A DNA stretch of 64,000 bases, taken from contig NZ_QHCS01000001.1 of assembly GCF_003545875.1 (NCBI RefSeq), positions 1,267,337 to 1,331,336 of the forward strand, in the 5' to 3' direction. Both the position numbers and the translations under genes were made by a program. A model generated the notes under the pieces. The model was not told the origin of the DNA, made no database searches, and saw nothing but the letters and a program-made list of their open reading frames with translations. Source of the DNA: Leptospira stimsonii (GTDB taxonomy: Bacteria > Spirochaetota > Leptospiria > Leptospirales > Leptospiraceae). Positions within the stretch are counted from its first letter, which is position 1. Each line of letters opens with the position of its first letter. Shown piece by piece: positions 1 through 64,000 of this stretch.

Positions 1-46
1 CGAAATCGTTTCCGAGCGAAAAGACGCGCCTTGCAAAAAAAAAGAA

Positions 47-1237
47 ATGAATAAAAAGAGAATTTTGTCTTTGGATCTTTTTCGAGGAATGACCGTAGCG
101 GGAATGATTTTAGTAAACAATCCCGGTTCTTGGTCGTTTATCTACGGACCTCTCAAACACGCAAAATGGAACGGTTGCACTCCGACCGATTTGGTATTTC
201 CCTTTTTTCTTTTCGCTGTCGGTGCGTCCATCCCGGTTGCATTAAACTCCAAGAATGAAATTTCCAAAGGAAGAATTTGGACTCTTATATTAAAACGAAG
301 TCTGATCTTATTCGGGATCGGACTCTTTCTTAATTTTTTTGGAGAATGGTCTCTGGAGCATTTGAGAATTCCCGGTGTTCTTCAAAGAATTGCGTTCGTA
401 TATTTTATCGTTTCTTCATTCTATTTATTTCTGATCTCCGATCCGAATAAAAAAAAAGAATTCAAAAATGATTCTTTTTGGAGAGAAAAAATTTCGGAAG
501 GAATTATTCTTCTTTTTTTGCTCCTCATTTTATCGATCCATACTTGGGTTCTAACGAACGTGAACGTACCCGATGTCGCTTCGATTTCTCTTGAAGAAGG
601 TAAGGATATCGGGGCCTGGATGGACCGGAATATTTTCGGAGAAAAACATCTCTGGAAATTTTCAAAAACTTGGGACCCGGAGGGTTTTTTTAGCGGTGTT
701 GCGGCTCTATCGAGCGCATTGATCGGAATGTTCTGTGGAAAACTATTGTTAAGCGAAAAAAATGCAAAAAGAAGAATTCTACTTCTTATGGGAATAGGCG
801 CCTTACTCACGTTTGGTGGTCTTTTTTGGGAACGTTTTCTTCCGATGAACAAGAGTCTTTGGACGGGAAGTTATTCCGTTTATACGGCGGGTCTTGCGTT
901 TCTTTGTGTCGCTTTTTTCGAATTCTTCGAACTACGAAACGAAGATCAAGAGAATCCGAATGTTTTCCCGGAAATGATTTTTCAGCCGTTTCTCGTTTTC
1001 GGGAAGAATGCTATTTTGGTCTTTGCGGCTTCGGGACTCGTCGCGAGAACTTTCAATCTTTGGATGATTGAGGGAAGCGCAGGGAAGTTGGTTTCTTTGA
1101 AAGTGTTTTTTTATCAAAAGTTGAATCAACTTTTTAATTCTTATAACGCTTCCCTGACATACGCGTTGATCCAACTTTTGATTTGGTGGGGAATTCTGAG
1201 CCTCCTGGATAAGAAGAAGATCTATCTTAAAGTCTAA
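47..1237 (+). CDS. Polytopic membrane protein, DUF1624/HGSNAT-like acyltransferase family (N-term LDLFRG...ILVN motif)
   Basis: 396-aa ORF with multiple hydrophobic segments. N-terminal 'LSLDLFRGMTVAGMILVNN' resembles heparan-alpha-glucosaminide N-acetyltransferase-like/DUF1624 proteins. Confidence 0.5.
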   Translation: MNKKRILSLDLFRGMTVAGMILVNNPGSWSFIYGPLKHAKWNGCTPTDLVFPFFLFAVGASIPVALNSKNEISKGRIWTLILKRSLILFGIGLFLNFFGEWSLEHLRIPGVLQRIAFVYFIVSSFYLFLISDPNKKKEFKNDSFWREKISEGIILLFLLLILSIHTWVLTNVNVPDVASISLEEGKDIGAWMDRNIFGEKHLWKFSKTWDPEGFFSGVAALSSALIGMFCGKLLLSEKNAKRRILLLMGIGALLTFGGLFWERFLPMNKSLWTGSYSVYTAGLAFLCVAFFEFFELRNEDQENPNVFPEMIFQPFLVFGKNAILVFAASGLVARTFNLWMIEGSAGKLVSLKVFFYQKLNQLFNSYNASLTYALIQLLIWWGILSLLDKKKIYLKV

Positions 1238-1384
1238 GATTTCTTTTCCGAGATTGAACTCCAAAACTCGATTTGCTTTAAATTGAGGATCGAAAGAAAG
1301 TCGAGAGGAAAACCGTAAGAAGGAGTATAGAAGGATAAGAGAAAAAAGGTTGGAATCCAAGGACTTCCAACCTTTAAAGACTTT

Positions 1385-2320
1385 TTACATCACCATTTCT
1401 AAATCGTCAAAGATCGGTGATTTGACCTCATCGAGCAATTTTTTCATTGCGAGATTGCGAAGGTTGTTCAATTCCAATCTCAGTTTTGAATCCAGAGAAT
1501 TTTTGGAAAGAAGATTGGAACAATTGATCGCAACCATTTTTAGGTCGTCCGGGGTTTTGATCTTGGACGAAATAAGAAGTTGATAGATGATCGCATATTC
1601 CTTTTTTCTAAAATGAATTCTTAAAAGAAAAGGAACGGAATAAAGTTCCGCCATGAGTTCCCACTTTGACTTCAGTTTCGGTTTCGATTCGGGATTCGCA
1701 ACGTCTTCTTCCTGAATTTCAGGTTCGAATATTGTTGAAATGGAAACCGGCTCGATTGTGGAATGATTCCTTTCCGGATTGAAGGAGAGCGGAGTTTCCG
1801 CGTCTCGAATCAAAGACTTGAGTGTCGAGAGACGAGTGAATTCTTCATAACGTTCCGGATCGGCTTTCATCAACTTCTTAATGTCTTCCAGAACGATACA
1901 GAAGGAAAATAGTTCAAGGACGCTTTGGTTTTGAATCGTCGCGATTTCATCCAAAACCTTTGCGAGAATCTGCTGATAACCAAGAGATTTTCGATACATC
2001 GCATTGTATTGAAGTTCGAGGTTTTTCTGATATTTTGAAAAAAGGACATCGATAAGAAACGCATCGGAGATCACATATGCGTCGAGACCGGGGACAGAAA
2101 AGTTCGGGTTTTGCTTTTTTAGATTCAGGACAAAGATGCAATTGGAATCCTTTAGGAAGCCGAGAATCTTTGATATTTTCTTTTCAGAAAGATTGAGGGT
2201 AGAGCGAAAATGGTAATACAAATCCGTGTTAGTCGGTAATTGATGATTCTCATTTTCCTTTTTAATTTTATCCAGGACGATTTGCGCTATTGTAATATCT
2301 TCCATCGTTTTTAGTTCCAC
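1385..2320 (-). CDS. Hypothetical protein
   Basis: 311-aa uninterrupted ORF with no recognisable motif. Confidence 0.4.
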   Translation of the reverse strand: MELKTMEDITIAQIVLDKIKKENENHQLPTNTDLYYHFRSTLNLSEKKISKILGFLKDSNCIFVLNLKKQNPNFSVPGLDAYVISDAFLIDVLFSKYQKNLELQYNAMYRKSLGYQQILAKVLDEIATIQNQSVLELFSFCIVLEDIKKLMKADPERYEEFTRLSTLKSLIRDAETPLSFNPERNHSTIEPVSISTIFEPEIQEEDVANPESKPKLKSKWELMAELYSVPFLLRIHFRKKEYAIIYQLLISSKIKTPDDLKMVAINCSNLLSKNSLDSKLRLELNNLRNLAMKKLLDEVKSPIFDDLEMVM

Positions 2321-2524
2321 GCCTCCAAAAGAATCGAATCTGATGGACCCTTTTTCTTTCTAAATTTATAACCTGGGCATACGAAATTCTTGCCTAGTTT
2401 TTCGAAAAAAAATGAATAATTTGTCAAAAAAAAATCGAATCAAATACCAAGAAAGGGGAACGAAAGGAAAAGAGGGGATTCGGGAAGCCTCAGACGGAAA
2501 CTTCCGCCTGAGGTTTAATTGTTG

Positions 2525-3736
2525 TTAGATTCTTTCTATGATCGTTGCGATGCCCATTCCGCCGCCGATACAGAGAGTCATAAGCGCATAACGTTGTTGT
2601 CTTCTTTCAAGTTCGTCTAACGCAGTTCCTAGGAGAATCGCTCCGGTTGCACCGAGAGGGTGACCCAGGGCAATTGCTCCTCCGTTTACGTTGATCTTTT
2701 CCGAAGGGATTCCGAGAGATTTTTGAGTGTAGAGAACCACTGAAGCGAACGCTTCGTTGATTTCCCAGAGATCAATATCGTCCGGCTTGAGACCGGCCAT
2801 CGCGAGCGCTTTCTTAGATGCGGAGACCGGTCCTGTGAGCATGATTGTTGGATCTTCTCCGGTAGAAGCCATTGCTACGATGCGTGCGCGAGGTTTTAGT
2901 CCGTATTTTTTTACACCTTCATCCGAAGCTAGGAGAACCGATGCGGCTCCGTCTACGATTCCTGAAGAATTTCCTAATGTATGAATGTGGTTGATTTTAG
3001 AAATTTCGGGATAGGATTTCAGGGCGATTGCGTCTAACTCTTTCTCGCCGATCGTTTTGAATACCGGACCAAGGTCTGAGAGCCATTCAAAAGTGGATTC
3101 GATACGGGGATTTTCGTCGCTATCGACAATTGTGCCGTCTTCCGTTTTTACTGGAATGATCGATTTTTTGAAATAACCGGATTTAATCGCATGGTCCGCT
3201 TTGATTTGAGAAGATTCCGCAAAACGATCCGCCTCTTCGCGAGAGATTCCGAACTTGGTCGCGATAAGATCCGCAGAGATTCCCTGAGGGACTAAATTAT
3301 AGTGTTTTTGAATATTAGGATTTCCGATATTGAAATCTCTTCCGTTTAAGTCCGCTCCCATTTTTACACGGGACATGGATTCTACTCCGCCGCCGAGTGC
3401 AATTTGCATAGAACCCGATTGAACGTGATTTGCGGCATTGTTTACTGCTTGCAGTCCGGAGCCGCAGAAGCGGTTTACCGTATATCCAGGAACCGAATTC
3501 GGCCAGAGCGCGGCCATTACCGCATAACGTGCAATACATGCCGCTTGATCGTCAACTTGAGATACACATCCCATTACTACTTCTTCAACGATTTCCGGTT
3601 TAATCCCGTTTCTTTCTTGGATTGCATTTAAGGTCGCGGCGGAAAGTTCTTGAGGGTGAATGGAAGCAAGAGTTCCTCTTTTTTTCCCTTTCCCTCTTGG
3701 AGTTCGAACTGCATCGATTACATAGGCGTTTGACAT
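2525..3736 (-). CDS. Acetyl-CoA C-acetyltransferase (thiolase II)
   Basis: Thiolase N-terminus '[16 protein letters not shown]', active-site regions '[10 protein letters not shown]' and 'GGGMG', full-length 400 aa. The ORF track starts at 3760 but the probable start is the second Met at 3736. Confidence 0.9.
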
Positions 3737-3851
3737 TTTTTTACCTCGTTGTGAATTCAATCCTTCTTGGTTGAATTGAACAACTGTTTAGTGAATTTAA
3801 GTGTTCCGGTTTCTATTTTGGGAACCGGGGGGAGTTTGCAATTCTTTTTGC

Positions 3852-3978
3852 GCGGGAACTCTTGCAGGAGGAGGAAGTTTGGGCCGCACCCTCTCTCGCG
3901 GATTTGTGCGTAATGAACGCCATTCGGATTTAAGCGCGAGGAGGGTCGGGCTTGCTACGGGCTCGCGGGAGTTCCCGC
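3852..3978. repeat. Inverted pair of the dispersed GAGTTCCCGC motif (gcgggaactct ... gggagttcccgc) bounding a ~125-bp GC-rich segment; MITE-like
   Basis: The two copies are reverse complements of each other at 3852-3862 and 3967-3978. The enclosed sequence is markedly GC-rich relative to its surroundings. Confidence 0.5.
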
Positions 3979-4246
3979 TCGGTCCTCTGCTCCGCATCCC
4001 TGCGGCGGCCTTGTTGTTAAACGGGGAGCCGCGCTCTTTTATGAAAAGGATTATTTCCGTTTGCTTCACTCAAAAAGAATGGGTAAGCCAGGTTTACAAA
4101 GAGAAAGAATTTTTGTGAGCTCTCCATTGGCAATGGGAGGAACGAGTGTGTTAATGCGAATACATCGATAATCTGAATTCTATGTTTAACAACTTAATGA
4201 AATTCGAAAATTAAAAAAGAGAAAGGATCTGAATGTTTGCTTTGGG

Positions 4247-4648
4247 TCAAGAAGATGAAATCACACTTCCTTCATAGAGAATTCTCCTAATAACCTTATC
4301 TTTAAGGTCAATGGACCAGATGAATGATTCGAACTTGGAGGGGAAGAAATTTTGAAGAATCTTTGCATTACGTTTCGTTCTATCTGATAAAAAAATTTGT
4401 ATAAGGATACAATATAAGAAACATCTTGAGATTCCATGAGAAGACGCTAATACACTCAGCATCGCCCATTCTTCTGGAAAAATTCTGGAATTTACTTTTA
4501 TTAAAGATTTTCCGGCCTTTTGATACTTTATTGTTAATGCTTTTTGAGAGAATCTCTTATTTTCTTTTAATCGCCGGCCGTACTGGCGTAATAAAAAATT
4601 GATATTCTTCCCAATACTTCGTCTTTCTGCGTTTGGTAATCTTTTCAT
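4247..4648 (-). CDS. Hypothetical protein (possible small DNA-binding protein)
   Basis: The ORF track gives 4247..4762 with a TTG start that overlaps a copy of the dispersed motif. The first ATG (MKRLPNAERRSIG...) is at 4648. Basic N-terminus. Confidence 0.3.
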   Translation of the reverse strand: MKRLPNAERRSIGKNINFLLRQYGRRLKENKRFSQKALTIKYQKAGKSLIKVNSRIFPEEWAMLSVLASSHGISRCFLYCILIQIFLSDRTKRNAKILQNFFPSKFESFIWSIDLKDKVIRRILYEGSVISSS

Positions 4649-4860
4649 TAAGTCCAAAGGAATCAAAAAGCTACACGTAATTTTGGGTCCTTTGAGTGAG
4701 GAGCAAATTACGCTCTTATCTATACTATTAATTTCCCGCACATTTAATTCGGTTCCCCGCAAGTTGAGAGCGTGTTCCGAATTTAATTTTTTTTTTCTAA
4801 AAGTTTGTTTTTTTCGAAGTTTTCTTTTCTAAAATAGATTTTGCTTTTAATAAGGAAAAA

Positions 4861-4885
4861 TACGGAGTTCCCGCAAAATTCTCTC
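4861..4885 (+). repeat. Dispersed motif copy (ggagttcccgcaaaattctctc)
   Basis: Match to the motif family found at 7671, 17627, 22184 and 39176. Confidence 0.5.
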
Positions 4886-5869
4886 TTACTGAAAAATTTC
4901 CTCCAAGACTTTAAAATACCAACACGAACCATTCCAGTTCTCAAGAAAACCATTATGACCTCCGAAATTTTGAATCGAAATTCGAACATTTCGATTCGGG
5001 TGAAGTGCGAGAAAACTCTCCCCACGAATGATTGGATCGTCTTTCGAAGTGACTATTGTTGTCGGAGTCAAAATTTCAGAGAGTTCCCGCTCCCCCAATG
5101 TGTAAGTTCCAAAGTAATGATCCAAATCGCGAAAATCGTCCGAAGATTCGATCAATTTTTCCGTCATCTTCATCACCGAACGCTCCTTAAGAATCTCTTT
5201 ATAAGGAACGATTGTCGGAAAATGATGCTGTTTCTTTTCAATGGATTCCTTCCATTTCTTAAGAAAATAGCGACCGATGATAAGTTTCTTATCCATTAGA
5301 ATCGTTGCATCTTTTGGATGAATCGCTGGAGAAATCGCAATACAATGTTTCAATTGATTCAGCTTTTTCTCAGAATGAGAATGAACTCTTGCAATTCTCA
5401 GAGTGAAATTTCCACCTAAGGAAAATCCTATAATAAAAACAGGAACATTCTTTTCTGCAAGAAAGCTGGCTTTTCTCACCGCCTCATAGGTCTCTTCGAT
5501 TAGGCTCCCATTGAAGGGGGCCGGATTGAGATGGTGCGTATCCCCATGATCCCTATAATTGAGGCGAAAGATGTCGTATCCTTGCTCATAAAAGCGATGC
5601 GAAGTTCTCAGAATATAAGTTGATTTAATGCTCCCTTCCCAACCATGAAGAAGAATTAGGAGTCCCTTCGTTTTTTGCTTCTTCTGTTTGCTAAATGAAC
5701 TTTCTAATTTCACTCCTTTGCCTACATCCAGGATCATCCTCTGCGCATTTTTTAAGAAGGGCATTTCCTTCGGTAAATTCCAAGCTAAAGATGCAAGTGC
5801 GGTTTGAATAAAAGGATATTTTAGGAGTCCCTTCGGATCGAATTTTGGAGTCTTTAGGTTTTGCAACAT
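4886..5869 (-). CDS. Alpha/beta-hydrolase, YheT-like (COG0429)
   Basis: 'LLILLHGWEGS' oxyanion region and 'GFSLGGN' nucleophile elbow (GxSxG), length ~330 aa. Confidence 0.75.
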   Translation of the reverse strand: MLQNLKTPKFDPKGLLKYPFIQTALASLAWNLPKEMPFLKNAQRMILDVGKGVKLESSFSKQKKQKTKGLLILLHGWEGSIKSTYILRTSHRFYEQGYDIFRLNYRDHGDTHHLNPAPFNGSLIEETYEAVRKASFLAEKNVPVFIIGFSLGGNFTLRIARVHSHSEKKLNQLKHCIAISPAIHPKDATILMDKKLIIGRYFLKKWKESIEKKQHHFPTIVPYKEILKERSVMKMTEKLIESSDDFRDLDHYFGTYTLGERELSEILTPTTIVTSKDDPIIRGESFLALHPNRNVRISIQNFGGHNGFLENWNGSCWYFKVLEEIFQ

Positions 5870-6071
5870 ACGAACATTTGTTAATTTGGAATGATTTGGA
5901 AAAGTCTTTTTAAATCATAAAAATCGATTATTCATTCCAAAAGAATTCTTTAGGAATTATAACTTGATCTCGAAATCGAAAATTCAAACCGAAAAAAACT
6001 GGCTTTTAGAACTCTCTAAAAAAAAGATACTGAGTCCAGATAATTTCTAATATTCGGAGCACAACAACAAA

Positions 6072-6797
6072 GTGAAGAATCTACTCGTGCATTTGTTTTC
6101 TTTTCAGATCCATTCCAAAATTGGATTCTTAATTCTTATTTTTTTTCTTTCTTGCAAAAGTTTCGTTCTGAATGGTGTGAGAGGCGGAGCTTTTACTACT
6201 TCTCCTAACGGAACCCAAAAGGATTCAAAAGTTTTAGAAATTTCTTGTAAGCCAATTCTCAAGCAAACGCAGTGGTATCTCCTTTTTGGTTCCTTTCCGA
6301 TAAATCGTGTGAACTCCTCGGAAATTCTTCCTGATACGAATGAAAATTATCGAGTAACGATCAAAACCACTTGGATGGACGGTCTCCTGAGCGTTCTTCT
6401 TGGAATTGCCGCTTCCGTGACTCGAAAAACTATCGAAGTGGAAAGTTGTGATGGCGGAGAAATTGCGTCTCTTAAGAATTCTCCGGTTCCAATGGACAAA
6501 ATGGAAACCAAGGCGGAAAATCCAAAATGGAAAGAAGAATTCTTAAGACAGAACGAAAAACAATGGAAGGATGAAGTTCAAGAACGTTTCTTCTCCGAGA
6601 AAGAGGAAGAAGTGGAATCTATCTGGAAAAAAGAAATGAGAAATTCTAAAAATCTTTCCGTTCTCTTTCTGAAATCCGGCGAGATTGTAAAAGGAAAAGT
6701 GACCCGGATCGATGGTGAGGGTGTTAAGCTCTTCTTCAAAGGTCAGGAGAAGACGTTTAAGCGCGCCGATGTCCTAAAAGTCCGCTTTCAAGATTAA
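6072..6797 (+). CDS. Hypothetical secreted/lipoprotein
   Basis: N-terminal hydrophobic signal sequence with 'FLSC' lipobox-like site. No other motif. Confidence 0.4.
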
Positions 6798-6811
6798 GGA
6801 GAATCATTTCT

Positions 6812-7498
6812 ATGTTTAATTTTCGGATTCTCGCGCTTCGATTTTTTTTCTCTCTCTCGATCTTGATTCATTCCGCTTGTTATCTGAATCCTTATTTTCG
6901 AGATCTTGTCTCCCAGGAAGACAAAAAAGAGTCTCCTCTGGCGCTCCTTTTACTTTTTGTAGGAGCTCCTATTATCAAGGGGGATGTTATCTTCTTTCCT
7001 CAAACGGGTCTTTCTTGGATGCGTTGCACACTTGGTCAAACTTTTGATCCTTCCACAAATACCTGTACGACAATCTCCGTCGCTCCCATCTATTGTTCTT
7101 CCTTGGATAATCAGTGCAATGGAAATCTTTTAGGCGGAGTTCTCTCTTCGGGGCCGGCCTTTGATGCCTGCGCAGGTTTTAGTTCTTCCAATGCCACTGG
7201 ATCTTGGAGAGTTCCCACGCACTTAGAGTTGAAGTCGATAGTTTCCTGTTCGAATGGGACGGATCTAAAGAATTTCACGGACACTCAAACTTGCGGAACT
7301 GGTTTCGATGTCCCTACGATTCGTAAGGATTGGTTTCCAGGAACTCCCACAAATAATCCGATTGAATTTTGGTCTTCCACGAGCGATCCCTCGAACGCCA
7401 CCTTTGCCTGGAAAGTGAACTTTAGCACAGGAGCGACGAATCTGACCGCTGGGAAGAATTCTTCTGGATACCTTCGTTGTGTCGCAGGCTCCCCTTAA
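6812..7498 (+). CDS. Lipoprotein with Lcl C-terminal-like DUF1566 domain
   Basis: Signal peptide with Cys (IHSAC). C-terminal '[12 protein letters not shown]...EFWSSTSD...YLRCVAG' is typical of the DUF1566 proteins expanded in Leptospira. Confidence 0.6.
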
Positions 7499-7504
7499 GA
7501 AGGC

Positions 7505-7690
7505 GGACTTTGCGGGAACTCTACACTTTTTCGGGTGAAATCCCCTCCTTAAGTGTATTTTTTCTTGACAGGAAACAATTGAATCAAAAATTGTTTCCTG
7601 TATGGAAACAAAAAATACTGTACGTGTTTCCGGGGTGGCAAACTCAAAAGACGTAAAAGCGAAGAGTTCCCGCAAAATTCTTCTCCTAGC
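7505..7690. repeat. Second inverted pair of the dispersed motif (ttgcgggaactctac at 7505; agagttcccgcaaaattc at 7670) bounding ~165 bp
   Basis: Reverse-complement copies flanking an intergenic segment between the DUF1566 gene and the RND pump. Confidence 0.45.
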
Positions 7691-8037
7691 CCTTCTTTTT
7701 CTCAACCTCTCACTCGTTTCCCAGATCAACGCTTTCCGCTTTCTTAAAAAAAACGAAAGAACAGGAAATGTTCCACACACAAACTCGGAAACGATTTTCG
7801 GCATAAGAACATCCTCTTCCGAGTATATTCGAAAAATTAAATATTCTAAAATACAAAAAATTCTCCGCTTAAAACAACACGCACTGGCTCAAATACTGAA
7901 TACAAAAAAATTACCAAATGAAAGAAGAGGATCCGATCTAAAAGTATCCTCCGAATTGAAGTATTCCGCTTCTGAAAGTCCTTTTTGTTAAAATATTACT
8001 TTCAGAACTTATAAACTACCAATAGGAGTTCTATTCG

Positions 8038-11000
8038 ATGAACTTTGCAGCACTCTCTATCAAGAGACCCATTTTTATAACCTGTACCGTCTTGCTGATT
8101 CTTGTAGCTGGATATCTCTCATTGAACAAGTTGGGAGTGGACCTATTCCCTAACATCACGATTCCGGTCGTTACGGTAACTGTTCCATATCCGGGAGCGG
8201 CGCCTAACGAGATTGAGACGCTCATCGCAAAACCAGTGGAAGATGAATTGTCGACGATTTCCGGAGTCAAAAGGGTAAAGTCCATCTGTAACGAAGGAGT
8301 AGGGACGGTCGTTGTAGAATTTACTCTGGAAACGGACGTAAAGTATGCGGAACAACAAGTCCGAGATAAAGTTTCCAGCGTGAAACCGAAACTTCCCGAT
8401 GACGCCAAAGAACCCGTCATTCGAAGAATCGATCCCGCTGATCAGCCGATTCTTATCATTGCCCTCAAAGCTGAACTTCCGGAAGCAGAACTTTATGATA
8501 TAGCGAACGAAGAAATCAAACAAATTCTCTTAACAACCAAGGACGTAGGGAACGTAAACATCTACGGAGGACGAAAGCGTGAGATTCACGTGGAATTGGA
8601 TCGTCAGAAGCTGAAAGAGCATATGATTCCTGCTTCCGTTGTTTCTAATCGTCTCGCTTCGGGAGGAATGAACATTCCGGCCGGAAAGGTTAGTAAGACG
8701 GATAAGGAACTTGTTTATAGAACTATCAACGAATTTCATTCTCCGCAAGAAATCAGAGATACTCCGATTTCGCTTTTTGGAAACGAGGTTCCGGTAAGAA
8801 TCGGCCAACTCGGAGAAGTAAAGGATACGGTGGAAGACGAAACTTCTCGTGCTTACTTTAACGGAAAGAAGGCGGTCTTTCTTCTCGTCTATAAACAATC
8901 CGGTTCTAACACCGTGGCCGTTGCACAAGCGGTTAAAAAGAAGGTTTCCGAAATTAACGTCGATCTTGCAAAAAGAAACGGATCTCCGGAGCTTACGACC
9001 GCGAACGATTCTTCCATAACGATCGATAACAATATCTACGACGTAAAGGAAACGATCATCATCGGAATCATTCTCACGATCATTGTCGTATTATTGTTTT
9101 TAGGAAGCGTTCGTTCCACGTTGATCACCGGTTTGGCGCTTCCTAACTCTCTTCTCGGTGCCTTTATTCTTATGGCCATTGCTGGATTTACGGTGAACAT
9201 CATGACTCTTCTCGCCTTGAGTCTTGCAGTCGGTCTCCTCATCGATGATGCGATCGTAGTGCGTGAGAATATTTTCAGACACAGGGAGATGGGAAAGACC
9301 GCGAGAGAAGCTTCCATCGAAGGGACCAAGGAAGTGACGCTCGCAGTAGTCGCGACTACGATGACAGTGATTGCGGTTTTTATGCCGATCGCGTTCATAA
9401 GCGGTGTCGTTGGTCAGTTCTTGAGGGAATTCGGTCTCACGGTTTGTTTTGCGCTTCTTATTTCTCTCTATGATGCGCTGACGATCGCTCCGATGTTGTC
9501 CGCGTATTTCGGCGGAAAGATCGGCAACCACGGACATTCTTCTTCTCCTTCGCATACGATTCCCGATTTATCGACTCAAGTAGAGAAAGGAAAAAAGAAG
9601 GGCAAGAATAGTATTGCGACTACGACTTTGGAGGAAATCGCCTATTCCAAAATCCGCACTCAGAACAAGATCAGCAAAGGATGGATCGTAAGAATTTTTT
9701 CTCCGATTCTAACCCTTCTTGGAAAACTGGAAACTGGACTCGATTCTATTTTAAGTATCTTTAATGTGTTTCAGTCCTGGCTTGAGGATCGTTATGCTTC
9801 CGTCCTTAGATTCACCCTTAGAAGGCCGATGTTGATTTTATCCGGGGCGGTTTTGATATTCATAGTCAGTTTGGGGTTAACGAAATTCATTCCAAAGACG
9901 TTTCTTCCCGCTCAGGATGAAGGAAAATTCTCCGTAACTCTGGACATGCCTCCGGGAACTTCAGTCGCAAAGATGGCGCAGGTAGCGCAGGAAGTGGATC
10001 AAAAGATCCGTTCTTACAAAGAGATCAAACTCGTAGCGATGTTTAATACCAATCGAAACACGAATATGTTCGTAGAGATGGTTCCTTCCAAACAACGGAA
10101 GATGAACACGACGCAGTTTAAAGAATTTCTTCGCAAAGAATTGAGCGTTTTCTCTTACGCGAATCCGATCGTCAAAGACATAGACAACGTGGGAGGAGGA
10201 CAACGACCTTTTACTCTGATCGTCAGCGGACAAAAAGGGGAAGTCGTGGAAGATTATGCGAAGAAGCTTTTTACGCGCCTTCAAAAATCTCCCGCGCTTC
10301 TGGACGTAGATACGAGTTATCGTGCGGGCGCTCCCGAGTTTCGAGTGATACCCGATCGTCAGATGGAAGTTCTTCTCGGCGTTCCTGGAACCGTGATCGG
10401 AACCGAACTTCGAACTCTTGTGGAAGGAACGACTCCAGCGGTTTACAGAGAGAACGGAGTGGAATACGATATTCGTGTTCGTTTGAAGGAAGGTCAAAGA
10501 GACCTCAAAGAAAACTTTTATAGTTCCTTCGTTCCGAATTTTAACAATCGACTGATTCCGATTCAGAATGTCGCGAAGGCGGAGGAAACGACCGGACTCG
10601 CTACGATCAACCGTCTCAATCGAAACAAATCCGTTGAAATCTACGCCGATGTAAATCCGCAAGGTCCGGGAATGGGAGGAGCAATGGAAGAAGTCGCAAA
10701 GATCACCCAAACCGAACTTCCTCTTCCTGCGGGAGTTAAGATCGGTTATACGGGACAAGCGGAGAGTTTTAAGGAGATGGGTACCTCGATGGCGATTGCG
10801 ATGGGCCTTGGAGTTCTCTTTATCTATATGGTTCTCGCTTCTCTTTATGAAAGTTTTATCACCCCGATTGCGATCATGCTCGTATTGCCTCTCGCTCTTT
10901 GCGGCGCCTTTATCGCGTTATTCCTGACTCAGAAATCTCTGGACATCTTTTCGATGATCGGGCTCATCATGTTGATCGGCGTGGCTACGAAGAATTCGAT

Positions 11001-11307
11001 TCTTCTCGTAGACTTCACCAATCAGCTCCTTCAAAAGGGGATGGATATGAAGGAGGCGATCGTGGAAGCCGGAAGAGAAAGACTAAGACCGATTCTTATG
11101 ACCTCGTTCGCGTTAGTCGCGGGTATGCTTCCGATCGCGATCGGACTCAACGAAGCTTCTCGTCAGAGAACGAGTATGGGTGTTGCGATCATTGGAGGTT
11201 TGATCTCCTCTACGATTCTTACTCTGGTGGTGGTTCCGGCGGCTTTTTCTTACATTGAGAAGTTGAACCAATTCGTGAGAAGGAATTCTCCGAATCCGGA
11301 CGTATAA
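8038..11307 (+). CDS. RND efflux transporter permease (AcrB/HAE1 family)
   Basis: 1089 aa. Twelve-TM topology with two large periplasmic loops and canonical AcrB N-terminus 'MNFAALSIKRPIFITCTVLLILVAGYLSL'. Confidence 0.92.
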   Translation: MNFAALSIKRPIFITCTVLLILVAGYLSLNKLGVDLFPNITIPVVTVTVPYPGAAPNEIETLIAKPVEDELSTISGVKRVKSICNEGVGTVVVEFTLETDVKYAEQQVRDKVSSVKPKLPDDAKEPVIRRIDPADQPILIIALKAELPEAELYDIANEEIKQILLTTKDVGNVNIYGGRKREIHVELDRQKLKEHMIPASVVSNRLASGGMNIPAGKVSKTDKELVYRTINEFHSPQEIRDTPISLFGNEVPVRIGQLGEVKDTVEDETSRAYFNGKKAVFLLVYKQSGSNTVAVAQAVKKKVSEINVDLAKRNGSPELTTANDSSITIDNNIYDVKETIIIGIILTIIVVLLFLGSVRSTLITGLALPNSLLGAFILMAIAGFTVNIMTLLALSLAVGLLIDDAIVVRENIFRHREMGKTAREASIEGTKEVTLAVVATTMTVIAVFMPIAFISGVVGQFLREFGLTVCFALLISLYDALTIAPMLSAYFGGKIGNHGHSSSPSHTIPDLSTQVEKGKKKGKNSIATTTLEEIAYSKIRTQNKISKGWIVRIFSPILTLLGKLETGLDSILSIFNVFQSWLEDRYASVLRFTLRRPMLILSGAVLIFIVSLGLTKFIPKTFLPAQDEGKFSVTLDMPPGTSVAKMAQVAQEVDQKIRSYKEIKLVAMFNTNRNTNMFVEMVPSKQRKMNTTQFKEFLRKELSVFSYANPIVKDIDNVGGGQRPFTLIVSGQKGEVVEDYAKKLFTRLQKSPALLDVDTSYRAGAPEFRVIPDRQMEVLLGVPGTVIGTELRTLVEGTTPAVYRENGVEYDIRVRLKEGQRDLKENFYSSFVPNFNNRLIPIQNVAKAEETTGLATINRLNRNKSVEIYADVNPQGPGMGGAMEEVAKITQTELPLPAGVKIGYTGQAESFKEMGTSMAIAMGLGVLFIYMVLASLYESFITPIAIMLVLPLALCGAFIALFLTQKSLDIFSMIGLIMLIGVATKNSILLVDFTNQLLQKGMDMKEAIVEAGRERLRPILMTSFALVAGMLPIAIGLNEASRQRTSMGVAIIGGLISSTILTLVVVPAAFSYIEKLNQFVRRNSPNPDV

Positions 11308-11322
11308 GAATGAAACGCGAGA

Positions 11323-11397
11323 ATTCAGGACATACATTTACAAAAGTGATCTCGTCCTTGAATTCTCGGTTGCACTTTTGAAAGTTTAGAATATAAA
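11323..11397 (+). promoter_or_regulatory. Imperfect inverted repeat (cgagaattcagg N26 ccttgaattctcg) overlapping a sigma70-like promoter (TTGCAC-N16-TATAAA) upstream of the TetR gene
   Basis: Inverted repeat 11323-11369. -35 'ttgcac' at 11370-11375 and -10 'tataaa' at 11392-11397. This could be an RND terminator and/or the TetR operator. Confidence 0.35.
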
Positions 11398-11428
11398 AAA
11401 GAGTTTCAAATTGCGGAAGTCAGGAACA

Positions 11429-12043
11429 ATGAGTGAGATGGAGCAGGACGAAGTAAAACTCCGAATTATGGAGAAGGCTCTTGAGCTTTTTCTAAAATAC
11501 GGCTATTCTAAGACGCGGATGGAGGAAATTGCGAGGGTTCTCAAGATCTCCAGAAAAACTCTCTACAAACATTTCGAAAATAAAAATCATCTCTTATTCG
11601 AAATTCTCAGCGCCAAACACAAAAGAATGAGTAAGAAAATGATGGAGATCAGCGAAGACGAATCTCTTTCCGTTCATGAAAAGGTGAAGGCGATCAACGA
11701 ATTCAAGGTCAGCCAGTTCCCCGCAGGCGCAAACGAATTCATTTTGGAAATCAGAGACCAGGCTCCCGATCACTACGCTTACATTCGAGAAGTAAGAACG
11801 GAATCCATCTCCAAATCGATTCAGGCCCTTATCAGACAAGGAATCGAAAAGGGTGAGATTCGAAGCGACGTGAATACGACGATCTTCGCAGCTTTGATCA
11901 ATTCTGCGATAGAGATGACGGCAACTCCGGAACTACTTCTCAACTCACCGTACTCTATGGTTCAATTACAACAGGAAATCCATCATATCCTTTTTTATGG
12001 AATCATGAATCCCGTCGCCGAACCGGTCAAGATCGCAAAGTAA
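11429..12043 (+). CDS. TetR/AcrR-family transcriptional regulator
   Basis: HTH '[26 protein letters not shown]'. Size ~205 aa. Start chosen at the first ATG (MSEMEQ). Confidence 0.85.
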
Positions 12044-12048
12044 GAATA

Positions 12049-13356
<1,308 letters not shown>

Positions 13357-13625
13357 TGTTTTCTCCTTTTACCGGCCGGATCCAGGAGTGGGTTTTCGAA
13401 AGAGAATTATCCGAAAACAAAAAAGCCCACTCCAGGAGGAGCAGGCTCGTGTTTTTTTACGACTCTACCGGCTCCCCCTAACTAAGGAGGAGAAGAAGCT
13501 CAAGGCTATTGAGACCCGGTAGAAGATTACGAAACATATATAAACTCAGACTCTGAAAGGATTCTAAAAAATACAAGAATTTTTTAAAACGAAATGCTCT
13601 TTTCGATTTCGGATCGGAATCAAGA

Positions 13626-14282
13626 TCAACCGTTATGCGTCGATTCGCCGAAAGAATCGGGTTTTTTGAGAAGAGTCCAGATTCCTTCCGACTCGATATT
13701 TTTTTCTTCGATCAGATTTTTGAGTTCGGAAATATCTTTTTTCATCGGTTCAGGGGCCGGAAGTTTTTCCAGTTCATGAAAAAACGTTCTGGCCTGCGGG
13801 AGTTGATCCGACTTCAGATAACAAAATGAAATCGCGTATAAGGAGACGATGTCCTTTCTTTCCGATTCCGGAGTGGAAAGATATAATTCGAGAGCTTTTG
13901 CGTAGTTTCCGGTTCCCGTATAAAGAGAAGCCAGATTCTTCTTTGCGTTTACGTTGTTCTCGTCGATCTCAAGAACTTTTGTGAATTGAATTTCCGCCTT
14001 CGGTTTATCTTTTTTCTTCGCATACAAAACGCCGAGTCCGACTCTCGCGGACACGAATGATTCATTGAGTGAGATCGCTTTGATAAAACGTTCTTCGGCG
14101 GGTTCCAGTTCGTTCAGATGAGAAAGGCACATCGCGAGATGATAATTTCCGATCGGATCTTCGGGATTTTGATGAAGATATTGAACGAGAGCCTCTTTGG
14201 CTCTGGGAAGATTTCCCTGTTTTACGAATTCTAAGGCTTGTTGCAGTTTCATAATTGGAAAAAATCTCGTAGCTCGATCCAT
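13626..14282 (-). CDS. TPR-repeat protein
   Basis: Repeated 34-residue A/L/Y-rich repeats (e.g. '[28 protein letters not shown]'). Confidence 0.7.
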
Positions 14283-14402
14283 TCTTACTCGAAGAATTTT
14301 ACGGTAAATCCTTTTGAGGATCGGGGAAACGAAACTTTTCGAGTACGAATGGATCGGGGAGAATCGGACAAACGTAAAATTTGAACATGTTCAAAAATAA
14401 AT

Positions 14403-14437
14403 CTTGACAGACATATTTTTTGAAATTAGTTTCGGTT
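14403..14437 (+). promoter_or_regulatory. Candidate sigma70-like promoter (TTGACA ... TAGTTT)
   Basis: 'ttgaca' at 14403 followed ~17 nt later by a TAnnnT hexamer, ~25 nt upstream of the 14462 start. Confidence 0.3.
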
Positions 14438-14461
14438 TAAATTTTTTCCGCTGGAGAATGT

Positions 14462-15439
14462 ATGGAAACTTCGAAGAACAAGCTTCTCGCTCGTCGCACC
14501 CTAGGTTTTTGGACCTTGGGAATTGTCCTTGTTCTCCTCTTGGCATTTTTGATCGCGGCTCCTTTTTTTGCTCTGAGTGGGGCATACGGAGTTGCTCTGT
14601 TCATCGCAATTCCTTTTTCAATCGGAATTCTCATTGCGTTTGCTCGAGCCTTTTGGGGCAAAGCGACGTTCGGCGACATTCTTTCGGTCGCGGTGTTTCC
14701 CATCGTCATTCTTCTTTTGGGTTTATTGTTTATCGGGAAAGAAGGTTTTATTTGTATTTTGATGGCGCTTCCGATTGCGATTCTTCCTTTTTTAATCGGT
14801 GTTTGGATCGGATATAAGATTCAGAATCGGGTCTGGTCCAAATACCTCGTCGTGGTGATCGTTTTGTTTTGTAATATCTCGGCTCACGTTTTTGATCGAA
14901 TCGATTTATCTCCCGAAACAAACGAGATAACGACGTCGATTGTAGTCGATTCCTCTTCGCGCGAAGTTTGGAAACGAATCACTTCGCCTTTTACTTTCGG
15001 AGAGGCTAAGAATTTTTTCTTTCGCAACGGAGTTTCATATCCCGTTTCGATGCAAGTCGTTACGAAGAACGGTGTTCATTTTTTGAACTGTGTTTATACG
15101 AACGGTACCACGTCGGCCACCATACAAGAGTTAGTTGAAAATAAGGAGATGAAATTCCGATTCCCGACGCCGCAGGTTACGATGAAGGAAACGTCTTTTT
15201 ACGGAGCCGTCGAACCGAAACATATTCGAGGTAAGATTTGGGCTTCCTTCGGCGCGTTTCGTTTGGTCCCGAGCGGGGAGGGAAACGTTGAAATTATCGC
15301 GACGACGAAATACGTCAACGGTTTAGGTCCGAAATTCTATTGGAAGTTATGGTCGGAATATCTGATAGACGAGATGCATCTGCACGTTTTAGAAAAGATA
15401 AAATTCGATCTGGAAAAGATCGAAAATAAAAGCGAGTAA
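14462..15439 (+). CDS. Membrane protein (N-terminal 4-5 TM segments plus C-terminal soluble domain), function unknown
   Basis: 325-aa ORF with a hydrophobic N-terminal half. Confidence 0.45.
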
Positions 15440-15450
15440 GGTGGAGCTGT

Positions 15451-16143
15451 ATGAGATTTTGTAACCGACTTCGTTTTCAGAAAAGATTTTTTGATCGTTT
15501 TTCTTCGAGTTATTATTTTCTCAATTTTCTTTCTTTCGGCTTGGCGAACCAAACAAGAAAAAGATCACTCAAGACTTTGAAGATTGCAGAGGGAGAAAAA
15601 GTTTGTGATCTGATGTGCGGAGACGGAAGTAATATCGGAATTATAAAAAAGAAATTTGGAAAGAATCCGATTCTTGGAGTTGATATTTCCAAACGTATGA
15701 TTCAACGCGCTCGAAAACGTTTTGGAGAAAACAACGTGACGTATTTTGCGGAGAACGCGCTTTCTTCTTCGATCTCTACGGGGTCTTGCGACGCAGTGAG
15801 CTGTACATTCGGATTAAAGACTTTATCGGCGGAGGAAAGAAGGATACTCTTTTCGGAAGTGTATCGAATCTTAAAACCTTCGGGGACGTTCGTATTTGCC
15901 GAATTATCGAGACCGAAATACGGATTTTTCTTTTTGCTCTGGAATTTTTATTTCCGACAGTTTCTTCCCTTATTGGGGAGAATCTTTTATCTACCCTTTG
16001 TTGGAAAAAAATATCTTTCCGATTCGATCGATTCTTTCGAGAGCGTCGTTAAGGATGAAAAGAATTTTCGTTCCGTCTTTTCCCAAGTGGACCTCTTCAG
16101 TTGGTATGGAGGGATCGTAACCGGGTTTTATGGAAGAAAATAG
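15451..16143 (+). CDS. Class I SAM-dependent methyltransferase (UbiE/Methyltransf_11-like)
   Basis: Motif I '[15 protein letters not shown]' (GxGxG-like), motif II '[14 protein letters not shown]', motif post-II 'GSCDAVSC', 'LKPSGTFVF'. Confidence 0.55.
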
Positions 16144-16279
16144 AGGAGATTTCTCTTTTATGAAATTCTTCTTTTGAAAGTTTTTTACGAAGATTCCTCA
16201 TTTTTCCTTTTAAGAGAAGGGGCTTTTTCATACAATAACCGTAAGAATTCATTCTAACTTAGGAGAAGGAGGAGAGAGT

Positions 16280-16468
16280 ATGTCTTATATGGCGGTTGGT
16301 TCCAGACAGATTTTATTTTCCGATTCGATTGCTCCGGTTTCCACCGGTTCTTCTTCCAGAGAGATCGTGGCGACACAGGACAATCAGAGCAAAAGCCCCG
16401 ATTCCGAAGTGGTTCCTCCGGGTTCTCCTCCTCCATCGGTTGGAAAGAATGTCGACGTTTATGCTTAA
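16280..16468 (+). CDS. Small hypothetical protein (62 aa)
   Basis: Preceded by a strong SD 'ggagaaggaggagagagt' 6 nt before the ATG. Immediately followed by the next gene. Confidence 0.35.
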   Translation: MSYMAVGSRQILFSDSIAPVSTGSSSREIVATQDNQSKSPDSEVVPPGSPPPSVGKNVDVYA

Positions 16469-16480
16469 AGCGGAAGTGAT

Positions 16481-16867
16481 ATGACCCATCTTTTATTCTC
16501 TCTCATTCTGATGTCCCTCGTTGTGGAGTTTGTGTTTCCACTCATCAATCCTGAATTTCACGTAGTAGGGGGTTGGATCAATTCGATCATCGTAGTGGTC
16601 GCCTTTGTTCTGATCAACGCGTTTATGAGATTGATCTTAATCATCATGACCCTTGGAATCGGGATCGTCTTTTATTATCTAAGTCTTGGATTGATCGGAT
16701 TGATCATCAATGCCTGGGTGATTTTAATCATCGGCGATTGGTTTCCGGGAACACTTTCGGTTCCCGGTTTTTGGTCCGCGTTCTTAGGAGGAATTCTTCT
16801 TGTTCTTGCGAACTACGTCGGAAAGACCGAATCCAAAGAAAGAAAAAAGGAAAAACAAAAAGGTTAG
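16481..16867 (+). CDS. Small 4-TM membrane protein (phage-holin-4/DUF360-like)
   Basis: 128 aa with four hydrophobic helices, '[14 protein letters not shown]', and a basic C-terminal tail. Confidence 0.4.
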
Positions 16868-17500
16868 AATCGAACCGCTCTGAAATAATCCTTTAAGATA
16901 GAATCCAGTTGTTCGTAAGAATGGTATCCTCTCGCGAGGATGCCGCTTTCCGCTCCGTCCGAAAACACTAAACTCGGAAACGCGCTCACCCCTAAAGAAA
17001 AGCCGTAATAGAAATCATTTTGTGTCTCCATCTCCGTATCCTTGTCTTCAAAGACCGACTGAAATTCTTTCTTAGGGATTCCAACGGTTTCCGCGATCTT
17101 GAAAAACGTTTCCGCCGAAGTTGGATCTTGATTCTCGTAAAAAAAAGTTTTGGAAAGTGTATGCAAATATTGGAATGCGATTTCAGAATTGATTTTTTGC
17201 GCGCTGATCACGGCGCGGCAGGCAGGAAACGAATCGTAGCGGAAGTCCTTTTGTTCCAGAATCCCAAGTTGAAACGATTGTTTTGTGAGCGCCTCTGCGT
17301 CTTTCCATTCGTGTTTTAGAATTCTCGCAAGTTCGGGAGTGAGCAGTTCCGCGCTTTCGCCGAACCGAAGTCCTCCCAAGACGAGAGAGAAACGAATTTT
17401 ATCTTTGTATTCTTCTTGGATTCTTTCGAAGACCGGTGCAAAGCCGTAGGACCAAGGACAAAGGGGGTCCACCGCATAGAGAATGGAATGTTGGAGAGAA
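16864..17500 (-). CDS. DsbA/FrnE-like thioredoxin-fold protein with CPWS (CxxS) motif
   Basis: '[13 protein letters not shown]' aligns to the FrnE-type 'CPWC' active site, but the second Cys is Ser. The ORF track extends to 17775 through three copies of the dispersed motif. The true start is likely a non-ATG codon near 17500. Confidence 0.5.
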
Positions 17501-17502
17501 TC

Positions 17503-17645
17503 GTTCTGTTGCAAGGGAGTTCCCTCAATGCTTTGATTTCCAAAAGATGATTTGGATTCCGCTGAAGACCATCCTTTTTTGGGAGTTCCCGCGTTCCTTG
17601 GAAGTTCGAAGGATTCCTTTTTCAAGGAGTTCCCGCAAAATCGAC
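17503..17645 (+). repeat. Three direct copies of the dispersed GGGAGTTCCC(GC) motif (17503, 17584, 17627)
   Basis: gggagttccctc, gggagttcccgcg and ggagttcccgcaaaatcg, spaced 79 and 43 bp apart, upstream of the DsbA-like gene. Confidence 0.5.
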
Positions 17646-17890
17646 TCATCTGAAAGATCCAGGACCAAGGATTCTTTCCTCTGGGAGGAGTTCCTTTTAC
17701 TCGTACACTTCCGAAGAATCGAAATTCAAAACGTTTTGGAAGAATCAATTCTCCCGACAAAGTATCGGATTGCAAAAAAAAACTTGAAACAACATCGAAT
17801 GTCCCGGAACCAACCGCATCAAAATGTGGAGCGGGCCTTTTCCTATTTTTGAATCCACAAAAAATGAACTCCTCGAATTCTTCTCCTCCA

Positions 17891-17920
17891 TTGGCGCATT
17901 AAAAAAGGCGGGATAACCCG
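17891..17920. terminator. Rho-independent terminator, bidirectional (aaaaaaGGCGGGataaCCCGCCtttttt)
   Basis: 6-bp GC stem, 4-nt loop, flanking A- and T-tracts. Sits just downstream of the minus-strand gene ending at 17953. Confidence 0.7.
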
Positions 17921-17945
17921 CCTTTTTTAAAGTCATTCTTGTTTC

Positions 17946-18237
<292 letters not shown>

Positions 18238-18238
18238 G

Positions 18239-18273
<35 letters not shown>

Positions 18274-18818
18274 GAGGTTTTCAAGATTTACAGAAAGATT
18301 CACAAAATTTATTTTATTCGATATATTATATAATGCTTGTTTAATTTAAAATATAGCGACTTCGGATTAAAAAATGATCTCACAATGGCGTATGACGTTT
18401 GGAGTTCTGATCCGATTCGAAATGGAAATAAAAAGTTTCTATAGATTTTGTATTTTTCTTTTTATGATACGTTTGTTTTTCGGTGAACAAGGTTCGTTTT
18501 GAAAATAATCTACGATCGGATCATCAGAATATTATAAAAAATGAATTCTATCTCGTGGATAATATTTGGGAACACGGAAGTTAGGAATAAAAATTCTCCA
18601 TTTTCTGAAACAAGAAAGCTCTGAGATAAAGTTACGAAATCAAAAAACTACGTTTCGATTTAATCGCGAAAATCTTTATTCAAAGTATAATGAACGTTCT
18701 TCGAATTGTTTTTTCTTTCTAAAAAGAATTCAGAGGAAAAGAGAATCCAGATTTTCCTTTTTTACATTACTATGAAGAATCTTTTGGAAAAGAAAAACGA
18801 AACGTGGAGTTCGTGATT

Positions 18819-20624
18819 CTATTTTCGATCGATCACAAGAAGTGTAACGTCGTCTTCGAATTTGGGACGGTTACAATATTCGATTGCATCCTCGACGATC
18901 TGAGCGGAAGACTCTTTTACGTTCTTTGAAATCGATTTTCGGATGGAAAGAGAAACCAATTCTTCGCTATATCTTTTGGATCGATCCTCGGAAGAATGTT
19001 CCGAAAGACCATCCGTATACAGAACGAGTCTATCTCCCGCACAAAACATCGTCGAATTCTCCTCGAAAAATAGATCCGGGATCACTCCGATAAGTTTTCC
19101 TTTTGTCTCCAACGGGATCATTGTGTCCGTCGCGTTTTGTAAAAGTAGCGGATGGTTGTGGCCGGCGTTGGAAAAAAGAATCGTATTCTTCTCCGTATCG
19201 ATCACACAATAGAATGCAGTTACGAAGTTTCCGGCCATCTTATTGTTCAAAGCGTGATTCAGTCCCGTAAAAAAACGGGAAGGACTAGAGAGTGTTTCCT
19301 TATCGTAAGTCGAGATGATCGTGTTCATAACTGCGGCGATCACGGATGCTGAAAGCCCGTGACCGGAAACGTCCGCGATGAGAAAACCCGTTCTTTCCGT
19401 ATCCAACTTGAAGACGCTATAAAAATCCCCGCCGACGTTCGAGTAAGGAATATGTTGCGAGCCAACGTCTAGACCCTTGATATAAGGGATCGCGGTCGGA
19501 ATCACCTTTGACATCACTTCTCTTGCTCTTTGCAATTCCCGATCGGAATCCACAACCCTGTGAAAGAGGTCCGCGTTCTTGATCGTGACCGAAAGTCGAT
19601 TTGCGATCGCTCCCAACATATCGAGATCGTTGTTGTGAAATGCGAAACCGGAATTCTTACTATTGACGCTGATGACTCCGAGGAGCTCGTCCCTATAGAT
19701 CAGAGGAGAAGAGATCAAAGAGTTTGCTTCGAACTTATACTTTGCATCTTGATTATAACGTTTGTCTTCTTCCAGATTTTGGATCAGAAGATTTTTCCTT
19801 TCTTGAGCGACCCAGCCCGCGATTCCTTCACCGAAAGGAACCACGATCGAATGGACAGCTTCTTTCGGAATTCCTTTTGCGGCTAGGATTCTTAAGGTTT
19901 TACTTTTGTGATCCGCGAGATAGATCGTCCCAGTTCTTGCTTCCAAAAATTCCAAGATTTTATCCAAGACCCAGTTGCCGAGTTCGTGAATGCTCTTTTC
20001 GGAAACGATGAGCTTTTCGAATTCATAAAGAAGGGAAAGTTCTAAGATTCTTTTTTTGAGATTATCGTGGATCTTCGCGTTTTGGATCGCGATCGCGGCG
20101 ACTTCGGACAAGGAGGAAAGATAATTCAGATCGGAAGAATCAAAAGCCCTCTCCTTTGTCTTGTTGAGAATTTCCAGAGTTCCGATGATCTTGTCTTCCA
20201 CAAAGAGGGGAACGCAAACAAGGGAACGGGTTCGATAACCGGTCTTCTTATCCCAATCTTGATTGAATCTCGGATCGGAATACGCGTCTTCCAGGATGAT
20301 CGCTTTTTTCTCTTTTGCGACCCAGCCGGCGATTCCTTGTCCCATATCGAGGCGACCGTATTTTTGAATGATTTCCCCTTTCTCACCAAGAGCGACTTCG
20401 CAATATAAGAATTCTCCGGTTTCGTCGAGAAGAAAGAGGGAACTCGCTTCGGCTTCCAAGAGATCCTTGGAATAGAGCATGATCAAAGGTAAGAGCTGAT
20501 AAAGATCCAAATTCGCATTTAAGATCGTACTCGTATTGAGAATACTCTTCAACTTTTGAAATTCTAAATCAGCGTGAGTCATAGAGATTTCTGTCAATGC
20601 TACAGGAAATAGAAGGTTCGTCAA
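18819..20624 (-). CDS. GAF-GAF-PP2C (SpoIIE/RsbU-like) serine phosphatase
   Basis: Two GAF-like regions (e.g. 'LGEKGEIIQKYGRLDMGQGIAGWVAKEKKAI...') and a C-terminal SpoIIE domain ('GGDFYSVF', 'ADVSGHGLSASV', 'LYTDGLSE'). Confidence 0.85.
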   Translation of the reverse strand: MTNLLFPVALTEISMTHADLEFQKLKSILNTSTILNANLDLYQLLPLIMLYSKDLLEAEASSLFLLDETGEFLYCEVALGEKGEIIQKYGRLDMGQGIAGWVAKEKKAIILEDAYSDPRFNQDWDKKTGYRTRSLVCVPLFVEDKIIGTLEILNKTKERAFDSSDLNYLSSLSEVAAIAIQNAKIHDNLKKRILELSLLYEFEKLIVSEKSIHELGNWVLDKILEFLEARTGTIYLADHKSKTLRILAAKGIPKEAVHSIVVPFGEGIAGWVAQERKNLLIQNLEEDKRYNQDAKYKFEANSLISSPLIYRDELLGVISVNSKNSGFAFHNNDLDMLGAIANRLSVTIKNADLFHRVVDSDRELQRAREVMSKVIPTAIPYIKGLDVGSQHIPYSNVGGDFYSVFKLDTERTGFLIADVSGHGLSASVIAAVMNTIISTYDKETLSSPSRFFTGLNHALNNKMAGNFVTAFYCVIDTEKNTILFSNAGHNHPLLLQNATDTMIPLETKGKLIGVIPDLFFEENSTMFCAGDRLVLYTDGLSEHSSEDRSKRYSEELVSLSIRKSISKNVKESSAQIVEDAIEYCNRPKFEDDVTLLVIDRK

Positions 20625-20813
20625 GGGTTTGGAAATATCCGGAAGACTGAAAAACTATAATTCGCTTAACGATAAACGACTTCGGTGGTTGACGTTTTAT
20701 TTCGGTTTAAAAAAAGGGATTTCGTTTCAGAAACAACAAAGCGCCAAAATTCCGAGAAAAGTATTTTTTGAAAGGAAGAAACTTCAACGAATTGAAACGG
20801 TCTCATTAGAGTA

Positions 20814-22022
<1,209 letters not shown>

Positions 22023-22179
22023 GAAAATTTCTGAATTCAATCGAAGACGCTCCCCGTTCGAGAGGAAAAAAGTAGGAACTCCTTCGAAGAGAAGTCAGAA
22101 TTGAAAGTTCGCTTTGGTTTCAAGGCTTTTTTTGCGTGTAACGTTTGTCGGGACAAATGATTCTCTCTGCTAAAGCGGG

Positions 22180-22202
22180 GAGTTCCCGCAAAAAAAGGAT
22201 TC
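22180..22202 (+). repeat. Dispersed motif copy (ggggagttcccgcaaaaaaagg)
   Basis: Motif family member located upstream of the MORN gene. Confidence 0.45.
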
Positions 22203-22320
22203 TTCTTCGAAAGAATTGCAGTGTAGGAATTCCCAAAAAAAGGAAAGACGGAGAAGGATTCTCTCTTCTGCACCTTTTCCGGGCCGTTTTGAAATCCGAT
22301 ATTCTAAGAAAGGACTTAGG

Positions 22321-22956
22321 ATGGAGGGCAAAACGATGGTCCTTTCCGGAACCAATCGAATCGCGATTACGATAGGAATTATATTCTTCATTTTTTTTGC
22401 CGTAAACGACTGCGGAAAAAAAAACAAGGTAACACCTAAGAAGGAAAATTCCAAAACGAGCATATCCAAAAAAAACGATCTAGAGTTGGAACCGGAATTG
22501 AAGGAAAGAAAGTTCTTCCAAGAAGACGCGCTTGGCCAACCGAAAAAATATTCGGAACCGGAGGAACGATCGGAAGAAACCGAACGATACGAACCTCAAA
22601 AAAAAGAAAACAAATCGCCTTCGTCTTTTCTCGGATCTTCACAGGGATGTAAAAGCGGAGATTGTAAAAATGGAAACGGAATCTATGTCTATGGAACCGG
22701 CGAGGTTTATTCAGGATCGTTTAAAAATGATAAGCGACATGGGAATGGAAACATTCTCTATAAGGACGGAGATCGATTTTCCGGAAATTTTCAGAACGAT
22801 AAAAAATCGGGAATCGGAACCTATCGATTCGCAAGCGGGGCGATATTCAGCGGACGATTCTACGAGGACGGAGAAAGCGCCGAAGGATTCTTAACCGTAG
22901 GAAAGAAGAAAAAAGAATGCTCCATCATTCGAAATCAGATGAATTGCAAAAAATAA
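22321..22956 (+). CDS. MORN-repeat protein (probable lipoprotein)
   Basis: Repeated 'YxGxFxNDKxxGxG' MORN units ('YSGSFKNDKRHGNGN', 'FSGNFQNDKKSGIGT'). Hydrophobic N-terminus with Cys. The ORF track starts earlier at 22216. Confidence 0.65.
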   Translation: MEGKTMVLSGTNRIAITIGIIFFIFFAVNDCGKKNKVTPKKENSKTSISKKNDLELEPELKERKFFQEDALGQPKKYSEPEERSEETERYEPQKKENKSPSSFLGSSQGCKSGDCKNGNGIYVYGTGEVYSGSFKNDKRHGNGNILYKDGDRFSGNFQNDKKSGIGTYRFASGAIFSGRFYEDGESAEGFLTVGKKKKECSIIRNQMNCKK

Positions 22957-23878
22957 TTCGGGCGTTTCCTCGCGCGACAACTTCGTAAAGAACGCGTTCG
23001 GACCGGGCTCTCCACTCCAGTCAAAAAATTAAAAAGACAAAATCCTAAGAGAAGCGACGAAACGAAGAGCAATTTTTTGACTCCGTGTCGATCCCATAAC
23101 GCGAGACTAACCACAGGATCGTCCGAATGCGCCGAAAAAAGGATCGCTTTGTATTTCGCATAACGTTCCTTTTAAAAAAAGAAAAGAATCGTTTTTACTC
23201 GAAAGAACTAAAAAATCAATCTTTCACTTTTTTAATTCTTTAAAGTCCATTGTATTGTATTATGCGTCCTAAAAAATAAAATCGATCGGATTCAAAAGCG
23301 TATCATTTCTAAAGAATCGAAAAATGAGTTTTTTCTCGGAATCAAAAAAAGGAATCTCTTTTCCGGGAAAGGCAATTCCTATTAATGGCGCGCCATCCCG
23401 AACGTAAAAGAATTTCCGAACTCTCCGAAGGAAAAAATCAATGCTCCTTTTTCCTAAGTTCCGTCCCCTGATCAAACCCGATTCCTCAATTGTCCGTTTC
23501 CACTTCGTCGATAATGACGGAGGTCGTCTGCGGATTTTTTCCGAGCACATCCTTTAGAAGTTGCGTGGCCCCGACGGATCAGTCCGCTTTCTGTTCTTGA
23601 GTGGTTCCTTCCTTCGTGATCCGAATTTTGACGTAGGGCATAAGACGTTCTCCAAGTTTGATTCTAAAAAAGGGATTTGAATCGGAGACTCTGATGGAAG
23701 CAAAGAAGCTTTCTGAGGAGCTCATGTTTCAATTCATTAATAAATCTTTTTATAGTTTGAAAGGATCTTATTTCAGATATTTTAGATGCGATATTTTTTT
23801 TCTATTCTCAATACTTTGAATGATTTTTGATGTCGACAAGATCGAAATTCCCTCAGGGAAGCGCGAGTCCCTTCTCAT

Positions 23879-25162
23879 TTGATCGGAAGAAAAGGAAAAA
23901 AGAAGGCAATGATAAAAGAAATATTCGGATTCTTAAAAGCTCGCAGAGTTCTTATACTAAAGATTCTTACCTGGGTTATTTTACTAACTACAACTTACAA
24001 TTATATTAGAACGATCGGAAAATTCTCGATCAACTTTCCGTTAGGGGACGATTACGACGCGATCTTAAATTTCTTAAATCATTGGGATGAGAGTGATTCT
24101 AAGTTTTCCCTTTTGTTCAGTCAGCATAACGAACGCCGTCTCGTATTTTTAAGAATCGTTGCTTTGGCTTATTTTAAAATTTTCCACTCGGTGAACTTTG
24201 CACATCTGATCTGGATCGGGAATCTCTTTTTGTTTTTCACGATCGGGGTTCTTTATGTTTCCACAAAAGATAAGAGAAAATTCTTTTTCTTTGCTCCGAT
24301 TTTTCTTTGGATCCTGACCTACAGCAATTGGGAGTCCGAGACATGGGCGATGGCTTCTCTCTCTAATTTTCCGGTTTTATTTTTCGCGTTTCTTTCCTTT
24401 TTCTTTTTGAGCAAAAGGACGCTAACGAGTTTCGTTTTTTCCATTTTCTTTGCGTTTCTTTCGGTTTTTTCCCAAGGGAACGGACTAGTGGTTTTTGCGG
24501 TTGGGATTGTTTTTCTATTAAAGGATAAGATTCGTTTAGCAATCTGGATCGCCTGCGGTCTTTTGGCGATCTATATCTATTTCATACTATTCTCCTATCT
24601 CAAACCGGCTCATTCTAAATTTGAATTTTTTGCGTTTGAAAGGATGTTTTTTTTGACGAGATTATTCTACGGGATGACCTTGCTTTCATCCGTTTTCCAG
24701 TCGAAGTTTTCTCTGGTTCTCGGAGCGGTCCCTCTCGTTTTCATTTTTTATCTCTATAAGAATTATAAAAGAATTTCGACTCTTCTGCTTGCGATGCTTT
24801 CATTTTTACTAATTTCGTACACCTCTGTCGTTTTTACAAGAGGAGGTTTCGGGTTTGAACAGGCTTTTGTTTCGAGATATCAGGTTTATACGATTTCAAT
24901 TTATGCTTTGATCTTTCTTTCCTTACTTCCCAAAATTCGAATTCGAAAACATTTGTTTTTGATTCTTCTTTTCTCCGGGTTGTTTTACTATAATTCCAAT
25001 TTACTCAACGTTCATTCTCTCCAAGTCAGAAAGGATTCTATTCTTACGGATCAAAAGTGCGGAGAGGAATGTTCCACGTATTTAACCTACCCAGAACCGG
25101 AAAGGGCGAAAAATATTCTAACTCAATCCAAAACAAAAGGAGTGTTCCATAATGAAAAATGA
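23879..25162 (+). CDS. Polytopic membrane protein, possible GT-C-fold glycosyltransferase
   Basis: 427 aa with >10 predicted TM helices and an acidic 'GDDYD' in the first loop, as in GT39/GT83 enzymes. Assignment is tentative. Confidence 0.35.
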   Translation: MIGRKGKKKAMIKEIFGFLKARRVLILKILTWVILLTTTYNYIRTIGKFSINFPLGDDYDAILNFLNHWDESDSKFSLLFSQHNERRLVFLRIVALAYFKIFHSVNFAHLIWIGNLFLFFTIGVLYVSTKDKRKFFFFAPIFLWILTYSNWESETWAMASLSNFPVLFFAFLSFFFLSKRTLTSFVFSIFFAFLSVFSQGNGLVVFAVGIVFLLKDKIRLAIWIACGLLAIYIYFILFSYLKPAHSKFEFFAFERMFFLTRLFYGMTLLSSVFQSKFSLVLGAVPLVFIFYLYKNYKRISTLLLAMLSFLLISYTSVVFTRGGFGFEQAFVSRYQVYTISIYALIFLSLLPKIRIRKHLFLILLFSGLFYYNSNLLNVHSLQVRKDSILTDQKCGEECSTYLTYPEPERAKNILTQSKTKGVFHNEK

Positions 25163-34044: not shown

Positions 34045-34642
34045 GTGATTGGTTTCCCCGGTTGTTCTCGAATCCTTTCTTTTTAGAAGCTACAATCTTT
34101 CGAAAGATCGCGTACCCTGAAAAGATAAATACTGCGGAACATAGAATTCCCCACTTTCTGTAGAACAGCTCCGCGCCGGGCGAGAGAAAACCATTTTTCT
34201 GTGCAAGAGCCATGGAAAGCGCAAAAATCGTAAGGAGAGAAAAGGCGCTCAAAAAAAACAAAACCGTGATCCTTAGATTTCGAAGTGTGTTTTCCAAATC
34301 CTTTTTGAATTCCAAAAAACGAGAGTAGAATTCCCTGGTTTCTTCTCCTTCGGAAAGCTTTTGCACTTTATAAAAGGACTCGAATTCTTCCGGAACCTGT
34401 GTCGTGTCCAAAAGTAGGAATTCATAATCCAAAGTCTTATCATATTCTTCTCTTGCCTTGGGAGAACTCAAGACGACGTAGGCTCGGGTTCCTTCTTCTC
34501 GATCCAATTCCAAGGATGGATTCCAAGGGTCCGCCTCTAAGATTTCCAAGAATTCCCGATAGGCGGATTCGATTCTCTCGAGGTCGGAATTCCGGGAAAG
34601 ATTCAAAATCCGGTAGTAGTCGAGTTTGGTATTCACAGCCAT
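34016..34642 (-). CDS. J-domain-like (degenerate, no HPD) membrane-anchored protein
   Basis: N-terminal '[29 protein letters not shown]' resembles a DnaJ J-domain but the HPD tripeptide is replaced (ADPWNPS). One TM helix. Confidence 0.4.
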
Positions 34643-34745
34643 GTTTTTTTGCTTGCGGGAATGGATTTTTAGACGTTCTAAAACCCCTTTCCCTATCCAT
34701 GGAAAACCCCTTTACAGCCGGTCCGGCAAGCAGAAATTCAGTCCT

Positions 34746-36095
34746 ATGAGTGTTCTGGAAGTAGAAAAAAAGGCAGGAAAGGTCTATATCGAGACCTACG
34801 GTTGCCAGATGAATGAATACGATTCCGGGATCGTCGCCAGCCTCATGAAGGACGCAGAATATTCTTCTTCTCCGGACCCAGAAAACTCAGATATTATCTT
34901 TTTAAACACCTGCGCGATCCGTGAAAACGCCCACGCAAAGATCTACAACCGTCTCCAATCCCTCGGATATCTCAAAAAGAGAAATCCGAAACTTGTCATT
35001 GGTGTTTTGGGATGTATGGCCCAAAACCTGGGAGACGATCTTTTTCACCAAGAACTTCCCCTGGATCTGGTCGTAGGACCGGACAACTACAGAAGTCTTC
35101 CCGAACTCATCCAAAGAATTCGTTCCGGAGAAAATTCTCTCGCTCTCACCCGTCTTTCCAAAATCGAAACCTACGACGAGATCGAACCTCGGGTCGTAAA
35201 CGGGATCCAAGCCTTCGTTACGATCATGAGAGGATGCAATAATTTCTGTACTTTCTGCGTGGTTCCTTATACGCGAGGAAGAGAAAGAAGCAGGGATCCG
35301 AAGAGCATCGTCCGCGAAGTTCAGGATCTCGCCGATCAGGGAATTCGTCAGGTGACGCTTCTCGGACAAAACGTAAATTCTTACAAAGAAGAAGGACAGG
35401 ACTTTGCCGGTCTGATTCGGATGCTCTTGGATGAAACTACGATCGAAAGAATCCGTTTTACTTCTCCGCATCCGAAAGACTTTCCTGTACACCTTCTTCA
35501 ACTTATGGCGGAGAATCCCCGTTTTTGTCCGAACATCCATCTTCCTCTCCAAGCTGGAAACACGAGAGTTTTGGAAGAGATGAAACGTTCTTATTCCAAA
35601 GAAGAATTTTTAGAAGTCGTCGCGCAGATCCGAAACATCGTTCCCGACGTGGGACTTACCACCGACATCATCGTAGGTTTTCCGAACGAGACCGAAGAAG
35701 AATTCGAGGACACTCTTGCGGTCGTTCGTGAAGTGAAGTTCGATATGGCCTTTATGTTCAAGTATTCCGAAAGGGAAGGAACGATGGCCCAGAGAAAACT
35801 TCCGGACAACGTTCCCGAAGAAGTGAAATCGGCGAGACTCACCAAACTCGTGGATCTTCAGACTTCCATTTCGCACGAGCAAAATCGTTCTCGGATCGGA
35901 AACGTATATTCCGTTTTGATTGAGAACACTTCCCGCAAATCCGAGAACCAACTCTGCGGAAGAACTCCTTGTGGAAGAATGACCGTGTTTCCTCTTCCCG
36001 AAGGAAAGAACGCTTCTGAAATGATCGGAACTTCCGTAAACGTTCAAATCGAAAGCGCGACGAGCGCGACTCTGAAAGGAAGGATCCTTGCTTGA
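34746..36095 (+). CDS. miaB: tRNA-i6A37 methylthiotransferase MiaB (radical SAM)
   Basis: UPF0004 N-domain '[16 protein letters not shown]', radical-SAM '[11 protein letters not shown]', C-terminal TRAM domain. Start at the first ATG (MSVLEV). Confidence 0.9.
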
Positions 36096-36400
36096 AGGAT
36101 GGAGACAATCGGAAAAAAGCCTCCGGCAAAAAGTCGGTTGCGCGCTCGTCAGCAAATAAAACAAAACCTTCCGAAGCCGATCTCAAAACAAAGAAGGTAG
36201 TTCCTTCCAAGAAGAATTCGGATTCTTCTCTTTCCAAAAAGATCGCAAAACAAAAAGACTCCATTCTCGGTTATTCGAACGATTCTTCTCCGAAAAAAAA
36301 TACAACGAGCGGAAGCGCTGATTTAAGAACGGTTCGTCTCAGTAGCGTAGAAGACCTTCCTCCGGATTTCAAAGTTCATACAGACAAAAGAAAATTCTAC

Positions 36401-37918
<1,518 letters not shown>

Positions 37919-37956
37919 CCCGGGACAATCCGTTGGTTAGCTTTGGAATTAATACG

Positions 37957-38787
37957 ATGAGTCAAAAAAACGCGATCATTTGGCATCTCACTTCAGGAAA
38001 AGAATTCCCGATTCAGATCTGGAAGCACCCTCGTGTCAATATCGAATTGAGCAAGGTTTCCCTCGACGGACTGAGCGCCATCGATTTAATGAAGGCGGAT
38101 ATCCATATCTTTTTTCTTTCCGTAAATTTTCAAGAATGGAATCATATTCGAGAATTCATACGTAAGTTCGAGCTACATCCCTATGTCAGTTTGATCATGG
38201 TCTACTCCGAAGAATCCGAAAAGATTAACTCGGTCGTTCCCGAAACCGGTAAGATCGAAGTATTGGAACATCCGGTTCATCCGAGAAATCTTCGATTGAT
38301 CTTGGATAGAACGATTCAATCCGAATTTTACAAACTCGCGGCGAACGAAATCGGGAACAGTTGCCTCACCAATATCGGATTTTTTGAAGGAGTTTTCGAA
38401 CTCGCTCAGAAAGAGTATAAGGATGCGGCCAAAGCAAACGAAGCTCTCCAAGCGATCTTAGAATTCGAATCCAAAGTCAAGAAAAACAACGAAGAAATCA
38501 ACAAGGCTCTGGAACGAGTCAATGAACTCAAAAACAAGGAATTGCTCGCTCTTCACGAACGTCTGAAAGTTTCCGAAATTTTGGATTCTATGAAAACCCA
38601 GGAATTGAAAGACGCGTTGGATTTCAAAAAAGCGACGGAACAAGCATTAGATTATTCTCATATAGAAGAGATTCAATTGGATAAGATTCTCGAAGCACAG
38701 GATCGACTTTTCGCCTACACCGAAAAAGAAATCAAAGATCTCATCGAAGAAAATCGAAGTTTGAAAAAAAGACTCGGAATCCAGTAA
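37957..38787 (+). CDS. Hypothetical coiled-coil protein
   Basis: The C-terminal half is strongly heptad/charged ([29 protein letters not shown]...). The start is uncertain; the ORF track gives 37879. Confidence 0.4.
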
Positions 38788-39162
38788 AAATCGTTCCAGA
38801 TTGAAGGGATTTTGATTCTTACGTTTTGTAAGGTTCCGATTTCTACGTCGCTCTTATCTAAAGCGAAAAGGGCTTATCCGAAAACCCGAAATGTGGGAAC
38901 TCCTCCGTATTCGATTGACGCAACCAAATCCCATCCCTCGAAATGCAAACGTGAAAGAAATGGAAGTGCTTCCGTAGGAACGATCACAACGTTTCGGATC
39001 GGAAGTTCTAAGAATCCGACTTCAGATTTTCTTGGATGACCGTTCTCATTCCGGAGTTCCGACTCTCAATCTTTCTCTACAAAACTTCGATCGTCGGAAC
39101 AAGAGAACGACCACTGCATTCCGGAGTTTCGACTTTTGCCTTACCGAAAGTTTTTGTTCGCT

Positions 39163-39966
39163 TTAGTCACGAAAGAGTTCCCGCGAAAATTCTTTGAAGT
39201 CAGGAGAATCCTTTCCGAATTTATATTCTGCGTATAAGAGTCCGTGTTTTTTTCGAAGAATATCGTATTTTTCGCGAGCGGAATCATCCCGATTTTTCTT
39301 TGCGACACGATAGGCTCTCTCATAACAATTCGCCAAAAAACCCTGCGCTTCGGAATCCTCGTAGTACTTCGCACCGATTCCGATATATCGTTCGAGGAGG
39401 TCCATCGCTTGGAGAAAATTTTTAAGGACGAGTTGGTGTTTGATGTATTCTCTGTAGATGCCGGCTTGTAATTCTCTAAATCCGTCCGTATCTCTTACTT
39501 TCGGACTTTGAATTCTTTCCAAAGAATTCATAGAAGAAACCAAAAGATGTATGGAATCCGATCTCGCTTTGTTCAGATCTCTTGAGACGGATCTTTCAAA
39601 GTTTTCCTTTCGATTCTTCTTTTGCCATTCGTATCGATCCGCCTCGAATGTCTTCTGTTCGAAGTCCTTTCGTTTGTTTTCCGCAAGTTCGTTCGCTTTT
39701 CGAAAACGATCGAGCGCGCTTCGAAAATCGTCTTTGGATTTTTCAAAATGATTTTTGGAATTCTCCTCGCTCGCATCTCCTAAAATATCGACGTCTTCGA
39801 AAGGAAGAAGATCCTTTCCCCAAGTAGAATCCGGATTACTTCCATCCGGAATCAGAATTTCAATTTTTTTTTCGGACGGGCTTTTGTCCGGAAATACCGA
39901 AGAGGAAAGGAGCAAAAAAGTCCAAACAAAACAGATAAGAATGGAAGAGGATGAAGTTGGTTTCAT
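39163..39966 (-). CDS. Hypothetical lipoprotein/secreted protein
   Basis: Signal peptide '[25 protein letters not shown]'. A dispersed-motif copy lies at the 3' end (39170-39192). Confidence 0.45.
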
Positions 39967-40114
39967 AGAAGTCGTAGTCTTTCGAAGATCGTGAACAAGG
40001 TTTCAAAATGGAATGCGAATGGAAAAAAAATATCTCAGGTCAATTTAGGATTGGTCGCAAAAGGGCGTCATCAAAAAATTAGATTGAAAACAAACATTAA
40101 AAGAGTAACGAAGA

Positions 40115-40564
40115 ATGAAAGAAGTCCAGGTTCCGGCCACAAAAAGGATCGCTTTAGTGGCACACGATAATAGGAAGAATGATTTGGTAGAATGGGCTAA
40201 AACCCATAGGGAGATATTGTCCAGGCACCATCTCTTCGGAACCGGGACGACCGGAAAGTTGATAAACGAAGAAGCGGAACTTCCCGTCTATAGATTCTTG
40301 TCCGGACCACTGGGAGGGGATCAACAGATCGGCGCGAAAATCGCGGAAGGAGATCTGGATATCGTGATTTTTTTCTGGGATCCGTTGACTGCGCAACCCC
40401 ATGATCCGGACGTAAAGGCGTTACTTCGAATTGCAGTACTTTATAATATACCGATGGCGTGCAATCGTTCGACCGCAGATTATATGATTAGTTCTCCTCA
40501 ATTTATCAACTCGTATAAGAAAGTTCTGATCGACTATGACACGAGAATCAAAAAGAATCCTTAG
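40115..40564 (+). CDS. mgsA: Methylglyoxal synthase
   Basis: 'IALVAHDNRKNDLVEWAK...LFGTGTTGKLI...GPLGGDQQIGA...DPLTAQPHDPDVKALLR' matches MgsA along its whole length (149 aa). Confidence 0.9.
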   Translation: MKEVQVPATKRIALVAHDNRKNDLVEWAKTHREILSRHHLFGTGTTGKLINEEAELPVYRFLSGPLGGDQQIGAKIAEGDLDIVIFFWDPLTAQPHDPDVKALLRIAVLYNIPMACNRSTADYMISSPQFINSYKKVLIDYDTRIKKNP

Positions 40565-41030
40565 GACCGCAGGTTACATTCTTCCAAGAAACCGAAAGTT
40601 GTTTCGCGGTGATCTCATGTCGTTTTAGAAATTGTTTCTTCAACATAGAAAGAACAACGGGAGAGGACAAAAAATGAATCGGGGCTTCGAAAAAAATTCT
40701 ATCTTCCAGTTGAGATCGGCCCCCTTCTGTGGGGCTAAATAGGTGTTCGTGAAGGAAGAATGGGAAAGGGCCTTTTTTTTGAATGTCGACAAATCGCTCG
40801 TTTTGCGAATATTCCAAATGTTCCGCGATCCACGTCCAAGAGAAAAACGGAAACGGCCTGACTTTCAGAATCGCGATGGCGCCCGGACGAATGTTCCCCG
40901 GTTTTTGAATCACTTCCACGTTTGAGTCGGCGCCGACCAAACTTGCGAAACCATTCGGAGATTCGTGGAACGCGAAAAGCCTTTCCACGTCGCAATCAAA
41001 AATGGATTTGCAAATAAATTCGGATTCCAC
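40548..41030 (-). CDS. SRPBCC (START/polyketide-cyclase-like) family protein
   Basis: 160-aa protein with the size and hydrophobic-pocket pattern of SRPBCC. Weak motif evidence only. Confidence 0.45.
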   Translation of the reverse strand: MESEFICKSIFDCDVERLFAFHESPNGFASLVGADSNVEVIQKPGNIRPGAIAILKVRPFPFFSWTWIAEHLEYSQNERFVDIQKKGPFPFFLHEHLFSPTEGGRSQLEDRIFFEAPIHFLSSPVVLSMLKKQFLKRHEITAKQLSVSWKNVTCGPKDSF

Positions 41031-41084
41031 AAAGACTTTGACCTAGGCGATGATAGAATTTCGACGGATTCAAAGTAAAATTCC

Positions 41085-41687
41085 ATGATTCTAAAATTTT
41101 TTAAGAATTTATCCTCTACTTCGGAGATGATTCTATCTCCGCTTCAATTTTCGAACACGGCGATCGCAGTGATTCAAAAGCATTTGGAAACCAGATTGGA
41201 TTCTGCGTTTCAGATTCGAATCGAAAGAAAAAAACATCGAGTCGACGTTCAAGTCGGTTACGATCAAAAAAAGAATCAAAAGACGCTCCATTCTTATCCG
41301 ATTCGTTTGGAAATATCCAAAGAAGACGAAATTTGTCTGGAAGGTTCTCGTTTGGATTGGGACGAGGAAAATCGAGATTTTCGAATCTATCCGGACATCG
41401 ATTTGGAAATCGAATACGGGCTGTTTAAAAATCGTTTTCGGATCGAGACCAATCGTTTTTTATTTGAGGACGAAAGAAAAAGGGAGATTTTTAGATCAGG
41501 AAAATTTCCGGAATGGTTGCCGGAAGAATGGAGTATATTCGAAATTTCTAAAATAGAAATCCAAGGAAGAATTTGGAACTTATTTTTAGAAACGAGGCTG
41601 AATTCGGAAAAGATTCTCGAGATCGAAAAAAAGATCGCTGATTGGATCTTGGACTATTTCAGCGAGTTTCCAAAAAGAAGAATTTAA
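41085..41687 (+). CDS. Hypothetical protein
   Basis: 200-aa ORF, charged, no motif. Confidence 0.35.
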   Translation: MILKFFKNLSSTSEMILSPLQFSNTAIAVIQKHLETRLDSAFQIRIERKKHRVDVQVGYDQKKNQKTLHSYPIRLEISKEDEICLEGSRLDWDEENRDFRIYPDIDLEIEYGLFKNRFRIETNRFLFEDERKREIFRSGKFPEWLPEEWSIFEISKIEIQGRIWNLFLETRLNSEKILEIEKKIADWILDYFSEFPKRRI

Positions 41688-43693
41688 CGTTTCCAGAGAA
41701 TCCGATCCCCTTCGGAAATCGTTTTCAATCCGTTGATACCGTTATCCGGAACAGCTCTCGAAAGGAAATAATCCGTTTCTTCCACCGTTGCTTCCCCCGA
41801 TTTTCCGGAAGTGTTGTAGATTTGAACTTTGGAGCCTTTCTTTAAACCGTCCAGCGTTCCTGCATTGATGATGATATCTTCGTCCTTAACTTTGACGATC
41901 GATGCGGAGGGCGGAATCGAAGCGAGAATTTTAGAAGCGGATCTGGTAGCGACCTCCGGAAGAAAATCCCGCCCCTTCGCGAAGACCCGAAAGGTAGTAA
42001 GAATTTTCTCGTGCTTCGTGTCTTTTATCGTCCAATCGACGTTCAGAGAATGATTTTCGTATTTTAGAGATCCGTAAACTACGAATCTCGGCTTCGACCC
42101 GTTCTTAACCGATTCTTTGACTTTGAAAAATGAGGACTCGGAGTAGGGGAGAATTCCCGTATAATTATCCGAGGTTAGATTGAGAGCAGATGGATTACTT
42201 CTCGCAGATTCCAATGCTCCGGAAAGATAGATCGTAGGGTTTAGAGAAAGAATTTTACGAACCGAAGAGGATACCAGGAGAGATAGATCGGGATAATCAC
42301 CTAAGAAGGATTTGTCGACAAGATCGAAAACGAGAAGAACGGGCGGAGTTCTTCCGTAATTTTCGAGGAGATTGTCCCCTGTGATTTGGATCATTCCTTC
42401 CTTATAGCCGATCGATTGTTTCATAGAGTTCAGGAGATTTTCTATCTCATACTGATACTTTTCGTTTTCCGGATATTTCTTTCTTAAGAATAAAAGAAGA
42501 TTCAAATAACGCGGAAAAAATCCGGTTCTTTTGTATTCGGAAAGAGTTTGGAATTGGACCTCTGGTTGACCGGGAATCAATTCTCTTGCTGATGCGAGAT
42601 GATGAGAGGACATATCGTAGAGGAGAGAATTCTTGGAGGAACGAAAACGTTGCATTCTATATTCGCCCAATTTTCTTCGGAAGGAATGGTTCTCAGGGAA
42701 ATGAACGAGTGCGACCGATTCCGCTTTTTGCCTCGTGATGGAATCCAAATCATCCAATCGTACTATTTCTGTTAAATCGTTTTTGAGGGATTCCTTACTC
42801 GGGGAAGAAGAATCCTTATTCGCCTCTTTTTCCTCAGCAAACGCCTTTAGATAAAGAAAGGACGGATTTTGCGGATAGAGCGAAACAAGTTTTCGAGAAA
42901 GAGCAACGGCAGAGGCAAAGTCGTTTTGCCAGATGCGTATTCTTGTAAGCGCGTCAATTGCCTCTTCAAAATCCGGATAAAGAGAAATCGCACGTTCTAA
43001 TTTTTCGGAAGCGGCTTCGAGCTTTTGTTTTCTTTCCGAGACCGGACTCTTTTCCGCCCAATCGATTAAGAGTTGCGCGAGATGAAAAAAGAGATCTGGA
43101 TCATCGGAAGAATTCGAAAGGACTCCGTTCCAGAGGTGATAAGCTTTGGAGAAGTTTCCAGTCTTTCCGTTTACTTTCGCTTCTAAAATTTGAACTTCTT
43201 TAGAATTTTGTAATTTAGATCGGGAAGCTTCCAGTCGTTTTAGGGCAGATTCGAAACTTCCCATTTCTAAAAGGATTTGAATTTGTACCGGTGCAAGGAT
43301 CGGGTCGAACGGATCCGTATCCAATGATGTTCGTAAGAGATTGAGAGCGTTCTGATATTCTTTTTTTCTAGCGAATGCTAAAGCCGCACCCTTCAGCGCA
43401 TTTTTGTTTTCGGGCTCTAAGGCTAACGCCTTGTTGAAGGATTCAAAGGACTCGTTGTATTTATGAAGATGTTTTGCCGATTCAGCCAAACCTAAAAGAG
43501 AACGGATCGACATCGGATTTGCTTTGACTGCATCGGTGAAAGACTGATAAGCTCCGGTATAATTTCTTTCCTTTAGAAGGAGTTCCCCTTCTTGTATTTT
43601 ACGAACGGTTTCCTGAGAGCTCGCTGAGGATCCAAAAAGAAGGACCAAAGAAAAAATCAGAAAACGTTTTTGTAGAAGAAGACGGAAAATCAT
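41684..43693 (-). CDS. TPR-repeat lipoprotein with C-terminal beta-rich domain
   Basis: Signal peptide, then >8 TPR-like repeats. 4-nt overlap with the upstream NHL gene (operon). Confidence 0.6.
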   Translation of the reverse strand: MIFRLLLQKRFLIFSLVLLFGSSASSQETVRKIQEGELLLKERNYTGAYQSFTDAVKANPMSIRSLLGLAESAKHLHKYNESFESFNKALALEPENKNALKGAALAFARKKEYQNALNLLRTSLDTDPFDPILAPVQIQILLEMGSFESALKRLEASRSKLQNSKEVQILEAKVNGKTGNFSKAYHLWNGVLSNSSDDPDLFFHLAQLLIDWAEKSPVSERKQKLEAASEKLERAISLYPDFEEAIDALTRIRIWQNDFASAVALSRKLVSLYPQNPSFLYLKAFAEEKEANKDSSSPSKESLKNDLTEIVRLDDLDSITRQKAESVALVHFPENHSFRRKLGEYRMQRFRSSKNSLLYDMSSHHLASARELIPGQPEVQFQTLSEYKRTGFFPRYLNLLLFLRKKYPENEKYQYEIENLLNSMKQSIGYKEGMIQITGDNLLENYGRTPPVLLVFDLVDKSFLGDYPDLSLLVSSSVRKILSLNPTIYLSGALESARSNPSALNLTSDNYTGILPYSESSFFKVKESVKNGSKPRFVVYGSLKYENHSLNVDWTIKDTKHEKILTTFRVFAKGRDFLPEVATRSASKILASIPPSASIVKVKDEDIIINAGTLDGLKKGSKVQIYNTSGKSGEATVEETDYFLSRAVPDNGINGLKTISEGDRILWKR

Positions 43694-45771
43694 TTTGTAA
43701 AAAATCCCGCTTCGGCTTTACCAGAGGCGTTTCGAAAATTCGCTTCTAAGACGAGAGGTATGTAGAAGTCCTTTTTGTCCGCGTCCACTCTACTCTTGAA
43801 AGAAACGATATAACGTCTGTCTTTATGAGAAACAATGGATTCGTAGAGAGTTTTTTCCTGACCTTCTCCCGGGATCAGTATGAATTTTCCACCGGTAGAA
43901 TTGGCTATCGTCTTATAGATTTCAACCGAAGGCCCGACATCCGAGAGAGATAAAAAATAGATCGGGATCGAGTGTGCTTTCGAATAACGGATGATTTTTT
44001 CCGGAGAAATTTGAGTAAAAGAATCCGGATTGGAATTACCGGATACTAACACGAGGACCGCTCTCGGCCCGAGACGATCTAAAAGATCGGTGATTCCGCG
44101 ATAAATTGACTTTCCCGTTTTTGATGACGAATCATTAGGAGAAGTTCGTAATATTCTAAAAATCTCATGCATTGAATAATTGAAATCGGATGCTTTTATG
44201 AGTTCAGTGCCGGAACGGAGAACTTCCACTCCGTCGTATTGTCGTAAGGAAGTAAGAAGTGGACGAAGTGATTTTTCAAAAACGGAATAAGCGGTTTTGA
44301 CTTCGGGAGTGTTCTCATAGATAAGGGATAGAGAAATTCTATTATTATATTGTTGCATATCAGCGAGTCCGATAAGCGGAGAAAGATTTCCGTATTCGTA
44401 GACTTTAAATGAATTCCTTGGAATCGCTTTTATATCGCGTCCCGATCGGTCTCTGACTCTTAAGAAAATGGATATATCGGGATATTCCCTATTTAGGACC
44501 TTTTCTACTACGAGATCCAGATTGGAAGAGAGTTGATTCGCCGGGCTGAAAATTTCTACGCGATGCCGATTGAAATCTGCGATGTACTGAGTTCCCGTAT
44601 AATCAAAGACCGAAGAAAAAGGTTGATTCAGTTTCCGGATTACATTTTTGGAATCTCGAAAGGAATCCAGAGCTTTCCAAGTATTTTCCAGCGTGTTATA
44701 AACGACAAGACCGGATTTTTCATCTGCAACGTGTATTTCATTTTTCCGAATCGTGAGATTACGAGGAGAAGATAGAATATTTGGATTTGTGATCTCTCTT
44801 AGGAAATTTCCCTCCGAGTCGAAAACCGCAATGCGAGAGTTCCCTCGATCGGCGACGTAGATTTCTCCTTTCGCATTGACCTTGATTCCGGAAGGATTTC
44901 GAAGAGTTCCGACTCCGATCTCTTGGAGGAAGGTGCCGTCGGGTTTAAGTTTTTGAACCCGGTTATTTCCGGAATCGGAAACAAAGAGATATCCGTCCTT
45001 CGTGAAAAAAATTCCAGTAGGACCATGGAATTCCCCTGAGGCTTTTCCTGTTTTTCCAAAGCGATTTCGATATTCTCCTCTCGTATTGAACTCATAAATC
45101 TTATCTGCTTTGAAATCGGAGACAAAAATTGAGGTTCCACGGAGAGAAAAGAAGAGGGGACCGGATAAATTCCGACCTAGGGAGCCCTTAAAATTATCTA
45201 CTGGATTTCCGTTTGGGTCAAATTTTACGATATTTGCCGTATCAAACGAAAGTACGTAGAGAAATCCATCATCATCGATCGCAACATCGGAAGGGTTTCT
45301 GAATCGAAACCGTCTGAGTTCGTCACCTAAAAGCGCAGAATAATACTTTATCCCAGCATCCTGACTCCCACCTGCGAGACTGATTCGGAGTGCATCTAAT
45401 CTTGCTTTTTGAATCTGGTTAAGCCCAGTATTACCTTCAATTTGTTCTAACTCCGACATACTTTCTGGCCAATCGCCTGAAAGATAATAAGAATTAGAGA
45501 GAAGAAGCCTCGCTAAAGTAAAGTCGCTCTTGATTGAAAGCGCCTTAAGAAAGCTTTCTCGAGAAGATGAATACTGAGCGTTATTAAAGTAGGAGAAACC
45601 CCTAGAAAAATGCGTCCTTGCCTCTTTTTCCTGGATAGAAAAATTTGGAAGCCCGTCGGAATTCAAAGAAAAAGATGTTAAGAATACTAATAGGAGGATA
45701 AGAAATCGATTAGAGTGCATAATTGAATTCTTACATTTGCTCCAATCTCTATCAACGTTGAAAAGAGACAT
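43690..45771 (-). CDS. TPR plus NHL-repeat (six-bladed beta-propeller) protein
   Basis: NHL units 'GEFHGPTGIFFTKDGYLFVSDSGNNRVQK', 'LRNPSGIKVNAKGEIYVADRGNSRIAVF', 'LSSPRNLTIRKNEIHVADEKSGLV'. Confidence 0.7.
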   Translation of the reverse strand: MSLFNVDRDWSKCKNSIMHSNRFLILLLVFLTSFSLNSDGLPNFSIQEKEARTHFSRGFSYFNNAQYSSSRESFLKALSIKSDFTLARLLLSNSYYLSGDWPESMSELEQIEGNTGLNQIQKARLDALRISLAGGSQDAGIKYYSALLGDELRRFRFRNPSDVAIDDDGFLYVLSFDTANIVKFDPNGNPVDNFKGSLGRNLSGPLFFSLRGTSIFVSDFKADKIYEFNTRGEYRNRFGKTGKASGEFHGPTGIFFTKDGYLFVSDSGNNRVQKLKPDGTFLQEIGVGTLRNPSGIKVNAKGEIYVADRGNSRIAVFDSEGNFLREITNPNILSSPRNLTIRKNEIHVADEKSGLVVYNTLENTWKALDSFRDSKNVIRKLNQPFSSVFDYTGTQYIADFNRHRVEIFSPANQLSSNLDLVVEKVLNREYPDISIFLRVRDRSGRDIKAIPRNSFKVYEYGNLSPLIGLADMQQYNNRISLSLIYENTPEVKTAYSVFEKSLRPLLTSLRQYDGVEVLRSGTELIKASDFNYSMHEIFRILRTSPNDSSSKTGKSIYRGITDLLDRLGPRAVLVLVSGNSNPDSFTQISPEKIIRYSKAHSIPIYFLSLSDVGPSVEIYKTIANSTGGKFILIPGEGQEKTLYESIVSHKDRRYIVSFKSRVDADKKDFYIPLVLEANFRNASGKAEAGFFTK

Positions 45772-45863
45772 AATTTCAAGAATTTTTTACGAAAGCGGGA
45801 GGAATAAACCTTATAAAAGTGTGAAACACTTCTCGTTTTTTGAGAAAAAAGGTTAAAACTATC

Positions 45864-46187
45864 CTAACCACTTAGAGGTCGAAATTCTATTGGTCTGCCC
45901 GTTCTCGGGAATATACTTTTAAGTTTCGAATTTCGTAAAGGTTGAAGAGGTCGGAATTCTTGACGGAAAATGTCTTTAGAAATAGCATTTTGGATTCGAG
46001 GGTAGCCTTCTGAGTTGATCGGAGAGCGATTTTTTTTCCAGTTTTCGTGACGCTCGAGCCAGATTTCTCGTTTCGCACGATTTTCAAGGAGTTCGCTCCG
46101 CGTTTCCCGGAGAAGAAAATCTAGAATAAAGATATAGTTCCGAAATCTTTTTTCTATCTGATTCAATTCTTCCAAGGAGACTTCCAT
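45864..46187 (-). CDS. Hypothetical protein
   Basis: 107-aa ORF, no motif. Confidence 0.25.
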   Translation of the reverse strand: MEVSLEELNQIEKRFRNYIFILDFLLRETRSELLENRAKREIWLERHENWKKNRSPINSEGYPRIQNAISKDIFRQEFRPLQPLRNSKLKSIFPRTGRPIEFRPLSG

Positions 46188-46229
46188 ACTACATTGAATA
46201 TCGGAATCTATCGAGAAAAATGGAAAAAA

Positions 46230-46775
46230 TTATGCAGTATTCAACTCAAAATTTCTTCTTCTCGAAAGTCGCTTTAGGATCATTCTCTTATTCGAAAAAA
46301 TCGTATAATAAAAATAGATTGGATTTACCGTTCCCTTTTCTAACCTTAGGATCTCAGTTTTCTCATTTTGAAGAGATATATCTTCGTCTCTATCGCTATC
46401 TACGAGTCCTGAAAAAAATTTACAAATGGAAATTCCGAAATAAAAGCCCACAAGTTTAGCCTCATACCAATCTTGATGATCCGGTCGAAACGAAAGTCGA
46501 ATTAGATTTTGTCTTTTCGATTGGTATAGCGTTTTTCGAAAAGCTGTGTCGGGAAATTTGGAGAAGAGATTCTTGTTCTGAAATTTTATGATTAGATAGT
46601 GAAAGTAGTTTTTAAGATTGCCGTGTCTCCTAATTCTCTTCCTTAGAAATCCTTCCAAATGTTTTGGAATGAGCAAATCGGAAGGACCAACTGATCTCTT
46701 GGATTTGCCATGAAACTCGGTGAACTCTTGAATTTGATTCATTCTTCTTTTCTCCTCTAAAGAATACAGTTCCAA
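46230..46775 (-). CDS. Hypothetical protein
   Basis: 181-aa ORF, no motif. Confidence 0.3.
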   Translation of the reverse strand: MELYSLEEKRRMNQIQEFTEFHGKSKRSVGPSDLLIPKHLEGFLRKRIRRHGNLKNYFHYLIIKFQNKNLFSKFPDTAFRKTLYQSKRQNLIRLSFRPDHQDWYEAKLVGFYFGISICKFFSGLVDSDRDEDISLQNEKTEILRLEKGTVNPIYFYYTIFSNKRMILKRLSRRRNFELNTA

Positions 46776-46810
46776 GAGGTGATCTTAAAAGACAAAGATG
46801 TTGAATTTTT

Positions 46811-47752
46811 TTAAGAAAAAGATTGAAGAACGGCAATGTGTGCTTCTACGGATTCTGCCAAAGAAGTTAAGTCGTAACCTCCTTCTAAAAAAGAAAGAAC
46901 CCTTCCTTGGCAAACGTTCTTCGCGCATTCAAGAACGATTCTTGTTAATTGTTCGAAACCACAAGTGGAAATTTGCATCCCTCCAAGCGGATCGTTCTTG
47001 TGGGCATCAAAACCTGCAGATATCAAGATGATTTCCGGATTAAATCTTTCAATCGTAGGAACAATTGTTTCCTTAAATAAATTTATGTAAGTATTGTCTT
47101 CTGTTCCTGCTTTGAGAGGAATATTTTTCGTCGTCCCTATCCCCATTGCTTCTCCCGTTTCGGTCGGAAGTCCAGTCATCGGATAAAAAGGGAATTGATG
47201 GATAGAAAGGAAGAAAACGTTTGGATCTCCAAAGAAAAATTCTTGCGTTCCATTTCCATGGTGAACATCCCAATCTAAGATAAAAATTTTCTTAAGGCCA
47301 CGAAGCTGAAGGTATTTGGCTGCGATCGCTATATTATTTAACATACAAAAACCCATAATTCTATTTTGTTCAGCATGATGTCCCGGCGGTCGGAGAAGAG
47401 AGAATCCATTCTTGATTTTCCCTTCAAGCAAAGTATCTACCATGGTAGTTCCGGAACTTGCTGCTTTAAAAGCCGAAAACCACGATTTTTCCGTAAAAGG
47501 TGTGTCAGAATCGAAATAACCTCTTTTGCCTTTGGAATTCTCTATTTTTTGAATATGATTTCTACTGTGCGTTTGGTTCAGAAAATCAATTGAGATATCC
47601 TGAATCTCCGGTTGATAGAGGGAAGAAAAGTAGGTCTTCTTTTGAAGAAGTTCCATAGAGGTTATTAATCTGTCCGAGTTTTCAAAATGAGGACTCGTAG
47701 AGTTCGAGTTATGATAAAGAAATGCCTCTGAAAAAATAAGACCTGTTGCCAT
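46811..47752 (-). CDS. Histone deacetylase-family protein (AcuC/acetoin utilisation/HDAC class)
   Basis: 'RPPGHHAE', 'DWDVHHGNGTQEFF', 'SAGFDAH', 'LEGGYD' zinc-dependent deacetylase motifs. Confidence 0.85.
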   Translation of the reverse strand: MATGLIFSEAFLYHNSNSTSPHFENSDRLITSMELLQKKTYFSSLYQPEIQDISIDFLNQTHSRNHIQKIENSKGKRGYFDSDTPFTEKSWFSAFKAASSGTTMVDTLLEGKIKNGFSLLRPPGHHAEQNRIMGFCMLNNIAIAAKYLQLRGLKKIFILDWDVHHGNGTQEFFFGDPNVFFLSIHQFPFYPMTGLPTETGEAMGIGTTKNIPLKAGTEDNTYINLFKETIVPTIERFNPEIILISAGFDAHKNDPLGGMQISTCGFEQLTRIVLECAKNVCQGRVLSFLEGGYDLTSLAESVEAHIAVLQSFS

Positions 47753-47899
47753 TTTTTAACTCCAATGAGAAACTTTATTGAATCTATTATTTTCTTTATT
47801 CTAGAAAACGAATCGACCCTTTTTCAGAATTTCTCACGTCTTTCTTTTAGTTATAGTTAGTGAATTCCGACATTTAAGAGAGAAATCAATTTTTTCCGA

Positions 47900-49099
47900 A
47901 TGATCTTTGAAACCATGAATCAACAAATCTTATCATTTTTAATTATTTTCCTTTTTAGCTTATCCTCTCTTTTTTCCGACTTTGATCTTCCTTTTCCGAA
48001 CGGGAGCACAAAGAGAAAACCGATACGATTGGCGAAGGGGTTTTCTGAACCTGAAGTCGGAACTCAAAGGTCTTCGGTAAAGAAAGGACAAGAATCCAAA
48101 CAGTCGGACGAAGAAATCTTTCCGAAAAAAGAAAATACGAGAAAACAAATTTCCCCCATTGAACCTATAATTGAAGTTAAGTCCAAGGTTGTAACTACGC
48201 AAAACAAAGGTGATGCTCCTAAACAGGAAGGAAATGGGATATCAAACTTTGCAGATCAGAAGGTGCCGGAATTCTCTAGGGGGATCTATATTTCTCAGAG
48301 AACTTTAAAAAAAGTGAAAGCATTTGAAGAGCTTCGTCGGAGAAGCAAAATGCATGGAATCAATTTTCTTGTGATCGATGTCCAACCTACTGCACCTTCT
48401 AAGGAAACTTTGGATTCATTATTCGCAGAAGGTTTTTACCCAGTTGCACGTGTTGTCAATTTTGACGGCGGCCTTCCGACTGAAAACCCGTCGGACCAAA
48501 AGATAAAATCGATCCATCGGTCGATTAGAGCCGCTTGTCAATCGGGGTTTCCTGAAATTCAATTGGATTACATTCGCTATGCCGACAATTTGCAACTCAA
48601 ATTATCGTATGAAGCTCGTTACAAAAATATTTCAGGAATTATTAAGAATATTCGAAATGAAACACTGAAATGTGAAAATCTTCCTTATATCGGAGCAGAT
48701 ATTTTTGGTCGGATCCCCTTTAATCAGAACGATTCAATCGGTCAGAAAGTGGAAGTATTTGCCCAAGTAGTGGATGTTCTCTATCCAATGTTATATCCTT
48801 CTCACTTTTATGGAATGCCTGCTCGGATTAAAGATCCTTATCAAACAGTATATGACGGAACTCGTCTTACCTTAAAAAGATCCTTGAAAACAACGAGAGT
48901 CATTCCCTATATCCAAGGATTCAACATGTCCGTTGCCAAGTCCGGACTTTCTTTGTCCGATTATATAAAAGCTCAAGTTAAAGCTACGTACGATAGTGGT
49001 GCTCATGGTTTTGTGGTATGGAATGCCTGGAACGAATATGATTCTACATTCCAGGCCCTAAAGGATTATGAACGAGAGGTTAAAAAGGGTGGGAATTAG
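47900..49099 (+). CDS. Secreted protein with C-terminal putative glycoside-hydrolase-like TIM-barrel domain (DUF4015-like)
   Basis: Signal sequence, low-complexity linker, then '[10 protein letters not shown]...QLDYIRYAD...[10 protein letters not shown]'. Confidence 0.45.
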
Positions 49100-49896
49100 A
49101 TTCCTTTAAACTCTGGTTTTCTTTTTTGTTCGATCGCTTTGATCGTTTCTTTGAAATCAGCGGAAATAAAGTTTCTCGCCTGAGATTCCGCTTCCTTTTT
49201 TAGAGCGGCTTCCAATTTCTCACGGTCGTAAGTATTTTTCTTCAGTTCGCTCAAGGCGAGTGGGGCACTTTCTGAGAGGGCGATTGCAATTTCTGTGGCT
49301 CTTCCTAGGACTTCTTTCTGAGGAACTGAGTCATTGCAGAGGCCTGCCCGGAACGCATCATCTCCATTTAAAGTTTCAGCAAGAAATAGAAGACGATTGG
49401 CCACATGAGTTCCAAAAAGCTCTTTCACAATATAACTTGAACCCATACCAGGATGAATTCCTAACTTTACAAAGTTAAACTGATATTTTCCTTCGTTCGC
49501 GAATACTCGAATGTCGCAGGCAAAAGCGAGAGAAAGTCCAGCCCCTATCGCGTGACCATTCGCGGCGCAAATCACGGGGATATCCAATCTTCTTACCGAA
49601 AGAAAGAGATTGTAGAATTCAAACATTGTTTTTTTATTCGTCTCGAAATCTTTCGTAGAAAATGATTTCAGGAGTTCAAAATTGCCCCCAGCGGAGAAAA
49701 TTCCATTCTTCCCGGTGAGAATGACGGCTCTTGGTTTCGATTTTTCAGGAGAATCCAATAAAGTGTCGATGGTTTTCTTAAATTCAAGGCCCATTTCTCG
49801 GGTCATGGAATTCCGACTTTCCGGATTATTTAAGCTTAAAGTCAGGATCTTGTTTCCTGAACCCAGATCGATAGTGTCTTGATCGATTAATCCCAT
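49096..49896 (-). CDS. Enoyl-CoA hydratase/isomerase (crotonase family)
   Basis: 'FSAGGNF' and '[23 protein letters not shown]' oxyanion-hole segments. 266 aa. Confidence 0.85.
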
Positions 49897-50423
49897 TAAA
49901 CTGCTTTTCTCTCCAACTCAAAGCTTTCATACCAAATTCGATCGGATACGGTCAACGGTTTTTCGCCAATTCCCATCTGGACAAAATATTCAAGGAGGGT
50001 ATCGAGATGAATCGCTTCCTCATCCTCTAACGTCCAAAAGGTAGAATCGATTGATTTCGAGATCAGAGCTTGTCCTCTTACTGTATCTTGAAAATACTCC
50101 GGTTTTCCCGAAAAAATCAAATGAGCAGAGATAAGGTCGAAACGAATTGTTTCGATGATTTTCTTAAATTGGGGTTCCGACTTTTCGAAGTATCTCGAAG
50201 CGATCTCTGTTTGAAAATAGTCGCCCCAGGTCAAAATATCGGGTTCCACTCCGGTTCGTTCTCGAATTTCTGCGACCTTCTCTTCCTCGATAAAAGGAGT
50301 CATCGCAAATCGGTCTACGAGTTCTTTTAAAGCGATCAAATCCAGGATTTTCCCGGCTGATAGCTTTCCCTGTTTCATCATATCGAATAATTCCGGGTTG
50401 AGTTCCGACTTTCTTGTATCCAT
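49896..50423 (-). CDS. Hypothetical protein, co-transcribed with enoyl-CoA hydratase (1-nt overlap)
   Basis: 175-aa ORF whose stop overlaps the hydratase start. Confidence 0.4.
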
Positions 50424-50582
50424 ACCTTCTTTTTCGGGTTTTTCCGAAACCTTCCTCTGGATTTTTTTTTCTCTCGAGTTCTCTTTTCCAAATGCTTATG
50501 TCCCTTTCAAATAGCCCGACTGAATTCCGACTTCCTAAAAGCCGATACTAAGATAGAATCTCGCGTTCAACGAAAAAAAAAC

Positions 50583-51863
50583 ATGGCAGTCGGTAGATCA
50601 GATAGTTTACAGGAACTCATAACGATTCTCGAAACGATGTTTGGGGAGACAATCATTGGAACCGATATCAATCTTGTAAAACATCTCTTCTATTATCTCA
50701 AAGCGGACGACGTAGAATTCCCTTTCGACTACGACGGACAAAAATATTTCGCCATTGTGGAGGATATTGAAGAGACGACCGTAAATCTCCGAATCCCTGG
50801 TGCGACGCAGGGGCTTACACTTCGTGCAAAGATCAGTTTCGAGATCATGAACATTCTCTATCAGTTCGAGGTTGTCATATTAGAATTCTTAGAAGAAGGA
50901 ATTAAAATTAGAATTCCATCAGAGCTCCAAGCCGCATCCTTTCGCAAGAATATCCGAGTCGCGGTAGACGACCTCTTTATGAACTACGTAATTCTTTTTC
51001 GCTCTCTCTCGGGAGGAGGGCGAGAAATCGGAAGGAATATTCAAGTCGAACAGAGATTTAATAACTTGATGAGGGAAATTAAAAAGGACAATCCGGATCT
51101 TCGACTCATAAATATTATGATTTCCGAATATATTTCCACGGTTTCGAAGGAATACGACATCGTTTTCTTTTCCGCAGAGAAGAAGGACGAAGTTTTTCTG
51201 GAATCTTTTATTCGAAGACACGATAAGCCGATTTTTATCTCCGATACTTCATTGATAATCAATTACATTCGTGAGACTGACCCTTCGGAAGTGGGTAACT
51301 ACCGCGAAGAATACATCCGTATGGTTTTGGAAAACGGGCAGGATTATGCGGATAAATTTTTTAGGGAACTCCAAAAAAACGAGATTCGGGATTTCCTTGT
51401 CTCTTACATGATTCTACCTATCAGGCTCTTTAACGACGTCGTAGGTTATATACGGGTTTATGCCTCCGCTATGGATCGATATTCGATTACTCCTTCCCAG
51501 GCGGGTTATTTGATCGAACTATCTGAAATTTTCAGTTACTCTATGACGAAGATTTTCATCCGAGCGGACAACTATCGTCAGACAAAGGCGGCCACGCGAG
51601 TCGTAGACATCAGTATCAACGGGCTCCTCTTTGAGATCGACGAAGAGAGAATCTTTCATTATTTAAAAAAGCATAATATTCTAAAAATATTCATTCCTCT
51701 TACGGAAAGGACTCTGATCCTGAGGGGGGAGGTTGTACGATATATCGTTGCGGGCGACGGTAAATTCAATCTTGGTGTGAATTTTTTTGATTCCAATCCG
51801 GACGATATGTTAGTCCTTCAAAAATATATCTTTACTAGAACTCGGAAGATTCTTTCAGAATGA
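50583..51863 (+). CDS. Hypothetical protein with probable C-terminal PilZ (c-di-GMP-binding) domain
   Basis: '[20 protein letters not shown]' fits the PilZ RxxxR ... DxSxxG signature. A weaker PilZ-like segment occurs earlier. Confidence 0.45.
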
Positions 51864-53054
51864 TCCGATTAATGCAGGCGCTTTCAACAAATAGGAATCT
51901 CCGGGCTGTGAAGCCGGTTTAAAGGTCTTATACTTTTCGAAAGATTCGCTTAACAATCTTTTGAAGTTGGCTACTTGTTCCAATTCTCCAAGACTACTCT
52001 GTCCGGATTCAGAAGTGAGTTCTGTGATCTTGTCTATGTAAAGTTTGCTCGCAAGAAGGTGAACGCGATAATCGGACGGATTGAGAAGGTCTGCGTTTCT
52101 CGTAAGCCTTTCCGAAATCTCAAAATAAGTGTCGGATTTTTTTCTCTTTGCGGACGCTTCAATCGGAGATCTTCCCGGTTTGGATTCTTCTCGATAAAGA
52201 TAGTAATATGTTGTTGCGGAATTGATTAAGAGTTCCGGGTCTACTTTGGTCAATTTAAACGCCTCTTGGACCACATCCATTGTCTTGGAAAGAATGATCG
52301 AATTTTTGAATCCTTCCGTTTCGTATTTATGATTTAGGTAATCGATGTATTCCACATAGAATTCCAATTCTTCTTGAGCGTTACCGAAACGTTTTCGATT
52401 TTTCCAGGCCATGGAGAATTCGGAACCGGCGGAGATATAAGCTTCCCCCGTTTTTTTATAGAGCAATCCTAAACGGAAATGACCCATCGGAGAAGAAGGA
52501 TCGAGACTGATCGTATGTTTATAAGAACGTATGGATTCTGCGATTTCGTTTCGAGAAAGGTGGTAGTCTCCCTTTTTTCTTTCCACGATCGCGGATTCGA
52601 TTTTTTCAGAAACGAGAGGAGCCGCCACCATGAGATTCCTATCTTTTACTAATCCAAGATTTCCGATTCCTCTTGCCCTTTTCCCGATAAACGAAGTCTG
52701 AAAAATGGATTTGATTTCGATCTGCGCGACGATGTTTCCGTTCTTGTAATTCTTATGATCGAAATCTTTTTCTATTAGGTAGAGAATTTGTCCTACTCTT
52801 AAACCGGGATCGTAATTGATCTTGATCGTCACAAGATCGGCTCTTGTATCCACGCCGATGTCCAGATTCTTATTTTTTCCTTCTTCTTCGATCGGTTTTA
52901 CTTTATCGTATAGAACCGTCTCTCCTACGAGAATCATCTTTTCCTTTTCGGGTTTCCCCGGTTCTCGAAACGCGTAAACGAGTTCACGAGCCTCGATAAC
53001 TCCAGCCAGTGTGGAAATCAGAATTATTAGAATGGAAATCAGAAAGGTTCTCAC
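51855..53054 (-). CDS. Hypothetical secreted protein (TPR-like C-terminal half)
   Basis: Signal peptide '[19 protein letters not shown]'. 399 aa. Confidence 0.4.
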
Positions 53055-53324
53055 CTTCCAAAGATCGGCCGTTTGTGCAAACCTACTCTGAAAAAAACGT
53101 TTCCTTTCGAATTTCTGAACCTTAGAATCGTACGGTCCGATTCGTTCCGAAGTCTCAGTGGAAAATTCGGAATCGTTCCTAAGGCAGTTTGTATTTCGTT
53201 CTCTTTGTTTTTCGAAAGATGTTCCGTTCCTTGAAAAAAGGGAGTTCCAATTTTCGGATATGCTCTTATTTTCTCGGGTTCTTATTGTTTCTGCCTTCGA
53301 TTTCGGATTGTTTTCAAAAAGATT

Positions 53325-54038
53325 TTAGGAGCGAGCCGGGTTCAAGGTTTCGAACGTGGAAAGCCTTAAATACGAATGTTCGGCTTGTTTTGAATTTCCG
53401 GGTCTTTCTAGAATTGCCGCTCTGAGATCGGCTCCGATCGCGGCGTCCGCTTCTTCTTTTATATCCGTAAAGAATAGAATTTTTCTCGGTTCCACTCCGA
53501 GTTCTTTTGCGATCTTAGAATAACTGGAGGATTCCCTTTTACCGCCGACTGCGGTGTCGAAATAACCGGAAAAATATTTCGTAAGATCTCCCGATTCGGA
53601 ATATTCGAATATTAGCTTTTGCGCTTGAACACTTCCGGAAGAATAAACGGCCGCCTTCTTTTGCGCGAATTGAATTCTTTTTAAAAAATCGGGAACATCA
53701 GGAAACATGAGACTTTTCAGTTCTCCGGTCTCATATCCGATCTTCCAAATTCTTCCTTGAATTTCCTTTAACGGTCCGCTCTTCCGATCCACGGAAACGA
53801 GATATTTACAATAGGCGCTGAGATCCTCCGCCGATTCTCCGATCTTTCCGTTGTAGGTCGTATCGTTCTTCGCTTCCTCTAAAAGTTTCCCTTTCCATTC
53901 TTCTTCCAATCCCGACGTCTGAAAAAAAGAATCCATCTTCTGAACGGAATAAGGAAAGAGAACTTTATGTACGAACTCGATCGGCGTGGTCGTTCCTTCT
54001 ATGTCGAATAAAAATAATTGAATAGGTCCCAGATCCAA
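53325..54038 (-). CDS. HAD-superfamily enolase-phosphatase E1-like (MtnC-like)
   Basis: N-terminal 'LFLFDIEGTTTPIEFV' matches the MtnC/Utr4 'LLDIEGTTTPI' motif I. C-terminal 'FFTDIKEEADAA' HAD motifs. Confidence 0.6.
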   Translation of the reverse strand: MDLGPIQLFLFDIEGTTTPIEFVHKVLFPYSVQKMDSFFQTSGLEEEWKGKLLEEAKNDTTYNGKIGESAEDLSAYCKYLVSVDRKSGPLKEIQGRIWKIGYETGELKSLMFPDVPDFLKRIQFAQKKAAVYSSGSVQAQKLIFEYSESGDLTKYFSGYFDTAVGGKRESSSYSKIAKELGVEPRKILFFTDIKEEADAAIGADLRAAILERPGNSKQAEHSYLRLSTFETLNPARS

Positions 54039-55427
<1,389 letters not shown>

Positions 55428-55629
55428 GTTCTCTCCAGAGTCTCTTTGTTTGTTCGGCGAATTCCAAACAATGGAGAGAGCGGAGGAAAACTCAAGGAAA
55501 CTTTATCGGGAGATTTCGATTTTAAAATCTCTTGTTCGAGCGTAAGTAACGAGACATAGACTTTCGAACTGTTTCCTTTCTCAACCTTTGAATTGAAAAA
55601 TAGATCTTTCTTGATTCAAGGAAGAATAA

Positions 55630-56628
<999 letters not shown>

Positions 56629-56643
56629 AATTCTAAAATCTCA

Positions 56644-57654
56644 TCAACTCTTTCTGTAAACGAATACGAAAGAAAGAGTAAAAAGAAATCCTAAAATAGC
56701 CACTAATCCTAAAATCGATCGTTCCGTCGTCGGGAACCAAGTTCCGTTTTCGATCTTACGATTGACACGTTCGGTTTCCATATCCATGACTGGTGCTCCT
56801 CCGGAAACGGAAATCGAAACCTCGTACTGAGGAGCCGGATAACCGATCTTGAAGGCCTTCATATCGGAAGGAACGTCTTCTTCGATTTTTTCCTGCTTGG
56901 AAGCGCCGATGAAGGAGACGTTCATATCCCCCGGTTTGGAAAATACGGCGCGAAATCCTTCGCTCTTCTCCGCCAACATTCTATCTTTAAACGTCACGGT
57001 GGAGAGATTGCTCGCGGGAATCGTATAAGAAATTTGTAATTCAGAACTTCCGGGAAGTATCGCACGATCCAAAAATTTTCCGTTCGGTCCGTCTTGGAGC
57101 TGAAGAGGAATCGCCATCCTCGCTTCTCCTTGCGTGAGTTGTCCGACTACTTCGGTCGCCTCGGAAGGGACAAAAATCTCGAACGGATTTTGTTCGTCTT
57201 GATAACTCTTAGGAGGAATCGTATTGTTTGAGATGAGAAAAATTTTGAATACGCGGAGGAAATCTTTTCCTCTTGTGATCTGCATCGCCGATCTGGTTCG
57301 TACCAAAGATTTGTCCTTTGTCTTTTCATAGACAACGATCTCTTGGACCGCGGAACGCATCACCGGGACAGGAGGCACCATCTTATTATAATTGACCCCC
57401 GCATACTTCGCTTGGAGAAGAATCGGTGATTGGTCGGGAACGGAGAGTTTGGAAACGACAAAGTCTCCTTTTGCGGGTCCTAAGTCCTTGATCGGGATCA
57501 TTCCTTGTTGGAGTGCGATGATTCGAAGGGATTCTATGTTTCCTTCTTTGCCGGTCGTTCCGTTTTTGATGCGGATCTTGAGTTCGATTTCTTCCGAATG
57601 AATGGAAACTTGTACAAAGAAAAGGATGGATAAGATCGTTAGGATTGTTTTCAT
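56644..57654 (-). CDS. Hypothetical secreted protein with C-terminal membrane anchor
   Basis: Signal peptide plus C-terminal TM 'ILGLVAILGFLFTLSFVFVY'. Confidence 0.4.
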   Translation of the reverse strand: MKTILTILSILFFVQVSIHSEEIELKIRIKNGTTGKEGNIESLRIIALQQGMIPIKDLGPAKGDFVVSKLSVPDQSPILLQAKYAGVNYNKMVPPVPVMRSAVQEIVVYEKTKDKSLVRTRSAMQITRGKDFLRVFKIFLISNNTIPPKSYQDEQNPFEIFVPSEATEVVGQLTQGEARMAIPLQLQDGPNGKFLDRAILPGSSELQISYTIPASNLSTVTFKDRMLAEKSEGFRAVFSKPGDMNVSFIGASKQEKIEEDVPSDMKAFKIGYPAPQYEVSISVSGGAPVMDMETERVNRKIENGTWFPTTERSILGLVAILGFLFTLSFVFVYRKS

Positions 57655-57787
57655 CTCAGGCTCTTAAAGTCAGTTTTATTCCACCCTCTTAAAAAGAAAA
57701 TCCTTTACACTCGCTTTTGTTCTCGTAGCTTGTATTCTCTTTGAACGATTGTGTCGTTCGTTTAGACCGTTTTTATGGAGTGTGGAG

Positions 57788-58867
<1,080 letters not shown>

Positions 58868-59300
58868 AATGATACCTTTCCTCCGGCGGAGTCGGCCGGC
58901 GTCGTAAAAACTAAAAAAAGTGTGAGTTCCTACTTTTTTCTAAAAAAGAAAAGTCGGAACTCAAGCCCATACATTCTTCCCTGATTCGATCGGTCCGACA
59001 AAAGGTGCCTCGAAAAAAAACTTGCAAACGGACCGAAGTTTGTCCGGTGCGCGCTCGGAGAAATTTCTCCAAAACTGGCTCGTGTAGTTCCGTCATGGAT
59101 GGAAGAAGACGGCCGAATCTCGAACTCAAGAACCGGCCAAAACCTACTCGAGGGAATGAAGTTGCCAAAGAGAAAGCGAGAGGATTTTCTGGATTTCAGA
59201 CCTTGCTTTCGAAAAGAAAGAATCAAATTCTTCTTTGATACGAAAAAGAATTCGAGACGAGAAGGTCGGAATCGAAAGAAATATTTTTGGAAATAAGATT

Positions 59301-59759
59301 ATGAGACCATTTAAGATATTAGGAATTCAGCAGATCGCAGTCGGCGGAGAAGACAAGAAAAAACTCGAAACGTTTTGGGTCGACATCCTCGGATTGGAAA
59401 AAACGGGAACCTTTCGAAGCGAGAAAGAAAACGTAGACGAAGATATTCTAAGAATCGGAAAGGGACCTTTCGCGGTCGAAGTCGATATCATGCAACCGAT
59501 CGACGCAAACAAAAGCCCGAAAGTGCACGAACCGAAACTCAATCATATCGGACTCTGGGTGGACGATATTCACAAAGCGGTCGAATGGTTAACGGCAAAA
59601 GGAGTTCGTTTTACGCCGGGAGGCGTACGGAAGGGCGCGGCCGGTTACGACGTATGTTTTATTCATCCCAAAGGAAACGAGGAATTTCCTTATTGTTCCG
59701 AAGGTGTTCTCGTGGAATTGGTCCAAGCCCCGGCGGATGTGATCGCCGCTCTTCGTTAA
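59301..59759 (+). CDS. VOC/glyoxalase-family protein (methylmalonyl-CoA epimerase/glyoxalase I-like)
   Basis: '[25 protein letters not shown]' is a typical VOC second module, with '[14 protein letters not shown]' at the N-terminus. Start at the ATG 59301. Confidence 0.7.
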
Positions 59760-59958
59760 ATTTTTCGGGCGTGCCGCTGATTTTTTTTGAACATCAACGT
59801 TCGATCGAAATCGCGGCCGCGCTCTCCGCTCCATTCAACAAATTGAATTTTCTATTTTTTGAATGTTCTTTTTTAAAACGCCAATTTGTTGAATCCGCAT
59901 CGATCGCTCACGCGGTCTATATTCAAGTTCCACCGAAACGATCGAAGAGACTCCCAAA

Positions 59959-60534
59959 ATGAAGAACCCAAAAACGATTCTCGCCCTATTGACGATTCTG
60001 ATCCTAACGATCGCAAACGGCAGATTTGCGTCCGAGTCCAATCCGAAGGCGCTCTTATCGAGCCTCGATAGAAAATTCATTCCTGTTTATAAGACCGTCG
60101 TCCCAAAAGAGGGGGCCTTCGACGCGGATTATCAAGAGGAAGTCGCCAGACTTCCGAATCTTACATTGGTGAAACTTCTTAGGTCGGCAAATTTCGGATT
60201 CGAAGGCGATCCGGTCGCGTATGAGATCGAAACCGAAAACAAAATCAAAGGTTGGGTTCCCTTGGATCAAGTCTGGTTTCCGGCGAAAGTGGTTCGGATT
60301 AAAGAAGGCGATACTCTCAATGTCCGCGAACGCGAGTCTTTGGATTCGAAGATCGTGGATTCCGTCCGACCGGACGAAATTCTATATGGAAACGCGATTG
60401 TCCTGATCCAACTCGGAACCAAAGGATACGATCCGGCGGACTGGGCTCGTGTCTCCACGAAAAGGGGAAATCACGGATTCGTCAAACTCCGTTATTTTGA
60501 AATCATAGAAACGAACGTGAAACCTTATCCCTGA
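59959..60534 (+). CDS. Secreted protein with SH3b-like domain
   Basis: Signal peptide. 'KIKGWVPLDQVWFP...EGDTLNVRERESLDSKIVDSVRPDEILYG' resembles bacterial SH3_3. Confidence 0.4.
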   Translation: MKNPKTILALLTILILTIANGRFASESNPKALLSSLDRKFIPVYKTVVPKEGAFDADYQEEVARLPNLTLVKLLRSANFGFEGDPVAYEIETENKIKGWVPLDQVWFPAKVVRIKEGDTLNVRERESLDSKIVDSVRPDEILYGNAIVLIQLGTKGYDPADWARVSTKRGNHGFVKLRYFEIIETNVKPYP

Positions 60535-60633
60535 ATTTTCCGAGGCAGAACACGCTGAAGATGCGTGGAAGACGCCACGAACACGGATCGAGCCTAAGAA
60601 TATTCAAAAAATTGAAAATACGTTTCGAAAGGG

Positions 60634-62109
60634 CTATTTTTTACCCAGAAGGAAAAAGGTTCTCATCGGACCCTTTCCTTTGATCTCGATGATTCCTCTG
60701 TCTTCGAATTCGAAAAGATCTTTGAGAGCCTCATACGTAGCTTCGGAACAATTGATCTTTCCCGGTTGACCGTGGGATTCCATTCTGGAAGCGGTATTCA
60801 CCGAATCTCCCCAGAGGTCATAGACGAACTTGTTTTTTCCGATTACGCCGGCGACGACGTCCCCCGTGTGAATTCCGATTCGGATATTGAATTCGTATTT
60901 CCAAGACTTCTGAAGATCTTTCAGACCGGAAATCATTTCGATTCCGGCTAACGCGATCTTTTCAGCGTGATCGGTCGTGGGGTTCGGAATTCCTCCCGCC
61001 ATCATATAACAATCCCCGATCGTCTTGATCTTCTCGAGTTGATATTTGCTCGCGATATCGTCGAAACATGTGAAGATCTGGTTTAGAATTTCGACCAATT
61101 GATTCGGGGTCGGGATCTGAGTCGAAAGTTTCGAAAAGCCCACGATGTCCGCGAAAAGAACGGTGGAGTTCGGGATGTAATCGGCGATCACTCCTTCGCC
61201 GCTCTTCAATCTTTCCGCGATCGCTTTGGGAAGAATGTTGAGAAGAAGGCTTTCCGATTTCTGTCTTTCTTTTTCAAGACCTTCGTTTAACACGTTGATC
61301 TTTTCCAAAGAATCCTTGAGTTCTCGGTTTCTTTTGGAAAGAGTTTTGTAGGCGTCCGCGTTATCAACTCCGATTGCGACGTAGTTTGCAAGAGTTCTTA
61401 AAATGCTGAGTTGGTTTTCGTTAAACGCGTTCTTCTCGTAACTCTGAATGGTAAGAATTCCGATAAATCTTTCCTCCACCTTAAGGGGAAGATACACGAC
61501 GGAACTGGTCTTTTCCCCGAAATGTTTCTGGATCGGGGAAACATACTGTGGAAAATCTTTTTCGAGATCGTTCGTGATCAGTTCCTGGTTTTGATTATAA
61601 CAAAAGGAAGAAGGATTTTCTTCGGACAAAGAATCCACAGAAGGAGCGGGAGTATAACGACCTTCGATCAGGCTGAACTTATATTTAATCTCATTCTTAC
61701 CTTCCTCCAAAATCCCAAACGCGAGAATGTTCATAGAGACCATCGACTTCGTGTTTTCATAAACGGAAGTGAGAATGATTTTCGGTTCCAAACTCGCGGT
61801 GATCATCTGACCGATCTCGCTCAGCTGTTTTAGATTTTGATAAGAGGAAACCAATCTTTGGTTGGAATCTTGAAGTTCGGTTTGAGTTTTGATCAGACGA
61901 TTCTGAGTCGAATCCCCGATTTTCATCAGTTTCGAAGATTGTTTTAAAAGCGATTCGTACGCGTCTCCGATTTTTTTTAATTCCTGGATCAGATCGTCTT
62001 TCTGAAGAGAATCTTTTTTATCAAGGGTTTCGTTGACTTCGTTTAATAACTGAAACTCGTTTTCAAAAAAAGAATTAAAATCCTTCTGCGCTGGAGACGC
62101 TGGTTCCAT
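60634..62109 (-). CDS. Class III adenylyl/guanylyl cyclase with N-terminal coiled coil and GAF domain
   Basis: CHD motifs 'VLFADIVGFSKLS', 'KIKTIGDCYMMAGG', 'IRIGIHTGDVVAGVIG', 'YDLWGDSVNTASRMES'. The substrate-specifying Lys in 'KIKTIGD' favours ATP. A GAF-like segment precedes the CHD. Confidence 0.88.
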   Translation of the reverse strand: MEPASPAQKDFNSFFENEFQLLNEVNETLDKKDSLQKDDLIQELKKIGDAYESLLKQSSKLMKIGDSTQNRLIKTQTELQDSNQRLVSSYQNLKQLSEIGQMITASLEPKIILTSVYENTKSMVSMNILAFGILEEGKNEIKYKFSLIEGRYTPAPSVDSLSEENPSSFCYNQNQELITNDLEKDFPQYVSPIQKHFGEKTSSVVYLPLKVEERFIGILTIQSYEKNAFNENQLSILRTLANYVAIGVDNADAYKTLSKRNRELKDSLEKINVLNEGLEKERQKSESLLLNILPKAIAERLKSGEGVIADYIPNSTVLFADIVGFSKLSTQIPTPNQLVEILNQIFTCFDDIASKYQLEKIKTIGDCYMMAGGIPNPTTDHAEKIALAGIEMISGLKDLQKSWKYEFNIRIGIHTGDVVAGVIGKNKFVYDLWGDSVNTASRMESHGQPGKINCSEATYEALKDLFEFEDRGIIEIKGKGPMRTFFLLGKK

Positions 62110-62136
62110 GAATTGGTCCTCGGCCGAAGAGCGGTC

Positions 62137-62517
62137 TTATTTGTAGGATTTGAGTTCGAACGGGAGAGAAAGATCGGACGAAAATTCTTCACCGGTTTCC
62201 TGCATATCGTCGTCGTCTTCTTTATACAACCAGAGGACTTTAACCTTTCCGCTTTGATCGTGATATTTCTGAAGGGAGTCCAAAATGTCCATGATCACTT
62301 TCGAAGAGCTAGTATTAAAATAGTCCAACTGAAATTTTACTTGGATTGCGGTCTTATTTCCCATCGTGGAGTTGAGCCAGTCGAATACCGGCTTGTAGAA
62401 AGCGATCGCGTTTTCCGGATAAGATTCTCCGATGATTTCCACCACTCCTTTTTCAGTGTCCAAAATAACCTCTGGAGAAGTTTTGGTCTGTTGGATATGT
62501 AAAGATTCCATTCTCAA
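62137..62517 (-). CDS. DUF1987 (SiaC-like) partner-switch protein
   Basis: 126 aa. 'PEVILDTEKGVVEIIGESYPENAIAFYKPVFDWL' matches the DUF1987/SiaC family. Start overlaps the upstream stop by 4 nt. Confidence 0.7.
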   Translation of the reverse strand: MRMESLHIQQTKTSPEVILDTEKGVVEIIGESYPENAIAFYKPVFDWLNSTMGNKTAIQVKFQLDYFNTSSSKVIMDILDSLQKYHDQSGKVKVLWLYKEDDDDMQETGEEFSSDLSLPFELKSYK

Positions 62518-63068
62518 TTTTCCTTTGTGAAGTATGCAGAAAGTGTAAAAAACGAATGCTTATCGTCTACGGGTGAGATAACGTAAGTCAACGGTCCGTC
62601 CGACTTCCTTGCGATATCAATCAGTCCGACTCCGGCGCCTTTGCTATCGTCCGGCCTGTCCGAGCGCAACTGCTGTTGATAGTAAGTTTTCAGCTCGTCT
62701 CTCGACATAGAATTTATCTTCTCGCATTTTGCTTTTAGCGAATCGATTTTCTCGTTTAGTACAAGGTTCCCGGAAGAAACATTATAGCCAATCGATTTTT
62801 CATCGACCATAATGATACCGACTCCTCCTTCTCTTCCGTCTTCCTGAGCTCTTCTTTCCGCCGAATAGTGTAACATATTCTGTGCCAATTCGATAAAAAC
62901 GGCGAAGATTTTTTTGATTTTCGATTCCGTGCTCAAGGAAGTTCGGATCATTGACCCGAATTCGGTAAGGACTTCCTGCGAAAGTCGGCCCTTAAAGGAA
63001 ACAATTAATTGATAATCGCAGGCCTCTTTATAGTGCTTAAACAGGTCTACGGACTTGTTTTCCATCAT
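62514..63068 (-). CDS. SiaB/RsbW-like HATPase_c serine-threonine kinase (anti-sigma-factor-like)
   Basis: 'FIELAQNMLHYS' N-box-like (ExxxNxxxH). 184 aa. 'GAGVGLIDIAR' G-box-like. Confidence 0.7.
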   Translation of the reverse strand: MMENKSVDLFKHYKEACDYQLIVSFKGRLSQEVLTEFGSMIRTSLSTESKIKKIFAVFIELAQNMLHYSAERRAQEDGREGGVGIIMVDEKSIGYNVSSGNLVLNEKIDSLKAKCEKINSMSRDELKTYYQQQLRSDRPDDSKGAGVGLIDIARKSDGPLTYVISPVDDKHSFFTLSAYFTKEN

Positions 63069-63105
63069 TTCTTTTTAACATACTCCCTATAGTTTCGTGT
63101 ACAGC

Positions 63106-64000
63106 TCAGATCCGAAATCCGATCAAAGTTATGTCATCTCTTTGGGATTCTCCAGCTTGATGTCCGTCTAAAAAGGCCGCGAGTCTTTCTTTTTGTTCGT
63201 TGGCCGGCAAGGGAGAAACGCCGTGTAATTGGGCGATCATTCCTTTGCTGGCGATTCTTTGTCTTTGAGGATTCGGTTGATCCATGTATCCGTCCGTAGT
63301 AAGATAAAACATGGTGGGTTTTCCCTTATCCAGTTTTACTTCGTGGGTCGTATAGGTTCTTGAATCTTCTTTTTGTCTTCCACCGATCGAATGTCTGTCT
63401 CCTTTGATCTCTTCTATCTTACCGTCTCTGGAAAAGTAGAGAGGTCTCTTGGCGCCTGCAAAATAAACCTTATCCGTCTCGATTCTACAGAAGCAGATGT
63501 CCATTCCATCTACCGAGTTCGTATCTAAAGAATCTTGTTTTAAGGCTTGTCTCACATTCTTATTCAGATGTTCCAAAACCTTACCCGGATCTTTGATACC
63601 CGCTTCGTTTACGATTTGATTGAGCAATGTATTTCCGATCATTGACATTAAAGCGCCTGGGACCCCGTGTCCAGTACAATCGACTGCGGCTAGAAAAATA
63701 GATCCTTCTTTTTTACTGAACCAGTAGAAGTCTCCCGAGACGATATCCTTCGGTCTGAAGAGGACGAATTGTTCCTTTAGATTTTTTGCAAGAAGAGTTT
63801 CGGAAGGAAGAATCGCCTGTTGAATATTCAATGAATATGTGATACTGTCCGTGATGTGTTGGTTCTTTAATCCGAGGTCCGCGTTCGCCTGAGCCAACTC
63901 TCTCGTTCTTTCCCTTACTTTCTCTTCCATATTAGAATAGAGTAAAGCGTTATCGATGGAAATCGCCGCTTGCGAGGAAAGAATGTTCATGATCTGAAGT
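63106..64000 (-). CDS. PP2C/SpoIIE-family phosphatase (SiaA-like), N-terminus beyond window edge
   Basis: 'VSGDFYWF', 'AVDCTGHGVPGALMS', 'TTDGYMDQ' and 'DDITLIGFRI' PP2C motifs. The reading frame is still open at 64000, so the protein is truncated by the window. Confidence 0.75.
   Translation of the reverse strand, partial: LQIMNILSSQAAISIDNALLYSNMEEKVRERTRELAQANADLGLKNQHITDSITYSLNIQQAILPSETLLAKNLKEQFVLFRPKDIVSGDFYWFSKKEGSIFLAAVDCTGHGVPGALMSMIGNTLLNQIVNEAGIKDPGKVLEHLNKNVRQALKQDSLDTNSVDGMDICFCRIETDKVYFAGAKRPLYFSRDGKIEEIKGDRHSIGGRQKEDSRTYTTHEVKLDKGKPTMFYLTTDGYMDQPNPQRQRIASKGMIAQLHGVSPLPANEQKERLAAFLDGHQAGESQRDDITLIGFRI

Follow-up and report, generated by a model that had tools for sequence, protein, structure and literature searches.

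We propose, with a probability of about 0.7 and on the strength of sequence comparison, that a four-gene cassette of Leptospira stimsonii forms a partner switch of the SiaABC type in which the output enzyme is a class III cyclase making cAMP, not the diguanylate cyclase SiaD. The original prediction of such a switch wired to an adenylyl cyclase is supported by the domains of the encoded proteins, the acceptor threonine, a Lys/Asp pair in the cyclase, the conserved pairing of the genes and a motif on the cyclase stalk. If the reading is correct, this would be the first Ser/Thr phospho-switch (partner-switch) route to bacterial cAMP. It would also offer a testable mechanism for a cyclase that is needed in Leptospira virulence.

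All four genes lie on the minus strand of the window (the 64,000 nt stretch of DNA that was analyzed), at the positions first predicted and in the order phosphatase, kinase, SiaC-like protein and cyclase (Table 1). The phosphatase and kinase genes are separated by 37 nt, the kinase and SiaC genes by 2 nt (with the ATG start), and the SiaC and cyclase genes by 27 nt. The predicted gene order, the 27 nt gap and the truncation of the PP2C gene at the window edge all held. A predicted 4 nt overlap falls between the kinase and SiaC genes and exists only if SiaC begins at a TTG at 62517. We place the start at the ATG at 62511, as this aligns with the N-terminus of SiaC and is where the called orthologous genes begin. 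A scan of the coding strand of the cassette returned no promoter- or terminator-like site, with counts below those in shuffled sequence. Together with the tight gaps, this is weakly suggestive of a single transcription unit. A 129 aa ORF on the plus strand (62113-62502) is antisense to the SiaC gene and was dismissed as an artefact.

Table 1. Features of the cassette in the window and loci of related cassettes.
Feature	Position	Strand	Evidence or loci
GAF class III cyclase gene	60634-62109	-	Pfam GAF and Guanylate_cyc
Putative SiaC-docking module, cyclase aa 8-91	61837..62088	-	module HMM, SiaD alignment, AF2
Docking core motif K60-L-M-K-I-G-D66-S-T-Q69-N-R-L72	61894-61932	-	aligned with SiaD motif 2
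Cyclase GAF domain, aa 110-250	61360..61782	-	Pfam GAF_2 (E 5e-11), GAF_3 (E 2.5e-9)
Long signalling helix from GAF to catalytic domain, aa 251-305	61195..61359	-	AF2 helix 231-292
Catalytic domain (class IIIa adenylyl cyclase), aa 313-488, plus stop codon	60634..61173	-	Guanylate_cyc (E 1e-63)
SiaC-family regulatory phosphoprotein, 124 aa from ATG 62511	62137..62511	-	Pfam SiaC/PF09345 (DUF1987)
SiaB-family protein kinase, 184 aa	62514..63068	-	Pfam DUF6272 (E 3e-45)
SiaA-type phosphatase, C-terminal 297 codons	63106..64000	-	end of GAF, helical linker, PP2C/SpoIIE domain
Cassette, P1 clade			L001, L010, L011
Cassette, P2 clade			L012
Cassette, S clade (SiaC/cyclase overlap 4 nt)			L003
Cassette, Leptospiraceae MAGs (flanking genes unrelated)			L091, L092, L093, L172

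The phosphatase reading frame is open up to the window edge and carries a SpoIIE domain (Pfam, E 2.9e-19). Its full-length counterpart on contig L001 has 1784 aa and the architecture Pkinase-AAA_16-helical region-GAF-SpoIIE, which we assign to the window phosphatase because the two are identical across the 297 shared residues. The catalytic domain is that of a SiaA-type PP2C phosphatase. Its sole PDB match is SiaA-PP2C (6k4e, E 6.5e-48), and the alignment shows that the metal-binding motifs GDFY, VDCTGHG, TDGYMDQ and RDDIT are retained. The NCBIfam SiaA model scored 233 bits over profile positions 384-657, below its equivalog cutoff of 700. The protein is not a SiaA equivalog over its whole length, since it has Pkinase-AAA_16-GAF at its N-terminal end where SiaA has TM/HAMP. 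Where SiaA is a membrane HAMP-PP2C sensor, the 1784 aa Leptospira phosphatase is cytoplasmic.

The gene adjoining that of the SiaC-like protein encodes a SiaB-family kinase (NCBIfam SiaB_fam_kinase, 189 bits, cutoff 85). SiaB (6kko_A, E 1e-20) is the one relative found in the PDB, and the two proteins align at the ATP-binding motifs E..QN and GAGVGL..IARKS. The Pfam domains expected for the cassette were found in the case of SpoIIE, SiaC/DUF1987, GAF and Guanylate_cyc. The expected HATPase_c_2 was not, and the kinase instead belongs to DUF6272, the SiaB family; neither STAS nor HATPase_c_2 matched the cassette proteins in Pfam at E ≤ 0.01.

The SiaC-like protein matches Pfam SiaC/PF09345 (E 8.5e-44; 148.5 bits, cutoff 24.5) and the SiaC structures 6kkp and 6k4f (E 3e-20). 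Its score with the NCBIfam SiaC equivalog model, 115.5, is under the cutoff of 150, and we therefore class it with the family but not as an equivalog. The conserved phosphorylatable threonine expected of the DUF1987 protein is present: the predicted phospho-acceptor T67 (codon 62311-62313), in the motif YFNTSSSK, aligns with T68 of SiaC, which lies in the N-T-S motif where helix alpha2 begins, and across 24 diverse homologues NTSSSK shows little or no variation. Among the 14 SiaC residues that contact SiaD, nine are identical in the Leptospira protein.

In Pseudomonas aeruginosa SiaABCD (PA0172-PA0169) is likewise a tight cluster of four genes, with the same order of phosphatase, kinase, SiaC and output. 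The two systems have in common a SiaA-type PP2C, a SiaB-family kinase and a SiaC-family protein with the same acceptor threonine. They part at the output, which is a GAF class III adenylyl cyclase in Leptospira and the GGDEF diguanylate cyclase SiaD in Pseudomonas. No GGDEF domain occurs in the window.

The link between SiaC and the cyclase is a putative docking module at the cyclase N-terminus. The module is helical, of about 85 aa, and consists of a short helix with F15..E18..LL, a loop and a long stalk helix; the AF2 model places helices at residues 16-30 and 37-105. The SiaC-binding motif of Pseudomonas SiaD was defined by crystallography and mapped experimentally (eLife PMC8457831). The best PDB match of the module profile, marginal at E 0.044, is SiaD (7e6g_A) on SiaC-binding motif 2. 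In this alignment K60-LMKIGD66-STQ69 of the cyclase pairs with K77-VARISD83-RYQ86 of SiaD, and SiaD S82 is Gly in the cyclase. Module residues E18, K60, D66 and L72 are invariant in 41 cyclase orthologues, and the motif is also kept in all of the SiaC-adjacent outputs. A second 'KIGD' at cyclase residues 46-49 was rejected as a docking motif, being unconserved outside the P1 clade and lacking the Gln. SiaD and the Leptospira cyclase are both obligate-dimer output enzymes with a K-x-x-[KR]-I-[SG]-D-x-x-Q stalk motif. The cyclase has one docking motif on its stalk whereas SiaD has two, and its stalk leads into a GAF domain whereas that of SiaD leads directly into the catalytic GGDEF domain.

By analogy with published work on the Pseudomonas homologues, from which the kinase, phosphatase and binding logic is taken, the switch would operate as follows. 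The SiaB-family kinase would phosphorylate the SiaC-like protein at T67. Once activated, the phosphatase, a cytoplasmic sensor of STAND type (Pkinase-AAA_16-GAF-SpoIIE), would strip this phosphate with its C-terminal PP2C domain. Unphosphorylated SiaC would then dock via its alpha2/alpha3 face, with N66-T67-S68 inserted between helices, onto K60-LMKIGD66-STQ69-NRL72 in the coiled-coil stalk at the N-terminus of the cyclase dimer. Docking may shift the register of the stalk, GAF domain and signalling helix and so alter the activity of the catalytic dimer, most likely by activation as with SiaD. Phospho-T67 would block docking sterically.

The sign of this last step could be the reverse, with SiaC docking inhibiting the cyclase, so that phosphatase activity would shut down cAMP synthesis and kinase activity would start it. 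N-terminal domains hold many class III cyclases in check. In the Leptospira cyclase the stalk runs into a GAF domain, and this domain and a second long helix stand between the stalk and the catalytic domain. The outcome of binding could therefore differ from that in SiaD, and the precedent of a stalk running directly into GGDEF does not fix the sign. We nonetheless consider inhibition unlikely, as SiaC-SiaD, the sole characterized member, is an activator, and as L. interrogans mutants in the phosphatase and cyclase genes alike lose fitness, although polarity confounds the latter comparison.

Those mutants are in lic12324 (phosphatase) and lic12327 (cyclase), which are almost certainly orthologues of the cassette genes. 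Their architectures (PK, AAA_16, GAF and SpoIIE for lic12324; GAF and AC/GC for lic12327) are identical to those of the cassette proteins, the locus tags are three apart, and the transposon insertion coordinates fit the geometry of the cassette at L010. Transposon mutants in both genes lose in-vivo fitness in the study of Lourdault et al. (2016, PMC5100919), which describes the two singly, as signalling genes having phenotypes in fitness and virulence, and mentions neither lic12325 nor lic12326, nor any operon or partner switch. Our literature search found no paper tying lic12324 or lic12327 to SiaBC. A positive action of the phosphatase on the cyclase would predict this shared phenotype, and a polar effect could explain it too. 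The proposed partner switch would join these two published but unexplained genes in one pathway with defined, mutable residues, T67 in SiaC and K60, D66 and Q69 in the cyclase.

The predicted conservation of the pairing in relatives is borne out. The cassette is kept across Leptospira clades, in both pathogenic and saprophytic species, and in Leptospiraceae MAGs. The P2-clade species L. perolatii and L. fletcheri retain intact genes for phosphatase, SiaB and SiaC and have no cyclase at the locus, so either SiaC has another target there or the trio can persist without one. Most Bacteroidota SiaB-SiaC pairs also have no module-bearing enzyme nearby. These cases would fit a SiaC that acts on another module-bearing or unknown partner, with a cyclase that is co-transcribed and regulated via its own GAF domain only. 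We find this improbable for the Leptospira cassette, which holds together in Leptospiraceae despite different flanking genes and whose cyclase has the conserved docking module. The module HMM detected 40 proteins among 6496 ORFs at 171 loci, all encoded downstream of SiaC on the same strand, and within the 1.7 Mb of sampled loci the module was found nowhere else; in the window it matched this cyclase ORF alone among 829 ORFs. Contact residues also covary. At three residue pairs that touch in the crystal, double changes are complementary, and 94 of 152 cells are complementary against 74.3 ± 3.8 in 5000 partner shuffles, none of which reached 94, a result that is inflated by kinship among the pairs.

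Distant homologues of the cyclase, GAF-cyclase(-TPR) proteins of about 40% identity (L173, L174), have neither SiaBC neighbors nor the module, so the SiaC link is specific to the Leptospiraceae cyclase family of about 485 aa. Bacteroidales Guanylate_cyc-HD genes located 2.3 kb upstream of SiaB (L071, L134) lack the module and were not taken as linked.

The catalytic part of the cyclase is that of a class IIIa enzyme. The metal-binding aspartates are D321 and D366 and the transition-state residues N438 and R442, all of which align with the C1/C2 domains of mammalian ACs in an alignment that also included mycobacterial Cya. The adenine-specifying pair is K362 (61024-61026) and D431 (60817-60819, in 'YDLWGD'), matching in the alignment the Lys and Asp that set specificity in the C2 domain of AC9; guanylyl cyclases have Glu/Cys or similar residues at these positions. 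All six residues are invariant in the 41 cyclase orthologues. The lysine of 'KIKTIGD', originally read as a sign of cAMP, is K362, and its pairing with D431 as an ATP-specifying pair agrees with that reading of the sequence. The top two Foldseek matches are, in this order, 5o5l (46% identity) and 5o5k (47%, target TM-score 0.92), with target TM-scores of 0.89-0.92 over the two. Relaxed specificity occurs in some class III enzymes with canonical residues, but a cyclase that makes cGMP or another cyclic nucleotide, or that is catalytically dead, is very improbable given these invariant residues and nearest solved structures that are the adenylyl cyclases Cya/Rv1625c.

Upstream of the catalytic domain, residues 109-230 form an alpha/beta domain in the AF2 model, and residues 259-301 have a weak HNOBA match in Pfam. 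In alignments, the signalling-helix region falls on the helical stretch just ahead of the catalytic domain in Rv1625c/Cya and in guanylyl cyclases. The catalytic domain and preceding helix are alike in the Leptospira cyclase, mycobacterial Cya/Rv1625c and the mammalian membrane ACs. The Leptospira cyclase is soluble, with the SiaC-docking stalk and GAF domain in place of a six-helix membrane anchor.

The same trio of kinase, phosphatase and small phosphoprotein is found in other switches, e.g., HsbA-HsbD in P. aeruginosa, BgrV-BgrR in Sinorhizobium meliloti and RsbU/V/W. HsbA-HsbD and BgrV-BgrR are STAS-type partner switches that control diguanylate cyclases, and in all of these switches, as with SiaC, phosphorylation state picks the binding partner of the small protein. 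SiaC is reported to be STAS-like, at the level of the fold only (PMC7647112, PMC8457831). It is nevertheless a sequence family apart from STAS, and SiaB belongs to DUF6272 and not to the RsbW-type HATPase_c_2. The target differs as well, being an adenylyl cyclase in Leptospira and a sigma factor or DGC in the STAS/Rsb switches.

The module is not confined to cyclases. It heads every enzyme gene directly 3′ of SiaC, whether cyclase, GGDEF, HK, PP2C or Pkinase, other phyla included. When the N-terminus of the cyclase was run by phmmer against the whole database, it was found at the N-termini of HKs, cyclases, GGDEFs, one PP2C and Pkinases; the module profile run against a 5.8-billion word-indexed database returned nine short, uninformative fragments only. 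We tentatively suggest that the module is a portable domain that puts any dimeric signalling enzyme under SiaB/SiaC control, that SiaBC is a widespread unrecognized plug-in architecture, and that the Leptospira cassette is the branch with cAMP output and accounts for the virulence phenotypes of lic12324 and lic12327. If so, SiaBC logic would be comparable to that of receiver domains. SiaB/SiaC would control, in modular fashion, five or more kinds of signalling enzyme, turning a Pseudomonas-specific story into a general principle, and the sequence of the module could be used as a signature to predict the targets of SiaC in any genome. In one case, a short module-bearing cyclase (L175), the gene immediately upstream is not SiaC. 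At a Thiomargarita locus, SiaB and SiaC are linked independently to a module-bearing class III cyclase.

Four minus-strand open reading frames (ORFs) follow one another from 60634 to the window end in the ORF listing of the window. The original prediction placed here an edge-truncated phosphatase, a kinase, a DUF1987 protein and a GAF cyclase, in that order, and both the ORFs and their Pfam matches bear this out (see the table). The phosphatase gene is truncated by the window, as its frame is still open at base 64000. The ATG at 62511 is the most likely start of the SiaC gene: it lines up with where Pseudomonas SiaC begins and agrees with the starts called for the orthologous genes. With this start the intergenic distances across the cluster are 37, 2, and 27 nt. 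The predicted 27 nt between SiaC and cyclase thus stand, and the predicted 4-nt overlap of kinase and SiaC gives way to a 2 nt gap. A scan of the coding strand inside the cluster found no terminator-like or promoter-like sites. Database entries of Leptospira stimsonii match the cyclase protein with 100% identity, and the SiaC-like protein shares 99% identity with an entry of L. adleri, which puts the window in a P1-clade Leptospira. A 129-aa ORF on the plus strand (62113-62502), antisense to the SiaC gene and slightly longer, is almost certainly no gene. Elsewhere in the window, a further minus-strand region (18822-20654) weakly matches a PP2C HMM (E 2e-9).

Features of the cassette and of the full-length phosphatase
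Feature	Coordinates	Strand	Domains and E-value
Phosphatase (window)	63106->64000	-	Pfam SpoIIE (PP2C), E 2.9e-19
SiaB-like kinase	62514-63068	-	Pfam DUF6272, E 3e-45
SiaC-like protein	62137-62517	-	Pfam SiaC (PF09345, formerly DUF1987), E 8.5e-44
Cyclase	60634-62109	-	Pfam GAF + Guanylate_cyc, E 1e-63
Full phosphatase (contig L001), 1784 aa			Pkinase 16-262; AAA_16 297-485; long helical region; GAF 1360-1503; SpoIIE 1585-1783

The kinase clears the NCBI SiaB-family model (189 bits vs. a cutoff of 85), and among solved structures it has a single relative, SiaB (6kko_A, E 1e-20), to which its ATP-binding motifs align. Solved SiaC matches the SiaC-like protein at E 3e-20. The conserved phosphorylatable Thr of the DUF1987 protein, which the original prediction had marked for checking, is present: T67, within YFNTSSSK, aligns with the phospho-acceptor T68 of SiaC, and the motif is invariant or nearly so in 24 diverse homologues. 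The PP2C domain of the phosphatase has one PDB relative, SiaA-PP2C (6k4e, E 6.5e-48); both the metal-binding motifs and the helical linker in front of the domain are conserved. The full gene is found on L001, a comparison contig identical over the shared 297 residues. Its kinase-like domain keeps HKD, DFG, and SPE without a Gly-rich loop, and its NTPase domain carries a Walker A motif. Given this architecture, the SiaA analogue and Pseudomonas SiaA have only the catalytic end in common. In the draft genome of L. interrogans ATCC 43642 (L010, 1064-6406), the phosphatase frame is broken into two ORFs (1633 and 132 aa), owing either to a frameshift or to an error of sequencing.

The catalytic domain of the cyclase aligns with both mammalian adenylyl cyclase halves and with mycobacterial Cya/Rv1625c. 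The residues for metal binding (D321, D366), adenine specificity (K362, D431), and the transition state (N438, R442) are all present, and none of them varies across 41 orthologues with identities as low as 50%. The straightforward prediction is a homodimeric adenylyl cyclase, and the cAMP output first suggested by the Lys alone gains support from the invariant K362/D431 pair. An AlphaFold2 model built from the 41 orthologues (mean pLDDT 85.9) has a helix at 16-30 and then a 69-residue helix (37-105) leading into the GAF domain (109-230), followed by a second long helix (231-292) and the catalytic domain (308-490).

The 69-residue helix bears a motif that the cyclase shares with other proteins encoded downstream of SiaC. 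The downstream proteins of the sampled loci described below all have in common a homologous N-terminal region of ~85-90 aa, independent of the catalytic domain, that consists of a short helix with F..E..hL, a loop, and a stalk helix. We refer to this region as the module, the predicted SiaC-docking region. The stalk helix carries Y-x-x-L-L-[KR]-Q-x-x-K-L-x-[KR]-I-G-D-S-x-Q-x-[KR]-L, located in every case 50-70 residues from the N-terminus, and the core in the window cyclase is K60-L-M-K-I-G-D66-S-T-Q69-N-R-L72. No Pfam family was found to cover the module. An HMM of the module matched 40 proteins among the 6496 ORFs of the sampled loci, about half of them absent from the model's building set. 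All 40 share the strand of a SiaC gene and lie no more than 1.9 kb downstream of it; for 30, the start falls -4 to +101 nt from the SiaC stop. In the window the HMM matches the cyclase alone (1/829 ORFs). When 1.84 billion representative proteins were searched by phmmer with residues 1-100 of the cyclase, there were 36 matches, 33 of them at the N-terminus, including about 10-11 histidine kinases, five class III cyclases, two GGDEF proteins, two Pkinases, and one PP2C. Four of the five class III cyclases are short forms with the module joined directly to the catalytic domain. One of these short forms, a 321-aa protein (L175, 370-1335), has no SiaC gene directly upstream, so module-bearing cyclases can be encoded away from the switch genes. 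The ORF upstream of the L175 cyclase is cut off and, by eye, membrane permease-like.

When the module profile was compared with all PDB sequences, the top match was SiaD (7e6g_A), with a marginal E-value (0.044). The alignment sits exactly on 'EKVARISDRYQQMMRD', the second SiaC-binding motif of SiaD. In the SiaD crystal structure, K77, R80, I81, S82, D83, Q86, and D91 of this motif contact SiaC, and SiaC T68 is inserted between the stalk helices (PMC8457831). The invariant K60, D66, and Q69 of the cyclase module are the counterparts of SiaD K77, D83, and Q86, and the Leptospira SiaC-like protein is identical to Pseudomonas SiaC at 9/14 SiaD-contact residues. The model places the predicted docking site on the N-terminal stalk upstream of GAF; the stalk thus runs into GAF in the Leptospira cyclase, whereas it runs directly into GGDEF in SiaD. 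Contact positions also appear to covary. SiaC103-stalk91 is R-D in Pseudomonas and D-K or D-R in most other pairs (D102-K74 in Leptospira), SiaC79-stalk74 is D-R in Pseudomonas and K/R-D/E in some lineages, and SiaC114-stalk77 is D-K in most pairs and hydrophobic-hydrophobic in Bacteroidota small proteins. Across four contact pairs in 38 distinct protein pairs, 94/152 cells are complementary, vs. 74.3 ± 3.8 in random re-pairings. None of 5000 re-pairings reached 94, a figure inflated by relatedness among the pairs, and we therefore take the covariation as supportive only.

The pairing of the four genes is kept in related genomes. The cassette is found in the P1 species L. interrogans (L010) and L. 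alexanderi (L011), in a P2 MAG (L012), and in L. ryugenii (L003), a saprophyte with a 4-nt overlap between its SiaC and cyclase genes. It also occurs with differing flanking genes in Leptospiraceae MAGs and metagenome contigs (L091, L092, L093, L172). L. perolatii (L013, 1041-7375) and L. fletcheri (L090, 1040-7375) have intact phosphatase, SiaB, and SiaC genes and no cyclase at the locus; 37-38 nt beyond SiaC lies a convergent glyoxalase-like gene. A 68%-identical cyclase is retained in other P2 species. In the two cyclase-less species, SiaC would either have another target or belong to a system in decay. More distant GAF-cyclase-TPR proteins were checked for SiaBC neighbours and had none. 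Three genes downstream of the cassette in one MAG (L172), on the opposite strand (11443-12768), is an Ion_trans + cNMP_binding channel gene, whose product is a candidate cAMP receptor.

In Pseudomonas, SiaC T68 is phosphorylated by SiaB and dephosphorylated by SiaA, and only unphosphorylated SiaC binds the SiaD stalk, which activates SiaD (PMC7278518, PMC8457831). By analogy, this logic most likely holds for the Leptospira cassette, with cAMP synthesis as the output. The signal would enter through the giant STAND-type phosphatase, with the GAF domain of the cyclase as a possible second input. We infer the sign of regulation, most likely activation of the cyclase by SiaC as for SiaD. The L. interrogans gene lic12324 is listed as 'PK, AAA_16, GAF, SpoIIE' and lic12327 as 'GAF, AC/GC'; lic12327 mutants were attenuated in hamsters, and the gene is reportedly induced at physiological osmolarity (PMC5100919). 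The two are almost certainly orthologues of the window phosphatase and cyclase genes: their architectures, a locus-tag spacing of three, and their insertion coordinates all agree with the L010 cassette. PMC5100919 makes no mention of lic12325, lic12326, an operon, or a partner switch. The concordant phenotypes of lic12324 and lic12327 mutants, both with reduced in-vivo fitness, fit a positive role of the phosphatase, with polarity as an alternative cause. Database annotation already labels individual genes as SiaB family and SiaC family, and the components are thus already known. A full-text literature search found no link of DUF1987/SiaC, DUF6272, or SiaABCD to adenylyl cyclase or Leptospira, and the SiaD structure paper merely conjectures that DUF1987 proteins modulate 'adjacent proteins' (PMC8457831). 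We found no description of the proposed wiring to cAMP or of the shared docking module in the literature searchable here.

Among the matches listed, we sampled 171 loci (1.7 Mb of genome and metagenome sequence surrounding SiaC homologues), whose frequencies are no census. The pairing of SiaB and SiaC is near-universal in them (174 SiaB vs. 180 SiaC matches). The gene immediately 3′ of SiaC varies. Histidine kinases lie directly downstream in Kapaibacterium, Ignavibacteriota, and Opitutales, and GGDEF enzymes in several phyla. In L098 (7389-8582), the gene next after SiaC joins the module to a Hanks-type Ser/Thr kinase domain, a further output class; two proteins from the database-wide search (P0285, P0286) appear to be of the same type. 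A Thiomargarita sp. MAG (L027, 97-5060) has the order SiaB, HAMP-SpoIIE, SiaC, module-SpoIIE (334 aa), and module-Guanylate_cyc-Hemerythrin (555 aa), the cyclase having Asn and Thr at the two specificity positions. This gammaproteobacterial locus provides an independent case of SiaC linked to a cyclase. In an unsupported neighbour-joining tree of SiaC, the cyclase-linked Leptospiraceae proteins form one clade and the Thiomargarita SiaC falls elsewhere. Most Bacteroidota SiaB-SiaC pairs in the sampled loci have neither an adjacent enzyme gene nor a nearby module-bearing gene. These pairs, e.g., in L028 (5086-10538), lie between an RlmL-like methyltransferase gene and a convergent gene for a ~1020-aa TerB-ABC transporter. 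Three Bacteroidia MAGs (L035, L043, L074; about 5450-8340) have a tandem SiaB-SiaC-SiaB-SiaC with a ~910-aa SpoIIE protein ahead, followed by two small proteins (150-175 aa) that comprise little beyond the docking module.
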